In this document: positions 1 to 64,000 of the stretch, in pieces
Layout: every line of letters begins with the position of its first letter
Position numbering within the stretch: the first letter of the stretch is position 1
Source: Mytilus trossulus
Lineage: Eukaryota
Direction: 5' to 3'
Length of the DNA stretch: 64,000 bases
Assembly (NCBI RefSeq): GCF_036588685.1
Contig: NW_026963317.1
Span: 1,550,001 to 1,614,000 of the forward strand
Position numbers and translations under genes: made by a program
Notes under the pieces: generated by a model
Databases searched by the model: none
Told to the model about the DNA's origin: nothing
Seen by the model: the letters and a program-made list of their open reading frames with translations, nothing else

Positions 1-3000
1 GTGTAGACACTAAATTGTTTTAAAAATTTGGTATTTTATACTATTAAACTAACGAAGAAAAAAAAACAAATGAAGAGAAAAACTTTTGGAACATTTTTTT
101 TATAGTTAAAAGTATCTTGCATTTATTAATAAATTTATTTTCTGATTCATATACATGGATTGTACTAACTAGCAGCTCTCAAGGGGTGCTCCTTTTACAG
201 AGGGATCTTCTTATAAACAATAGCATCAAGTATATATAGGTCATGTAGATATAATTTAATTATCAATTGTAATGAAATTACAAGATGTGCATCTCAATTC
301 TTTTAATATTATCATCCTTTATCTGCTCTTATTTCTAAGAGCTTTAGAAAAGAAAGCAATTCAAAGAATCCAGGAATTACTTCTATACATTTAAATATAT
401 GCATCGGTTATCACATTTCATATCTGTTCAATAAAGACATTTAAGTTATGCATATACTTCATTCGATAGTATCACTTGTAAGAGCAATATATAAATGTTT
501 TAATATTTTATTGTTCATGTAAAAGTATTGTAAAATATATGTCAGAATGAAAATGCATACATTTTTATATGTGAATAAATTGTATCTGTGAATGTGATGC
601 TTTGATATGAATGATCATTTACATAGTATTTTCCAACCACAGAGAAACTATGCAGTGTTACAATTTGTTTAAAAATAGCATTGAAATGAATGACAGATGT
701 TTAATCCATCTCTAAGTCACATGACTCAATATTGAACATCTATTAATCAACTGCACACAAAAACTCAAAATATCTTACATAAAGAACAATGTAGTTCATT
801 TAATCATATAATAATCAACTTTCAAGGTATTTTTGAACTTGGTGTATATTAAAACAGCAGCTGGAATCCTGTGTGTGTACTCTTGTAAATGATTGTGTGT
901 TGAAGTATTTTATGCTTAATTTAAGAAGCATTTTCTTTATATTGGGGAAAGAAAAGCTTAAGGTATAAGTTGCTTTCCAAATATTTTGAACACTATTTAC
1001 CTGTATTAAGCTGTTACTAATCCAAGCTTGGTTTGCCAAAGTTTTAACAAACCCTTTTTATAAGTTGTTCTTTGAATTCTCTGTAGTTAGAAAAGACAAT
1101 ATCATTTTGTCATTTCATCAGTATGTTGAAAATCGGGTATAGTAGATTAGATATTTTTATTTTGTATGTGTGTTACTCATTTATTTAAATAGAATGTAGG
1201 TAAGAAAATACAAGGAGCAGGGGAGACAATTTTGCTATTGAAGAAATGTGCAGGGTTCTATTTGTACAGTTTCAGTTTCAATATAGTGCTAGGTTAAAAC
1301 TTGTTACATATCAAATTATACACTGACCGCATGTTTGGTAATATTTTCTGAAGATATTTATTTTTCAAAGTTAAATATACATTTAAAATAAAGTCTCAAA
1401 CAACATTTGGCAATTTAATAGTAGGTGATTGTATTTGAACATAAGTGCTTACTATGATTTAAAATAACAAAACAGTTTTATGCATAGACAAAAATTGTCT
1501 CCTGATCCAATATAAATTTATTTCTTAAACCGCCTGCGTCTTTTGCATATTTTTTTTCTTATATTTTGAGTTTGGAGTAGAAAAAGCTGTAGAAGAATAT
1601 AACAGCACCCATTTGTTGAGTTTGTGATATTTTATACAAAAGAGTACTAACATATCTATATATATTTATTTGTCATTTTTCGCATGTTTGATTGAGTTTT
1701 TATTTTAGTTTTTGCATGTTTATGTTTCCATTTGTATAGAACCTACTGAGTACCAGTATCATAGAATTATAACATGTAATACCATATACCTCTGATGTAA
1801 ACATTGCACATGATCTGTCACATGACCTGTCACATGGTTTTCATAAAATGTCAGCTGATATAATTTTCAAAAACTAAGGATGCAGGTTAATCCATGATTT
1901 TTCTATTGCAAGCTTAGTTTTTTGACGTGTTTGCATGGCCAGGATCCAAGATATTTGAAAATGGAAAATCGAAGATTGAAGTGGCCAGTATTGAAATAGA
2001 AAAAGAGTCAATTATTTAAATGCAATTGCTTAATCCTTCTTTTTTGGCTTAGATCCTCCCAAATACATTTTGTGTTTTTGGCTTCCAAGATTTGCAGGTC
2101 TTCAGTGTACCTGAAAAAAGTTGATTCAGAAACACATATTGTGTACCTTAAAACAACAATAATTTGTTTATTTAACTTTGATTTTCATATGGCATTTTTT
2201 TTTTCATTTTATATATTGTAGAAACAAAATGAAGCAATAAACAGTGAAAAAAATTACTGGTTATAAAATACTGTAAAAAGTCCACAGTGTTTGGTTTTAA
2301 GTAGAAAACAAGTAAAGACTTTTCAATAATTTGATATTTATGTATAAAGAGTTTTCTATTATTCTATGATATATAACAATGTTTATATATGATATACATA
2401 TATATTAATGATTAAGAAAAAGAGACCAACAAATAGCCTATTTTTTCTCATCATCTATTTTGACACATTTCATGATGTCTGGCAAATGATTTGTAGATTT
2501 ATATAAGAATTATAAATGTCTGTTGTCAAATGTTTTATAATCATACAGATCATTAAATTAACCTTGCGTATTTCATATTTTCTCATCAGATGTATAAGCA
2601 TGCCTTTTAATCATATTTTTTTCATATCATATGTATCATTCTTGTAATTGTGAAATGGTTACAACATAAAACATGCCTGTGTTAACCAATTTTCTTGTAA
2701 ATGTTTTTTAAATAATAATTCATAATGTCAGGTCTTGAAAGCAAAATTGATTTCAATATGTATTTGGTATGTTAAAAATACATGATTTGCTGCAGGATGT
2801 TCCATCAAAACATAAATGTTACCAATTGGTGGCACTTTGAAAAAAGGGTAGCCATCTATACAGGCAAATTTATAATTTCTCTGACACTTTCACTGAACAA
2901 AATCACCCATCCCAGGGGCCATTTCAGCCATTTTGAAAAGGTGAATTCCCAACCAAGGATAAAAGGGGGGCCCAACAATATATTCCCATTGAAATGCATT

Positions 3001-4560
3001 GATAAATGGGGGGTTCCAATCCAACTTTTGAATCTGCCACTGCATGCATATTTTAGATTTTAAAGTGCTTTCCCAGGGTTTACAAAACATCTCTTGATAA
3101 AATAGGAACTGTATTGAGTCTTGAGTTGCAAGAAAATTGGTAAAAACAAGTATATAATTGTTAATGCTGTAAAATTTACCACATCTACTTACTTTTCAAT
3201 GAGCTGGTTTCAGTCTTATGTTTTTCATTTAGTATAGAACATAGGAGTTCGTTTGAAATAATTTAAGTACAAAATGTATATGAAGGAGGTTCTATTGAGA
3301 GATAAAAAGAAAAAAATATATTTCTGATATTATTGTCAGCAGTGTTCTTAACTTTCCAGAACTATAATTTTGAAATTTAAACTTTCATTTAAAAGTGTAT
3401 CTGTATCTTGAACCCTAAGAATCAATTTCATTGTAAGCTGAAAAATAGGCAACAATAAAACCCATTATCATAACTATTTCAGAAATTATGATTCAATTTG
3501 ATAGGGGATGAATAATTATAAAACTCAAACCTGTTCTATAGAATTACTAACAAATTTGCTATGAATAATTAAAAGAACAGCATTATAATTTCAGTAAATA
3601 ATTTCTCTGAAAATAAAGGAATATGATGTCAGAATTGTGTTTTATCATCAATTTATGAAATAAGAAAAATTTTCCTATCAAAACATTTAACTACAATAAT
3701 TTGACAGGATAACCTATATACCTCCTTCATAGACACAGTACAACACCTTTGATAGAATTTGACAACTTTTACTTTGTACATGTTTCTGATTGCACTTTTC
3801 ATTCATATAACAATAAAACCATTTTATACAATAAATGCTATTATTGTTTATAAACTTTAGTTCCTCCCATGCATTATGGGAATTACTAAATGACCCAAAT
3901 TTCAAAATATAGCTTATGAATTTTGAAGGTCAAAGTTGTTTCTATTCAGAAACCCTTAAACCAGAGGGTAATTAATTTAGTGTTATTTTTCTACAGTTTC
4001 AATGTTGGCATCAATTAAGATGACTAACTTAGCCATAGTCTTAATTTTCAAAGGTGTTGCTTTAACTACTGGTAGTTTGGCATAATCTACAATTTACACT
4101 ATAGTGACAGGTTAGTTATCAGTCTTGTAACATTATGATAACAAAATCATTTAACTATTTCACCAATCTTTAATTATGAACACATCATTAGAAGTCTTAG
4201 AATAATTTGGCTCTAGCTAAGTGAAAGTACATGATATTAAATTCTTTGTCATTATTTAAACTGTAAACAAGGCAAGATTAATTGAAAAAAGTACTGTAGT
4301 AAAAGCTTTGCTTCTGTTTTAACATGATATGTTCAGATGATAAATTAACATAGCAACATGTTGATACATATAAAGCTGAGACATGGTATGATTGCCAATG
4401 AGATATCTTTCCACCTTAGTCCAAACAAAAGACTTAAAATGACAAAATAGTCGGACCCTAACATTTCATTATCTAGTCAGGCTAAGTCTTCAACATTGGG
4501 TTTAAAAAGCTGAAGGATCACCAAATGTTATTGAATATGCTTGTACAATATCACATATTA

Positions 4561-4769
4561 CTGTGGATTCATTATTATTCGTTAGATTTCAATTTTCATG
4601 GTTTTTGTGGGAACAGGCAAACCATGAAATCAAATGTTCAACGAAATACATATTTTCAATGGATGTTGTATACAAAGATTGTAAAATCATCAAAATCAAA
4701 TATCAACTAATATGCAAGTTTTCAGCAATCCACGAAAATTGATACCCACGAAAATAAATGAATCCACAG
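4561..4769. mobile_element. MITE with TA target-site duplication (Tc1/mariner-like)
   Basis: TA|CTGTGGATTCATTATTATTCGT ... ACGAAAATAAATGAATCCACAG|TA. Confidence 0.75.
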
Positions 4770-6916
4770 TACTTAAAAACCCTCACGATTGTGGTGATTG
4801 ATTGGTTGACTAGTTGGTGTTAAATGCATTCTTTAACACTATTGTGCTATTTTGTGGTGGTCAGTTTTTTATTGGTGGAGGAAGCCTGAGCACCATTAGA
4901 GAACCACAACCTTCATTAGGAAAACTACCAATCCTAGTCAATTAAGATTTGAGTCAAGTGCACCTGCCACTTGCAGGATTGTAATAGGGCATAACTACAG
5001 AATAGGAAAAGTAATGCCACTTAAATTCAAACTTTGTGTTTTGTGGTAATAGTATGGTGTATAACTGGTAGTTTTCATACCATTTAGTTGTGGCAAACTT
5101 AAGTCATAGAACTTAAACCAATTTCAAGACAAAGGAAGCACAGATGGACAAGGGTAAAACTTAATGCCTCCTCCACAACTGCAGGGGCATAAAAGATCTG
5201 TATAATAACTAATATTGAAATCCAAATGTCAGCATACCTTTGTTCAGTGTTGCTGATATTGGTGAAAGAGGTTAACTTGGATGTCCAATAGAATATATAA
5301 GTGTACCTGGTCTTGATTTTTATAGAAGCAGAATAAGAACTTTGAGCTCAATTTTAGTAACTGCAGGAATTATTCGCCATGTCATAGTCCATCTACAGTG
5401 ATAACCAGTCTGTCAACTTGAAGACCAGTTCAAACCCCTTATATTGGAAAGTGTGTTCAACTTTGACTTTCTTAGGCAAGTATTGCCAGCTTTAATTTTC
5501 TGTTGCAGGTTGAAGTATAAGAGTTTTTCCAAGGCATTGAACCACTAATTCAGGCCTGGCCAGAAAGAACATACAAGAAAGCAAAAATATTTTAAACAAT
5601 TAAGTTCCTACAGCTTTAGTAACTTTGTCAATAAGTAGATATGGGACCTTGGGATATCTGTAGAAACCTTGTTAGAAGTTTATTTTGAATAATTGACAAT
5701 TGTGTGCAATTATAGCACAAAATATGTCGTCATATTTGTCCTGTAGCTAAAATCAGATGTACCTGTTTTTATACTTTCAAACTACCAGGAATCAGTGGGA
5801 GTATGTTAAACTTTTTAGCACAAGTGAGGAAAAAGTGTAGTTTTGACATGAAATGACTGACTTTATTTGTACAACAACAAAGAAGCTATGAACAATTGAA
5901 ATTGCAGCATTCATCATAAAGATTAATATGGCTAGTAATAAGTGTTTTTATTCCTCAAAACTCGGCAAACAAACCTGATCTAGTTTACCCACCACATACA
6001 AATACATGTGATTTTGCCTGTTCTAGATGAGGCTTGTGATAATTGAAGGTTGATAAATGATTGTGAACTGGTGTATTATTAATGAAGACCATATGTAGAT
6101 AGATAGTGGCCAGTAGAAGCATGTAACCAGGTGTTCCTGCTGTGTTGAGGACTCATTTGTGTCCATGGCTGTTTGGTTTGGTCCGGTTGTAGTCTCTTTG
6201 ACACATTCCCCATATCCATTCTCAATTTTTATCTTGGTGTCTTTTTATGTTGAATAAGATGTTTATTTTGTAATTTTATTTTCCTTGGAATAATACAATG
6301 CAAACATGTTATAAAAGAAATGGAGATGAAAACATCTGATTTATGTCTCTCTTTAATTGTATAAAATTTATTTATAAATGAAGGCAAATTTGTAAGTTTA
6401 ATGACATGATGTATAAACACAAGCATACACTTGGAATAAAACAGATTATTCCTCATATGGATTTCTGCATCCACACTAAATAGGCCATTCCACACCGATT
6501 CTTTTTTTTTTTTTAATGAACTCTCTTTTGACTTTTCATTTCCATACTAAAAATATGACCTTAAAAAAATTACAATTGTATACAAATTTTTATCAAAAGA
6601 TTTACAAATAAAGCATTAATAGAAAATACATAAATATTTGGTATAAAGACCAATGAAACCATTCCACTGAACATAAAAGCCAATAACAATGAAACAAAAC
6701 TTTTTCAACAATAATTTTTTAAGCTGAAATTGCCTTGATTATTCCTTTAACAAGTCGGGATACATTTATTGTGTTTTTTAAGATATCTATACTGCATTAT
6801 AAAGCTTAAACATCAAGAAAACCAAGAGAAATTATAATAAATTGTTCAGCACTATACATCAATTTTCCTGCACATAATGAAAGAAAAAAAGAAACAACAT
6901 TTGACTAGAAATATCA

Positions 6917-9631
6917 CTACAGCTCATCTTGTCTCTTTATATCCAACAATTCTACCTCAAATATAAGTGTTGCACCACCTAAAATGACACAAAATAGCAT
7001 ACATTATATATAACGGATTTATGTATATCTACATGCAACAATAAAAATTAAGTTTGAAAAATGTAATATTGCAAATTTTATAAAAGACAATAAATATAAA
7101 GACAGAAAATAGTTGTCTGAAATGTTGGTATGACACCTAAATTGTATTTATTTGTCACATTTTCTATCTTTGAGTGATTGGTGTTCATCAGATGGAAAAT
7201 AAAGTTATCATATAAGGGGGGGGGGGCAATACCTTTTTGTGTTAACCTGTAATGGCCCTTTTCAAGGTGTTGTTAACTGTTATCTGAAATCAATTTAAGT
7301 TGTTAACTGTTTTCAACCCTGTTTGTTAAACTTTTATCATCATTTTTGCATTTTTTGTTAACTGTTTTTGCCAAAATTGAGGTGTTGTTAACCTGTTAAC
7401 AGACCCCCTATATTGCCCCCTCTATAAACATGATTGACTTATCAATTTCAATGTTTGTACTTTATATGTTGTTTTCTCCACCTAATAAAATTACCTGGAA
7501 TTTTTGGTGGAGCTCCTCTATCACCATATCCCATATCTGAAGGAATGACTAATTTCCTTTTTTCACCAACACACATTCTAAAAAGAAAACGATAGTGAAA
7601 AATTGTATCTCTATCTTATTCATAATATTCCAAAAACCAGATACATGTCTATTCAACATTTGTTCAAGGGACACAACTCTTCATTTATCCTTCACATCTA
7701 TAGTAAAGTATGTCAAGATGTAATTTGTTTGTACGAACTAAATTGATTGACAATTGCAATATAAATATAATGTATAAAGAACAAAATGCATAGGAATCAA
7801 ACATTAACTAATTCATTATTGATATACAGATATAAGCATCAGTAGCAAATTTTCAAAGCTGATATCTTTCTTAATATTTATGACAGACTTTTCACTTTAT
7901 TTTTTTCTTATTTAATACACTGACACAACAAATTATCTTTTAATTCCAACATTTATTTAAAAAAAAAAATACCAAGCTTTACAGTAAATCTTTATACATG
8001 TATAACCTTTTTAAACTTATCCCAATACATACAACAACCCCATACTGTACGACTAATGCCTGTAAAACTTTAATGATAGTCTTTCCTGATATTAAAATCC
8101 TTTAACAACTTACCCCAGTAAACCTTGATCCCATCCTTTAACAACTTACCCCAGTAAACCTTGATCCTATCCTTTAACAACTTACCCCAGTAAACCTTGA
8201 TCCCATCCTTTAACAACTTACCCCAGTAAACCTTGATCCCATCCTTTAACAACTTACCCCAGTAAACCTTGATCCCAACCTTTAACAACTTACCCCAGTA
8301 AACCTTGATCCCATCCTTTAACAACTTACCCCAGTAACTTACCCCAGTAAACATTGATCCCACCCTTTAACAACTTACCCCAGTAAACCTTGATCCCATC
8401 CTTTAACAACTTATCCCAGTAAACCTTGATCCCACCCTTTAACAACTCACCCCAGTAAACCTTGATCCCAACCTTTAACAACTTACCCAAGTAAACCTTG
8501 ATCCCATCCTTTAATAACTTGTCCAGCTCCTAATGTAAATACAAATGGTTCTTTCCTTGGTATACTGCTGTCAAATTCTGTACCATCTTCTAATTTACCC
8601 TGAAATTTATTAAAACATTTTCTGATTCTATGCATGACGTGATAACACATGGATGAACAGCTAACTAATAGAACCACAAAAAAACAAAATATACAGAGCA
8701 TTTATGAAACAAATTAAACTTTTGGTAAAAGAATAATTTTTAATGCATCAAGTGCTCTTATACTGGAATGATATTAGTTTAATATTATAATACACTGTAC
8801 TTTAAAAAAAGAAATTTAAAAAAAAATCTTATTAAAGATTTTATCCTGCCAACATAGTGACATACATATTTTTAGTAATTATTTTAATCTATTTTTGGAA
8901 TGTAGTTTTCTTTCTTGTTATTTTTTCTTAAATTTGTGTTCAAATCTCAACTGATTTTTATACATTCAACACTGACAAATATGGTGTTTTTTTTAAGTGT
9001 ATAATGTCAGACATTGTACATGAATTGATACATCGCATAAACAGGAAAATTAGGAAGCTGTTTAACATGTTTATTTTGTTTTAAAATGCCTTCAAATACT
9101 CAATGTGAGCAAACCCTATATGTGTAGAGTTTCTCCTTACATGTATGATCATAATAAAGAAATTGTTTATTTTTCGAAAAAGATAAGGATTTTCTTATCC
9201 CATGCAAAGATTACCTTAGCTGTATTTGGCACCATTTTTGAAGTTTGGGTCCTCATAGCTCTTCGGCTTTTTGCTTGTTTGGCTTTATAACTATTTTGAT
9301 CTGAGCGTCAGTGATAAGTCTAAAGTTATGTAGACCAAAGGTGTAGTAAATTATATGGTACCTTTGATAACTATTAATTATACAGTATATAAAATATGTT
9401 CATGACGTATGTATTGGTAATAATTTTTGTTCTTTTAGATGTACATGTGTATTATACACTTACAGTATAATGCATGTGTAGTGTATCTCCCTTTCTAGAT
9501 TTGACTGTACAGTTGTCTACCCTTTTCTTCACACCAATCTGTAATTTCTTCTTTTTCTCTTCCTCTCCAGCCCAAGCTTGTACAACCATACACAGCATCA
9601 ACAGACCATTTACAACCCAGCTTATCCTCAT
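6917..9631 (-). CDS. FKBP2: FK506-binding protein 2 (FKBP13), ER-luminal peptidyl-prolyl isomerase, 141 aa
   Basis: Coding exons 9631-9464, 8599-8487, 7577-7495, 6978-6917; all introns GT-AG and phase-consistent (426 nt). Protein: signal peptide [21 protein letters not shown], then [93 protein letters not shown], ending in ER-retention-type RQDEL. AATAAA on - strand at 6765-6770. Confidence 0.96.
7215..7423. mobile_element. Small non-autonomous TIR element with internal TGTTAAC subrepeats in FKBP2 intron
   Basis: TATA-AGGGGG..GGCAATA ... TATTGCCCCCTC-TATA inverted ends; several TGTTAAC(C)TGT copies inside. Confidence 0.6.
8095..8522 (-). repeat. 36-bp minisatellite (~12 copies) made from the end of FKBP2 coding exon 2 plus its splice donor
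   Basis: Unit on - strand AAGTTGTTAAAGGATGGGATCAAGGTTTACTGGGGT; period 36 (8101 vs 8137). The first copy is the real exon end ([11 protein letters not shown]|GTAAGT). Confidence 0.95.
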
Positions 9632-11913
9632 TCTGAAACAACATACATTTGTTATTTATACTTCTTAATGACAACCGCTCTATCATGACAGAACATTTAT
9701 CATGTTTATAGGTTTGATTGACTACATATCATGTTTCATCAACTTGGTAAAAATTGAAAATGTTCGATGACGGAAGCGACTAAAAGGGAGTATCGTAAAC
9801 AACAGGGCAACTTGTCTTCGCTTTTGGGGGTCGGGAAAAGCGAAGTGATGGTCGGGAAAGCGACTTCTTCGCACAAGTCACCTGGTAGCATGAGCCCTGC
9901 ATATGTAATTCAGTGATAAGAGGTGGTTATACATGTATGCTTTGTTTTATACAACCAATTTAAGTTCTATTGGTAATTTCATGATGGCGAGTTTATATAA
10001 GTGGGAGTATCCAGAGTGCCTTGAGAAAACAATAGAAATTTGATAGGATAACTGATCAATAGGCAACTTTCAAGTTTGATGCATTTCCTTCAAAAACTCT
10101 GGTTTTATTGAACATCTTTTGTGTGTTAAGGGGCATCGTCACTCCCGTTCCAATGTTGAGCAAGTGTTTGGAAAACTATAATACCTTTTTCATGTTTTTT
10201 CACAAATTTTTCGGCAAATCAAATTCTCATAATTGACAATCTGCACTGCTGTCATGCAGGAGTTGTGATGAAGTATGTACAAAACAAATATTATTTCTAG
10301 TTTATCCTGCACAATGACAATCACTAAGACACTTGATGAATGTAAATAGTGCAGGGATACAACCAATCCTCTCTACCTGGTAAATGAAGTCATAAAGGAG
10401 GACATAGTTTTTTTCCGGAAACAGAAAGTGGTCTATAAAAATTGAAGTACAAAGAACCTGTCATGTTCTTAATCTCAAAAAATTACTGCTCACATACTAG
10501 TGATGCAGTAGATTGAGACCCCAATTGAAGTTTGAAGATGGTTGATTGTGTTCAATTTTTTCTCATTTATCTTGACTAGCCATGCTAGCTGTAGAGTTTA
10601 TCAACTTTATTTTGTGCTCAACACACATTGTACTGTATGTACAAACATTTGTCTATGGAATACGTAATTATCATCAAAAACAGTATGTTGTACTCTAGAT
10701 TTCTTTTGGTGTTCATCATATTTAATCAGAGTGGCAGATCCAGAACTTTTTATATTAAGGGATGGCCCGTTGACTGACTTACATTGTAAGGGGGTCTCCC
10801 CAGTCATGCTTTAGTGATTCCCTATATAATCAACCAAATTTTTCATATTCAATGAAACAAGAAACAGGTGGGGGATTGGTGGATTAGGAAAAAATAACAT
10901 TCTGTCACTTTTTTTTCTTCTGTGTACAATTCAATATGACATTGTCCACTCTAATTACATACGGGTCATCAGCAGACAGAATTTGTTTGCACTTTTCCAT
11001 TGTGTTGTTGAACAGATATTTTCTATTTGTCAAAATTTTATGTGAACCTTAAGCTTTTAAATGTCCAGTTACATTGTACATTGTATGGCAAACAAAAAAA
11101 GTGTATTGCTGCAGCATTTGGTTGGTCTGCATACATTTTTAACTACAACTGTAGTTCATGAAAAAACACTCTAAATTAGACTATTCATATAATTTCAATG
11201 TCCTGCAGCCTAGCCAGACTGAGGTAAAAAAATAAATGAGCAAATTAGTTTCACAAATAAAGGCCTATAAAATATTTTGACTTTGAGTTTGTGAAAGAAT
11301 TTGTTTCTGTGATTGTAATCTGTCTGTATCTGTATCGTTACGTCGAAAGGTACCATTACTGGCTTTTACTCGACGGGAGAGAGAGCGCCTATTGACTGTT
11401 TTGGACAGCTATTTTGAAGGTCTCAATCATTTTTTTTTTTTGTCAATTGACTAAGTGCACACTATGTCTTCCTCCAGTTGGTTCCAGTGAATCACAGTCT
11501 TGATTAAAAAAAAATAAAAAAATCGGGAAAATTTCCCGAAATTTTTCATTTTTACTACATGTACTAATGAACTCAAAATCTGACAGACATTAACTTTTTT
11601 CACAGATCTACTTCCTGTTCCAGTTTTCCCTGCATTTGCACAGAAATCTACTTCCTTTTCTGGTTTTGTTTGCACGAGACTTTGAATAAAATATATATTT
11701 ATCAGTCTAGTAAAATATTAGATTGGAACTCGATACAAATTCATTTTTAATAATTGTTTGATATGAAAAAAAATTTACCTGATGAAAGGGTTTCTTTTGT
11801 TTACATTGAATATGACGTCATAACTTAAAGAACTTCACAGCTAGATCCCTAACAACAGAACAAAAGTTAGGGTATTTTTGTTTTTCCGTTGTTTTTTTTT
11901 ATCAATATGTTTG

Positions 11914-12218
11914 AGGCCATGGGAAAATAATTCATGGTTTCCCCTAACCCGACCGGGTCACTGTTTTACCGCCGGGTCATTCAATTTTTTTGAGAGAAAA
12001 AAAAAAATATTAAAAAAAAAAAAAATTTTTTTTGCAGAGACAACTAAATGTGTGTTGGAAGTATGCAAGATTAAAGTTCTGCTGTAGAAACAATACATAT
12101 AGATATAAAATTATGCATGGTTACAAAAAAAAAAAAAAAAAAAAAAAAAAAGCCTGCCTGCCGGGTCTTTTAAATTTTCCCATGTTAGGGGAAACAAACA
12201 ATTAATTTTCCATGGCCT
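11914..12218. mobile_element. MITE with ~35-bp imperfect terminal inverted repeats
   Basis: AGGCCATGGGAAAATAATT..GTTTCCCCTAAC versus GTTAGGGGAAAC..AATTAATTTTCCATGGCCT. Confidence 0.7.
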
Positions 12219-12640
12219 GGACAAGGACTTATATACGTCCCTGGTTTGAATTAAAAAAAATAATGCATACAGACTTCTTCCCCATACACCTAATCGCTAT
12301 TTGTTCGCCATTACAGGATATCACACAGGTTCCCGTAAAATTTTGATGTCATATAAAAACAAAATGTCTGACGCCACAATGGAAAAGTGATTGTGCATGA
12401 CGTCAAAAGTTCAAGCGGCCGGGTCAGCCGGGATTATAATAGCGATAAGGTGTATTCACAGCTTATGCCTGCCTCATATTAGTTTCATTGCCTATGAGTT
12501 GGTTTTTACTGAGTTATTAACTATGTTTGTGCTCTCATAGTCCACAAACCGTGTCGGTTTGATTTTCCTTTTGGTTTTGCTTTTTACCAAAAATTTGTCA
12601 GGTTTGATGAGGGGGGAAGGACCTATATCGGGACTCCAGG

Positions 12641-12790
12641 CAGGGGCAGATGCAGGAATTTTCGAAAGGGGGGGTGCTACCCAGGGCAAAGGGGGGGGTG
12701 CAAAACATATGTCCCGATACAAATGCATTGATCGGCAAAAATAAAGGGGGGGTGCCCACCCCCGGAACCCCCCCTCTGGATCCGCCACTG
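12641..12790. mobile_element. CAG(G/T)GGCGGATCCAG-type MITE nested in a CGGGATTT-subrepeat element
   Basis: CCAGG|CAGGGGCAGATGCAG ... CTGGATCCGCCACTG|CCAGG with a 5-nt flanking duplication. Related decayed copies near 2912-3042, 10730-10850 and 58479-58811; host family also at 49496-49695. Confidence 0.65.
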
Positions 12791-13212
12791 CCAGGTGTTT
12801 TTAAGCACGGGATTTCAGGATTGATCCTATTAGGATCTGGGAATTCTTTTTTATGAATGTCCGGACCTCGGGATAAAAATTTACGTATTTTTAAGCCTAG
12901 GATTTTGTGATTTTGTGTTTTTAAACCTGGGATTTTGGGATCAGTATTACCAGTCTTTAGCTTGTTCTTCTGGACTGTAGTTTTTTAAGTTCCAGTACTC
13001 AGCATTTTGCATTTTGTAATAAAGTAAAAAATTATGTTTTCAATTTGAGACTGCAAGTGTAAACAAGCTCACTCAAAACTCTAACATTACAAACAACAGT
13101 GCCACAACAGTGCCACTGCCACTTGAGACCTTGAGCATTCTAACTCTTGCCATCATTTCCATCAATTGTGAATTTCACAAAAACGCAAATCTTTAAAGGT
13201 AATTTAGCTTAC

Positions 13213-13512
13213 TTGTCTTGTTTGTGCTGTGTGAATTACTGACGTGTCGTATCTTTCTTCGTTCGCCGGTCAGTTGATCAGTGTTATGTTTGATCTTTCT
13301 TATCATGATAAATACTGTTATCAAGCAAACACAAAGATGATTTTAAGAATTATCCAAAATTATATCTGGTTTCTTTGGGGTATTTTAACCAGTACATGCA
13401 ATCACATATCGGGAACCAGTGCAAACGTTATACTATCAACTTCCGGTTAAAGCGGCGGCACAAGCCAAATATTTTGTAACTGCAAATAATCTATTTGCAT
13501 CAATTCATCATC
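13213..13512. promoter_or_regulatory. Probable bidirectional promoter region between FKBP2 and SNRPD2
   Basis: Locally CpG-richer; ETS-type ACTTCCGG at 13439-13446; minus-strand donor CAA|GTAAGC at 13213/13212 could end an FKBP2 5'UTR exon. The FKBP2 ATG exon begins at an acceptor TTTCAG|A only 1 nt before the ATG. Confidence 0.5.
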
Positions 13513-16500
13513 ATGTCGTAAGCACAGTTTAATATCCTTAATAACTTAATCATGCATATTTGCTTATGTTTGTATCTCAATTTTCATTATTCTCGTCCAT
13601 AATTACATGAATTTTGGTGTTGTATTGACCCCCACAAGTGTTTGTTTACAAATATCTTTTGCACGGTTCACTATTTTAAAGATCTTCATCCCTGAGGCCT
13701 CATCATACTTCCTAACACCAATATCTTGAAGCATAAAAGTGGATAATATTGTCGAGAATTCAAGATAGTTGTTATAGAAATCCAATAAATACCACCGAAA
13801 TTTGGCGTTATAAACATACTAGTGAACAGAACTTGAGAAGGACCTTCCTTGTTTCACTTTCAGTTTATAAATGTATGAGATGTGTAAATGATTGCCAGTG
13901 GAACAACTATATACATAAGGACAAGTAACTAACTATGTAAATAACTTCTATTCACAGTTGACACATGATCAAATTTGGGATTCATGGTATCGGGTCTGTT
14001 TGCACCCAATAGGCAATATACTTTTCCACCCTACACGTTTGTGCCCAATTTATATATAGTTATAGGAATACACTGATCTAAATTAGGGTAACCCATGTTT
14101 ATAGAGTTCTCAAATGTCCCGTGAGTGTTATGCATGCAAGAAAATAGCAATACACTTACCAAAACTCATTACAAGTTATTAAACACAAAACCAATAAAAA
14201 AAATAGTGCTAACATAAAGAATGTGAAATTAAAAGGGTGCAAATGGACATGTATTCCCGTAATGTACATGGCTTGAAAAGTCAATACTGGGAGCTCACTG
14301 TTAACATATTTGTCAAGAAATGTGATTGGTCTCCGGTAATGCATCGATTATTTTATTATGTGTAATGCAATTTACATACTTTTGTCAAGAAATTAGTGCT
14401 AAATATCCCCATTGTTTACATTTGTAACCCATTACAAATGGAACATGGTAAATTTACTCATTCTTTGCAACTGTTAGAAGTCTGTTACATGTTCAAAAGG
14501 GTACAATTGTACATGATTTCAGAAATTATAGTGGATACATTTTGTAATTGAAGAATACTATTTGTATGAACACATGCATTATTAATTCAAAATAAAGTAG
14601 TGATTTATGTATTTGCTATAATCGTCATAATAGTAACCATTGATTTTATTTATAGATTCTATATATTGATGCCCCCTCTGTAGCAAAGGGGGCATTTAGT
14701 TTTAATACCCTTGTCTATTGATACTTCTCAAAGACGGTTTCCTTTCTCTAATTACATTAGCATGTTTAGTTTGCCTTAACCAAAAGCTTATACTTAAAAC
14801 TTATACACAAAGCTTATTACCACAAAACACAGATCAAATATTGTATGATCATGATTTTTTTTATAGTTAATTGATGTTTTATTTTATTTTTCAGTGCATT
14901 ATTACAAAAACCCAAAAGTGAGATGACTCCAGAAGAGTTGTCCAGTAGGGAACAAGAAGAGTTTAATACTGGTCCCCTGTCTGTCTTGACGCAGTCAGTA
15001 AAGAACAACACACAAGTCCTTATCAACTGCAGAAACAACAAGAAATTGTTGGCCAGAGTGAAAGCATTTGATAGGTGGGTGGGTTTATCAGCAAGACTGA
15101 ACTTTGTATTCATATATCATGATGCATTTGTAAACTAATCAGAACCATCACAAACAATAAATGTTATCTGACCATTTTTATAATTATATACATGTAAGCA
15201 TAACTATAGATATGAATTAGTCATGTTATCTTTTACATCTTTAAATATCTCTCATGGATATTCTTTTTTTCAAAAAAAAACCAAATACTCTAAAGGAGCA
15301 TTAAATTTTATGAAAATTTGTGTATATTTATTAAAGCAAAATGTCTAAGGGCAAGTTAAAAAAAACATGCAGAACCCAAATACCAATATCAATAAGCTTT
15401 AGAAGCTCATCATGTGACATCTGCTTCAATTGACATCTGAACCCAAATACCAATATCAGTAAGCTTTAGAAGCTCATCATGTAACATCTGCTTCAATTGA
15501 CATCTGAACCCAAATACCAATATCAGTAAGCTTTAGAAGCGCATCATGTAACATCTGCCTCAATTAACATCTGAACCCAAATACCAATATCAATAAGCTT
15601 TAGAAGCTCATCATGTAACATCTGCTTCAATTGACATCTGAACCCAAATACCAATATCAGTAAGCTTTAGAAGCGCATCATGTAACATCTGCTTCAATTG
15701 ACATCTGAACCCAAATACCAATATCAATAAGCTTTAAAAGCCCATCATGTAACATCTGCTTCAATTGACATCTGAACCCAAATACCAATATCAATAAGCT
15801 TTAGAAGCTCATCATGTAACATCTGCCTCAATTGACATCTGATTCCAAATACCAATATCAATAAGCTTTAGAAGCTCATCATGTAACATCTGCTTCAATT
15901 GACATCTGAACCCAAATACCAATATCAATAAGCTTTAGAAGCTCATCATGTAACATCTGCTTCAATTTACATCTGAACCCAAATACCAATATCAATAAGC
16001 TTTAGAAGCTCATCATGTAACATCTACCTCAATTTAAATCTGAACCCAAATACCAATATCAATAAGCTTTAGAAGCGCATCATGTAACATCTGAACCCAA
16101 ATACCAATTTCAATAAGCTTTAGAAGCGCATCATGTAACATCTGAACCCAAATACCAATATCAATAAGCTTTAGAAGCGCATCATGTAACATCTGCCTCA
16201 ATTTACATCTGAACCCAAATACCAATATCAATAAGCTTTTGAAGCTCATCATGTAACATCTGCCTCAATTTACATCTGAACCCAAATACCAATATCAATA
16301 AGCTTTAGAAGCTCATCATGTAACATCTGCTTCAATTGAAATCTGAACCCAAATACCAATATCAATAAGCTTTAGAAGCTCATCATGTAACATCTGCCTC
16401 AATTGACATCTGAACCCAAATACCAATATCAGTAAGCTTTAGAAGTGCATCATGTAACATCTGCCTCAATTGACATCTGAACCCAAATACCAATATCAAT

Positions 16501-17733
16501 AAGCTTTAGAAGCCCATCATGTAACATCTGCTTCAATTGACATCTGAACCCAAATACCAATATCAATAAGCTTTAGAAGCTCATCATGTAACATCTGCCT
16601 CAATTGACATCTGAACCCAAATACCAATATCAGTAAGCTTTAGAAGCCCATCATGTAACATCTGCTTCAATTGACATCTGAACCCAAATACCAATATCAA
16701 TAAGCTTTAGAAGCTCATCATGTGACATCTGCCTCAATTTACATCTGAACCCAAATACCAATATCAATAAGCTTTAGAAGCTCATCATGTAACATCTGCC
16801 TCATTTTACATCTGAACCCAAATACCAATATCAGTAAGCTTTAGAAGCTCATCATGTAACATCTGCTTCAATTGACATCTGAACCCAAATACCAATATCA
16901 ATAAGCTTTAGAAGCTCATCATGTAACATCTGCCTCAATTTACACCTGAACCCAAATACCAATATCAATAAGCTTTAGAAGCGCATCATGTACATAACAT
17001 CTGCCTCAATTTACATCTGAACCCAAATACCAATATCAATAAGCTTTAGAAGTGCATCATGTAACATCTGCCTTAATTTACATCTGAAACCAAATACCAA
17101 TATCAATAAGCTTTAGAAGTGCATCATGTAACATCTACCTCAATTTACATCTGAAACCAAATACCAATATCAATAAGCTTTAGAAGCTCATCATGTAACA
17201 TCTGCTTCAATTAACATCTGAACCCAAATACCAATATCAATAAGCTTTAGAAGCTCATCATGTAACATCTGCTTCAATTTACATCTGAAACCAAATACCA
17301 ATATCAATAAGCTTTAGAAGCGCATCATGTAACATCTGAACCCAAATACCAATATCAATAAGCTTTAGAAGCTCATCATGTAACATCTGCTTCAATTGAC
17401 ATCTGAACCCAAATACCAATATCAATAAGCTTTAGAAGCACATCATGTAACATCTGCTTCAATTAACATCTGAACCCAAATACCAATATCAATAAGCTTT
17501 AGAAGCTCATCATGTAACATCTGCCTCAATTTACATCTGATGTCTATAATCATTTCAGACATTGCAATATGGTATTGGAAAATGTAAAGGAAATGTGGAC
17601 AGAGACCCCTAAAACAGGAAAAGGAAAGAAGAAATCCAAGCCAGTGAACAAAGACAGATATATCTCAAAAATGTTCTTACGAGGAGATTCCGTTATCTTG
17701 GTTCTCAGGAATCCAATGGCTACCAGCAAATAA
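13513..17733 (+). CDS. SNRPD2: Small nuclear ribonucleoprotein Sm D2, 119 aa
   Basis: Exons 13513-13517 (ATG TC|gtaagc), 14895-15074, 17559-17733; 360 nt in frame. [125 protein letters not shown] at 18065-18070. The 5-nt first coding exon is the least certain part. Confidence 0.96.
15372..17540 (+). repeat. 67-bp tandem satellite (~33 copies) in SNRPD2 intron 2
   Basis: Unit GAACCCAAATACCAATATCAATAAGCTTTAGAAGCTCATCATGTAACATCTGCTTCAATTGACATCT (15372 vs 15439); a few 51-bp variants have lost the 16 nt between two ACATCTG motifs. Confidence 0.97.
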
Positions 17734-18789
17734 AAAAATATAGTGGTGTTCCATGTGAAATCAGAATATTTGGTATTGTAAAAAACAGGACTGCAAAGAT
17801 CATGAAGATGCAGTATTTACTATGTTATCTGTCAGACTTGTGGATTCTTAAACAAAAGTTAAATGTCTTATCAAAGCAAGAACATTGTTCAAAATAGTTT
17901 TGGTTTGTTTCATCAGATCTGAATAGAAGTGACTTGTTCAATCATGATTTAGATTCTATGACACCAACAAAACATCTAAAACAAAGTAATTTTTACATTC
18001 AGTCATTTTCATTCATTCAAGGTCATTATTTTATATGTACATTAGCAAATGTTCATTTTATACTAATAAACATGTTGTCATGAGAAAATGATTTTATTTA
18101 CATTTATAGTACACATATCAATTAAGAATTGAAGTGTGGAATATGTCACACAAAGAGACAGCCTGATCAAAGAGCAGATGGGTCTTCAACACAGCAAGAA
18201 AAACCCACACCCAGTGTCTGGCTTCATCTGGCTCCTTAAACAAAAATGTGTACTTGTTCAGTGCTAATGGGTGTTATACTAAACTACAAGATTAAGAAAG
18301 GCCAGAGGCTCCTGACTTGGCAGGGTTAAACATATTTTGTGAGATCTCCCCCTCCCCTTATATCACTAGCCAATGTATGATAAACAAACACTTTTAATAA
18401 CAGCAATATGCACAGTAAAAACACCATGTAAAAAAAAATACCTAGTCCGATGTCAAAATATGTAACAAAAGAAACTAAGCAAAATGACAAGACATCATGT
18501 ACATGAATTAACAAAGGACTACTATAGTAGAATACACATCATTGACTTAAATCATCCATCTTACAAGTATACTGCTCATAAGTAATGACATCATGAAAAT
18601 GAAGCATTTTGAATTGGGCAGTGTTTCTTGCTTCTTTGTTTTTGTAAACTTACAAAAATTTACAAGCCAACTAGGGATTTCAAAAAATTGACATGCTTTG
18701 AAAATTAAATTATGGATATTCTAGTTTGCTCGAGCCATTCTGAAATTATGCCTTCTAACAAAATAATAATTTAAAAATTTATGCATAAT

Positions 18790-21700
18790 GTTTTTTGATC
18801 TGTGCCTCCGTTCATTTGTCCTACTTCAGGTTAAAGTTTTTGGTCAAGGCAGTTTTTGATGATGTTGAGGTCAAATCCACTTGAAACTTAGTGCACATGT
18901 TCCTCATGATATGATCTTTCTAATTTTAATGTCAAATTAAAGTTTTGACCCCAATTTCATGGTCCACTGAAAATAGAAAATGATAGTGCAAAGTTCAGGT
19001 TAAAGTTTTTGGTCAAGGTAGTTTTTCATGAAGTTAAAGTCACATCTACTTGGAACTTTGTACACATGTTCCCTTTGATATGATCTTTCTAATTTTAATT
19101 CCAAATTAAAGTTTTGACCCCAATTTCAGGTCCACTCAACATGGGATATTACAGTGCGAGTGGGACATCCCTGTTCTATGGACACATTCTTGTTTCTTTT
19201 CTTAATTACCAATTTTACATTTCATTATCCTGCTCAATAGAGTTGGGGATATATTAGAATCCTCATGTTGGTCATAATTTTGGTATCCAGATGATAGAGA
19301 CTGGCTTTTTGGAATGCCATTGGAAGCTTTGATCCGCATTAGACAATGTAAGACAGGTTATTATTGTCTTTTTTATGGCACCTCAACAAAGGTATTGGGG
19401 CCATATCTGTATTTGCAACAAGCAATTTTATGCATTTTTTATACGACCACAAAAATTTAAAAAAAAATAGATGGTATATTGGTATTACGTCATCGTCGTA
19501 AGACAGATTGTTTCCAGATAATAACTTTTGAATTAAGTAAATAAAAATCAATAAAATTTGAACACAATGTTTATAACCTCAAAAGGAATTTTGGGGTTTA
19601 TGGTCCCCAACAGGGCCAATAAAAGCATTTATCTACAGGACAAAAAGATGTGCATTAGTATTTCAATTGTTCTGAAATTTTACCACAATATCATAAGTAG
19701 AAGGTTGGGATTTATTTTAAGGGGTTAAAAATGTTTTAGAATTTGGGGGGGGGGATACGAGGTATTTCTGGTCAATGGACAATTATGACAATTTAAAAGC
19801 AGTGTAAGGGAGTTAATTCTAAAACGTTTAACATACAATGTTGGGTATGTTCTAATTTACCTCCCTTACACTACTTGTATATTATTCATAAACAAATGTC
19901 AGGTTTTGGACTACTTGCAATAAAATGGGGGGTTACAGTTGTTTTCAATTTCTATTTATAAAATTTCTTTCGTGTCAGAAACTCGTATGTCAAAAATTTT
20001 ATCACAATCCAAATTTAGAGCTGAATCAAGCTTGAATATTGTGTCTATACTTGCCCAACGGTTCAGGGTTCGACTTCTGCGGTCGTATAAAGCTGCGCCC
20101 TGCGGATCACCTGGTTTTGTAAATGCTTTAAGATATTAGGCTGATTTCTGGTATGTGACTGAGTTGACCATGATGTGTTGCATATCTAGTTCAAGTTTAT
20201 TTCTGGTCTGCTGATTATTGAAGAAATTACTGGTTTCGGTATATAATAATTGTTGAAAAACACAGTAAAATTATGAGTTGCAGGTCAAGTTTATGTTTCT
20301 TTCAACTATGCTGATGATGGTCGTGTGGTTCGACATATCTTGTAAGATATTCAGTACATCCACTTCTTGTTTGTTGATAGTTCGAAATTTATCTCTTCCT
20401 TGATCAGGGAAATTTTTCATCAAATAGTGATGGTCTTGAGAGTTGGATACTACTATCCTTGCATTTTTGTGCCCACATGTTTTTGAAGTTGCAAATGTAC
20501 AGCTTTTTGAGACGGCTATTTGTGTGATTCGGACTTATCTAGTCACTTGAACAGAGTCTTGTGTATTCGATTCAATATTTGAGAATTGAGATGCACTAGA
20601 TTACATGAAAGAATGTTTAAAGGTATGCAGAAAACCTAAATACAATACACTGCCTTTGCGCTAGAGCGACTATATTGCATATTATGTATTTATACGACTA
20701 CAAATATTTTGTATCACGTTGTCGCAGGTCTATGATATTTGGTTTTTATACAATAACTTAAGTATAAGTAAATAAAAAGAAATAGTTATTTATGAAATTT
20801 AAACACAAATTTATATCCACAAAAGGAAGGTTGGTATTGATTTTGGGGGTTATGGTCATATATATATAATATTTTATATATTTACATACCAATCTACTTT
20901 TGGAGCTAACTTCTTAAGCTTTTTTATTGTAGAAGGTGGAAAACCTGGATGCTTCATATTTTGTATATAGGTCCCTTGTGTACGAAGTTTCAATCTATCA
21001 CATGTCTATCGTCCTTGACCTCATTTTCATGGTTCAATGACTACTTGAAAAAAGTTAAGATTTTTTTGTAATATTACTTTATTTCTTAAATTGAGAAATA
21101 GGATAACTAAATTTGGTATGTGCTTACCTTGCAATGTCCTCATGCCCGTCAGACAGTATCCACAGGACCTCGACCTTGTTACATGGATCAGTGAACAAGG
21201 TTTATGTTTGGATGGTCAAGACCATATCTCAGATACTATAAGCAATATAGGTCTAGTATATTCGGTGTATGGAAGGACTAAGATTATGTACATGTCCAAC
21301 TGGCAGGTGTCATCTAAACTTGTCCTCGTTTTCGTGGTTCAGTGGTTATTGTAACGTTTTTGTGTTTTTGATCTGTTTTTTGAGACGGCTATTTGTGTGA
21401 TTCTGACACATCTAGTCACTTGAACAGAGTCTTGTGTGTTCGATTCAATATTTGAGAAATATTTCTTATATTGTATGTTATAGGTCTATTATATTTGGTA
21501 TATGGAATGATTGAAAGGTGTACATGTCTAGCTGGCGATGTCATCTGACCTCAACCTCATTTTCATGTTTCAGAACTACATAGGTCAAAGATAAGTTTTG
21601 TAGTCTTGGTCTTTGTTTCTAATACTATTTGCAATAGGTCAACTATATTTGGTGTATGGAAATATTTTATGCTGTACAGGTCATGCAGTCTCGCAGGTTT

Positions 21701-22115
21701 TTTTAGTTTATTTTGACATCATTTTCACTGTTCTGGCATTTTTCAGTGTTAATTTTTTTTGTTTTGGTCTGTTTTTATTAAACCATAAGCAATGGGTCAA
21801 CTATATTAGTTGTATGGAAGGATTGCAATCTGTACATATCTGCCTGACATGGTTCATTGCTCAATGTTGATTTTTTTTTATTAAGTCTGTTTCTTAAAAA
21901 CTATAAGCAATAGGTCACCTACATGTATATTTAATGTATTGAATGATTATAAGGTGTACATGTATTTTTTGTTCGGTTGCTATGCCCTTGACCTCATTTT
22001 CTTTGATCATATTAGGCTCATTTGATAGTTGTAGAAAAGCTTTATATTTAGGACTATCATCTTAATATCAATGATTGGCAAAGAAGGCAAGACATTTCAG
22101 CGTGTGCACTCTTGT
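18790..22115 (+). mobile_element. Cluster of decayed HINE/DINE-1-like (Helentron-associated) non-autonomous repeats
   Basis: Starts of type TTTTTATACGAC (near 19437 and 20690), internal tandem blocks (18826-18990 and 18994-19160), 3' ends with short hairpins followed by TT (..CACATTCTTGTT near 19193, ..GATCACCTGGTT near 20116, ..GTGCACTCTTGTT near 22115). Boundaries approximate. Confidence 0.5.
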
Positions 22116-22422
22116 TATATAAGGCAATGATACCAACAATGAACGAACAATTTAGTATTTAAATATTTTATTTACCAGTGTGTATAAATAACTTAGAATC
22201 CGAACAAGCAAATGTCACAGAGCGGAGCAATATCACAGAATATTTTGAGATTGACTAGGGTCTTCTATATAATTTAATAAATAACATAGCTTTATACAAA
22301 AAGTTCTTTAAAATTGGTCCTGGTCAGATCGTTCTTCTGAGCAAATATGACAATTTTACAATTGCCTTGTTGTTGTTTTTTTTCTAAATAAATTATTGAC
22401 GTAGTTTAATAAATTTCTTCAC

Positions 22423-22792
22423 TGGCTCGTCCTGTTATCCAAAGACTGGGTGCCACTGAAAAATATTGGAATGATAAATTTGTGAAAATAGATCATAAGC
22501 AGTTTGATACATGTACTTTTTAAAATGTTATTATCAACTATATTAGGCATGGCTCGTCCTGTTATCCAAAGACTGGGTGCCACTGAAAAATATTGGAATG
22601 ATAAATTTGTGAAAATAGATCATAAGCAGTTTGATACATGTACTTTTTAAAATGTTATTATCAACTATATTAGGCATGGCTCGTCCTGTTATCCAAAGAC
22701 TGGGTGCCACTGCATAATATTGGAATGATAAATTTGTGAAAATAGATCATCAACAGTTTGATACATATACTTTTAAAAATGTTATTATCAAC
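22423..22792 (+). repeat. 127-bp tandem repeat, ~2.9 near-identical copies
   Basis: TGGCTCGTCCTGTTATCCAAAGACTGGGTGCCACTG recurs at 22423, 22550 and 22677. Confidence 0.95.
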
Positions 22793-25539
22793 AAAGGCAA
22801 CGGTTTAACTGAAGAAAAAAACAATAAAGAAAAATAATAAAAGCAAGTATGTTTATGCATCAGTCATGTTTAACCTAAATCGCAATAGATGTACAGAAAA
22901 CAGCTTAAATATATACTAGCATAATTTTGTGGAAAATGTTTCCAACGTATCTTTTTTAACTCTTGATGGTTCTTTAAAATTCAATACTGCTTTTTCCAAT
23001 ATGTAAAAATAGTAATAATAGTGTGGACTAATGATTCATTACTTTGAACAATTCATTGCATTACTGAGGGTTAAATCGCATAAAAATATCGACAATACTA
23101 GTACATAATGTTGAAATTTCCGTTTCTCCTGTGAAACAGTAAAAAAAAAATCAAAGATTGCTCCATCGAGTCTTATATAAATAATAATATGTAGGTATGT
23201 AAAAAAAATAAAAGTTTAATGGTATAACGTCCATTTATATATACCACTACCGGCGGTTGGTTTTGCTTAATGTCCTTTCGTCCACATGTACGACACATAT
23301 ACATAGATTGACCCAGCTCATCATGTTGTTTTTAAGCTTTTTTGGGGTAAACTATTTTTAATATATGTGTAAAGTTTGTGTTTTGTCTGAATTTTTCTTA
23401 CTCAAATTTCTTCCACAAATATATGGATTACAGTACTATATGCCGATATAACCTATGAAGTTTTAAAGCTTGAACATACTTTTTTATTTGGACCGTTTTT
23501 GTAAATGTATCAAAGGTTTGTCAATTATTTTTTTTTATTTTCGTCATGTTTTCCCCACAAAATTGGGAGTTATAATGAACTTTGCGACTTTTGGAGTGAA
23601 ATTTAACAAAAGTATGTCTTATTCTTCTTGCACTTGACAATCTGCAAGCTAACAAAACATAACATATTCAGTGAAAAAAATAATTTTTATATCTTTTTAA
23701 TTTAAATCCATTAAAAATATAAAATGAAATCGAAATCGAAAATGATTGGTCGCCTGAAGAGGACTGTTATATATACAACCTTTCAAAATCACCTGTTCTG
23801 GAAATTTCATTATGATCAAGTATACATGCATAGCAAGTTAAAAAAAATAAAAACTGCAGTTTCAATGCATGTGAAAATCTGTTATTTCCTTGACATATGA
23901 CATAAAGATGATATTATACATGCAATAAATAATAGAACACACCATGCAGTCAGGTTTCTTACAAATAAATTCGTCCTTACGCAATTCATTTCATTGTTAG
24001 CTAGCAAAACATTCCTGTATATACTGATATACACATATAATTCTCGGATATTAAAATTTACTTGTTTATATGTTAGTTGATAAAACACATCAAACATTCC
24101 CTTTACCAAAATCAGTTCAATCCAGAAAGAGGATTAGGGAGTGTTCCAGCCACTCCCAGCCAGGTACCTTTGGCTCCAATAGATTTCCTTAATCCAACTG
24201 TTAATAGCCAATCAAATGAATTATACCATAAATACAACCAATCAACATTGCCTCTCTAACTAAATACTACCGTTATGTATCTATCATTAACTAAACTATC
24301 TAGTAAGGTTTCGTCCCATTCCGCTAAAATTTCAAGATTTTCAATTTTCAATTATTTAATTCAATACAATCTAGATCTTACTTTATTTTATTTCTGATTG
24401 CAGAGGGAGACATTTAATATGTATTAGATGTCTCTGATGCTGAGCTCTGCTGTTAGTGCAGCTAGTTCAAATAATTTTAACTTTTTTCTTATGTAAATAT
24501 TTACCCCCAAAAATCATTTTTCCAATTATTTTTCTTTTTTCAAGAAACATTTCTTCCCACTATTGGTTTTTCCGTACATCAATCATGTCTAAAACCGTCT
24601 ACAGTGGCCTAGTTTGTACAATTAAAAATACATACTAAAATGCTACTAAATAAACGGTGACATTTGAGGACATAAAAAAAATCTGATAAAAATTGTACTG
24701 TGTGTCAAGTAGAACTCAAAGAAAGTAATTTCAGAACTTCAAGGACTAATAATGATAATTGTTTTTTTTTAAATTTAAGGAGTCACATCTTTGCAATCCA
24801 GGAATTTGAATTGTGGTTGTATTTGTAGGAGAAAGTCTTATGAATTTAAAGCTTTATTCCTTAGCTTTATTCTCATCCAAATAAATATTATTCATATATT
24901 TTCTAAGAAATCAAACAAAAATCCCTTCCTTGTTGTAATTGGCACACATTATTAAAAAAATAGGAAAGTGCAAATAAATTGAATGCATGCTGTGAGACCA
25001 ACACCTCTCCCAGTTCTAATCTACAGTCCTTTCCCGTGATAACGTCCCACAAGATAATGTGAGAAATATTAAGGTAGTTCTAATCTACAGTCCTTTCCCG
25101 TGATAACGTTCCACAAATACGGTGAACAATATACAATTATCTACAAAGTGGGATGTACCTGACTGGTTAACAGGAGTATAATAATGGGGCTCTAGTGCGA
25201 CCTGTTTTAAAATGATAAAATAATAAATAAATATTTGGTTTGTGACAGTTCTTAATTACTGAAAGAGTAATATACCATTTGATCTAATAAAAGGTGCAAA
25301 GAAAAATGCACACAAATACATAATAAACTCACAGTAACTACTATAATAGGTTCATCGAAGTTAAAATGTTTATAGGTTGTGCGTGTATTCAAATGAATTC
25401 AAATTCTATATCATCAAGTAGGGAAAAGCATGGGAAAAATAAAACAAAATACCGTCATTGGATTGTCTGAGCTCTCTCAATCAAAATATTGGAATTAAAG
25501 GAAGAAAAAATATTCTCGCCTTCACAAATAAGCTATATA

Positions 25540-26045
25540 CACAAGTTCGTTAAATTTGACTTCGAGAACAAATAAGGTCAATTGGACATTGTGAACAAGT
25601 TGCCGTTCAATCTGACCTTGTGAACAAGTTGCCGTTCAATCTGACCCTATGAACAAGTTGCCGTTCAATCTGACCCTTATAACAAGTTGCTGATCAATCT
25701 GACCTTGAGAACAAATAGCCATTCAATCTGACCTTGAGATCAAGATCCCACTCAATCTGACATTGTGAACAAGTTCCTGTTCAATATGACATTGAGAACA
25801 TGAAGCCACACAATATGATCGCGAGAACAAAAAGCCGTTCAATGTGACCTATAAAACAATAAGCCGTTTAATGTGACCTTGAGAACAAGAAGCTGTTCAA
25901 TGTGACTTTGAGAACTAGAAGCCACACAATCTGAACGCAAGAACAAAGAGCCGTTCGATGAGAGCTACAGAACTAGAAGCCGTTCAATGTGACCTTGAGA
26001 AAAAGTTCGTTCAATCTGAACTTGAGAACAAGTAGCCAACAATAC
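25540..26045 (+). repeat. Degenerate 29-bp minisatellite (~17 copies)
   Basis: GAACAAGTTGCCGTTCAATCTGACCTTGT at 25593, 25622, 25651 and onward, diverging toward both ends. Confidence 0.9.
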
Positions 26046-26287
26046 GATAATTACAATCCGATAACGGCTTTTCACTGGTATTTTTTTAACGTAACTTTTA
26101 AACAAAAACTTATAAAAACAGTAGTCACCAATGAAAAAGGAGTAAAAATTTGTTCGTCCAGCCCTAACATTCTAACATAATCGGGATTAACACAACGAAG
26201 GCGAGAACAATTTCTCAAACAAATTACTCACTAGCTGGTAAATTTAAGGGTATTATCATGAGATTTCAGTGAAATAAAACTTGTTTG

Positions 26288-29200
26288 TTAAAAAGACTTA
26301 CGATCCATTGGCTTATTTTGCTCTTGATACCAATATTTAAATCCATTTTTGGCATGATCATAGTAAGTAGAATTGTATTTTGGTTTCCGTTTCGTGGCGG
26401 ATGGAGCTCTGTACATTGTCCTTGGATTAGCCATGCTATTTGAAAAACTTATTTTTTGAGCTGGTTGTCTCTTTGGTAACATAAAATTGTTATCTACTTG
26501 TTTAACTGTACCTGGAAAATAATGTTTATAACATATTAGTAATTATAGTGGTAGTGTAAAATTCAAAGTTAAAAGACTTGTCTATCGAAAGTTTAAGTGT
26601 GGTGATATTTATTATAGCGTAGCCAAAAATGGTACATTTGCCTTACTTTAACAGTAATCAATGGTTTGATTAAAAAAACATATATATTTTGGTTGAAAAC
26701 TGGCAATATTGCTACCATTTATGTTTTAATGATTAATAGGGTAAATGATGTACTGTGTTTGAATTTTAAAATGTGCTTACCTTCTACAAAAGACATATGC
26801 GATCCTGTGTTTGCAAAACAAGAAGTTATATGACGCCATCTGCCACCAGCTCGTCCCATTCGGTTAAGATTCCTAAAACGGAAGTACAATTTTCAATAAT
26901 TAAGCATTTTTTATTATACACCAATATACATGTACATATATTTTTATCAAGTACTATTTGCGTTACGAAAAATTGTGACTTTTGATCTATACATGTCTAG
27001 TTTTAGTTCAACTATCTAGCTTGAAAAGCGCTATAAACAAAATAAATTAGTCCGTATACATGTTCTTCCACAGTATAAAAGATAACGGCAATATAAGATA
27101 ACTTTTTGTTTATGTTGGATGTCACACATATTCGTCAAAATACACGTGGTTGAAAAAGGGTAAGCAACAACTTTTTTTCATTCGTGCGTCAATAAGGAGC
27201 GTTTTGCCAACGAAAAGCGCGTCTGGTGTACAAAATTACAAACCTAGTATCTTTGGTGAGGTTTTTTTCAACTTACTTATAATTAATCTATTTATGTATA
27301 GAAAAAAATATGGTATGTCTCTTATCGAGAAATCTCTAATACCAGAATCATTTATAGCAATGAAAAACAACAGAGTCATTACATGTCTGGACTTTGAGAT
27401 CTGTGAAACAGCCGATTGTAATACTGTCTTGTGATTGGATCTAGTGGTTCCTCCGTCCTGGCAGGCATGGTCATCTCTCTCTGTAGTCTCATTGGGGGTG
27501 GGGACGAATACCGGAAGTCGTTATTATATCCTAATCTGGATTCTGTCTGTAATATAAATATTCAAAGTTTATATGTATACGCGAGTAAATTAAAGTAGAA
27601 TTTGGTGGCAGTGCAGTGACACAGCGACCAACTTGGCAAGGGGAACCAGTTTACCGAAAAATGCATTTGGGGTCACCATAACACACTTTATAACAACGGC
27701 GAGCAATTATTAACACCATATTGCATAAAAAAAAATAGTCCTTGCACTGCAAACTAGTATATAAAAAAGAAGATGTGGTATGATTGCCAATGAGACAACT
27801 ATCCACAAAAGACCAAAATGACACAAACATTAACAATTATAGGTCACCGTACGGTCTTCAACAATGAGCAAAGCCCATACCGCATATAGTCAGCTATAAA
27901 AGGCCCCAATATGACAATGTAAAACAATTCAAGCGAGAAAACTAACGGCATTATTTATGTAAAAAAATGAACAGTATAGGCTATATGTTTTGTTTGACAA
28001 TGAGACAACTATTCAACAGAGTACAAAGAACTAAAGACAAACCCAATATCGTAAAAAACATAAACAACTAGTACAAAGCCTCGAGATAACAAAAGGTGAA
28101 GCAATACAAAGTAGCTATCAGAAAACGAACAACCTTATCAGTTAAAATAATAACTCATACTCGTCAAGTCTAACATGATCGGATGTGCAAATTGATGTTG
28201 ATATTCAATACACATAGGATTGAGCATTGACCATGAGGTTTCGACAATGTTATAATAATTGCGAATTTCATTGGCAGTGGCTATTTGACCGGCACCGGCT
28301 AAATAGCAAATTTTCCATTTGACCGGCACCGGCAAAATAGCAAATTTGCTATTTAGCCGGCACTGAATAAAACTGTTCATTGATGTGATTAGTAGAGAAT
28401 AAATAAGCTCATATAAATATAAATGATAATTTTAAATCATTTTATCGCAATATCAAGCATTAAAAATACACTGAGTACAATAAAAATATAATTGTTGAAG
28501 ATGTTCATAAATAAATAATTTATAACTTTAGTAATAAAAGCATGACTTGAAACACATTTGTATATACATTTTTAAATATATTTTTTTCTAAAATATTTAT
28601 AAAAAAGTTGATGCCGAAATCTGTGCAAAATCTATGCCGGTTTAAATATCCTGCCATGCTATAAAAATAGTGTTATGTGAAACTATGTACATCTTAAAAA
28701 AAGACAATATTAAAACTTGTTTGCTACGAATTTCAAAAGGACACAGGATTTAACATTTGCAATTGTTACAAAACAATTTCTTTGCCTTTGAAAGTTGTTT
28801 TAATCTAGCACAAAATAAATGTTGCCACTCCAAACAGGAACTACTTATTACATATAGCTTCCTTTAGAGCTACATCATATGTGCATATAGGGTTCTTTTA
28901 TTTCTCTTCATAAACCCTCTTAATAGCTTCTCATGCATCTTTTTGACAATACTTTTTGATTAATTAAATGTTTACAATTGAGTCAAAAAACAAGAGGCAG
29001 TTAAAAGTTCAGGTCTTGCTTCAACTTGTTCCTCGGTTATTAAAATGTTGTTATTAGCAGCAAACAAAAAAGAAATTCGATTTCTTTGGAACTCTTCTCG
29101 TGAAATGGTCCACAATTGCTCTTTCATGTACTCTTTTTTGGAAGACCGATGATAGTTAGTTGTAGTTGTCCATATAATTTCTCTATCACTACTCTCTTTC

Positions 29201-32200
29201 TGCTCCAGTTTTACTTCAGACCCTAGTGAAAACTGTTTCAGGATATATGCCCAAGCATATAGTGTCACCAACTCTTGATATTTATATTCAGGTGAATCAT
29301 TCGAGAATACTGAAACAGTCCTCTTTTGAAATATACCACTTGTCTCTATAGGTCTCGTTCTGTTCGCAAAAAAAAATAAGGCAATCAGAAAGTGTTCAGC
29401 AATATTTGGTGGTAATGTGGAGTAATGATGTATCACAAATCTATAAATATTTTAGAAAAGCATAAATTTAGTAATGTATATACAAATATATTTTCATGCT
29501 TTTATAAAGTTATAAATTATTTATTTATGAACATCTTCAATAATTTTTTTGTATTGTACTCCGTGTATTTTTAATGCTTGATATTGTGATAAAATGATTT
29601 TAAATTATCATAAAGCTTATTTACTCTCTACTAATCACATCAATGAACAGTTTTATTCAGTGCCGGTTAAATAGCAAATTTGATATTTTGCCGGTGCCGG
29701 TCAAATAGCAAATTTGCTATTTAGCAGGTGCCGGTCAAATAGCCACTGCCATTTTCATTTTGTTTCTCGAGTTTTTTTTCCCAGATTTTGTCCATTAATA
29801 AAACATACCATCACCAAGTGTATGAGGTGCACATTAGACTAAAATATTTTGTAAATACCATTTAAAAGTTGCTTACATAAGTAGTTCACATATTATACAG
29901 TTACATGTCGTTGTTTTTGTGAAATAACAAAAATAATTATTTCAACGGAAATAACACTGTACTAGCTGCTGCAGCAAAAATCTTGTACAATAGTTGTGAT
30001 CAGTCATTTAGACGTGTTGATATTAAAAATTCATGCATATATACGTGTTATAGATCGTTATGAATGTTTAATGAGTAATACCAATTAAAGGTGACAAGAC
30101 CGCAACCAAACAACACTTAGATATGAAGTTAAACTTAAAATATGGCGAAAGGGCTTGAAATGGTTTAAAAGAGATATACAATAAAGAGTTTATATAATGC
30201 GTTATAGAGCCATAGCCTAAGTCTCTGGCATAAAGCTTCAACGAATATTTTTAATCGTTCTCTTAGACAACGCTCAAATTAAGAGATAACTGTATTGTAT
30301 TTGAAGCTTTAAGGACGTCCATCGGTAGTTTTACTGTCGCAAATTTAGTTTACCTGGCGACGCGAAGCGGAGACAGGTAAACGGGTATTTGCGACAGTAA
30401 AACTACCGATGGACGTCCGCAAAGCTTCAAATACAATACAGTTATCTCTATTCTAATGCAAAACAAGTTCATTATTAAATTTCAATCATTATTTCAGTGT
30501 AAAATCTTCATTAAAGAAAATTCCGCGAAAAAATGTTATCTTCTTTGGTCCCTACACAAGGTGACGTCATAGTTATGCTTCCGGCGTCAAACATAAACAC
30601 CGGGCGTTTTATGGCTACTGTGCCGCTTCAAAATGTAATAAAATTTGATAAAAAGGAGATTTTTAGGCGCAACAAGTGAGTGTTTTTGTTTATTATTGTA
30701 GAAATAGCATGTCGATACATTCCGAAATTCAAAATGTCGGCTTCCCTAGTTACAGACAAGGAGATAGAGAATTTTACGCTTGCTGTCATCCAATCAGAAC
30801 AATTGTTACAAAATAATTGCATTACAATTGTAGTTCTATCTTATTAAAACGTAATGGTATTTAACTGAATCAAGCTCTCATCACGACGTGAACGTCCAAT
30901 GACAGAAAGTAGTTATCCGGTATACAAATCAAAATACTTTAGTATAGCTTTATGTCCCATTTAGGCTAAAAATGATAGGCTTAATATTTATACATATTCC
31001 ACTGCATAATATGCCTTTTTAAAAGTTTTAACTGTAGTAGATTGGTAATGGCTGAAATAGGCATTCATTGTTTTTCCAATGCAGGTGCTAAGTATAGTGA
31101 AACCACAACCTATTAAACGTTTTCTCATCTTTTATCAGTCATCTTTAAGATGACTGATAAAAGATGAGAAAACGTTTTCACCAGAACAGAGTGGGTAGAA
31201 ATTGAAGCAATACCATAAATTCACAGTTCTATATCTCCTTTTTTCTATATAGATTGCAATAATTAATACATGTATCTGACTTTCTTGCGTGGGCTTTTTC
31301 GAAGATGAAAATAAAGTATAATTGACTTATGTTTTAGCTGCAAATTAAAGTCCACACATTAACTTGACCACTAAATACCAAAAATTCACAAGGCACATAC
31401 CTGATCTTGATAATCCTGAAACAAGACATATTTTCATAGAAAACAGACACACATATATATAGCTCTTGATTTTTTTAATAAGCTTTCGATTTTCAAATAG
31501 TTTGGTCTCGAGCATCACTGAAGAGACATTGATTGTCAACATGCACATCAGGTGCAGAAAAGCTAATTTTATAACATAGACATTCCAACTTTAACCAAAA
31601 TAGTAAATACATAGATATGTATATAAATAAACTCATCATAGATACCAGGACTAACTTTTATATATACGCCAGACGCGCGTTTCGTCTACAAAAGACTCAT
31701 CAGTGACGCTCGAATCCAAAAAAGTTTTAAAAAAGCCAAATACAGTATATAAAATAAACGATAAAATTGAGAATGGAAATGGGGAATGTGTCAAGGACGA
31801 TGTCAAGTCTCAAGATCGAGAAATCATGACACATTTTTAAAATCAAACATTCAGTAACTTTTTAAACGTTAATTCAATCATTAAATTATTATATTACCTG
31901 TGTTGCGTTGTTAATCCTTGATCCCGGTCTCCCTGGGGTAACACGACCGGGAGTATAAGCACCATATCTGCCTGTAGGGTTTGGAGGGGGTGACGGACAA
32001 TTGACATCTCTGTACGGGTCTTCTTCATATACATCAGATGGATATCTGTAACAGATATTTTGAATTTGATCATGAGTCTTTGTGTTTAATGCTATGCAAT
32101 TTTATATCCGCGTAAGTATTTTAGTGATGCACTAGTTTTGAGTGCAACTACCACAGGGCAGTTCAGAACGAGAAATCCGCCAATTTTTAACCTTTTAATC

Positions 32201-32667
32201 CTGAAAAAGTATTATTCTAGCTACTTCTAAATTTGCAAGAAAAATACTGTTATAAAAGTCTCCAGACTGGACTTGCAACATCAACTATTATGGGCATGCC
32301 CTCCGTCGCAAGAAAGCTTAAATGGCCCCGACAGAAGGCAGGTCGGGAATATATATTCCAATGATATGTCATCATAGAGAACCAAACATCAGACTGGCAT
32401 TGAACTATTAATGAAATAAAATATGTCGTTACAAGGAGGAACACTAACGAAATTTCCGAAAAGAACATTTGATATACAAATATGCGGAAGGAAGCAAACA
32501 TGTTCCGAAAATGATAACCACTTCACTTTTTACCACAGCCAGTTGTCGAAAAAAAAACTCCCTCAAGTAGAAGCGTTTTTTTGGTAAGAAATTAAACCCT
32601 ACCTGAATGTACCAGTCGTTTGGTAGGTAACGGAACTAGCCCTGTGTATTGGGTCATATCCCATCAT
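26288..32667 (-). CDS. Uncharacterised 230-aa Pro/Arg/Tyr-rich protein, 5 coding exons
   Basis: Exons 32667-32603, 32045-31898, 27546-27383, 26872-26781, 26511-26288; four GT-AG introns with matching phases 2,0,2,1; 693 nt with no internal stop. MMGYDPIHRASSVTYQTTGTFRYPSDVYEEDPYRDVNCPSPPPNPTGRYGAYTPGRVTPGRPGSRINNATQTESRLGYNNDFRYSSPPPMRLQREMTMPARTEEPLDPITRQYYNRLFHRSQSPDMNLNRMGRAGGRWRHITSCFANTGSHMSFVEGTVKQVDNNFMLPKRQPAQKISFSNSMANPRTMYRAPSATKRKPKYNSTYYDHAKNGFKYWYQEQNKPMDRKSF. Start codon uncertain. Confidence 0.8.
27763..27970 (+). repeat. Dispersed short interspersed repeat (AAGAAGATGTGGTATGATTGCCAATGAGACAAC family)
   Basis: Reverse-complement copies at about 54155-54290 and 62588-62723; decayed copies near 4380 and 39525. 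Confidence 0.7.
28273..29750. mobile_element. Internally deleted Mutator-like (MULE) DNA transposon
   Basis: ~270-bp TIRs starting GGCAGTGGCTATTTGACCGGCACC (about 28273-28545 and 29493-29750); 9-bp TSD AATTTCATT (28264-28272) / ATTTTCATT (29751-29759). Confidence 0.88.
28925..29436 (-). pseudogene. Probable remnant of the C-terminal part of a MULE/SWIM-type transposase
   Basis: Lies between the MULE TIRs. LRTERD appears in an adjacent frame at an A10 run, followed by SPEYKYQELVTLYAWAYILKQ and SCFLTQL..KRCMRSY, which resemble the pre-SWIM/SWIM region of invertebrate MULE transposases (by eye, unverified). Confidence 0.45.
30282..30828. mobile_element. Non-autonomous element with a 168-bp terminal hairpin and a second inverted-repeat pair
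   Basis: Arms 30282-30356 and 30374-30449 are near-perfect reverse complements around a GCGACGCGAAGCGG loop; then ATTCTAATGCA (30450-30460) pairs with TGCATTACAAT (30818-30828). Confidence 0.7.
31115..31177. repeat. 63-bp near-perfect palindrome
   Basis: AAACGTTTTCTCATCTTTTATCAGTCATCT-TTA-AGATGACTGATAAAAGATGAGAAAACGTTT. Confidence 0.92.
31666..31709 (-). ncRNA. Minimal type I hammerhead ribozyme (Penelope/retrozyme type)
   Basis: GCGTCA-CTGATGA-GTCT(TTTGT)AGAC-GAAAC-GCGC-GTC^-TGGCGT: intact CUGAUGA and GAAA core, stems I and II, palindromic ACGCGCGT stem III. Confidence 0.88.
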
Positions 32668-34336
32668 CTCTATCAGATTTAAGAAGTATTCGTACTTTTG
32701 ATATATATCCCCTTGTCGATATCTGTTCTGTATAGCATGTCTGATTACTTATTTATACCAATAGCTTGTTAATTATTAGGTTTCGTAATACGGAATACAC
32801 CAGGGAATACCTGGACTAACTGTTATATCGTCACCTACATATGATAATGTCTGGCTCTTATTCTATTTAAGACAAAAATCATTATTGGTTAATTATGGTC
32901 CTAATTATGGTCCTAAACAAAATTGTACACGGAACAACTTTATGAGCTACATACTTCTTTTGATAGTGCATTTGCATGGGGCTATCGGTAACAACTTGAA
33001 CTAACGTTTTGAAATAACAGAAATGCGATCTCCCTCTCTTGTGACCTGATTCAGCGACGATTTTTCCGAATACCAAATATCAAGTGTTTCTCACTTGACA
33101 ACTCGCAGTTTGGATTTTTTTAATATATATACATTGTTAGAATAACATAAATAATGCCACACCAGGTGATCATTTCACAAGAGGGTCAAATAAACTGTCA
33201 TTGATCACTTTATATAAATAAGGCCAAATTAATATAAAAAAACAGAGCCACAAAAATCTTATTCTTAGAGCGTTAAAAAAGACGGATGTCTTACTCGTTT
33301 GACAAGATCCACCATTCCAAGTCCTCGAACTCAAAATTTTCAATAAGGTCATAAAAGGCCATAAAAATGTGGTTTCCAATTATGGAACAATGCACTTCTG
33401 TTGTTTTTGTTTTGTTTCGAAGAAGATCTCTGTAATTTTATTTCTTGTTCTCTTGACACGACACTCTATTATCCGACTTTTTTTTATAAACTCTGATCTA
33501 TGCATGAAATCACCATGATCACTATTGTTGGTGTTTTCAAAGCTACTCCTCATCACAGATATTCCTTAAACTAAGGGGAAACACATATTAAATCTTATCC
33601 CATGCATGTTATTTGTATCCAAAAAAATCCCGCCCCCTTTTTTAAACAAAACAGCTAGAAAAATATTGTTGTTGCCTAAATGTAAATAAACAATATCTTA
33701 GGTATTTATTTTTATGAATTTATCACCCAGCCCTCAATAAATTAATGTTTGAGATTAAATCTTTAAGAGTATTTACATAGTAGGAACCCTGTGTTTTTGT
33801 ACTTTAAATTTATCATTTACACGTATCATTGTCGCATTCTTTAATATTTTGGAACAATAATTACAAAAGATATGGTATTGTCACTGTTGTAAGATTGTAC
33901 AAATAGAACACAGATAACCCGCCATGACATAATAGTCGGGTGTCCATTAATACGGATTAATTTTCAATGATGTTTGTACAGTTGGTAGGCACGAGCACAA
34001 AAGATTGATTTTCCATGTTATATCTAGGGACAGAAGGTCGGCTACCTAACCGACAGTCAGTCATATAGATTTGATAAATCTGTCAACACCTACTTCCAAA
34101 TTCGGAATTAATCCAAATACAGAATTCGGTACGTGTTTTTACCAAGTCATACAAAAGCCTGATATATCAAGCCTCGATTCTGCATAGCTTTATTGCGTCC
34201 CAAGTGTTGTCGATACAATCATATATAGCATTGAAAGAATTTCCAGACGCAAAGTTAAACAAAAGCCACGACTCTGCATAGCTTTATAGACGGTTCTTAA
34301 AAGTTATTCATGTATGCATTGACCCAGAGTTCAATT

Positions 34337-34361
34337 TTCGAAAATGAGGCTAAGCTAGGCA
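34337..34361 (+). promoter_or_regulatory. Subterminal 25-bp motif upstream of the transposase ATG
   Basis: TTCGAAAATGAGGCTAAGCTAGGCA; 23/25 inverted match to 38819-38843. Confidence 0.6.
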
Positions 34362-34376
34362 CCGGTATTATCAATA

Positions 34377-36723
34377 ATGGCTTCTCCAGCAGCATCAACA
34401 AGTAAACAAAGAGATGAATACTGTTGTGTGCCATTTTGTAATGGCAATGCCAGAACTAATAAAGAGTTGAGTTTTCATCATATACCATCAGAAAAGAAAA
34501 TCCTAACAAGAAAACAGTGGATTGTTGCAATCCGTAGAGATGAAGGTGAATTTTTCAAGGTAAATACTAGAAACACGTGCATTTGTTTACACTTTTCATA
34601 GAAGCCGATAATGTTGTTTTCTATGTAATACCTGTCCCAATTTTCAATAATTAATTTCAGACAGACTATAAGATTATGTTCAACAATATTTTTCTTTAAC
34701 AATACTTTTATTTTAGCCGTAAAACATCTGTTTAAGTGTTACATGTCAAACTGTTACCACATGTTGATAGCGATTTTCCTTCATCCGCATATCTGTAGAT
34801 ATGTGTAATTAATTTATCCCATGTTGTTTTTATCACTGTGTGTATGAGACAGTTATAAATATAATATGCATTTTGAACTTCAAACACGTCTGTCGTCATG
34901 GTCATAGAGAATGAAAATAATGTGATGTATTCGTAAACAACACCGACAATTTCATTCTCAACATTCTTTTAAAATTATAATTTACCTATAAACACATTTG
35001 TAAATTGCAAATACTTTTATTTAATAATAAAAAGAATAAACTTCTTATTTTTTTCATAAATATGTTACTGGTCTACATTATAAATATGATAACTTAAGAA
35101 CAATGTTATATAAATACAAGAACGAAACCTATTAATTTGTATTTGTTTTCAGATTGGAGGAAATACAGTGGTATGTTCCAAACATTTCAAGAAGGAAGAT
35201 TACCGCTGGACTCCTAACAGAAAATGTCTCAAACCAGAAGCTGTTCCATCTGTCTTTGATTGGAAATTAAATGAAAGCAGCAGAAAGGCCCCCACATCAA
35301 GACAGTCCCTTTTCAAAAAGATGAAAGTTGACGATCGTGAAGATGAAGATGAAATGGTTGTAGAGGATAGTGTCTGTGAAGTTCACAATTCACAAAGTGT
35401 TGATCATGAAAATGACATGTAAGTTTAGTTATCAGAATGTATTAATTCAAAATAAAAAAATATTAAATGTACAAACCCAAATTTAAACTAAACTTGCATG
35501 TTTTTTTTATGTATATAATTATTTTCAAAATAATTGAAAAGAAAACATAAAAATATTTTATAAAATCAAAAGGAAACACAGTGTTCTTTAAAACTACTTC
35601 CCCCTTTTTAATGTTAAGGAGATTATACCATTACTTAATACATTTATTTTATATTGACAGGAGTTGTGATTCTAACATTCATGCTTACTGTCTTGAGAAA
35701 ATTGAGAAACTGGAACATGTGGTACAGCAAAAGGACTCTGAACTTAAAGACAAGACCTATGAGCTCGCAAGTTTAAACCAGAAATTACAAATGGAACGGT
35801 TCGGAGTAACAAGATTTTCTTACGACCATGAAATGATAGAGTTTTATACTGGATTTCCAACTTTTGATTTATTTTTAATTTTCTATTCTGCTATCAAGCC
35901 TACTGCAACAAGAATGAAAACTGTGTATTATAAGTCTTCTGAGGAACCCAGCAATAGAGGACGTCCAAAGTCAATGGATCCTATTGATGAACTGTTTATG
36001 TTTTTATGTAGGTTAAGATGTGGTTTTCTGACTGAGGACTTGTCAGTAAGATTTAACATTCATGCATCAACAGTAAGCAGAAAAATAATAACTTGGACAA
36101 ATTATTTATATTTCATATTGGGTGGCATTAATATCTGGCCTAGTAGGGGTAAAATAATGGAGCATATGCCACAGGACTTCAAACTTCTGTACCCTAACAC
36201 GCGTGTGATAATAGACTGTACCGAAATTTTTACAGAAAGACCTTCTTCTTTAGCCTTGGCGTCAAAAACCTTTTCATCATACAAAAGTCACAACACCTGG
36301 AAAGGACTGGTCGGAATATCGCCACATGGTGCTATCACTTTCATTTCTGCATTATATTCTGGATGTATGTCCGACATAGAAATTACGAAGCATAGTGGAC
36401 TTATTGACTTATTAGAACCAGGAGACCAAATAATGGCGGATAAAGGGTTTATTTTAAATAAATTACTTAAAGATACAGGTGTGTCAATAGCTACGCCACA
36501 CTTCCTTTGCAGTGATGGACAGTTTACACCGTCACAAATTGAGGACAATCAAAAAATTGCATCCTTAAGAATACATGTTGAGCGGCATATAAAGCGGGCT
36601 AAAGAATATAGACTTTTACAGTATACAGTCCCACTTTCATTAGCTGGATCTGTGAATCAGTTATGGACTGTTGCTAATCTATTGACTCTGTTCAGAAGAC
36701 CATTAATTAAGCAAAAAAACTAA
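34377..36723 (+). CDS. THAP zinc finger + HTH + DDE_Tnp_4 (Harbinger/ISL2EU-type) transposase, 503 aa
   Basis: Exons 34377-34559, 35153-35418, 35661-36723 (GT-AG, 1512 nt in frame). THAP motif YCCVPFC..W..VCSKHF..LKPEAVPSVF; HTH DELFMFLCRLR..EDLSVRFNIHASTVSR; catalytic triad in IIDCTE, MADKGF, RIHVER. Confidence 0.93.
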
Positions 36724-36783
36724 ATCATCACTAATTAAAAGTTGGCATAGTGTTTCATTTATACATGCATACATTGACATAAT

Positions 36784-38802
36784 TTAGTTCAAAAAATAAG
36801 TGTTGAAAAACAAATCAAGTTTGTCTTTTGTAGCTTCCCAAAATTCACTATCAAAATAAACTGTTTCCAAGTGTGAATCATTTTCAAGCCAAACAAAACA
36901 GTCACACCAGTCTAATCCTGTCACGGCCATTTGCATTTGTATTTGATAATGATAGTTATCATTTTTTTTCAATTTTAGCTCCCCGTCGATTAAATGAAGA
37001 CATTTGACGCTTGATAATTGGTCAGTGTTTGGACACTTTATTTCCAACAAACCATGTGGTTGATTTCTATCAGGTGCATATACTTTTCTGTCTGGGGTAG
37101 CTGCAAGCCAGTGACACCAAGGATTTACAATCACACCACATGGATACAAGTTTACATTGTCATTCATCACCTTGCTATAGGCTTGTGCTGCAGTAACCTC
37201 ACATTCTATGCCACGTTTCATAGCTGCTGTCTGAACATGTCTAGTTGACTGCAAGCGTTCAGCAAGTTTAGCCCCATCAGCTCTTCTCTTGGCTATTTCT
37301 CCTGCATGTGATGCTGTGATACGGTCACGTCTAATTTTATGCCATTTAGGATCATTCGATTGAAGACGTGTTCCTTCCTCAATCTCTTTACTTTCCAGCA
37401 GTGTAACCTTCAAGGAGTCATACTTTTTTAACTGGTCTTTCATGAGAACAGTTTCAAAATTGTTAATCATGACATTTTTCAATGGTAATTCTGGAAATGA
37501 ATTATTATCCATTAAGTTGAGGAGGTAGTCACTTGCCATTTTTTGTTGATAACTGAGAATGCTTCCTTTAGGGAATTTACCAAATTCAGTTTGAACTAGT
37601 TCTGTCCTGTGTTCTGTCACCACAGTGTCAAACAAAATGTCCATATCTTTAACCTGGCCCAATAAGTCATTGACATTGATAGCTTCGTTCCCAGGAATAG
37701 GATTATATAGGGTAGACTTTATTCCCTTTGTAGCTCGTTGGGGATCCTCACGGTCATAACCCTGCACAACGATGTTATCAGCCTTTTCACCATGTAATTT
37801 CTGGCCTCGTGGAACATGCCACGTCTGTGGTAAAGATGTTTTAGCAATATCTGTTGGAATTAACTTCATTTTCAGGGATTTGTAGTGTGCAAGTTGGTAA
37901 AGAAGGGCTGACACATGTCCACAGTAACCACTTTGTCCAATTGTACATGTACAGAATGAATATTCAATCTGCCCTCCATTTAGCATGATCTGTGAAAGAA
38001 TTTGAGATGTATTAGTTTAATATTTTGTTAATAATTTTATTATATTCATATGCATGTATTGATTAATATGTAAAGTTCTTTATTATTGTATGAAATTGTT
38101 TATTTGCAAAATATTTTTTTAGGAGGATATAAAGTTAATATTTATATTCTATGTTTAGTACAACAAGTGAAATAAAATGTATGCCTACCTTGACATCATG
38201 TGGAGACTCGTTTTTTCTTTGAGATCTAAAACATTTTCCTTTGACCAAACACCCAGTATCATCAGGATGCACTGTAAAAAAATACATCTTTTTTATACTA
38301 AACACCTATAAAATTTAACATATAAAACTATGTAAACAAGTTTAATTATCTGTTACTTATAATAATATACTTTCTGTCAAAGAGGGTTCATGCATGATTG
38401 CTACCCTTCACTTATATTCAGCTGATTTATACGTGATTATCAGATCAAGATACGGAGTTAATTATCTAAATAAATCAGCAGTCTGCAGACTAAAACAATA
38501 AGAATATGAATAATGATTTCTACTGCACAAATAATGGTCAAAAGTTATAAATTGCTGGTAAAATAATGGTTTGTGTAAAGACAATATTTCTCACGTGCAC
38601 CTCGTAAACAAACATAACAAGTGACCTTACCCGACACAGAATGTACGTATTCCTCGCTGTAGTATTTGAATCCTTTTGTCATTTGTTCTTTTCCTGAACT
38701 CTGGCTGTGTTTTCTTATAAATTCTTCCACAAAAGCAAATGATATATCTGGTAAATGTGAAAGATCTTTTGATGAGGTACCGTTTGTTGTTGATGCTGCC
38801 AT
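36784..38802 (-). CDS. SWIM zinc finger + YqaJ/lambda-exonuclease (PD-(D/E)XK) protein, 486 aa
   Basis: Exons 38802-38631, 38271-38189, 37989-36784 (GT-AG, 1461 nt in frame). SWIM CTCTIGQSGYCGH; YqaJ motifs WHKIRRDRITAS, AMKRGIECE, LAATPD, LLEIKCP, YQIQMQM. Confidence 0.92.
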
Positions 38803-38818
38803 ATTGTTTACAAATAAT

Positions 38819-38843
38819 TGCCTAGCTTAGCCTCGATTTCGAA
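38819..38843 (-). promoter_or_regulatory. Mirror copy of the 25-bp motif upstream of the SWIM-YqaJ ATG
   Basis: Reads TTCGAAATCGAGGCTAAGCTAGGCA on the - strand and ends 16 nt before the ATG at 38802. Confidence 0.6.
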
Positions 38844-39009
38844 TTTATATGAATATTCATTACAATCTTATTAAGAACGGTCTATTCATGTGTGTTGTGT
38901 CCTACAATTACATAACATTGAAAGAGTTTTAAGAGGCACGGTCCCTCCTGGTTAACATAAATAAACATGACAGTTGTATTTATTTGGCTTCTTAACTATT
39001 TTGATCTGA

Positions 39010-39053
39010 GCGTCACTGATGAGTCTTATGTAGACGAAACGCGCGTCTGGCGT
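39010..39053 (+). ncRNA. Minimal type I hammerhead ribozyme (Penelope/retrozyme type)
   Basis: GCGTCA-CTGATGA-GTCT(TATGT)AGAC-GAAAC-GCGC-GTC^-TGGCGT; predicted cleavage after C39047; lies in a repeat (about 38980-39088) also seen decayed at about 9270-9375. Confidence 0.88.
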
Positions 39054-42000
39054 ATAAAATTATAATCCTGGTACTTTTGATAACTATTAATATGCTACAA
39101 TTTTAACACTATGTATATAGTCTTGATTATTTATGAGTTTGCATATGGAATGTTGCCAACTTTCGTCTCAAGTGTTGCTGTAATAATTTGCAATATTTTC
39201 AGAGGCACGGTACACGTGCCTGCTTATTAACATAAACTAACAAGGTAGTTTTAATATGCTACAATTTTTAACACCAAATGTCTGTTATTTATGGCGTTGC
39301 TTAGGGAATATGGATAATTATAGCGTATCAAAGTCTGAACCTATGTTAGATCTTTAACTCGAGGCATGCAATTAAATTAAAACTATTATAAACTTTTAGA
39401 CGAACTTTAATATACACTATTGAAATAATTTTAAATGAGAAATAAAACTAATTGTTTGATTTATCACACAGGTGTTTTAATAAAAGAAATATATAAACCA
39501 CTTTTTGATTTGTTATACTGAAATAAAAGAAGCTGTTGGGTATAGTTCAATGAGAGAACAATCTTAGAAAACATAGCCGCCGACAGCTAGGGACACCTAA
39601 GGTTTTCAATAAAACACAAGAGCGTATACAGCTAAGCTATAACATCCGTAAATCGTCCCGAATTGAATCAAAAGAAATATATAGATCTCTTTTTCATTTC
39701 TTATACAGAAATAAAAGGAAATGCGGGGTAACGTCCAATGAGAGAACAGCCTAAGGAAAACTAGGGATCAAGAGTTAGGGCAACCTTCAGTCTTCAATAA
39801 AACACAGGAGTGTACAAAATATGCTATTAAAGCTGAAAATCTCTCCGAATTGATAAATAAAAATGTGGATCAATTTAACAGAAACAATCAATTTAAATAT
39901 CTGCTGCCGACACCCAATTGTGCAAATAATGAAAAGCCGTAAGATATCACATACGAACACTTCTGAGGAGTTTCATGACGCATATTAAATAACAAAGTAA
40001 AAAATCTACATATATGCACTGACTTCTATTTGACTCTTATTATTTAAGCTTTCAAATGTACTATATGAACCGTGGTTTAGTTCGGACTGCATATATGCAA
40101 GAGGTTGTGTCAATGTGCGTGCGGCCACGCCAACACGCACAGAAAAACATTTTGATTTTGCTTTTTGTATTGTACATTTTTATATAACATTGCGACCGAC
40201 GTTGACAGTTTAACGTTCCAATCTGATTCTACTAAACGAGTTATATGATTGCTCCTGCTTCAAACCCTTTTTGGGCAGTACATTTTCATCTGTGTAGCAG
40301 ACGGCTGAAACGAACATACCAAATACGCTATTCCTCGAGTTAAAACAAATATTTGATATATTGCATGCTTTAAATTGGGAAAAAACGAATACACAACCCA
40401 TTGTGTAAATATTGAATGTAAAAATTGATATTTTAGTCTATAAAATTGATCTTTAGAACGTGATTATGGATAATAGACTTGTCCAATCAATTTAACACGT
40501 CATCAGAAACAAAATGTTGAATAATATGTTATTTGAAGTGTTTATATAGCGCTTAACATGCATACAGCAAATGTAAATTTTACTTTCCATACATATAAAC
40601 TGTACTAGAAAAGTGTCTGAAGTTTTTTTTCAAGTATATTGAATACTTCCGATCCATTAAACAGCTATACAGTCTGATAAGTGTTTATTCAAAAGTTTTC
40701 TTTTTGAATTATATAAATTAAAATTGCTTTGTAAACTCTATCAAGTGTTGAATAGTAAAAAAGTTTATTTTTTTACTTGTAATTGCTGTACCATGAAAAG
40801 TATAGGTGAAATATATTGTATAATATCATTGGAACTTTAATTAGTTTTATATATCTTTGATCTTTTCCGAATGTAGCATGAAAGTGGGGTTTTTCTGGGT
40901 TACGATTCTTTCAATCATTTCTTGAATCTTTTCAGATAGTCATAATAATGCAGATTTCTGCACAGGACAAATATTGCAGACAATACTGCATATATATATA
41001 AATGAGTTGTATATTTGCGAACATACATTACGTTGTAGGCATGATTTTTATAGCAACAGATCAAGTACGTTCAGTGAGTTGTCATGAGCATTCTTTAATA
41101 AAGTATTGTTTTACAAGTGTTTTTCGTTTGTAATACTTATATAAAAGCCCGGGTGTTCCAAGGATAAAATGGGGGTTCAAACAGTATGTCTCCATTTAAA
41201 TGCGTTGATCGTCCACAAAAAAAGGGATTTCAACCAACGTACCCCCCCCCCCCCCCCCCCCCCCACTGGATAAACCATTGGACAATTGTATAGTACGTTC
41301 TACTTTCTTTAATCAAAATATTGAGATCAAGAAAGATGAGTCTTGTATTAGTACAATGAGTCTAAGCCGGAGACTTGTAAATGTAGTTACGACCAATTGA
41401 CTGTCTATTTTCTGCATGATAATCCTACCAAAATACATCAGATTCACATACTGTCTACAATTTAATAATTATTCAGCCAAAAGATTCCCTTAAACCAACA
41501 AGTCCCTATACTCAAACCCCATACACCATACATTTCACACTGCTTTATCATGCACATAATACGTTATAACTATTTCGTACATCTAACAATTCGTTTCCCC
41601 GTACGACAAAATCATAACTTAACTTATATGAACAAATCATGAAAACATTGCAACGAGTAAGACAAAAGTTTTGATTTAAGAATAGACTTCGTAAGATAGT
41701 TTACGAGGTCTTCTTTTTGAACGATTAAATTTAGGATAGTACGTCCCAATTCCACATCACCTTAAACACCTTCCAAACATATGTTCCAGGGGAACTCCTG
41801 TAAGGCGAAACAAATATATATGTTGACAATCCTATACCAGGAACCTCATTCAAGATACCAAGTTACCACTTGTACTTCTACTAAAAATAATATTCCACAT
41901 ATCAAATAATTATTTCGTACTCATACTCAAAAACCCACCCCATAAACCAAGCCATCGGCTTGTACTTCTACCATAAACACTCTCCCATGAATCAAGTCAC

Positions 42001-44563
42001 TATATATCTAAGACTAGCACTATCATACCCCTGAGACACTACGTGTTATAGTAGTCTCAGCTTTCCGTTCAATAGTCCTTCTATTTTGTTCTTTAGATGC
42101 CGTACATTGCATGTTCCACATATAAAACGTGCACTAACTGTGTATATGATATATTTATATGTTAGATAAAATTATGATCTTATAACAGTAAAACGAACTT
42201 ACATATCATAGCCTCTCATTTCATATGAAGTATATGGTCGTCGAATTTGTCCTGCCATCTTTTTTAAGTTCTGTGTTGTCAAATGCGAGTTTAATTTCAA
42301 TTAATATCCAATGTTTTCAATCGATCTTCACGCTTCGACGTTTATCATTTGTCCAGTGAAAGTTTTCTTCTTATATCATAAATATACCTTTTATTGTTGT
42401 AGATTTTTAGTTGAATTTATCAACACAATTTAAACCTCCCAGATTATTCATAGTTCTCTATACTATCAAGTAGAAATATACGATAATTTGGGCCAGTTTA
42501 TTAATTTTAGGGGGCTTTGAGACCGGATAAAAGTTACTAGGACAATGATTAAAGCGAAGAAGAATACCTTATTGATATATTGGTGTTTATTTTATCAATA
42601 AATGACAAACTACCGGAAAAATTGACAAATTTGAATTTAATTTTTGGTTCAATTTAGTAAATATTAATCTTGAATACGACTCCATTTTACCTTAGATTAA
42701 ATTTCAATAGATCTTAACTACCGTTATTGAAAGGTATTCAAGCGGGTATTACAAAAGCTAGCTTAAACCTTTTTACGGTTAATCTCCGACCGTTCCTCTT
42801 GCTATTAATTAGGTGCAACATACATATGCACCACGCACACATGAAAAAAGAGATTAATTTTTATTACAAGGGATTATCATATTAAGTCTATTTGTCTGGT
42901 GGTCCTTTACGTAGACTCGGATTAAACAACAGTACAAAGAGGGTGGAATGTACACATTCAAACACCCGATTACACTAAAAACTTGAAATTAAATTATGAA
43001 ACAACTTTTATGGAACCAATTAACCAATATTCTGTCAAATATTTTTGAAAATTGGTCTCCTTGTTTCATATATTCTCATTTTGAGTACATGACGGGTGCC
43101 ACATGTGTGGAGCAGGGTTTTTTCACCATTCCTGAACCCTTGAGATCAACCCCGTTTTTTAAGGCGGGGGATAGGGTTCGTGTTGTTCAGTCTTTACTTT
43201 TCTGTGTTGTGTTCTGTGAACTGTTGTTTGTCTGTTTGTCGTGTTTATTGTTGGCCATGGCATTGTCAGTTTGTTTTGACTTATGAGTTTGACCATCCCT
43301 TTCGTATCTTTCGACTTTTGCGTAAAATGAGAATAGTAAAACGAGAAAATACAACACCGAACACCTCATTCCCATAATTGTGGTCGAGACTGGCTATGCA
43401 TTTTCTATGTCGGCACACACTATAAATAGCGTTTTGATATTTTATAACATTAAATCGTATGGTTAAAACTGTTCATCTCCTGTCTCCTGGTACACAATAC
43501 AACTTATTAAAATAGTCAGTTCTTGGAAGCGATTTATCCTACACATTTAAAAAGCATTTGACTGATACTAGCTGCTAAAGAGACCATGGTTTGTCCGGCT
43601 ATCTCCTGCGACATAGTTTTAGTCATTACTTTGATACTTTGTATAGAAGGTTTCTACACATATAAAAGATGTGGGCATCTTCACAGGATTTTGATTTTTT
43701 TTTATACTCTGAAAAGCTAGATATTTGAACTTAGTAACTTTTTATGTTTACGTCGTTTCTCTCCTATTTGGATTATTTTTCTTTGAACAAGTTTGAACCT
43801 TCTGTGAGTCATTTACAATACAAAACTTGGCCTACTTATGCATTATTTTTAATCTTATAAACACCTTACAATTGTAATTTCCTAAACCTCACGTTGAGTT
43901 GCATTTATTAGATTTCAGTTCACCTGCATTGAGTTTTACTTCCTTGCAAACATGTGTTAAATTTATAACGAAGATAGTATCGAGGGTTGTTGTTGGACAA
44001 TATCAATAAGACCGCAACCCAACATCAGAACATAACCAAACGATCGCCATACCTTACTGTATCTACGATTGGCAAGTGCTTGCTGTAAACATTGTTGTAT
44101 AACGGCGACCGCAACCCAACATCAGAACATAACCAATCTACGATTGACAAGTGCTTGCTGTAAACATTGTTGTATAACGGCGCTATAATGTCCCCGAGAC
44201 TGAGTAGAAAAATAGTCAGAGGATATCAAAGGGAGACCAATACAATCGTGAGACAAACACAAAAAGATTATAAATACGAGTTACAAAACCAATCTACAAA
44301 ACACTACAGAATAAACTAAACTTGACTACATAAGCATCGGAAGCGACAGTTAGCATTCCTGCTTTAAACGTCAGTTGATAAGTATGTACAGTTAATATAG
44401 AGACGACAGAAGACATGATACAAGAACAAAAAAGTCATTTAGCATCTATAGAGGTCAACATAGGGTCTTCAATACCTATATACATTACTTTAATATAACT
44501 TTTATTGGTATGCTTTTCAGAGACAATTAAGTGTCTGTGCTTCAGTAATAGGCATGTGTATAT

Positions 44564-44797
44564 GAGGCCCCTCATGGGGGGGGGGGGGGGGGCTAGTAAT
44601 CACATAATCACCATTTTTTTTGCCAATATAATCACATAATCATTAGATATTTGCTTATCTTTAGTAATCAAATAATCATAAACTAAAAATACAGTCCTAG
44701 GTAATCAAATAATCATGAAATATTTGGCTTAATAATCAAATAATCATTAAAAAAACGGCCAAGTAATCACATAATCAAAAACCCCATGAGGGCCCTC
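44564..44797. mobile_element. MITE with GAG..CTC termini and AATCAMATAATCA subrepeats (Sola-like)
   Basis: ATAT|GAGGCCCCTCATGGGG ... CCCCATGAGGGCCCTC|GTAT. Confidence 0.7.
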
Positions 44798-45889
44798 GTA
44801 TATAAACAATATATCGAGCTCTAAATCGTTCAGTAAAAAAACCCGATGTATCTTTTGTTTATATATTTGACAATGTTGATATGTCATCAATATCAAATGC
44901 TTAAATGACATTTGCACACAAATACTGCAAAGGTGGCCACTTAAGAAGTCCAGAACTTAGGACATGTAAATGACATATGACTCAGTTAAACTAGTTTTCG
45001 AGATCACAGTCAGATTGTCAGTTAGACGAATTTTTTTTTCAGCGGACATACTTCTTAATATTGAATTAATTAAAAAGCAGATTCGCAAATATTTTTTTAG
45101 CTTACCTTGACCATTTCATTGTGTCCATCAACCTTTGCATTCGATTTTTTCCCCTCCCCATGGCTATAGCACATATCTCAAAAACACTTGTTACCACCAA
45201 CAAGGCTAGTTAAAAGACTGGCGATGACAACTGGATAAAAGAATTGTTCTTTTTATCTAATATCTTGCACACATTAATTACAAAATACTTAAATGAACAA
45301 GTGTTAATAAACGGTTAAAGGGATTAATTTGAATCGGATATGCATGGAGTGCTTAAATTTATTGATCATTTCCCAAATGCAGAACTTGGCTCAAGAAGTA
45401 GATTAGTAACTTTGGAATCGATGTGCATATAAAGCCGCACCAGTTTTCGGTTCATAAGATTTGTTGCACTAATTTTTGGATCAAACAAAGTGTTGATAAA
45501 GAAATGTTACCACCAATCTAATCCCAAACGATTTCTCGACGCTCTTGTTCACGCGACATACCAGAAAACGGTAGCTATGAGAGCTCGGGGTTTTAACAAG
45601 ATTGTGTTTCCCGTATGTAAAAGTTTCACTTAATCTTTATCTAAACGCACAGCACGGCTTATTTCTAATAATATTGGGAATAGGAATCGGAAATATGTCA
45701 AAGAGACAACCACCCGACCAAAGAGTGACAATTAACAGCCGAAGGCCACCAATGGGTCTCCAACACAAACTTTAAGAGAAAATCCCGCACCCAGATGTGG
45801 TCCTCACCTCAGCTGGCACCTTTATAAAATTGTGTACTATTTCATTGAAAATGGACGTCACACTAAACTCCAAAACATATAAATGAACT

Positions 45890-47898
45890 GAGATTCTGAA
45901 AAAGGAAATCACCAATTCACCAACATTCCAACTGACTCCATTTTCAGAAAACGAAATCTGTAACTTTTAGCCACCGCTTTACAAGCAGAGCCAAATACAA
46001 TGAAAGTCCCAACTATGTATTGGCTTCCGAAGCTACACAAAACCCCTTACAAATATAGATTTATTTCGTCTTCAAGCCATTGTTCAACTACTAAATTGTC
46101 TATTCTTCTTACCAGCACACTTGGTACAATTAAAAACCTTATAATAAATTGTTCAAATAAGGCCTTCGAAAATAGTGGAATAAATTACTTTTGGAGTGTC
46201 AAGAACTCGTTGGAAGTACTTGATAAATTGCATGCTTATATTGGTGATTTTGAATCTGTTCAAAGTTTTGATTTTTCTACCCTGTATACCACATTGCCTC
46301 ACATTCTCATTAAGAAAAAATTCACACACCTAATTAAGTGGGCATTCAAAAAATCAGAATGTGAATATATATGTTCAAACTCTTTTAGGTAATTTTTTAG
46401 TAGCAATAAACAAAAAAACTATGTTAATTGGACATGCTTTGATAATATATATGCCCTTGAATTTTTACTAGATAACATTTTTGTTCGCTTTGGGGATTCC
46501 GTATATCGTCAGATTATCGGAATTCCAATGGGGACTAACTGTGCACCACTTATCGCGGACCTCTTTTTGTATTGTTATGAGTTACAATTTATGACAAAAA
46601 TAAGCAAAGACCCATCAAAACAACATCTAATAAACAAATTTAATAATACTTTTAGATATTTGGATGACATTTTGGCTTTCAATAATGACGACTTCAGTAT
46701 GTATATTAATGAAATTTATCCTGGTGAACTTACTTTAAATAAAGCTAATGCTAACAATGACCACTGCCCTCTCCTCGATCTTGACATCTATATCACTAAC
46801 GGAAAGCTGAATACTAAAATTTATGATAAAAAGGAAGATTTTTCATTTCCTATCGTTAATTATCCGTTTTTAGATGGTGACGTTCCCTTGTCACCATCTT
46901 ACGGTGTTTATATATATCAACTTGTACGATTCGTTCGTGTATGTAACAATGTTTTAGATTTTAACGAGAGAAATTTATGTATTACTGAAAAATTATTACA
47001 CCAGGGTTTTCGATATCACAAACTAGTCAAAACATTTACTAAATTTTATCATCGGTATAAAGACATCATTCGTAAATATAGCTCAACATGCAGACTTCTT
47101 ATACGTTCAGGTATTTAACATCCCATTTTTTATGGAAATATTCTTTATAAAGCACAACGGTGTCAGTATTCACCTCATAAACTTACAAAACCTTTGAATA
47201 GACTTTGAAGGGATATAATTACGATACTGTTGTCAAGTCATTAAAGATTGCATATTTTGGCGTTAATATTGAGTCACTGATAAGGTCTTTGCGTCGGAAC
47301 TAAACACATTTGTTCTAAAAACAGTTGTTGGCATGGCACGGGTTATGTTCTTCTCGTATATGTTATGATGGTATGATACTAAACCCCTAACGGGAAGGAT
47401 TGTGCCTGATGTTCATATGATGTAATCATAATCTTTCAGTCAGTTAAATTGAAGTCTGGAGCTGGCATGTCAGTTAACTGCTAGTAGTCTATTGTTATTT
47501 ATGTATTATTGTCATTTTGTTTATTTTCTTTGGTTACATCTTCTGACATCAGTCTCGGACTTCTCTTGAACTGAATTTTAATGTGCGTATTGTTATGCGT
47601 TTACTCACAAACATGTTTAACCCCGCCGCATTTTTGCGCCTGTCCCAAGTCAGGAGCCTCTGGCCTTTGTTAGTCTTGTATTATTTTAATTCTAGTTTTT
47701 GTGTACAATTTGGAAATTAGTATGGCGTTCATTATCACTGAACTAGTATATATTTGTTTAGGGGCCAGCTGAAGGACGCCTCCGGGTGCGGGAATTTCTC
47801 GCTACATTGAAGACCTGTTGGTGACCTTCTGCTGTTGTTTTTTTATTTGGTCGGGTTGTTGTCTCTTTGACACATTCCCCATTTCCATTCTCAATTTT
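45890..47898 (+). mobile_element. 5'-truncated Penelope-like retroelement
   Basis: Reverse transcriptase frame followed by a ~600-bp 3' tail whose reverse complement recurs at about 53363-53770 and 61796-62205, with shorter or older pieces near 18130-18520 and 31763. Confidence 0.85.
46000..47303 (+). pseudogene. Penelope-type reverse transcriptase, disrupted
   Basis: MYWLPKLHKTP, SFDFSTLYT, QIIGIPMGTNCAPLIADLFL, FRYLDDI, LLDLDI, TKIYDK. ORFs 46000-46392 and 46528-47118 share one frame, with in-frame TAA at 46390 and 47116 and a frameshift near 47205. Confidence 0.88.
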
Positions 47899-48559
47899 AA
47901 ATCAAAAACCATACAAGACTAACATGAATTTCAAAATCAGAGGCTTCTGACTTGGGACAAGCGCAAAAATAAGACGGGTTAAACATGTTTTGTGAGATCT
48001 TGTTCAACCCTACCCTATAGCTATACTAGCCAATGTAGAATAAAGAAACACATATAGCAATAAACAGATAACAAAATTATGAAGTTAATATGATCTAATA
48101 TGAAGATAGCGAATTTGATAGATGGTGACATATTTGAGGACAGTATCGTTAACAAATTCTGTACATAAAAAAAACCTGCAGATGCAATTTTTTTCCATAA
48201 CTTGTGACATTTGACAATTTTTGATATGTATTAGAATAAATCCAATTTCAAGAAATGTTTCAGAACATTTGAATATTATGACAATATGTCTGTTCAATTG
48301 TTGAACTTGATATGACGAACTATGTACTGAATCTGTATGATACAAAATTCCAATAACTTTAACTTCTCCTATTTTCTATTTTGATATGTCCAGCTTATAA
48401 TGATCATGTTCCGCACAGCGAAACGCATACAAGAGAAATTGACCGTAACTCTTTGATAATCAATGATCTTTTCTTCGTCTTTAATTGTGATTCACTAGAA
48501 ATGACAAATATTTGTGGTTCAGTGTTTGTATCATTTTTTAACCATAAGTCATTTACTAT

Positions 48560-48661
48560 CAATCTAATTTAAAAAAAAATATTGATCTCTGATTACGTTA
48601 TACTACATATGAGCTCACATGTAGTATAACGTAATCAGAGATCAATATTTTAATTAGATTG
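48560..48661. mobile_element. 102-bp fold-back MITE with 9-bp TSD
   Basis: ATTTACTAT|CAATCTAATT ... AATTAGATTG|ATTTACTAT; the interior is almost wholly palindromic around GAGCTC. Confidence 0.88.
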
Positions 48662-49495
48662 ATTTACTATTAAAGTGAATATTTTATAAAGGTTTCTTTT
48701 ACAAGGAATTGTATATACTATACAAATCATTGGTTTAAAAAAAAAATCTTATCAAGTTTTTTTCTCAGTGACTTGTAGCAAGAGAACATCTGAAGTCAGC
48801 GACGAAACATTTTCAGTTTTTTTCTTATTTTCCAAAAAATATATATAAAAATCTATCATCTCATATTTTATTACAAAATCATTGGGTAATTTTGAACATT
48901 TTTTTTTAAGAAGAAAAAACATAGTGAAAAATCTACATGTTGACTAAGTTATAGACGTGTAATACCCATAGACTGATTTGGGTTTGACATCTATGACTAA
49001 GTATATTATAAGAACATTTTATCTGATGAAACTGAACTTTATTAAAAGCAGGGAAATTTTCAAATTTGACAAAATATTTATAGCATAGTATAAGCGCGAA
49101 ACTATGATGCCTTGGCCGTTCAAGACTTAATAAAATCTGTAAAAAAAAATGATAAAAACCTCCTCGAATTCCGTGGAAAAAAACCTTGCTTATTTCCAGT
49201 TTTGTTCCGGATACTAGAAAAGGGAATATTATCTCCCCTTGTACAACAAAATTTGCGGGAAATCACAGTGCCAGTTTACAAACTTTGTAACACGCTAAAA
49301 AATGGGTGTAAGTTTAGTAATTATTTTTGTTTCACACTTTTTTGATATGCAATAATGTTGGCTTCTTTGAAAACAGTTCATTCTTCTTCCTTGTAGCACT
49401 AGAAGTAGAAAGTGTGGACACCCAAAGTGAAACAAAAAAATAGGTTTTCTTCTATTCAGCCATCGCATGTTTAGGCTTGGACTAGTACTATTATG

Positions 49496-49695
49496 CGGGG
49501 GGATAGGAGGGGTCCTGATCCCGAAATCCCGGGCTTTAAAACACGAAATCCCGAGGTCCCGAATTTAAATAAAGTAAATCCCGACGTCCCGAAATTCGAA
49601 AACAACAATTCCCGGATCCTGAAAGGATCAATCCCGAAATCCCGAGCTTAAAAACACCCGATCCCGTAGTCTCGATAAAGGTCCTATCCCCCTCT
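49496..49695. mobile_element. MITE with ATCCCG subrepeats
   Basis: GCGGGGGGATAGGA ... TCCTATCCCCCTC ends; many (A)ATCCCG copies; reverse-orientation relative at about 12609-12945. Confidence 0.65.
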
Positions 49696-52600
49696 ATTAT
49701 ACTTGACCCAGGTGTAAGGTTCCCTTCTTAAAAATATTAGGTAGACCCTCTTACAGGTAACACTGGTAGACCTATTTGGCAAATGACCGCGATTTTTGGC
49801 AAATCTCCGCGGAACGGATAAAAAATAGGGGTTTATCGTAAATTTTCCGTTTTACAAAATAGTTTGCGGTTCTCCGGAGATTTTCCGTGTCTCAGGGAAT
49901 TATCCGTTTGTCCGATTAAACTGGTGTGTATTGAGTCAGTGATAGAACCAGTGATGCGTGAGCGACGGTTATTAATAGATCGTTGTATAATCCGTTATCT
50001 GTGAGCAGCGGTTATTAATAGATCGTTGTGATTATATACACTGTTTACAGTCAGATAAAAATAACCGTCTTATTACCCTTTTCAGTCGAGAAATAAAAAT
50101 CGGTGGTTTTGATATTAAAGTTACTTGCAATTTAAATATCGAATTTAGTTCAATAAAGAATAATCTATTTAAATGTGACCAATGAACAGGAAAATGCACG
50201 TGGTAACTTTGCAATACTACAAATATGTTCACCTTACAAAATTCTTCTTTATTGTCATGTTAAGATAAATCAGTTCCTGTAAAAACAGTAAAAACAGGGT
50301 CTTAATTACTGCAGATGCCGTAATCCGACATAATGTCATACTGATTTGACACTTGTCTAGTGTGAGTAACACCTGCTGTGATATTTTTGCAATACAACAT
50401 GGACAAGCGGAAGGTCATAACTCAATCTGTTGATCCGAATTTAACTTTACCTGTATAGATATTTATTTATGGAGGATATCATAGATACATTTAATAAATT
50501 ATATTGTATTCAATGGAGATAATTTAAATACACAATATAATTTATTCAGACATATTTGCAGGTATACATTGAACATGTTTATTCCAAGGTTTGATATTGA
50601 ATGCTTTTTTTTTTTTTTTTTTTTTTTATCAAACTTCGATCTGATCAGTCTCATAGATTATAAACGAGTAATTCGTTTATAGTTACACATTGTTACTCTT
50701 CTAACGTCTTTTTCTTTGTGCTATTAAAAAAAACCTCCCAATTTTCCACATCAGATCGACATTTATATATATATGAATACTGGAAATCTTTTTTCCGTCC
50801 AACACCACGCTCCCCACAAGAGCCCCAAGATATAATCATACCTGTCAATCACTAGCCGCAAGTTGAACATTTTGGTCAGCCTTCCTCGTGCTTTCAATTA
50901 TGACATCGTTGCGAATTTATTTTTTTTAAAATTGACATGTGAAAAGAATAAAGTGATGGGAAGTTTATTTTACGACCTGTCAGAAATTCTTGTGATTCTA
51001 ATAAGATTTTTCTCAGGCCGCATTTCTTTCTAACAAGAATTTTGTAAACGTTGTGTCGCGTGTGTTACTGTTTTCTAAACGATACACGAGTAGAAACAAA
51101 TACATCGTTTGATAAATCTTTAATGACCCTGTTTGAATTTTCAATAATGCATGCACATGTTGTTGGTAATCAGACTTTTTTACAAACGTAGAAACAACTT
51201 GAATACTTCGTTTAATCAGGTTGAAGTTAGAGACAAATGGAGCGTTTGTACTAACAAACGACAAACTGCAGAAGCATTTTTAGCGTTTGCATAGTTTGTC
51301 AAAGTTTATGTAAACTTTGCAAACGTATGTTTGAAAGAAATGATCAAAACATGTGCGAGCTTAGCCGTTTGCATATTTTGTGTTAGAAAGAAATGCATCT
51401 TTACACTGGTAGACCTATTTGGCAAATGACCGCGATTTTTGGCAAATCTCCGCGGAACGGATAAAAAATAGGGGTTTATCGTAAATTTTCCGTTTTACAG
51501 AATAGTTTGCGGTTCTCCGGAGATTTTCCGTGTCTCAGGGAATTATCCGTTTGTCCGATTAAACTGGTGTGTATTGAGTCAGTGATAGAACCAGTGATGC
51601 GTGAGCGACGGTTATTAATAGATCGTTGTATAATCCGTTATCTGTGAGCAGCGGTTATTAATAGATCGTTGTGATTATATACACTGTTTACAGTCAGATA
51701 AAAATAACCGTCTTATTACCCTTTTCAGTCGAGAAATAAAAATCGGTGGTTTTGATATTAAAGTTACTTGCAATTTAAATATCGAATTTAGTTCAATAAA
51801 GAATAATCTATTTAAATGTGACCAATGAACAGGAAAATGCACGTGGTAACTTTGCAATACTACAAATATGTTCACCTTACAAAATTCTTCTTTATTGTCA
51901 TGTTAAGATAAATCAGTTCCTGTAAAAACAGTAAAAACAGGGTCTTAATTACTGCAGATGCCGTAATCCGACATAATGTCATACTGATTTGACACTTGTC
52001 TAGTGTGAGTAACACCTGCTGTGATATTTTTGCAATACAACATGGACAAGCGGAAGGTCATAACTCAATCTGTTGATCCGAATTTAACTTTACCTGTATA
52101 GATATTTATTTATGGAGGATATCATAGATACATTTAATAAATTATATTGTATTCAATGGAGATAATTTAAATACACAATATAATTTATTCAGACATATTT
52201 GCAGGTATACATTGAACATGTTTATTCCAAGGTTTGATATTGAATGCTTTTTTTTTTTTTTTTTTTTTTTATCAAACTTCGATCTGATCAGTCTCATAGA
52301 TTATAAACGAGTAATTCGTTTATAGTTACACATTGTTACTCTTCTAACGTCTTTTTCTTTGTGCTATTAAAAAAAACCTCCCAATTTTCCACATCAGATC
52401 GACATTTATATATATATGAATACTGGAAATCTTTTTTCCGTCCAACACCACGCTCCCCACAAGAGCCCCAAGATATAATCATACCTGTCAATCACTAGCC
52501 GCAAGTTGAACATTTTGGTCAGCCTTCCTCGTGCTTTCAATTATGACATCGTTGCGAATTTATTTTTTTTAAAATTGACATGTGAAAAGAATAAAGTGAT

Positions 52601-53362
52601 GGGAAGTTTATTTTACGACCTGTCAGAAATTCTTGTGATTCTAATAAGATTTTTCTCAGGCCGCATTTCTTTCTAACAAGAATTTTGTAAACGTTGTGTC
52701 GCGTGTGTTACTGTTTTCTAAACGATACACGAGTAGAAACAAATACATCGTTTGATAAATCTTTAATGACCCTGTTTGAATTTTCAATAATGCATGCACA
52801 TGTTGTTGGTAATCAGACTTTTTTACAAACGTAGAAACAACTTGAATACTTCGTTTAATCAGGTTGAAGTTAGAGACAAATGGAGCGTTTGTACTAACAA
52901 ACGACAAACTGCAGAAGCATTTTTAGCGTTTGCATAGTTTGTCAAAGTTTATGTAAACTTTGCAAACGTATGTTTGAAAGAAATGATCAAAACATGTGCG
53001 AGCTTAGCCGTTTGCATATTTTGTGTTAGAAAGAAATGCATCTTTAATGAGTCTGAATCCGTAACCGTCAAAATAGCATGCTTTACAAAAAGATCAGCCA
53101 ATTCAAACGTTTCTTTACACAAAGATGATTTTAAGTACGTCATACATTACATGTAAATTAAACATTTATTTAAGTAAATTTGTTTGTGTATCTATCTTTT
53201 TTTGTATCTATCAATTTGGTTACAGGGTTGTACCGTGTGGTGCGTTTTCAGATTCATTTCTCAACAACTTCCTGTGAACCGAAATATTTCGGCAGGGGTA
53301 TCAACGGCGGCAAGCTTACAGTTTAACTTGCTTAAATTTTATTTAAGTCAGTTTATTGAAAT

Positions 53363-53770
53363 AAAATTGAAAATGGAAATGGGGAATGTGTCAAAGAGAT
53401 AGCAACCCGACCATAGAAAAACAGCAGCAGAAGGTCACCAACGGGTCTTCAATGTAGCGAGAAACTCCCGCGCCCGAAGGCGTCCTTCAGCTGGCCCCTA
53501 AACAAATATGAACGCCATACTAATTTCCAAATTGTACACAAGAAACTAAAATTAGAATAATACAAGACTAACAAAGGCCAGAGGCTCCTGACTTGGGACA
53601 GGCGGGAAAATGCGGCGGGGTTAAACATGTTTATGAGATCTCAACCCCCCCTTTTACCTCTAGCCAATGTAGAAAAGTAAACGCATAACAATACGCACAT
53701 TTAAAATTCAGTTCTAAAGAAGTCCGAGTCTGATGTCAGAAGATTTAACCAGATAAAATAAACAAAATGA
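53363..53770 (-). mobile_element. Penelope-like element 3'-tail fragment (duplicated at about 61796-62205)
   Basis: Reverse complement of about 47508-47898 (AAAATTGAAAATGGAAATGGGGAATGTGTCAAAGAG ... CTGACTTGGGACAGGCG). Confidence 0.8.
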
Positions 53771-55419
53771 CATTGTTTTTGCAGAAGATTAATCCAGACA
53801 TTAACGTACTTTGGCTTCCTATTTGTTCCACTGTGTAGGATAACTTATTTACGCATTACATCATTAATAATTACCAATATTAAAATGCTGAAATGCAAGT
53901 TGTATACTTATTATTTTACTAATTTGCGTTTTGGTTCCGTTCAAATTTGCTGTTATATCATGTATAGATTCCTTGATTTTCATAACTTATCTAGTTTCAG
54001 TTGTTAAATACTAGTCAGTAAAGAGCTAAATATTTTGCCTTCCAGCAGAGCCAACAATTAAGCATCAGACGTATACGTGATACATTAATCATATATATAT
54101 GTAATATCATTATATATGATATCAGTAATGGACTCCTAGACTTTTTCTCCTTTTATAGACGACTATGCAGTATGGGCTGTGCTCATTGTTGAAGGCCGTA
54201 CGGTGACCTACATGTATAGTTGTTAATTTCTGTGGCATATGGTCTCTTATCCAGAGTTTTTCTCATTGGCAATCACACCACACCTTTTTTTTAAACGGAC
54301 TCTTTTAGATTTTGTTATATTCTCAACGGTTGAGAAAAACTCCATGGATGACAAGTCAACTGGGGTTTTGAGTTGAACATTTTGATGGTGTATGTTTATA
54401 AGGGTTTGAATAGGATTTATATAGAAGAAGAGAGAATATATATGGACAAAAAGTGCACAACAAAGGGCCAAAAAAGTAAATAAAATAGACACCAAGAAAA
54501 CAAAGAATATAGAATAGTGGGGAAAAATATGAAGACTACAGAAAAATTACTTACAACTATAAGACAATATTCAAGACCCTCGTGTGTGTTCAAATACAAT
54601 CTGTATACACTATAGTATATATCTTGCTATAAAGTTCCGTTCTCAATGTTATTTGCTCGAGCATGACTGTCTGATTCTATTTAATTTTTAAATTGATGTC
54701 CAGGGGCAAACATTTCTAGAGTCGTGTCATTCAGGAAGTAAATACAAGAATAAATGAATCTGTTCATGCGCGGGTTGGTTAAAATAGAGCTCCCTACATA
54801 CATCTTGTTTAAAAAATATTTATTTTACTCAGCTATCTTCAAGGCACTGTCTTCTGCTCTTACATGAAATAGTGATACTATGAAATTGACTGATAAGATT
54901 TTATTTTAGATTGCCAAAGTTTGAAGTAGTAGAGACCATTTCCGTGACCTGTGTTTGTTGCACTCTGTGGGTAAAATCCAGTAGTTTTTTTTTAGCCTAC
55001 TGAGATTTTAATAACTTATTTTCGAATGATGGAACCATATCAAAATAATAAATTGAACACGGGTTTGACAGTCAGTAAACTGTCACACAAGAAATAGATT
55101 GAATGTTGCATGTACACAAGTCCAATTTGTAATGTTGTCTTTACGTCCTTCCACATTCTTTTTTTTTTCAAAATTCGGGATCCGCTTTCGAATATATTAT
55201 GGGAGTCTGTCAATGGAGCTAGAGATACATTTAACTACCTTGACTGGTTACACAACCCTTGCACAGTAGATAAATACATCATACACAGATACACTGGCTG
55301 GTTAAAGGGACAATAAACCAGAAGTGTAAATTGCCCCAGGTATTTTAAGTATATTGTGTGTAATGTGTCAACAGCCACGTGTTAGTGAATTCAAAGATAA
55401 TCAAAATGATCTAATACAC

Positions 55420-55464
55420 CTGAGACAACTATAACACATATAGTATGTGTTATAGTAGTCTCAG
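55420..55464. mobile_element. 45-bp hairpin insertion with 7-bp flanking duplication (duplicate at 63853-63897; relative at 42031-42060)
   Basis: AATACAC|CTGAGACAACTATAACACATA-TAG-TATGTGTTATAGTAGTCTCAG|AATACAC. Confidence 0.75.
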
Positions 55465-55544
55465 AATACACGTAGTAATCTACCATGCAGCTACGCATCA
55501 TCGAACATCGCAAATAACTAGCTTTGCATTGTAAGATATTTAAT

Positions 55545-55892
55545 TATACCCCCGCTTTGAAAAAAAGGGGGTATACTGTTTTACCTCTGTCTGTCCTTCC
55601 TTCCGTCAGTCCGTCAGTCCATCCGTCCGTCAGTCTGTCAGTCAGTCCGTCCGTCCCATGAATATTTTTTGTCAGGAACTACACTACCAGGATTTCTGAA
55701 ATTTGGTTTCAGGCTTGATATAAGTCAGTTATACTTTGTACTTGATGCGTTTTCAGATAAATCACTCAACAACTTCCTGTTTACCGAACACTTGATTGAT
55801 TTTACACATGATAGCCAAGTTGAAAATTTTTCTCAGGAACTACAATACAAGGATTTCTGAAATTTGGTTTAATATAAGTCAGCTATACCGTG
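55545..55892 (+). mobile_element. HINE/DINE-1-like element fragment
   Basis: TTATACCCC..GGGGTATA subterminal inverted repeat, (TCCG/TCAG)n microsatellite, then two copies of a core repeat (TCAGGAACTACA..GGATTTCTGAAATTTGGTTT). Confidence 0.7.
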
Positions 55893-58800
55893 GTATTACC
55901 AAGGTCTGTCGTTTTTAACTGTTTATATGGGAATTGGTGAAAAAGTCATAGTTCAAAGTCATAAATGAGCGTAAATAAGTGTTCCGTGAAAATTGTTTTC
56001 GAAAATCTAATTTGTTCATAATTCTTTTATGTAATAATATTCGTAACTTCCCTGGTCTGATCACCAGCATGGCTAAAGGTATTACTCCCAAATGTATTGT
56101 GAGGTGACACGTTCAGGTATTCAAGCGATTTCCTGTCGGACTTGCAAGTTCATGCATCGCTTCACTTCTAAGGGTATTGATCAGTGTATACGACCGATAA
56201 CTTGAAACTTTCCATTTTGAACTATCAGGTGTATAGTATAAATCTCTGTCTTGCGTGTCCGATATACTAGTCATTACTAAACGCATAAGCTTGTTTATAA
56301 ATTACATTTCTGGTGTAAAGGATATTATTTATAAAAATCTAAATAATTCCAAAAAAAAAAAGATTTGATAAAATAAAAATCTGTTTTCACATTTTTTCCA
56401 AGGGTAAATTTGGGGAAATGTAAGTACTCGTTCTCAAAAGTGAAGGACAGTTTGAAACATACAAGAAATATTGATTTAACAAAAATATACGCACTTATAG
56501 ACCATTCTTTTATACGCCTTGATAGAAAGTTACGGAACTATAGATAGTTGCAATTCAAAATTATATAAATTGCTTGTTACACCCTCAGCTGCCACTATAT
56601 GTAATGCTAAAATTGAAAGAAAAAATTGTTTTCGACTTGTCGCGAAAAAAATAGTTTGTTTTTCGCCACAGGCGAAAAAAAAAGTTTGTACAGAAAAAAA
56701 AACATAGCCCCCCCCCCCGAAAATCAAATGGTTGCTGCCTAATGTGCAATGATGTGAACATGGTTCTGAAAGTACATTATGCCAAATTTCCTGTTCCGAC
56801 ATGCATGTTATTTATGCCACTGGACAAACACTAATTATCCCCAAGGGATGTGAATATTTTGCTGGAAAACTATTGAGTATCAAAGTTTCAAATTAATTTC
56901 GGGATTTATTTTCCTTCTTGGTATTCAATATTCAATAACAGAAACAAGAATAAACTGCTTGTCCGCTAAATAGGGGTATTTTATAGTTATATTAAAAAAT
57001 AGGGATATATGACATTAAATTGGTTCTGTCTTTTTTTAAACATCGTTAAAAAGATGTGTGTCTAAGGTGAACGACACAAGAACCCTGTAATACTAGTACG
57101 AGAGAATAGCATGTAAACATTCCTTCTCAATAATATGGTTGTATTGGAAATCTTGTCATACAGATTGACAACTCATGGTCCGATATGCATGTAATATTTG
57201 CCACATGACGCCCATAGTTCTTTCTACCATCATCAACTTATTCTTTGATATTGCTGTAAACATCGATGGTTCACACCCAAACAAAATGGGAGTAATGTAC
57301 CTTCTGATAGCTTCTCCGTGTTATACACTTGTGAAACTTAATATATAGACGAAATTTCGGTATTGAAATGAATCTACATCTCACAAACAGGATTTTTAAA
57401 TAACGATTTTGAGCAATCGTTGTAGGTTCATGAATATTCATATGGTGCTTTTCTTTAGCGCCAATTGGAAAAAACGTATCTTTAAATAAAGTTTGCAGTA
57501 TTAAACATATTCCTCAGAAATCAGTTATCATAAAACCATACGAGTTATGATAAACCTTGATAAAACACAGTTCTGTTATCATAAAACATAAAAGAATGCA
57601 CTATGTAAACTGGAGTAAAATTATGAGACAGTTCTAAGCACTGTACATGTACTATAGTAAAGTTGTAAGTCTGTTCTGTCACAAAACTTGTAAGCGATGG
57701 TCCATGCAGTTATATTCATGTCTGGGAATGTCCTTGGCTGTTTATCCAAAAGATATAGTCTGGTTTTTTTCTGTTTCCCATCGTTTTTTTGAGAAATGCA
57801 TTTAAGAGTGAATCGTTAACTGGGTAAAGACCAGTGGCAAATATCTCTCTGTACGTTCTGTCGATTTGGGAAGATATTTTCTAATTCATTTGAAAATATC
57901 TATATATGTGTTTGCAATGTTCAATGCTTGGACTTTGAAAAGGCACTAATAAAGCTAACTAAATATTATTTTGATAAAAAAGCGGCAATACAACAAATTT
58001 AATTTTTCAAACAAATAATTCTGTAAACATCGCGTGTGAGGGTTTACACGGAGTTAAAAGAAAAGACAACAGGGCAAATCTGATGAAAAAAAAATCCAGA
58101 AAATTCATAGTAACAGGAAATTAAACAGTAATTGAAACCCCCTCATCAAACAAATGTACCTCATGACCTGTATTATGCTGAGGTACAATTTTTTTGGTGA
58201 AAAAAATATAGAATGCTGGAAGTGTTTCGATGTGCTATTGGAAAATCCTTTGAAAAAATTGGTAGGGTTCACCAGGCCACGGCTTAGGTAGCACTTCACA
58301 GAAAATATAGTTACAATTGAGCCACAGCATGTTTAATAACCTTCCAACCCTGGCCTTCTAATACGTTAGGCCAACTGTTAGTGTCATACATGCAAAACTA
58401 CAGACCTATCTACGGAGTGCTACCATACTCACATGCTCCCGATACTAGTATGCTGAAGAAGTAATGAAATTAATAGAACCAGAGCCGGATTTAGTGGGGA
58501 ATGGGGTTGATGGGAGTTTTTAATAGTCTTGATTTGATTGATTGATATACATGGAAGTTTTTAACGACACTGACTCAATGACTGGCTATACAACACATAG
58601 AAGTTTTTGACGACATTGACTGCCTAAACAGCCCTTTGAGTTTCTCAGTCGGCTATAAAGGGGGAATGACACGGTGTCCGCCCCCTTTTGTTGAAAAATA
58701 AATATTGATTATATAGGGAATCACTTAGGAATGACTGGAGCTGGTCCTCTCATGAAATTATCAGTTAGTCTCCCCTCTCCTTATGTATAAAAAAATCTGG

Positions 58801-59098
58801 ATCTGCCACTGAAAACAAGTTTAATAAATTAAAAAAAAGAATGTGTCACTAGTATACACGGATGCCCAATCCGCACTATCATTTTCTATGTTTAACAGAC
58901 CTGGGACTTTCTTTACTTAGTATAGAAGGTCCCTGAGTGGACTGAGGAAATGAGGTAATTCTAATTTGGCATTAAATTTAGAAAGATCATATCATTGTGA
59001 ACATGTGTACTAAGTTTAAAATTGATCATTGTTGATTGGATATCAACTTCATCAAACACTACCTCGACCAAAAACTTCAACCTGACGCGGGACAGACG

Positions 59099-59309
59099 TG
59101 TCACGGAATAGAAGTTCCTTCATAATATAAGTTCCGAATGGAAAAACTATTCTGGAATATTATTTCCACAGGAATAAATATTACAGTAGATGTTCCTAAC
59201 GGAATAAATAGTATAGAATATTTGTTCCAACAGGTACAGGTATTATGACATTGTTTATAATAAAGTTTCCACTGGAACTTCTGTTAGGTGGAACAAATAT
59301 ACGTTGACA
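59099..59309. mobile_element. Possible TGT..ACA (Ginger-like) MITE nested in a minus-strand HINE-like repeat
   Basis: GACG|TGTCA ... TGACA|GATG, with internal GGAA(T/C)A/GTTCC subrepeats, interrupting a GACA/AACG microsatellite. Confidence 0.4.
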
Positions 59310-62300
59310 GATGGACCAACGAACAAACGAACAGACAGACCAGAAACAATGCTGAGAATTGAACATCCTAAGTATATATTTTTAATCTTTATTGCAAAAT
59401 TACACCCATAAGGGTCAAGCAATATAAACAAACATTTGTAAATACAATGTAATATAAGGTAATCTTATACACTCCCAGTCCTGAAACACAAACAAAATTA
59501 AAAGTCATCTGATTGCAATCTTATAACTGTTAATACTGATGAAGTCGCTTTATCATTGATTTATAAGATACAAGTTGTGACCTTCGAAATTGTTTTATAT
59601 TATTTTATTTGTATATTTTCCTATAGACTTTTAAGGTACCTCCGTTGTCCTTAAAAAAATCCCTTCCATAATATCCAAAACTTCATCGTTGATTTGAAAA
59701 AAAAATGATTTTAGATTTTCGATTATCAATTGAAATGAACCTACTAGAGCCTCAACTTTCAAGCGCACAATAATGTCAATCATTACACATCACTTTAACC
59801 CTGAATTGACATTCCACAATCGGTCAGTATATAACATCACCTGTGTTTATAGTTACAGGGTATTTCCCGCCGTTGGAAAATCCCGTGCAGTCGACACAAT
59901 TGATTTTTAACATTCTCTATCATGAGCGAGGTCAAGTTTTAGATCAAGTTAATTACATATATTTTTAACGTTAATTATTTAATTATTAAAAAAAAAACGT
60001 ATCATCATTTCTTTTCTTTTCTTTTTTTTTGCTAGTATAGTAAATATATCTCAGTCCCGGAATGTAGATACACTTAAATTTAGACCTGGAAGTGCCTTCT
60101 TATAAATGGAGAAACTGTCTTTCACATTAAAATTTAAAACAATATTATCGCTCAGGCATATTTTAAATTTGGAATAAGATGATTGATTGTTGGTTGTTTA
60201 ACTTCCAGTGGCAAATATTCCATAAATGCCAGGACGAACTTAGTTTTAAGATCGAACTCTCAAAAAATAATTGAAAAACAGTAATGATGACAGAAGAACT
60301 TTAATACGTGTGAAATAACTATTCAATCTTTTAAATATAACTTATTTATATTTCAAAAAGTAACAGATTAGTTTACAAGACGTGCATTGACGTACTTTCA
60401 TATCTTTAAAATGGAACTTCTTTGTCTAAAAGACGACCCACGAGTTGTCGAAATCCAGTTGCATGCATACTATATACATACATATGCATATTATGCATCG
60501 ACGATCGTTGTATTACGTTACATACTGCTATACCAATTGACCCCTGATATCAACTAAGGTTAGAACTTCCTATAGGCCGTTCATTTTATTTTTGTTCCAA
60601 TAAACGGTTCTTGAATCAATTATAATTTCTGAAGTATTTACGATGAAAGCATTATTCTAAAATCGTCTTACACAATGATAAAATTGTATTTATACCACAA
60701 TTGAAAAGTTATTTAATAAAACAAATGACAGATGAACTGATTAATTATAAAGATGAATGTATGTCCATATGCTCATATATATACACATTCGGACTAAAAT
60801 TCGCAACTTGTCATTATCTCATCGTAGCATATTGTTAATGTTGCTAATATATGCCTTCAACCCCAAGAGGTATAAATGTGCATTTCATTCTGAAAGATTA
60901 ATGGATCAGCAGGTGATCAAGATCGTTTTAAAAATTCCTATTTGCCAATGAAGTTTAAATGATCTTCGGCCTCAGACATACACATGTATTTTTCAATCAT
61001 AAAAGTAAACCTTTAACCCCGAGAAATATATAATCTGTTTCTCTCTAAATTTACAGAAACATTATGTGATAAATTTTTGAAAATTCCGTATATCTCAATC
61101 GATTAATGATAGTTCTGTAAACTTCTACATATATTACAATCTGTACCTCAATACAACCGTCCCTCACACTTAACGGATAATACAACGATCAATTAATGAT
61201 TGAACGTCGCTCACGCATAACGGATTATACAACCGACCTTTTAATAACCGTCACTCACGCATCACTGGTTCTATCAATGACTCAATACACACCCGTTTTA
61301 TCGGACAAACGGATAATTCCCTGAGACACGGAAAATCTCCGGAGAACCGCAAAATATTCTGTAAAACGGAAAATCTACGATGAACCTCTATTTATTATCC
61401 GTTCCGCGGAGATTGGCCAAAAAACACCGAATATTTTACAAAAATCGCGGTGATTTGCCAAATAGGTCTGCCAGTGTTAATGAGTCTGAATCCGTAACCG
61501 TCAAAATAGCATGCTTTACAAAAAGATCAGCCAATTCAAACGTTTCTTTACACAAAGATGATTTTAAGTACGTCATACATTACATGTAAATTAAACATTT
61601 ATTTAAGTAAATTTGTTTGTGTATCTATCTTTTTTTGTATCTATCAATTTGGTTACAGGGTTGTACCGTGTGGTGCGTTTTCAGATTCATTTCTCAACAA
61701 CTTCCTGTGAACCGAAATATTTCGGCAGGGGTATCAACGGCGGCAAGCTTACAGTTTAACTTGCTTAAATTTTATTTAAGTCAGTTTATTGAAATAAAAT
61801 TGAAAATGGAAATGGGGAATGTGTCAAAGAGATAGCAACCCGACCATAGAAAAACAGCAGCAGAAGGTCACCAACGGGTCTTCAATGTAGCGAGAAACTC
61901 CCGCGCCCGAAGGCGTCCTTCAGCTGGCCCCTAAACAAATATGAACGCCATACTAATTTCCAAATTGTACACAAGAAACTAAAATTAGAATAATACAAGA
62001 CTAACAAAGGCCAGAGGCTCCTGACTTGGGACAGGCGGGAAAATGCGGCGGGGTTAAACATGTTTATGAGATCTCAACCCCCCCTTTTACCTCTAGCCAA
62101 TGTAGAAAAGTAAACGCATAACAATACGCACATTTAAAATTCAGTTCTAAAGAAGTCCGAGTCTGATGTCAGAAGATTTAACCAGATAAAATAAACAAAA
62201 TGACATTGTTTTTGCAGAAGATTAATCCAGACATTAACGTACTTTGGCTTCCTATTTGTTCCACTGTGTAGGATAACTTATTTACGCATTACATCATTAA

Positions 62301-64000
62301 TAATTACCAATATTAAAATGCTGAAATGCAAGTTGTATACTTATTATTTTACTAATTTGCGTTTTGGTTCCGTTCAAATTTGCTGTTATATCATGTATAG
62401 ATTCCTTGATTTTCATAACTTATCTAGTTTCAGTTGTTAAATACTAGTCAGTAAAGAGCTAAATATTTTGCCTTCCAGCAGAGCCAACAATTAAGCATCA
62501 GACGTATACGTGATACATTAATCATATATATATGTAATATCATTATATATGATATCAGTAATGGACTCCTAGACTTTTTCTCCTTTTATAGACGACTATG
62601 CAGTATGGGCTGTGCTCATTGTTGAAGGCCGTACGGTGACCTACATGTATAGTTGTTAATTTCTGTGGCATATGGTCTCTTATCCAGAGTTTTTCTCATT
62701 GGCAATCACACCACACCTTTTTTTTAAACGGACTCTTTTAGATTTTGTTATATTCTCAACGGTTGAGAAAAACTCCATGGATGACAAGTCAACTGGGGTT
62801 TTGAGTTGAACATTTTGATGGTGTATGTTTATAAGGGTTTGAATAGGATTTATATAGAAGAAGAGAGAATATATATGGACAAAAAGTGCACAACAAAGGG
62901 CCAAAAAAGTAAATAAAATAGACACCAAGAAAACAAAGAATATAGAATAGTGGGGAAAAATATGAAGACTACAGAAAAATTACTTACAACTATAAGACAA
63001 TATTCAAGACCCTCGTGTGTGTTCAAATACAATCTGTATACACTATAGTATATATCTTGCTATAAAGTTCCGTTCTCAATGTTATTTGCTCGAGCATGAC
63101 TGTCTGATTCTATTTAATTTTTAAATTGATGTCCAGGGGCAAACATTTCTAGAGTCGTGTCATTCAGGAAGTAAATACAAGAATAAATGAATCTGTTCAT
63201 GCGCGGGTTGGTTAAAATAGAGCTCCCTACATACATCTTGTTTAAAAAATATTTATTTTACTCAGCTATCTTCAAGGCACTGTCTTCTGCTCTTACATGA
63301 AATAGTGATACTATGAAATTGACTGATAAGATTTTATTTTAGATTGCCAAAGTTTGAAGTAGTAGAGACCATTTCCGTGACCTGTGTTTGTTGCACTCTG
63401 TGGGTAAAATCCAGTAGTTTTTTTTTAGCCTACTGAGATTTTAATAACTTATTTTCGAATGATGGAACCATATCAAAATAATAAATTGAACACGGGTTTG
63501 ACAGTCAGTAAACTGTCACACAAGAAATAGATTGAATGTTGCATGTACACAAGTCCAATTTGTAATGTTGTCTTTACGTCCTTCCACATTCTTTTTTTTT
63601 TCAAAATTCGGGATCCGCTTTCGAATATATTATGGGAGTCTGTCAATGGAGCTAGAGATACATTTAACTACCTTGACTGGTTACACAACCCTTGCACAGT
63701 AGATAAATACATCATACACAGATACACTGGCTGGTTAAAGGGACAATAAACCAGAAGTGTAAATTGCCCCAGGTATTTTAAGTATATTGTGTGTAATGTG
63801 TCAACAGCCACGTGTTAGTGAATTCAAAGATAATCAAAATGATCTAATACACCTGAGACAACTATAACACATATAGTATGTGTTATAGTAGTCTCAGAAT
63901 ACACGTAGTAATCTACCATGCAGCTACGCATCATCGAACATCGCAAATAACTAGCTTTGCATTGTAAGATATTTAATTATACCCCCGCTTTGAAAAAAAG

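What the first reader, a model, noticed from the sequence alone, without database searches (positions are those of the whole stretch)
49761..64000. A 10-kb transposon inserted into a near-identical copy of itself
Seen: the apparent 1643-bp tandem duplication and the 8433-bp-offset duplication are one event. The inner element 51404-61476 is flanked by TTA|CACTGG..CCAGTG|TTA and itself carries the empty target GCATCT-TTA-ATGAGTC (TTA at 53044-53046). The outer copy starts at 49761, breaks at that same site and resumes at 61480. The copies differ by at least one base (A49857 vs G51500). Inference: very recent self-insertion, such as local hopping between sister chromatids, of a large non-autonomous element mobilised in trans.
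Basis: partly seen in the sequence, partly recalled or inferred. Interest (0 to 1): 0.8.

Follow-up and report, generated by a model that had tools for sequence, protein, structure and literature searches.

The report
Mussel CACTA transposon nested in itself
A 10-kb non-coding cut-and-paste (CACTA/EnSpm-type) transposon in a mollusc genome has jumped into a virtually identical copy of itself; this is a clean sign that the family moved very recently, but it is a known kind of event.

Summary
A 10,073-bp element (51404-61476; TTA|CACTGG…CCAGTG|TTA) sits in direct orientation at bases 1641-1643 of a second copy. That copy starts at 49761 and ends CCAGTG|TAA at window-equivalent 74447, matching TAA at 49758-60. 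The end lies 4,538 bp beyond the predicted 69,909 because the outer copy also carries an unrelated, abundant, non-coding ~4.5-kb element.

The two copies differ by one base in 10,073, and the outer A49857 is the derived state. The nearest other sampled copy is 0.5% diverged, and the family median is 1.4%.

A colinear homologous locus on contig C3 has the empty site with a single TAA. The family has about 44 copies. In 22 of 23 surveyed, the 3-bp target duplications are perfect and varied, so this is CACTA/EnSpm, not PIF/Harbinger.

The element has no ORF of 100 aa or more and no Pfam hit. One 35-kb element (C12) and its deletion derivative (C19) share the termini and carry Transposase_21 and DUF4218 exons, making C12 the candidate trans-acting source.

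The sister-chromatid origin remains an inference. Reads could not test the junctions because only short contigs were available. Earlier notes of this scan report other giant CACTA elements in this mussel genome. The event is real and recent but ordinary in kind.

The parts
49758..49760 (.). Left target-site duplication (TAA) of the outer element. Its partner TAA lies beyond the window at window-equivalent 74448-74450 (C42:1624448-50).
   Evidence: TAA|CACTGG… and …CCAGTG|TAA. The homologous C3 locus has one TAA between identical flanks.
49761..51403 (+). Left arm of the outer (recipient) copy: element bases 1-1643, the last three (51401-51403, TTA) being the left copy of the inner element's target duplication.
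   Evidence: identical to 51404-53046 except A49857 vs G51500. G is the state in other copies, so A is derived.
51404..61476 (+). Inner (inserted) copy, 10,073 bp: a complete non-autonomous CACTA/EnSpm-type element.
   Evidence: Searches give the boundaries. Searches show no ORF of 100 aa or more and no Pfam hit in the ten longest ORFs. One search finds no Rfam family.
51404..51441 (+). Left terminal inverted repeat (CACTGGTAGACCTATTTGGCAAAT…). It matches the right end at 36 of 38 bases. About 250 nt of subterminal inverted similarity (90%) follows, containing repeated TTATCCGTT and ATTTTCCGT motifs.
   Evidence: (I1, I14).
61439..61476 (-). Right terminal inverted repeat of the inner copy (…GGTCTGCCAGTG).
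53044..53046 (.). Unfilled TTA target site inside the inner copy (GCATCT-TTA-ATGAGTC): the position at which the outer copy was hit.
   Evidence: The same uninterrupted site is present in other copies.
61477..61479 (.). Right copy of the inner element's TTA target duplication.
61480..64000 (+). The outer copy resumes at element base 1644. It runs past the window to window-equivalent 74447 and is interrupted at 66204-70739 by an unrelated ~4.5-kb element. The whole composite is 24,687 bp.

Best explanation
This is a nested transposition. A 10,073-bp non-coding member of a young CACTA/EnSpm-type (CMC) family of about 44 copies was cut out and inserted, in the same orientation, into the TTA at bases 1641-1643 of a practically identical copy. 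That recipient copy already sat at a TAA site on this chromosome. The element cannot move itself. The likely transposase source is a 35-kb element on contig C12, which shares its termini and carries Transposase_21 and DUF4218 exons. After the copies separated, the outer copy gained one point mutation (A49857) and an insertion of an unrelated, abundant 4.5-kb element. Shown here: the anatomy, both target duplications, the empty site, the family and superfamily placement, the lack of coding capacity, and the near-identity of the two copies. Inferred: that the donor was the same locus on the sister chromatid or homologue (a 'local hop'), that the C12 element is functional, and that the event is recent in absolute time.
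For: Exact junctions and duplications are shown. The outer right end CCAGTG|TAA was found beyond the window. An empty site with a single TAA, and 67 nt of 100% identical left flank, lies at C3:10293866-68 in a locus colinear with the window over at least 68 kb. The pattern search found 87 termini genome-wide, and only this locus has the order L-L-R-R. In 22 of 23 copies the 3-bp TSDs are perfect and of 15 different sequences. In the right-terminal 2.2 kb, inner vs outer is 0/2200, the nearest other copies are 0.53% and 0.92% diverged, and the family median pairwise divergence is 1.4%. The C12 and C19 elements match the terminal 24 nt with 1 mismatch and the subterminal 190 nt at 80%. Their exons hit PF02992 (28.8 and 30.1 bits; cut-off 28.6) and PF13960 (30 bits; cut-off 27). 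Their C-terminal exon is homologous to a protein that carries DUF4218. Other copies lack the 4.5-kb insert, so it is an insertion in the outer copy and not a deletion in the inner one.
Against: No read-level support for the two nesting junctions could be obtained. The only runs served were short Logan contigs, and no listed piece bridges 51403/51404. Exact-pattern scans of metagenome contigs for both junctions were blank. Gene conversion between the nested direct repeats, or consensus polishing of the assembly, could make the copies look more alike than their true age warrants. Integrity and expression of the C12 transposase gene were not established; its two Transposase_21 exon hits are only just above Pfam's cut-off. 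The identity of the donor cannot be read from one assembly.
Confidence: 0.85

Rival explanations
1. The donor was an unlinked, near-identical copy that was excised and lost, or that lies in unassembled sequence. On this reading the event was not a hop from the sister chromatid or homologue of the recipient locus. The structure is still a nested transposition.
For: Cut-and-paste removes the donor, so its absence from the assembly is expected. The family contains other very close pairs (minimum pairwise divergence 0.23%). Copies lie on at least 17 contigs, so long-range movement is common.
Against: The inner copy differs from the outer by 1 in 10,073 bases, while every other sampled copy (22 of about 44 for the right-terminal 2.2 kb; all for the termini and one internal kilobase) is at least 0.5% diverged. 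The simplest source of a sequence identical to the outer copy is that copy itself.
Confidence: 0.3
2. The structure is an assembly artefact: a single 10-kb (or 14.6-kb) element was mis-assembled into a nested pair by a repeat-induced misjoin or chimeric reads.
For: The two copies are 100% identical over stretches of several kb, which is where assemblers err. C42 is an unplaced 4.5-Mb contig colinear with part of C3. Reads could not be used to check the junctions.
Against: A misjoin would not place a break exactly at both TIR tips with a duplicated TTA, at a site that is uninterrupted in the other copy and in other family members. The copies differ by a SNP and by a 4.5-kb insertion, so they were resolved as distinct sequences.
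Confidence: 0.04
3. The element belongs to PIF/Harbinger, as the TTA and TAA (TWA) duplications suggest, and is mobilised by a Harbinger transposase.
For: Both duplications at this locus, and those of two other copies (c4 TTA, c3 TAA), fit TWA.
Against: Across 23 copies the duplications include CAG, TGT, TAG, TGA, ATA, CTA, CTT, ATT, TAT, GAT, GTC, CAT and ACA. The termini are CACTG. The only coding elements that share the termini carry Transposase_21 and DUF4218, not DDE_Tnp_4.
Confidence: 0.02

Closest known systems
CACTA / EnSpm (CMC) DNA transposons and their non-autonomous derivatives (maize En/Spm-dSpm; animal CMC-EnSpm, Chapaev, Mirage)
   Same: CACTG termini, 3-bp target duplications without a fixed sequence, subterminal repeated motifs, and large size. 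A coding partner with Transposase_21 and DUF4218 shares the ends. Non-coding copies far outnumber the coding one.
   Different: The internal 10 kb is unrelated to the coding element apart from the ~250-bp ends and one ~270-bp patch. It is a mosaic of other mussel repeats rather than a simple deletion derivative. No second (TnpA-like) gene was tested here.
Double Ds of maize (a Ds inserted into a copy of itself) and local re-insertion of P, Ac and Sleeping Beauty elements. This comparison is from my own knowledge and was not checked in a paper here.
   Same: A cut-and-paste element is found inside another copy of the same element, which is taken as evidence of short-range re-insertion after replication.
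   Different: Double Ds is nested in inverted orientation and belongs to hAT (8-bp duplication). Here the orientation is direct, the superfamily is CACTA, the element is 10 kb, and the host is a bivalve.
Other giant CACTA-type elements reported by this scan in the same mussel genome (s1-829913, s1-823514)
   Same: Same genome, CACTG-type ends, elements tens of kb long, and one coding copy among many large non-coding relatives.
   Different: They lie on other pieces of the genome. I could not compare sequences, so whether they are the same family as the C12/C19 element is unknown.

Membership tests
CACTA / EnSpm (CMC) superfamily | Termini beginning CACT(A/G), in inverted repeat | tested here: met
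   CACTGG…CCAGTG at both nesting levels and at 87 termini genome-wide. The first 38 nt match at 36 of 38 bases between the ends.
CACTA / EnSpm (CMC) superfamily | 3-bp target-site duplication without strict sequence | tested here: met
   22 of 23 copies have perfect 3-bp duplications, of 15 different sequences. The empty site has a single TAA.
CACTA / EnSpm (CMC) superfamily | Subterminal repeated motifs within a few hundred bp of each end | tested here: inconclusive
   TTATCCGTT occurs 5 times and ATTTTCCGT 4 times in the terminal 400 nt of the two ends. No binding protein is known and no statistical control was run.
CACTA / EnSpm (CMC) superfamily | Autonomous member encodes a Transposase_21 (tnp2) DDE transposase with DUF4218 | tested here: met
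   The C12 element that shares the termini has exons hitting PF02992 (28.8 and 30.1 bits, cut-off 28.6) and PF13960 (30 bits, cut-off 27). The intactness of the whole gene was not shown.
PIF / Harbinger superfamily | 3-bp duplication of sequence TWA | tested here: not met
   Most copies have non-TWA duplications such as CAG, TGT, GTC and GAT.
PIF / Harbinger superfamily | DDE_Tnp_4 / Plant_tran transposase in the autonomous partner | tested here: not met
   The partner's exons hit Transposase_21 and DUF4218 only.
Self-nested ('double') cut-and-paste element | A complete copy with its own target duplication lies inside a second copy of the same family, and the interrupted site is intact in uninterrupted copies | tested here: met
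Self-nested ('double') cut-and-paste element | Junctions confirmed by reads from the individual | tested here: inconclusive
   Only short Logan contigs were available and none of the listed pieces bridges 51403/51404.

The most novel reading that the evidence does not exclude
The nested pair records a same-locus hop (sister chromatid or homologue) of a 10-kb non-coding CACTA element in the mussel germ line. The family would then be active now, driven by a single 35-kb master copy, and this locus would segregate as empty, single and nested alleles. That would give a natural system in a bivalve for studying how cut-and-paste elements gain copies.
Probability: 0.4. Interest if true: 0.45.

Novelty: new member of a known kind. 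Interest (0 to 1): 0.3.

Why it matters
The locus shows, with an internal control (the same site filled in one copy and unfilled in the other) and an external empty site, that a very large non-coding CACTA family has moved extremely recently in a mollusc genome. It also points to a single candidate transposase source. This is useful for annotating bivalve mobilomes, for interpreting the structural and hemizygous variation typical of mussels, and as a marker locus for testing ongoing DNA-transposon activity. It does not reveal a new mechanism.

Tried and rejected
- **Read support:** the one read-laying run (runs X1, X2, X7, X17) returned only short Logan contigs. No listed piece bridges 51403/51404, so the result is inconclusive, not negative.
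- **Metagenome scans:** exact-pattern scans of metagenome contigs for both nesting junctions were blank.
- **PIF/Harbinger reading:** rejected by the TSD survey.
- **Extra sequence in the 13-kb copies:** I first thought it might be the family's transposase. It is a nested Tc1/mariner (DDE_3).
- **Pfam on C19 exons:** at E≤0.01 these gave nothing. Only the fuller C12 element and a laxer threshold revealed Transposase_21 and DUF4218.
- **Representative search:** the 168-aa C-terminal exon found mostly short unannotated fragments. One (P0022) links it to DUF4218.
- **Coding and RNA checks:** Rfam on 47000-64000 gave nothing. Pfam on the ten longest ORFs of the inner copy gave nothing.
- **Tandem duplication or unequal crossing-over:** rejected because the breaks fall exactly at the TIR tips with a TTA duplication.
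- **Literature:** searches for self-insertion or double Ds returned nothing directly usable.
- **Earlier findings:** a search by sequence was blank.

Full report
**Observation**

The window is G000:C42:1550001-1614000 of a 1.3-Gb eukaryotic assembly with about 33% GC. A run list names a 'mollusc metagenome' among the holders of this stretch. Earlier notes of this scan call the genome a mussel. Fourteen contigs are chromosome-sized; that count is my inference from the contig lengths and hit coordinates seen.

Within the window, 49761-51403 equals 51404-53046 over 1,643 bp with one mismatch, A49857 vs G51500. Also, 53044-55567 equals 61477-64000 exactly. The inner element 51404-61476 is 10,073 bp and reads TTA|CACTGG…CCAGTG|TTA. 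The same site, unfilled (GCATCT-TTA-ATGAGTC), lies at 53044-46 inside it.

**Beyond the window**

I fetched C42:1599001-1629000.
- The outer copy continues 100% identical to inner 53044-57770, up to window-equivalent 66203.
- It is then interrupted by 4,536 bp plus a 2-bp TT ambiguity, a net addition of 4,538 bp (66204-70739).
- It resumes 100% identical to inner 57769-61476 and ends CCAGTG|TAA at 74447.

The end is shifted from 69,909 to 74,447 by the third insertion. The composite is 24,687 bp, and the junction sequence at 51403/4 is unique in the assembly.

**Empty site**

Both flanks of the outer copy hit C3:10.291-10.296 Mb on the minus strand. There the sequence reads …CTCTTACAGG-TAA-GTGGTATCCATATC…, with a single TAA at C3:10293866-68. 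The 67 nt to the left of the site are 100% identical to the window.

The window is colinear with C3 from about 10.29 to 10.33 Mb at 87-98% identity, with several indels. C42 is therefore either a retained divergent haplotype or a segmental duplicate of that region. Either way it supplies the pre-insertion state.

**Family**

The terminal 24-mer, allowing up to 2 mismatches, occurs 87 times, which means about 44 elements of 9.5-16 kb. Only this locus shows the order left-left-right-right. Copies of about 10 kb align end to end at about 98%. The ~13-kb copies add, among other extra segments, a nested Tc1/mariner with a DDE_3 ORF.

In 22 of 23 copies the 3-bp duplications are perfect, and they are of 15 different sequences. 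This rules out the TWA preference of PIF/Harbinger and fits CACTA/EnSpm. The first 38 nt of the two ends match at 36 of 38 bases. About 250 nt of subterminal sequence is inverted at 90% and holds repeated TTATCCGTT and ATTTTCCGT motifs.

**Coding capacity and candidate driver**

The 15 kb from 49000 to 64000 has no ORF of 100 aa or more. The ten longest ORFs of the inner copy have no Pfam hit, and there is no Rfam family.

Two elements carry a 1-mismatch variant of the terminal 24-mer at both ends:
- C12:9008939-9044018 is 35 kb with TSD ACA.
- C19:2692745-2712202 is 19.5 kb with TSD TGT. It is the same element with a 15.8-kb internal deletion.

They match our element only in the terminal ~250 bp (80%) and in one short internal patch.

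On their minus strand lie several transposase exons:
- Two exons hit Transposase_21, at 28.8 and 30.1 bits against a cut-off of 28.6.
- One exon hits DUF4218, at 30 bits against a cut-off of 27.
- A 168-aa C-terminal exon has a homologue, P0022, that carries DUF4218 just upstream of the matching region.

The DUF4218-region exon occurs at 99% identity only in these two elements. C12 is therefore the single candidate source of transposase. Whether its gene is intact and expressed was not shown.

**Age and direction**

In the right-terminal 2.2 kb the two nested copies are 0/2200 apart. The nearest others are 0.53% (C9:14.3 Mb) and 0.92% (C2:72.68 Mb) diverged. The median over all pairs is 1.4%.

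At the single differing base, the inner copy and three other copies have G, so A49857 in the outer copy is derived. The 4.5-kb insert is absent from the inner copy and from other family members. It belongs to an abundant young family, with 411 and 1,421 first-look candidates for its two ends.

Both differences are therefore changes in the outer copy that arose after the two copies diverged. Gene conversion between the direct repeats, or assembly polishing, could exaggerate the similarity.

**Mechanism**

Shown: a complete element was integrated by a transposase that makes 3-bp staggered cuts, into a TTA inside another copy.

Inferred: the donor was the same locus on a sister chromatid or homologue. 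The inner copy's closest relative by far is the outer copy, and cut-and-paste elements often re-insert nearby (own knowledge). An unlinked donor that has since been excised cannot be excluded.

An assembly artefact is unlikely, given the breaks at the TIR tips, the duplicated TTA and the distinguishing SNP and insertion. Read-level confirmation failed, however. Only short Logan contigs were served and none of the listed pieces bridges the junction. Two metagenome pattern scans were blank.

**Comparison and verdict**

The element meets the tested defining features of CACTA/EnSpm and fails those of PIF/Harbinger. Self-nesting of cut-and-paste elements is known (double Ds in maize, local re-insertion of P and Ac; own knowledge). 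CMC-EnSpm insertions are reported as polymorphic in oysters (bioRxiv 10.64898/2026.02.10.705023). This scan has already noted other giant CACTA elements in this genome.

The finding is real and well supported. It is a good marker of very recent activity of a 10-kb non-autonomous family, but it is a new member of a known kind and not a new mechanism.

Noticed in passing
Beyond the window: window-equivalent 66204-70739 = C42:1616204-1620739 (L010:7204 to L011:1739): A third, unrelated, non-coding ~4.5-kb element lies inside the outer copy only. Its left end AAAGGCAGT is inverted against ACTGCCTTT 17 nt before the right end, which is followed by a GCGCTTTCGCGC hairpin. All 7 copies examined sit directly after a T-run and are followed by TT, with no clear duplication. 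The family is abundant and young, and its 3' end is about 3 times more frequent than its 5' end. This looks like a Helitron2/Helentron-type non-autonomous element; that classification is from memory and was not tested.
   Followed up: partly
C12:9008939-9044018 (L020-L023) and C19:2692745-2712202 (L018-L019): A 35-kb CACTA element with ~700-bp inverted ends (91%) and Transposase_21/DUF4218 exons, together with its 15.8-kb deletion derivative. Both also carry a long 30-bp-period repeat that reads as PEPPVVE(A/P)EV in one frame (228-354 codons open).
   Followed up: partly
window 1-64000 vs C3:10.29-10.33 Mb: The window is colinear with a region of contig C3 (minus strand) at 87-98% identity with kb-scale indels. 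The 4.5-Mb contig C42 may be a retained alternative haplotype or a segmental duplication.
   Followed up: partly
window 49495-49693: A ~200-bp segment is absent from the C3 homologue. It holds 5 copies of an ATCCCGA-type 23-30-bp repeat, lies between inverted GGGGGGATAGG…CCTATCCCCC, and is flanked by CTATTAT on both sides. It is probably a small MITE insertion just upstream of the outer element. This interval has very high depth in the contig runs.
   Followed up: no
window 47510-47925 vs 53336-53772 (and 61769-62205): A ~430-bp repeat inside the element recurs, inverted, 2 kb upstream of the outer copy at 81-97%. In the Logan contigs this interval has summed depths of 10^5-10^6, so it is one of the most abundant repeats of these genomes.
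   Followed up: no
C10:43668941-43681553 and C10:43682414-43695026: Two copies of the family lie in tandem with a period of exactly 13,473 bp, with 860 bp between them. This looks like a tandem segmental duplication that includes flank, not nesting.
   Followed up: no
C2:13266086 (+) and C2:13334471 (-): Two left ends of the family face each other 68 kb apart, and no right end was found by the pattern search. Possible explanations are an inverted segmental duplication or the product of an aberrant transposition.
   Followed up: no
L012:3472-4227 (C4:73479472-73480227, minus strand): An open 251-aa Tc1/mariner transposase fragment (DDE_3, E=2.4e-14) is nested in the ~13-kb versions of the family.
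   Followed up: partly
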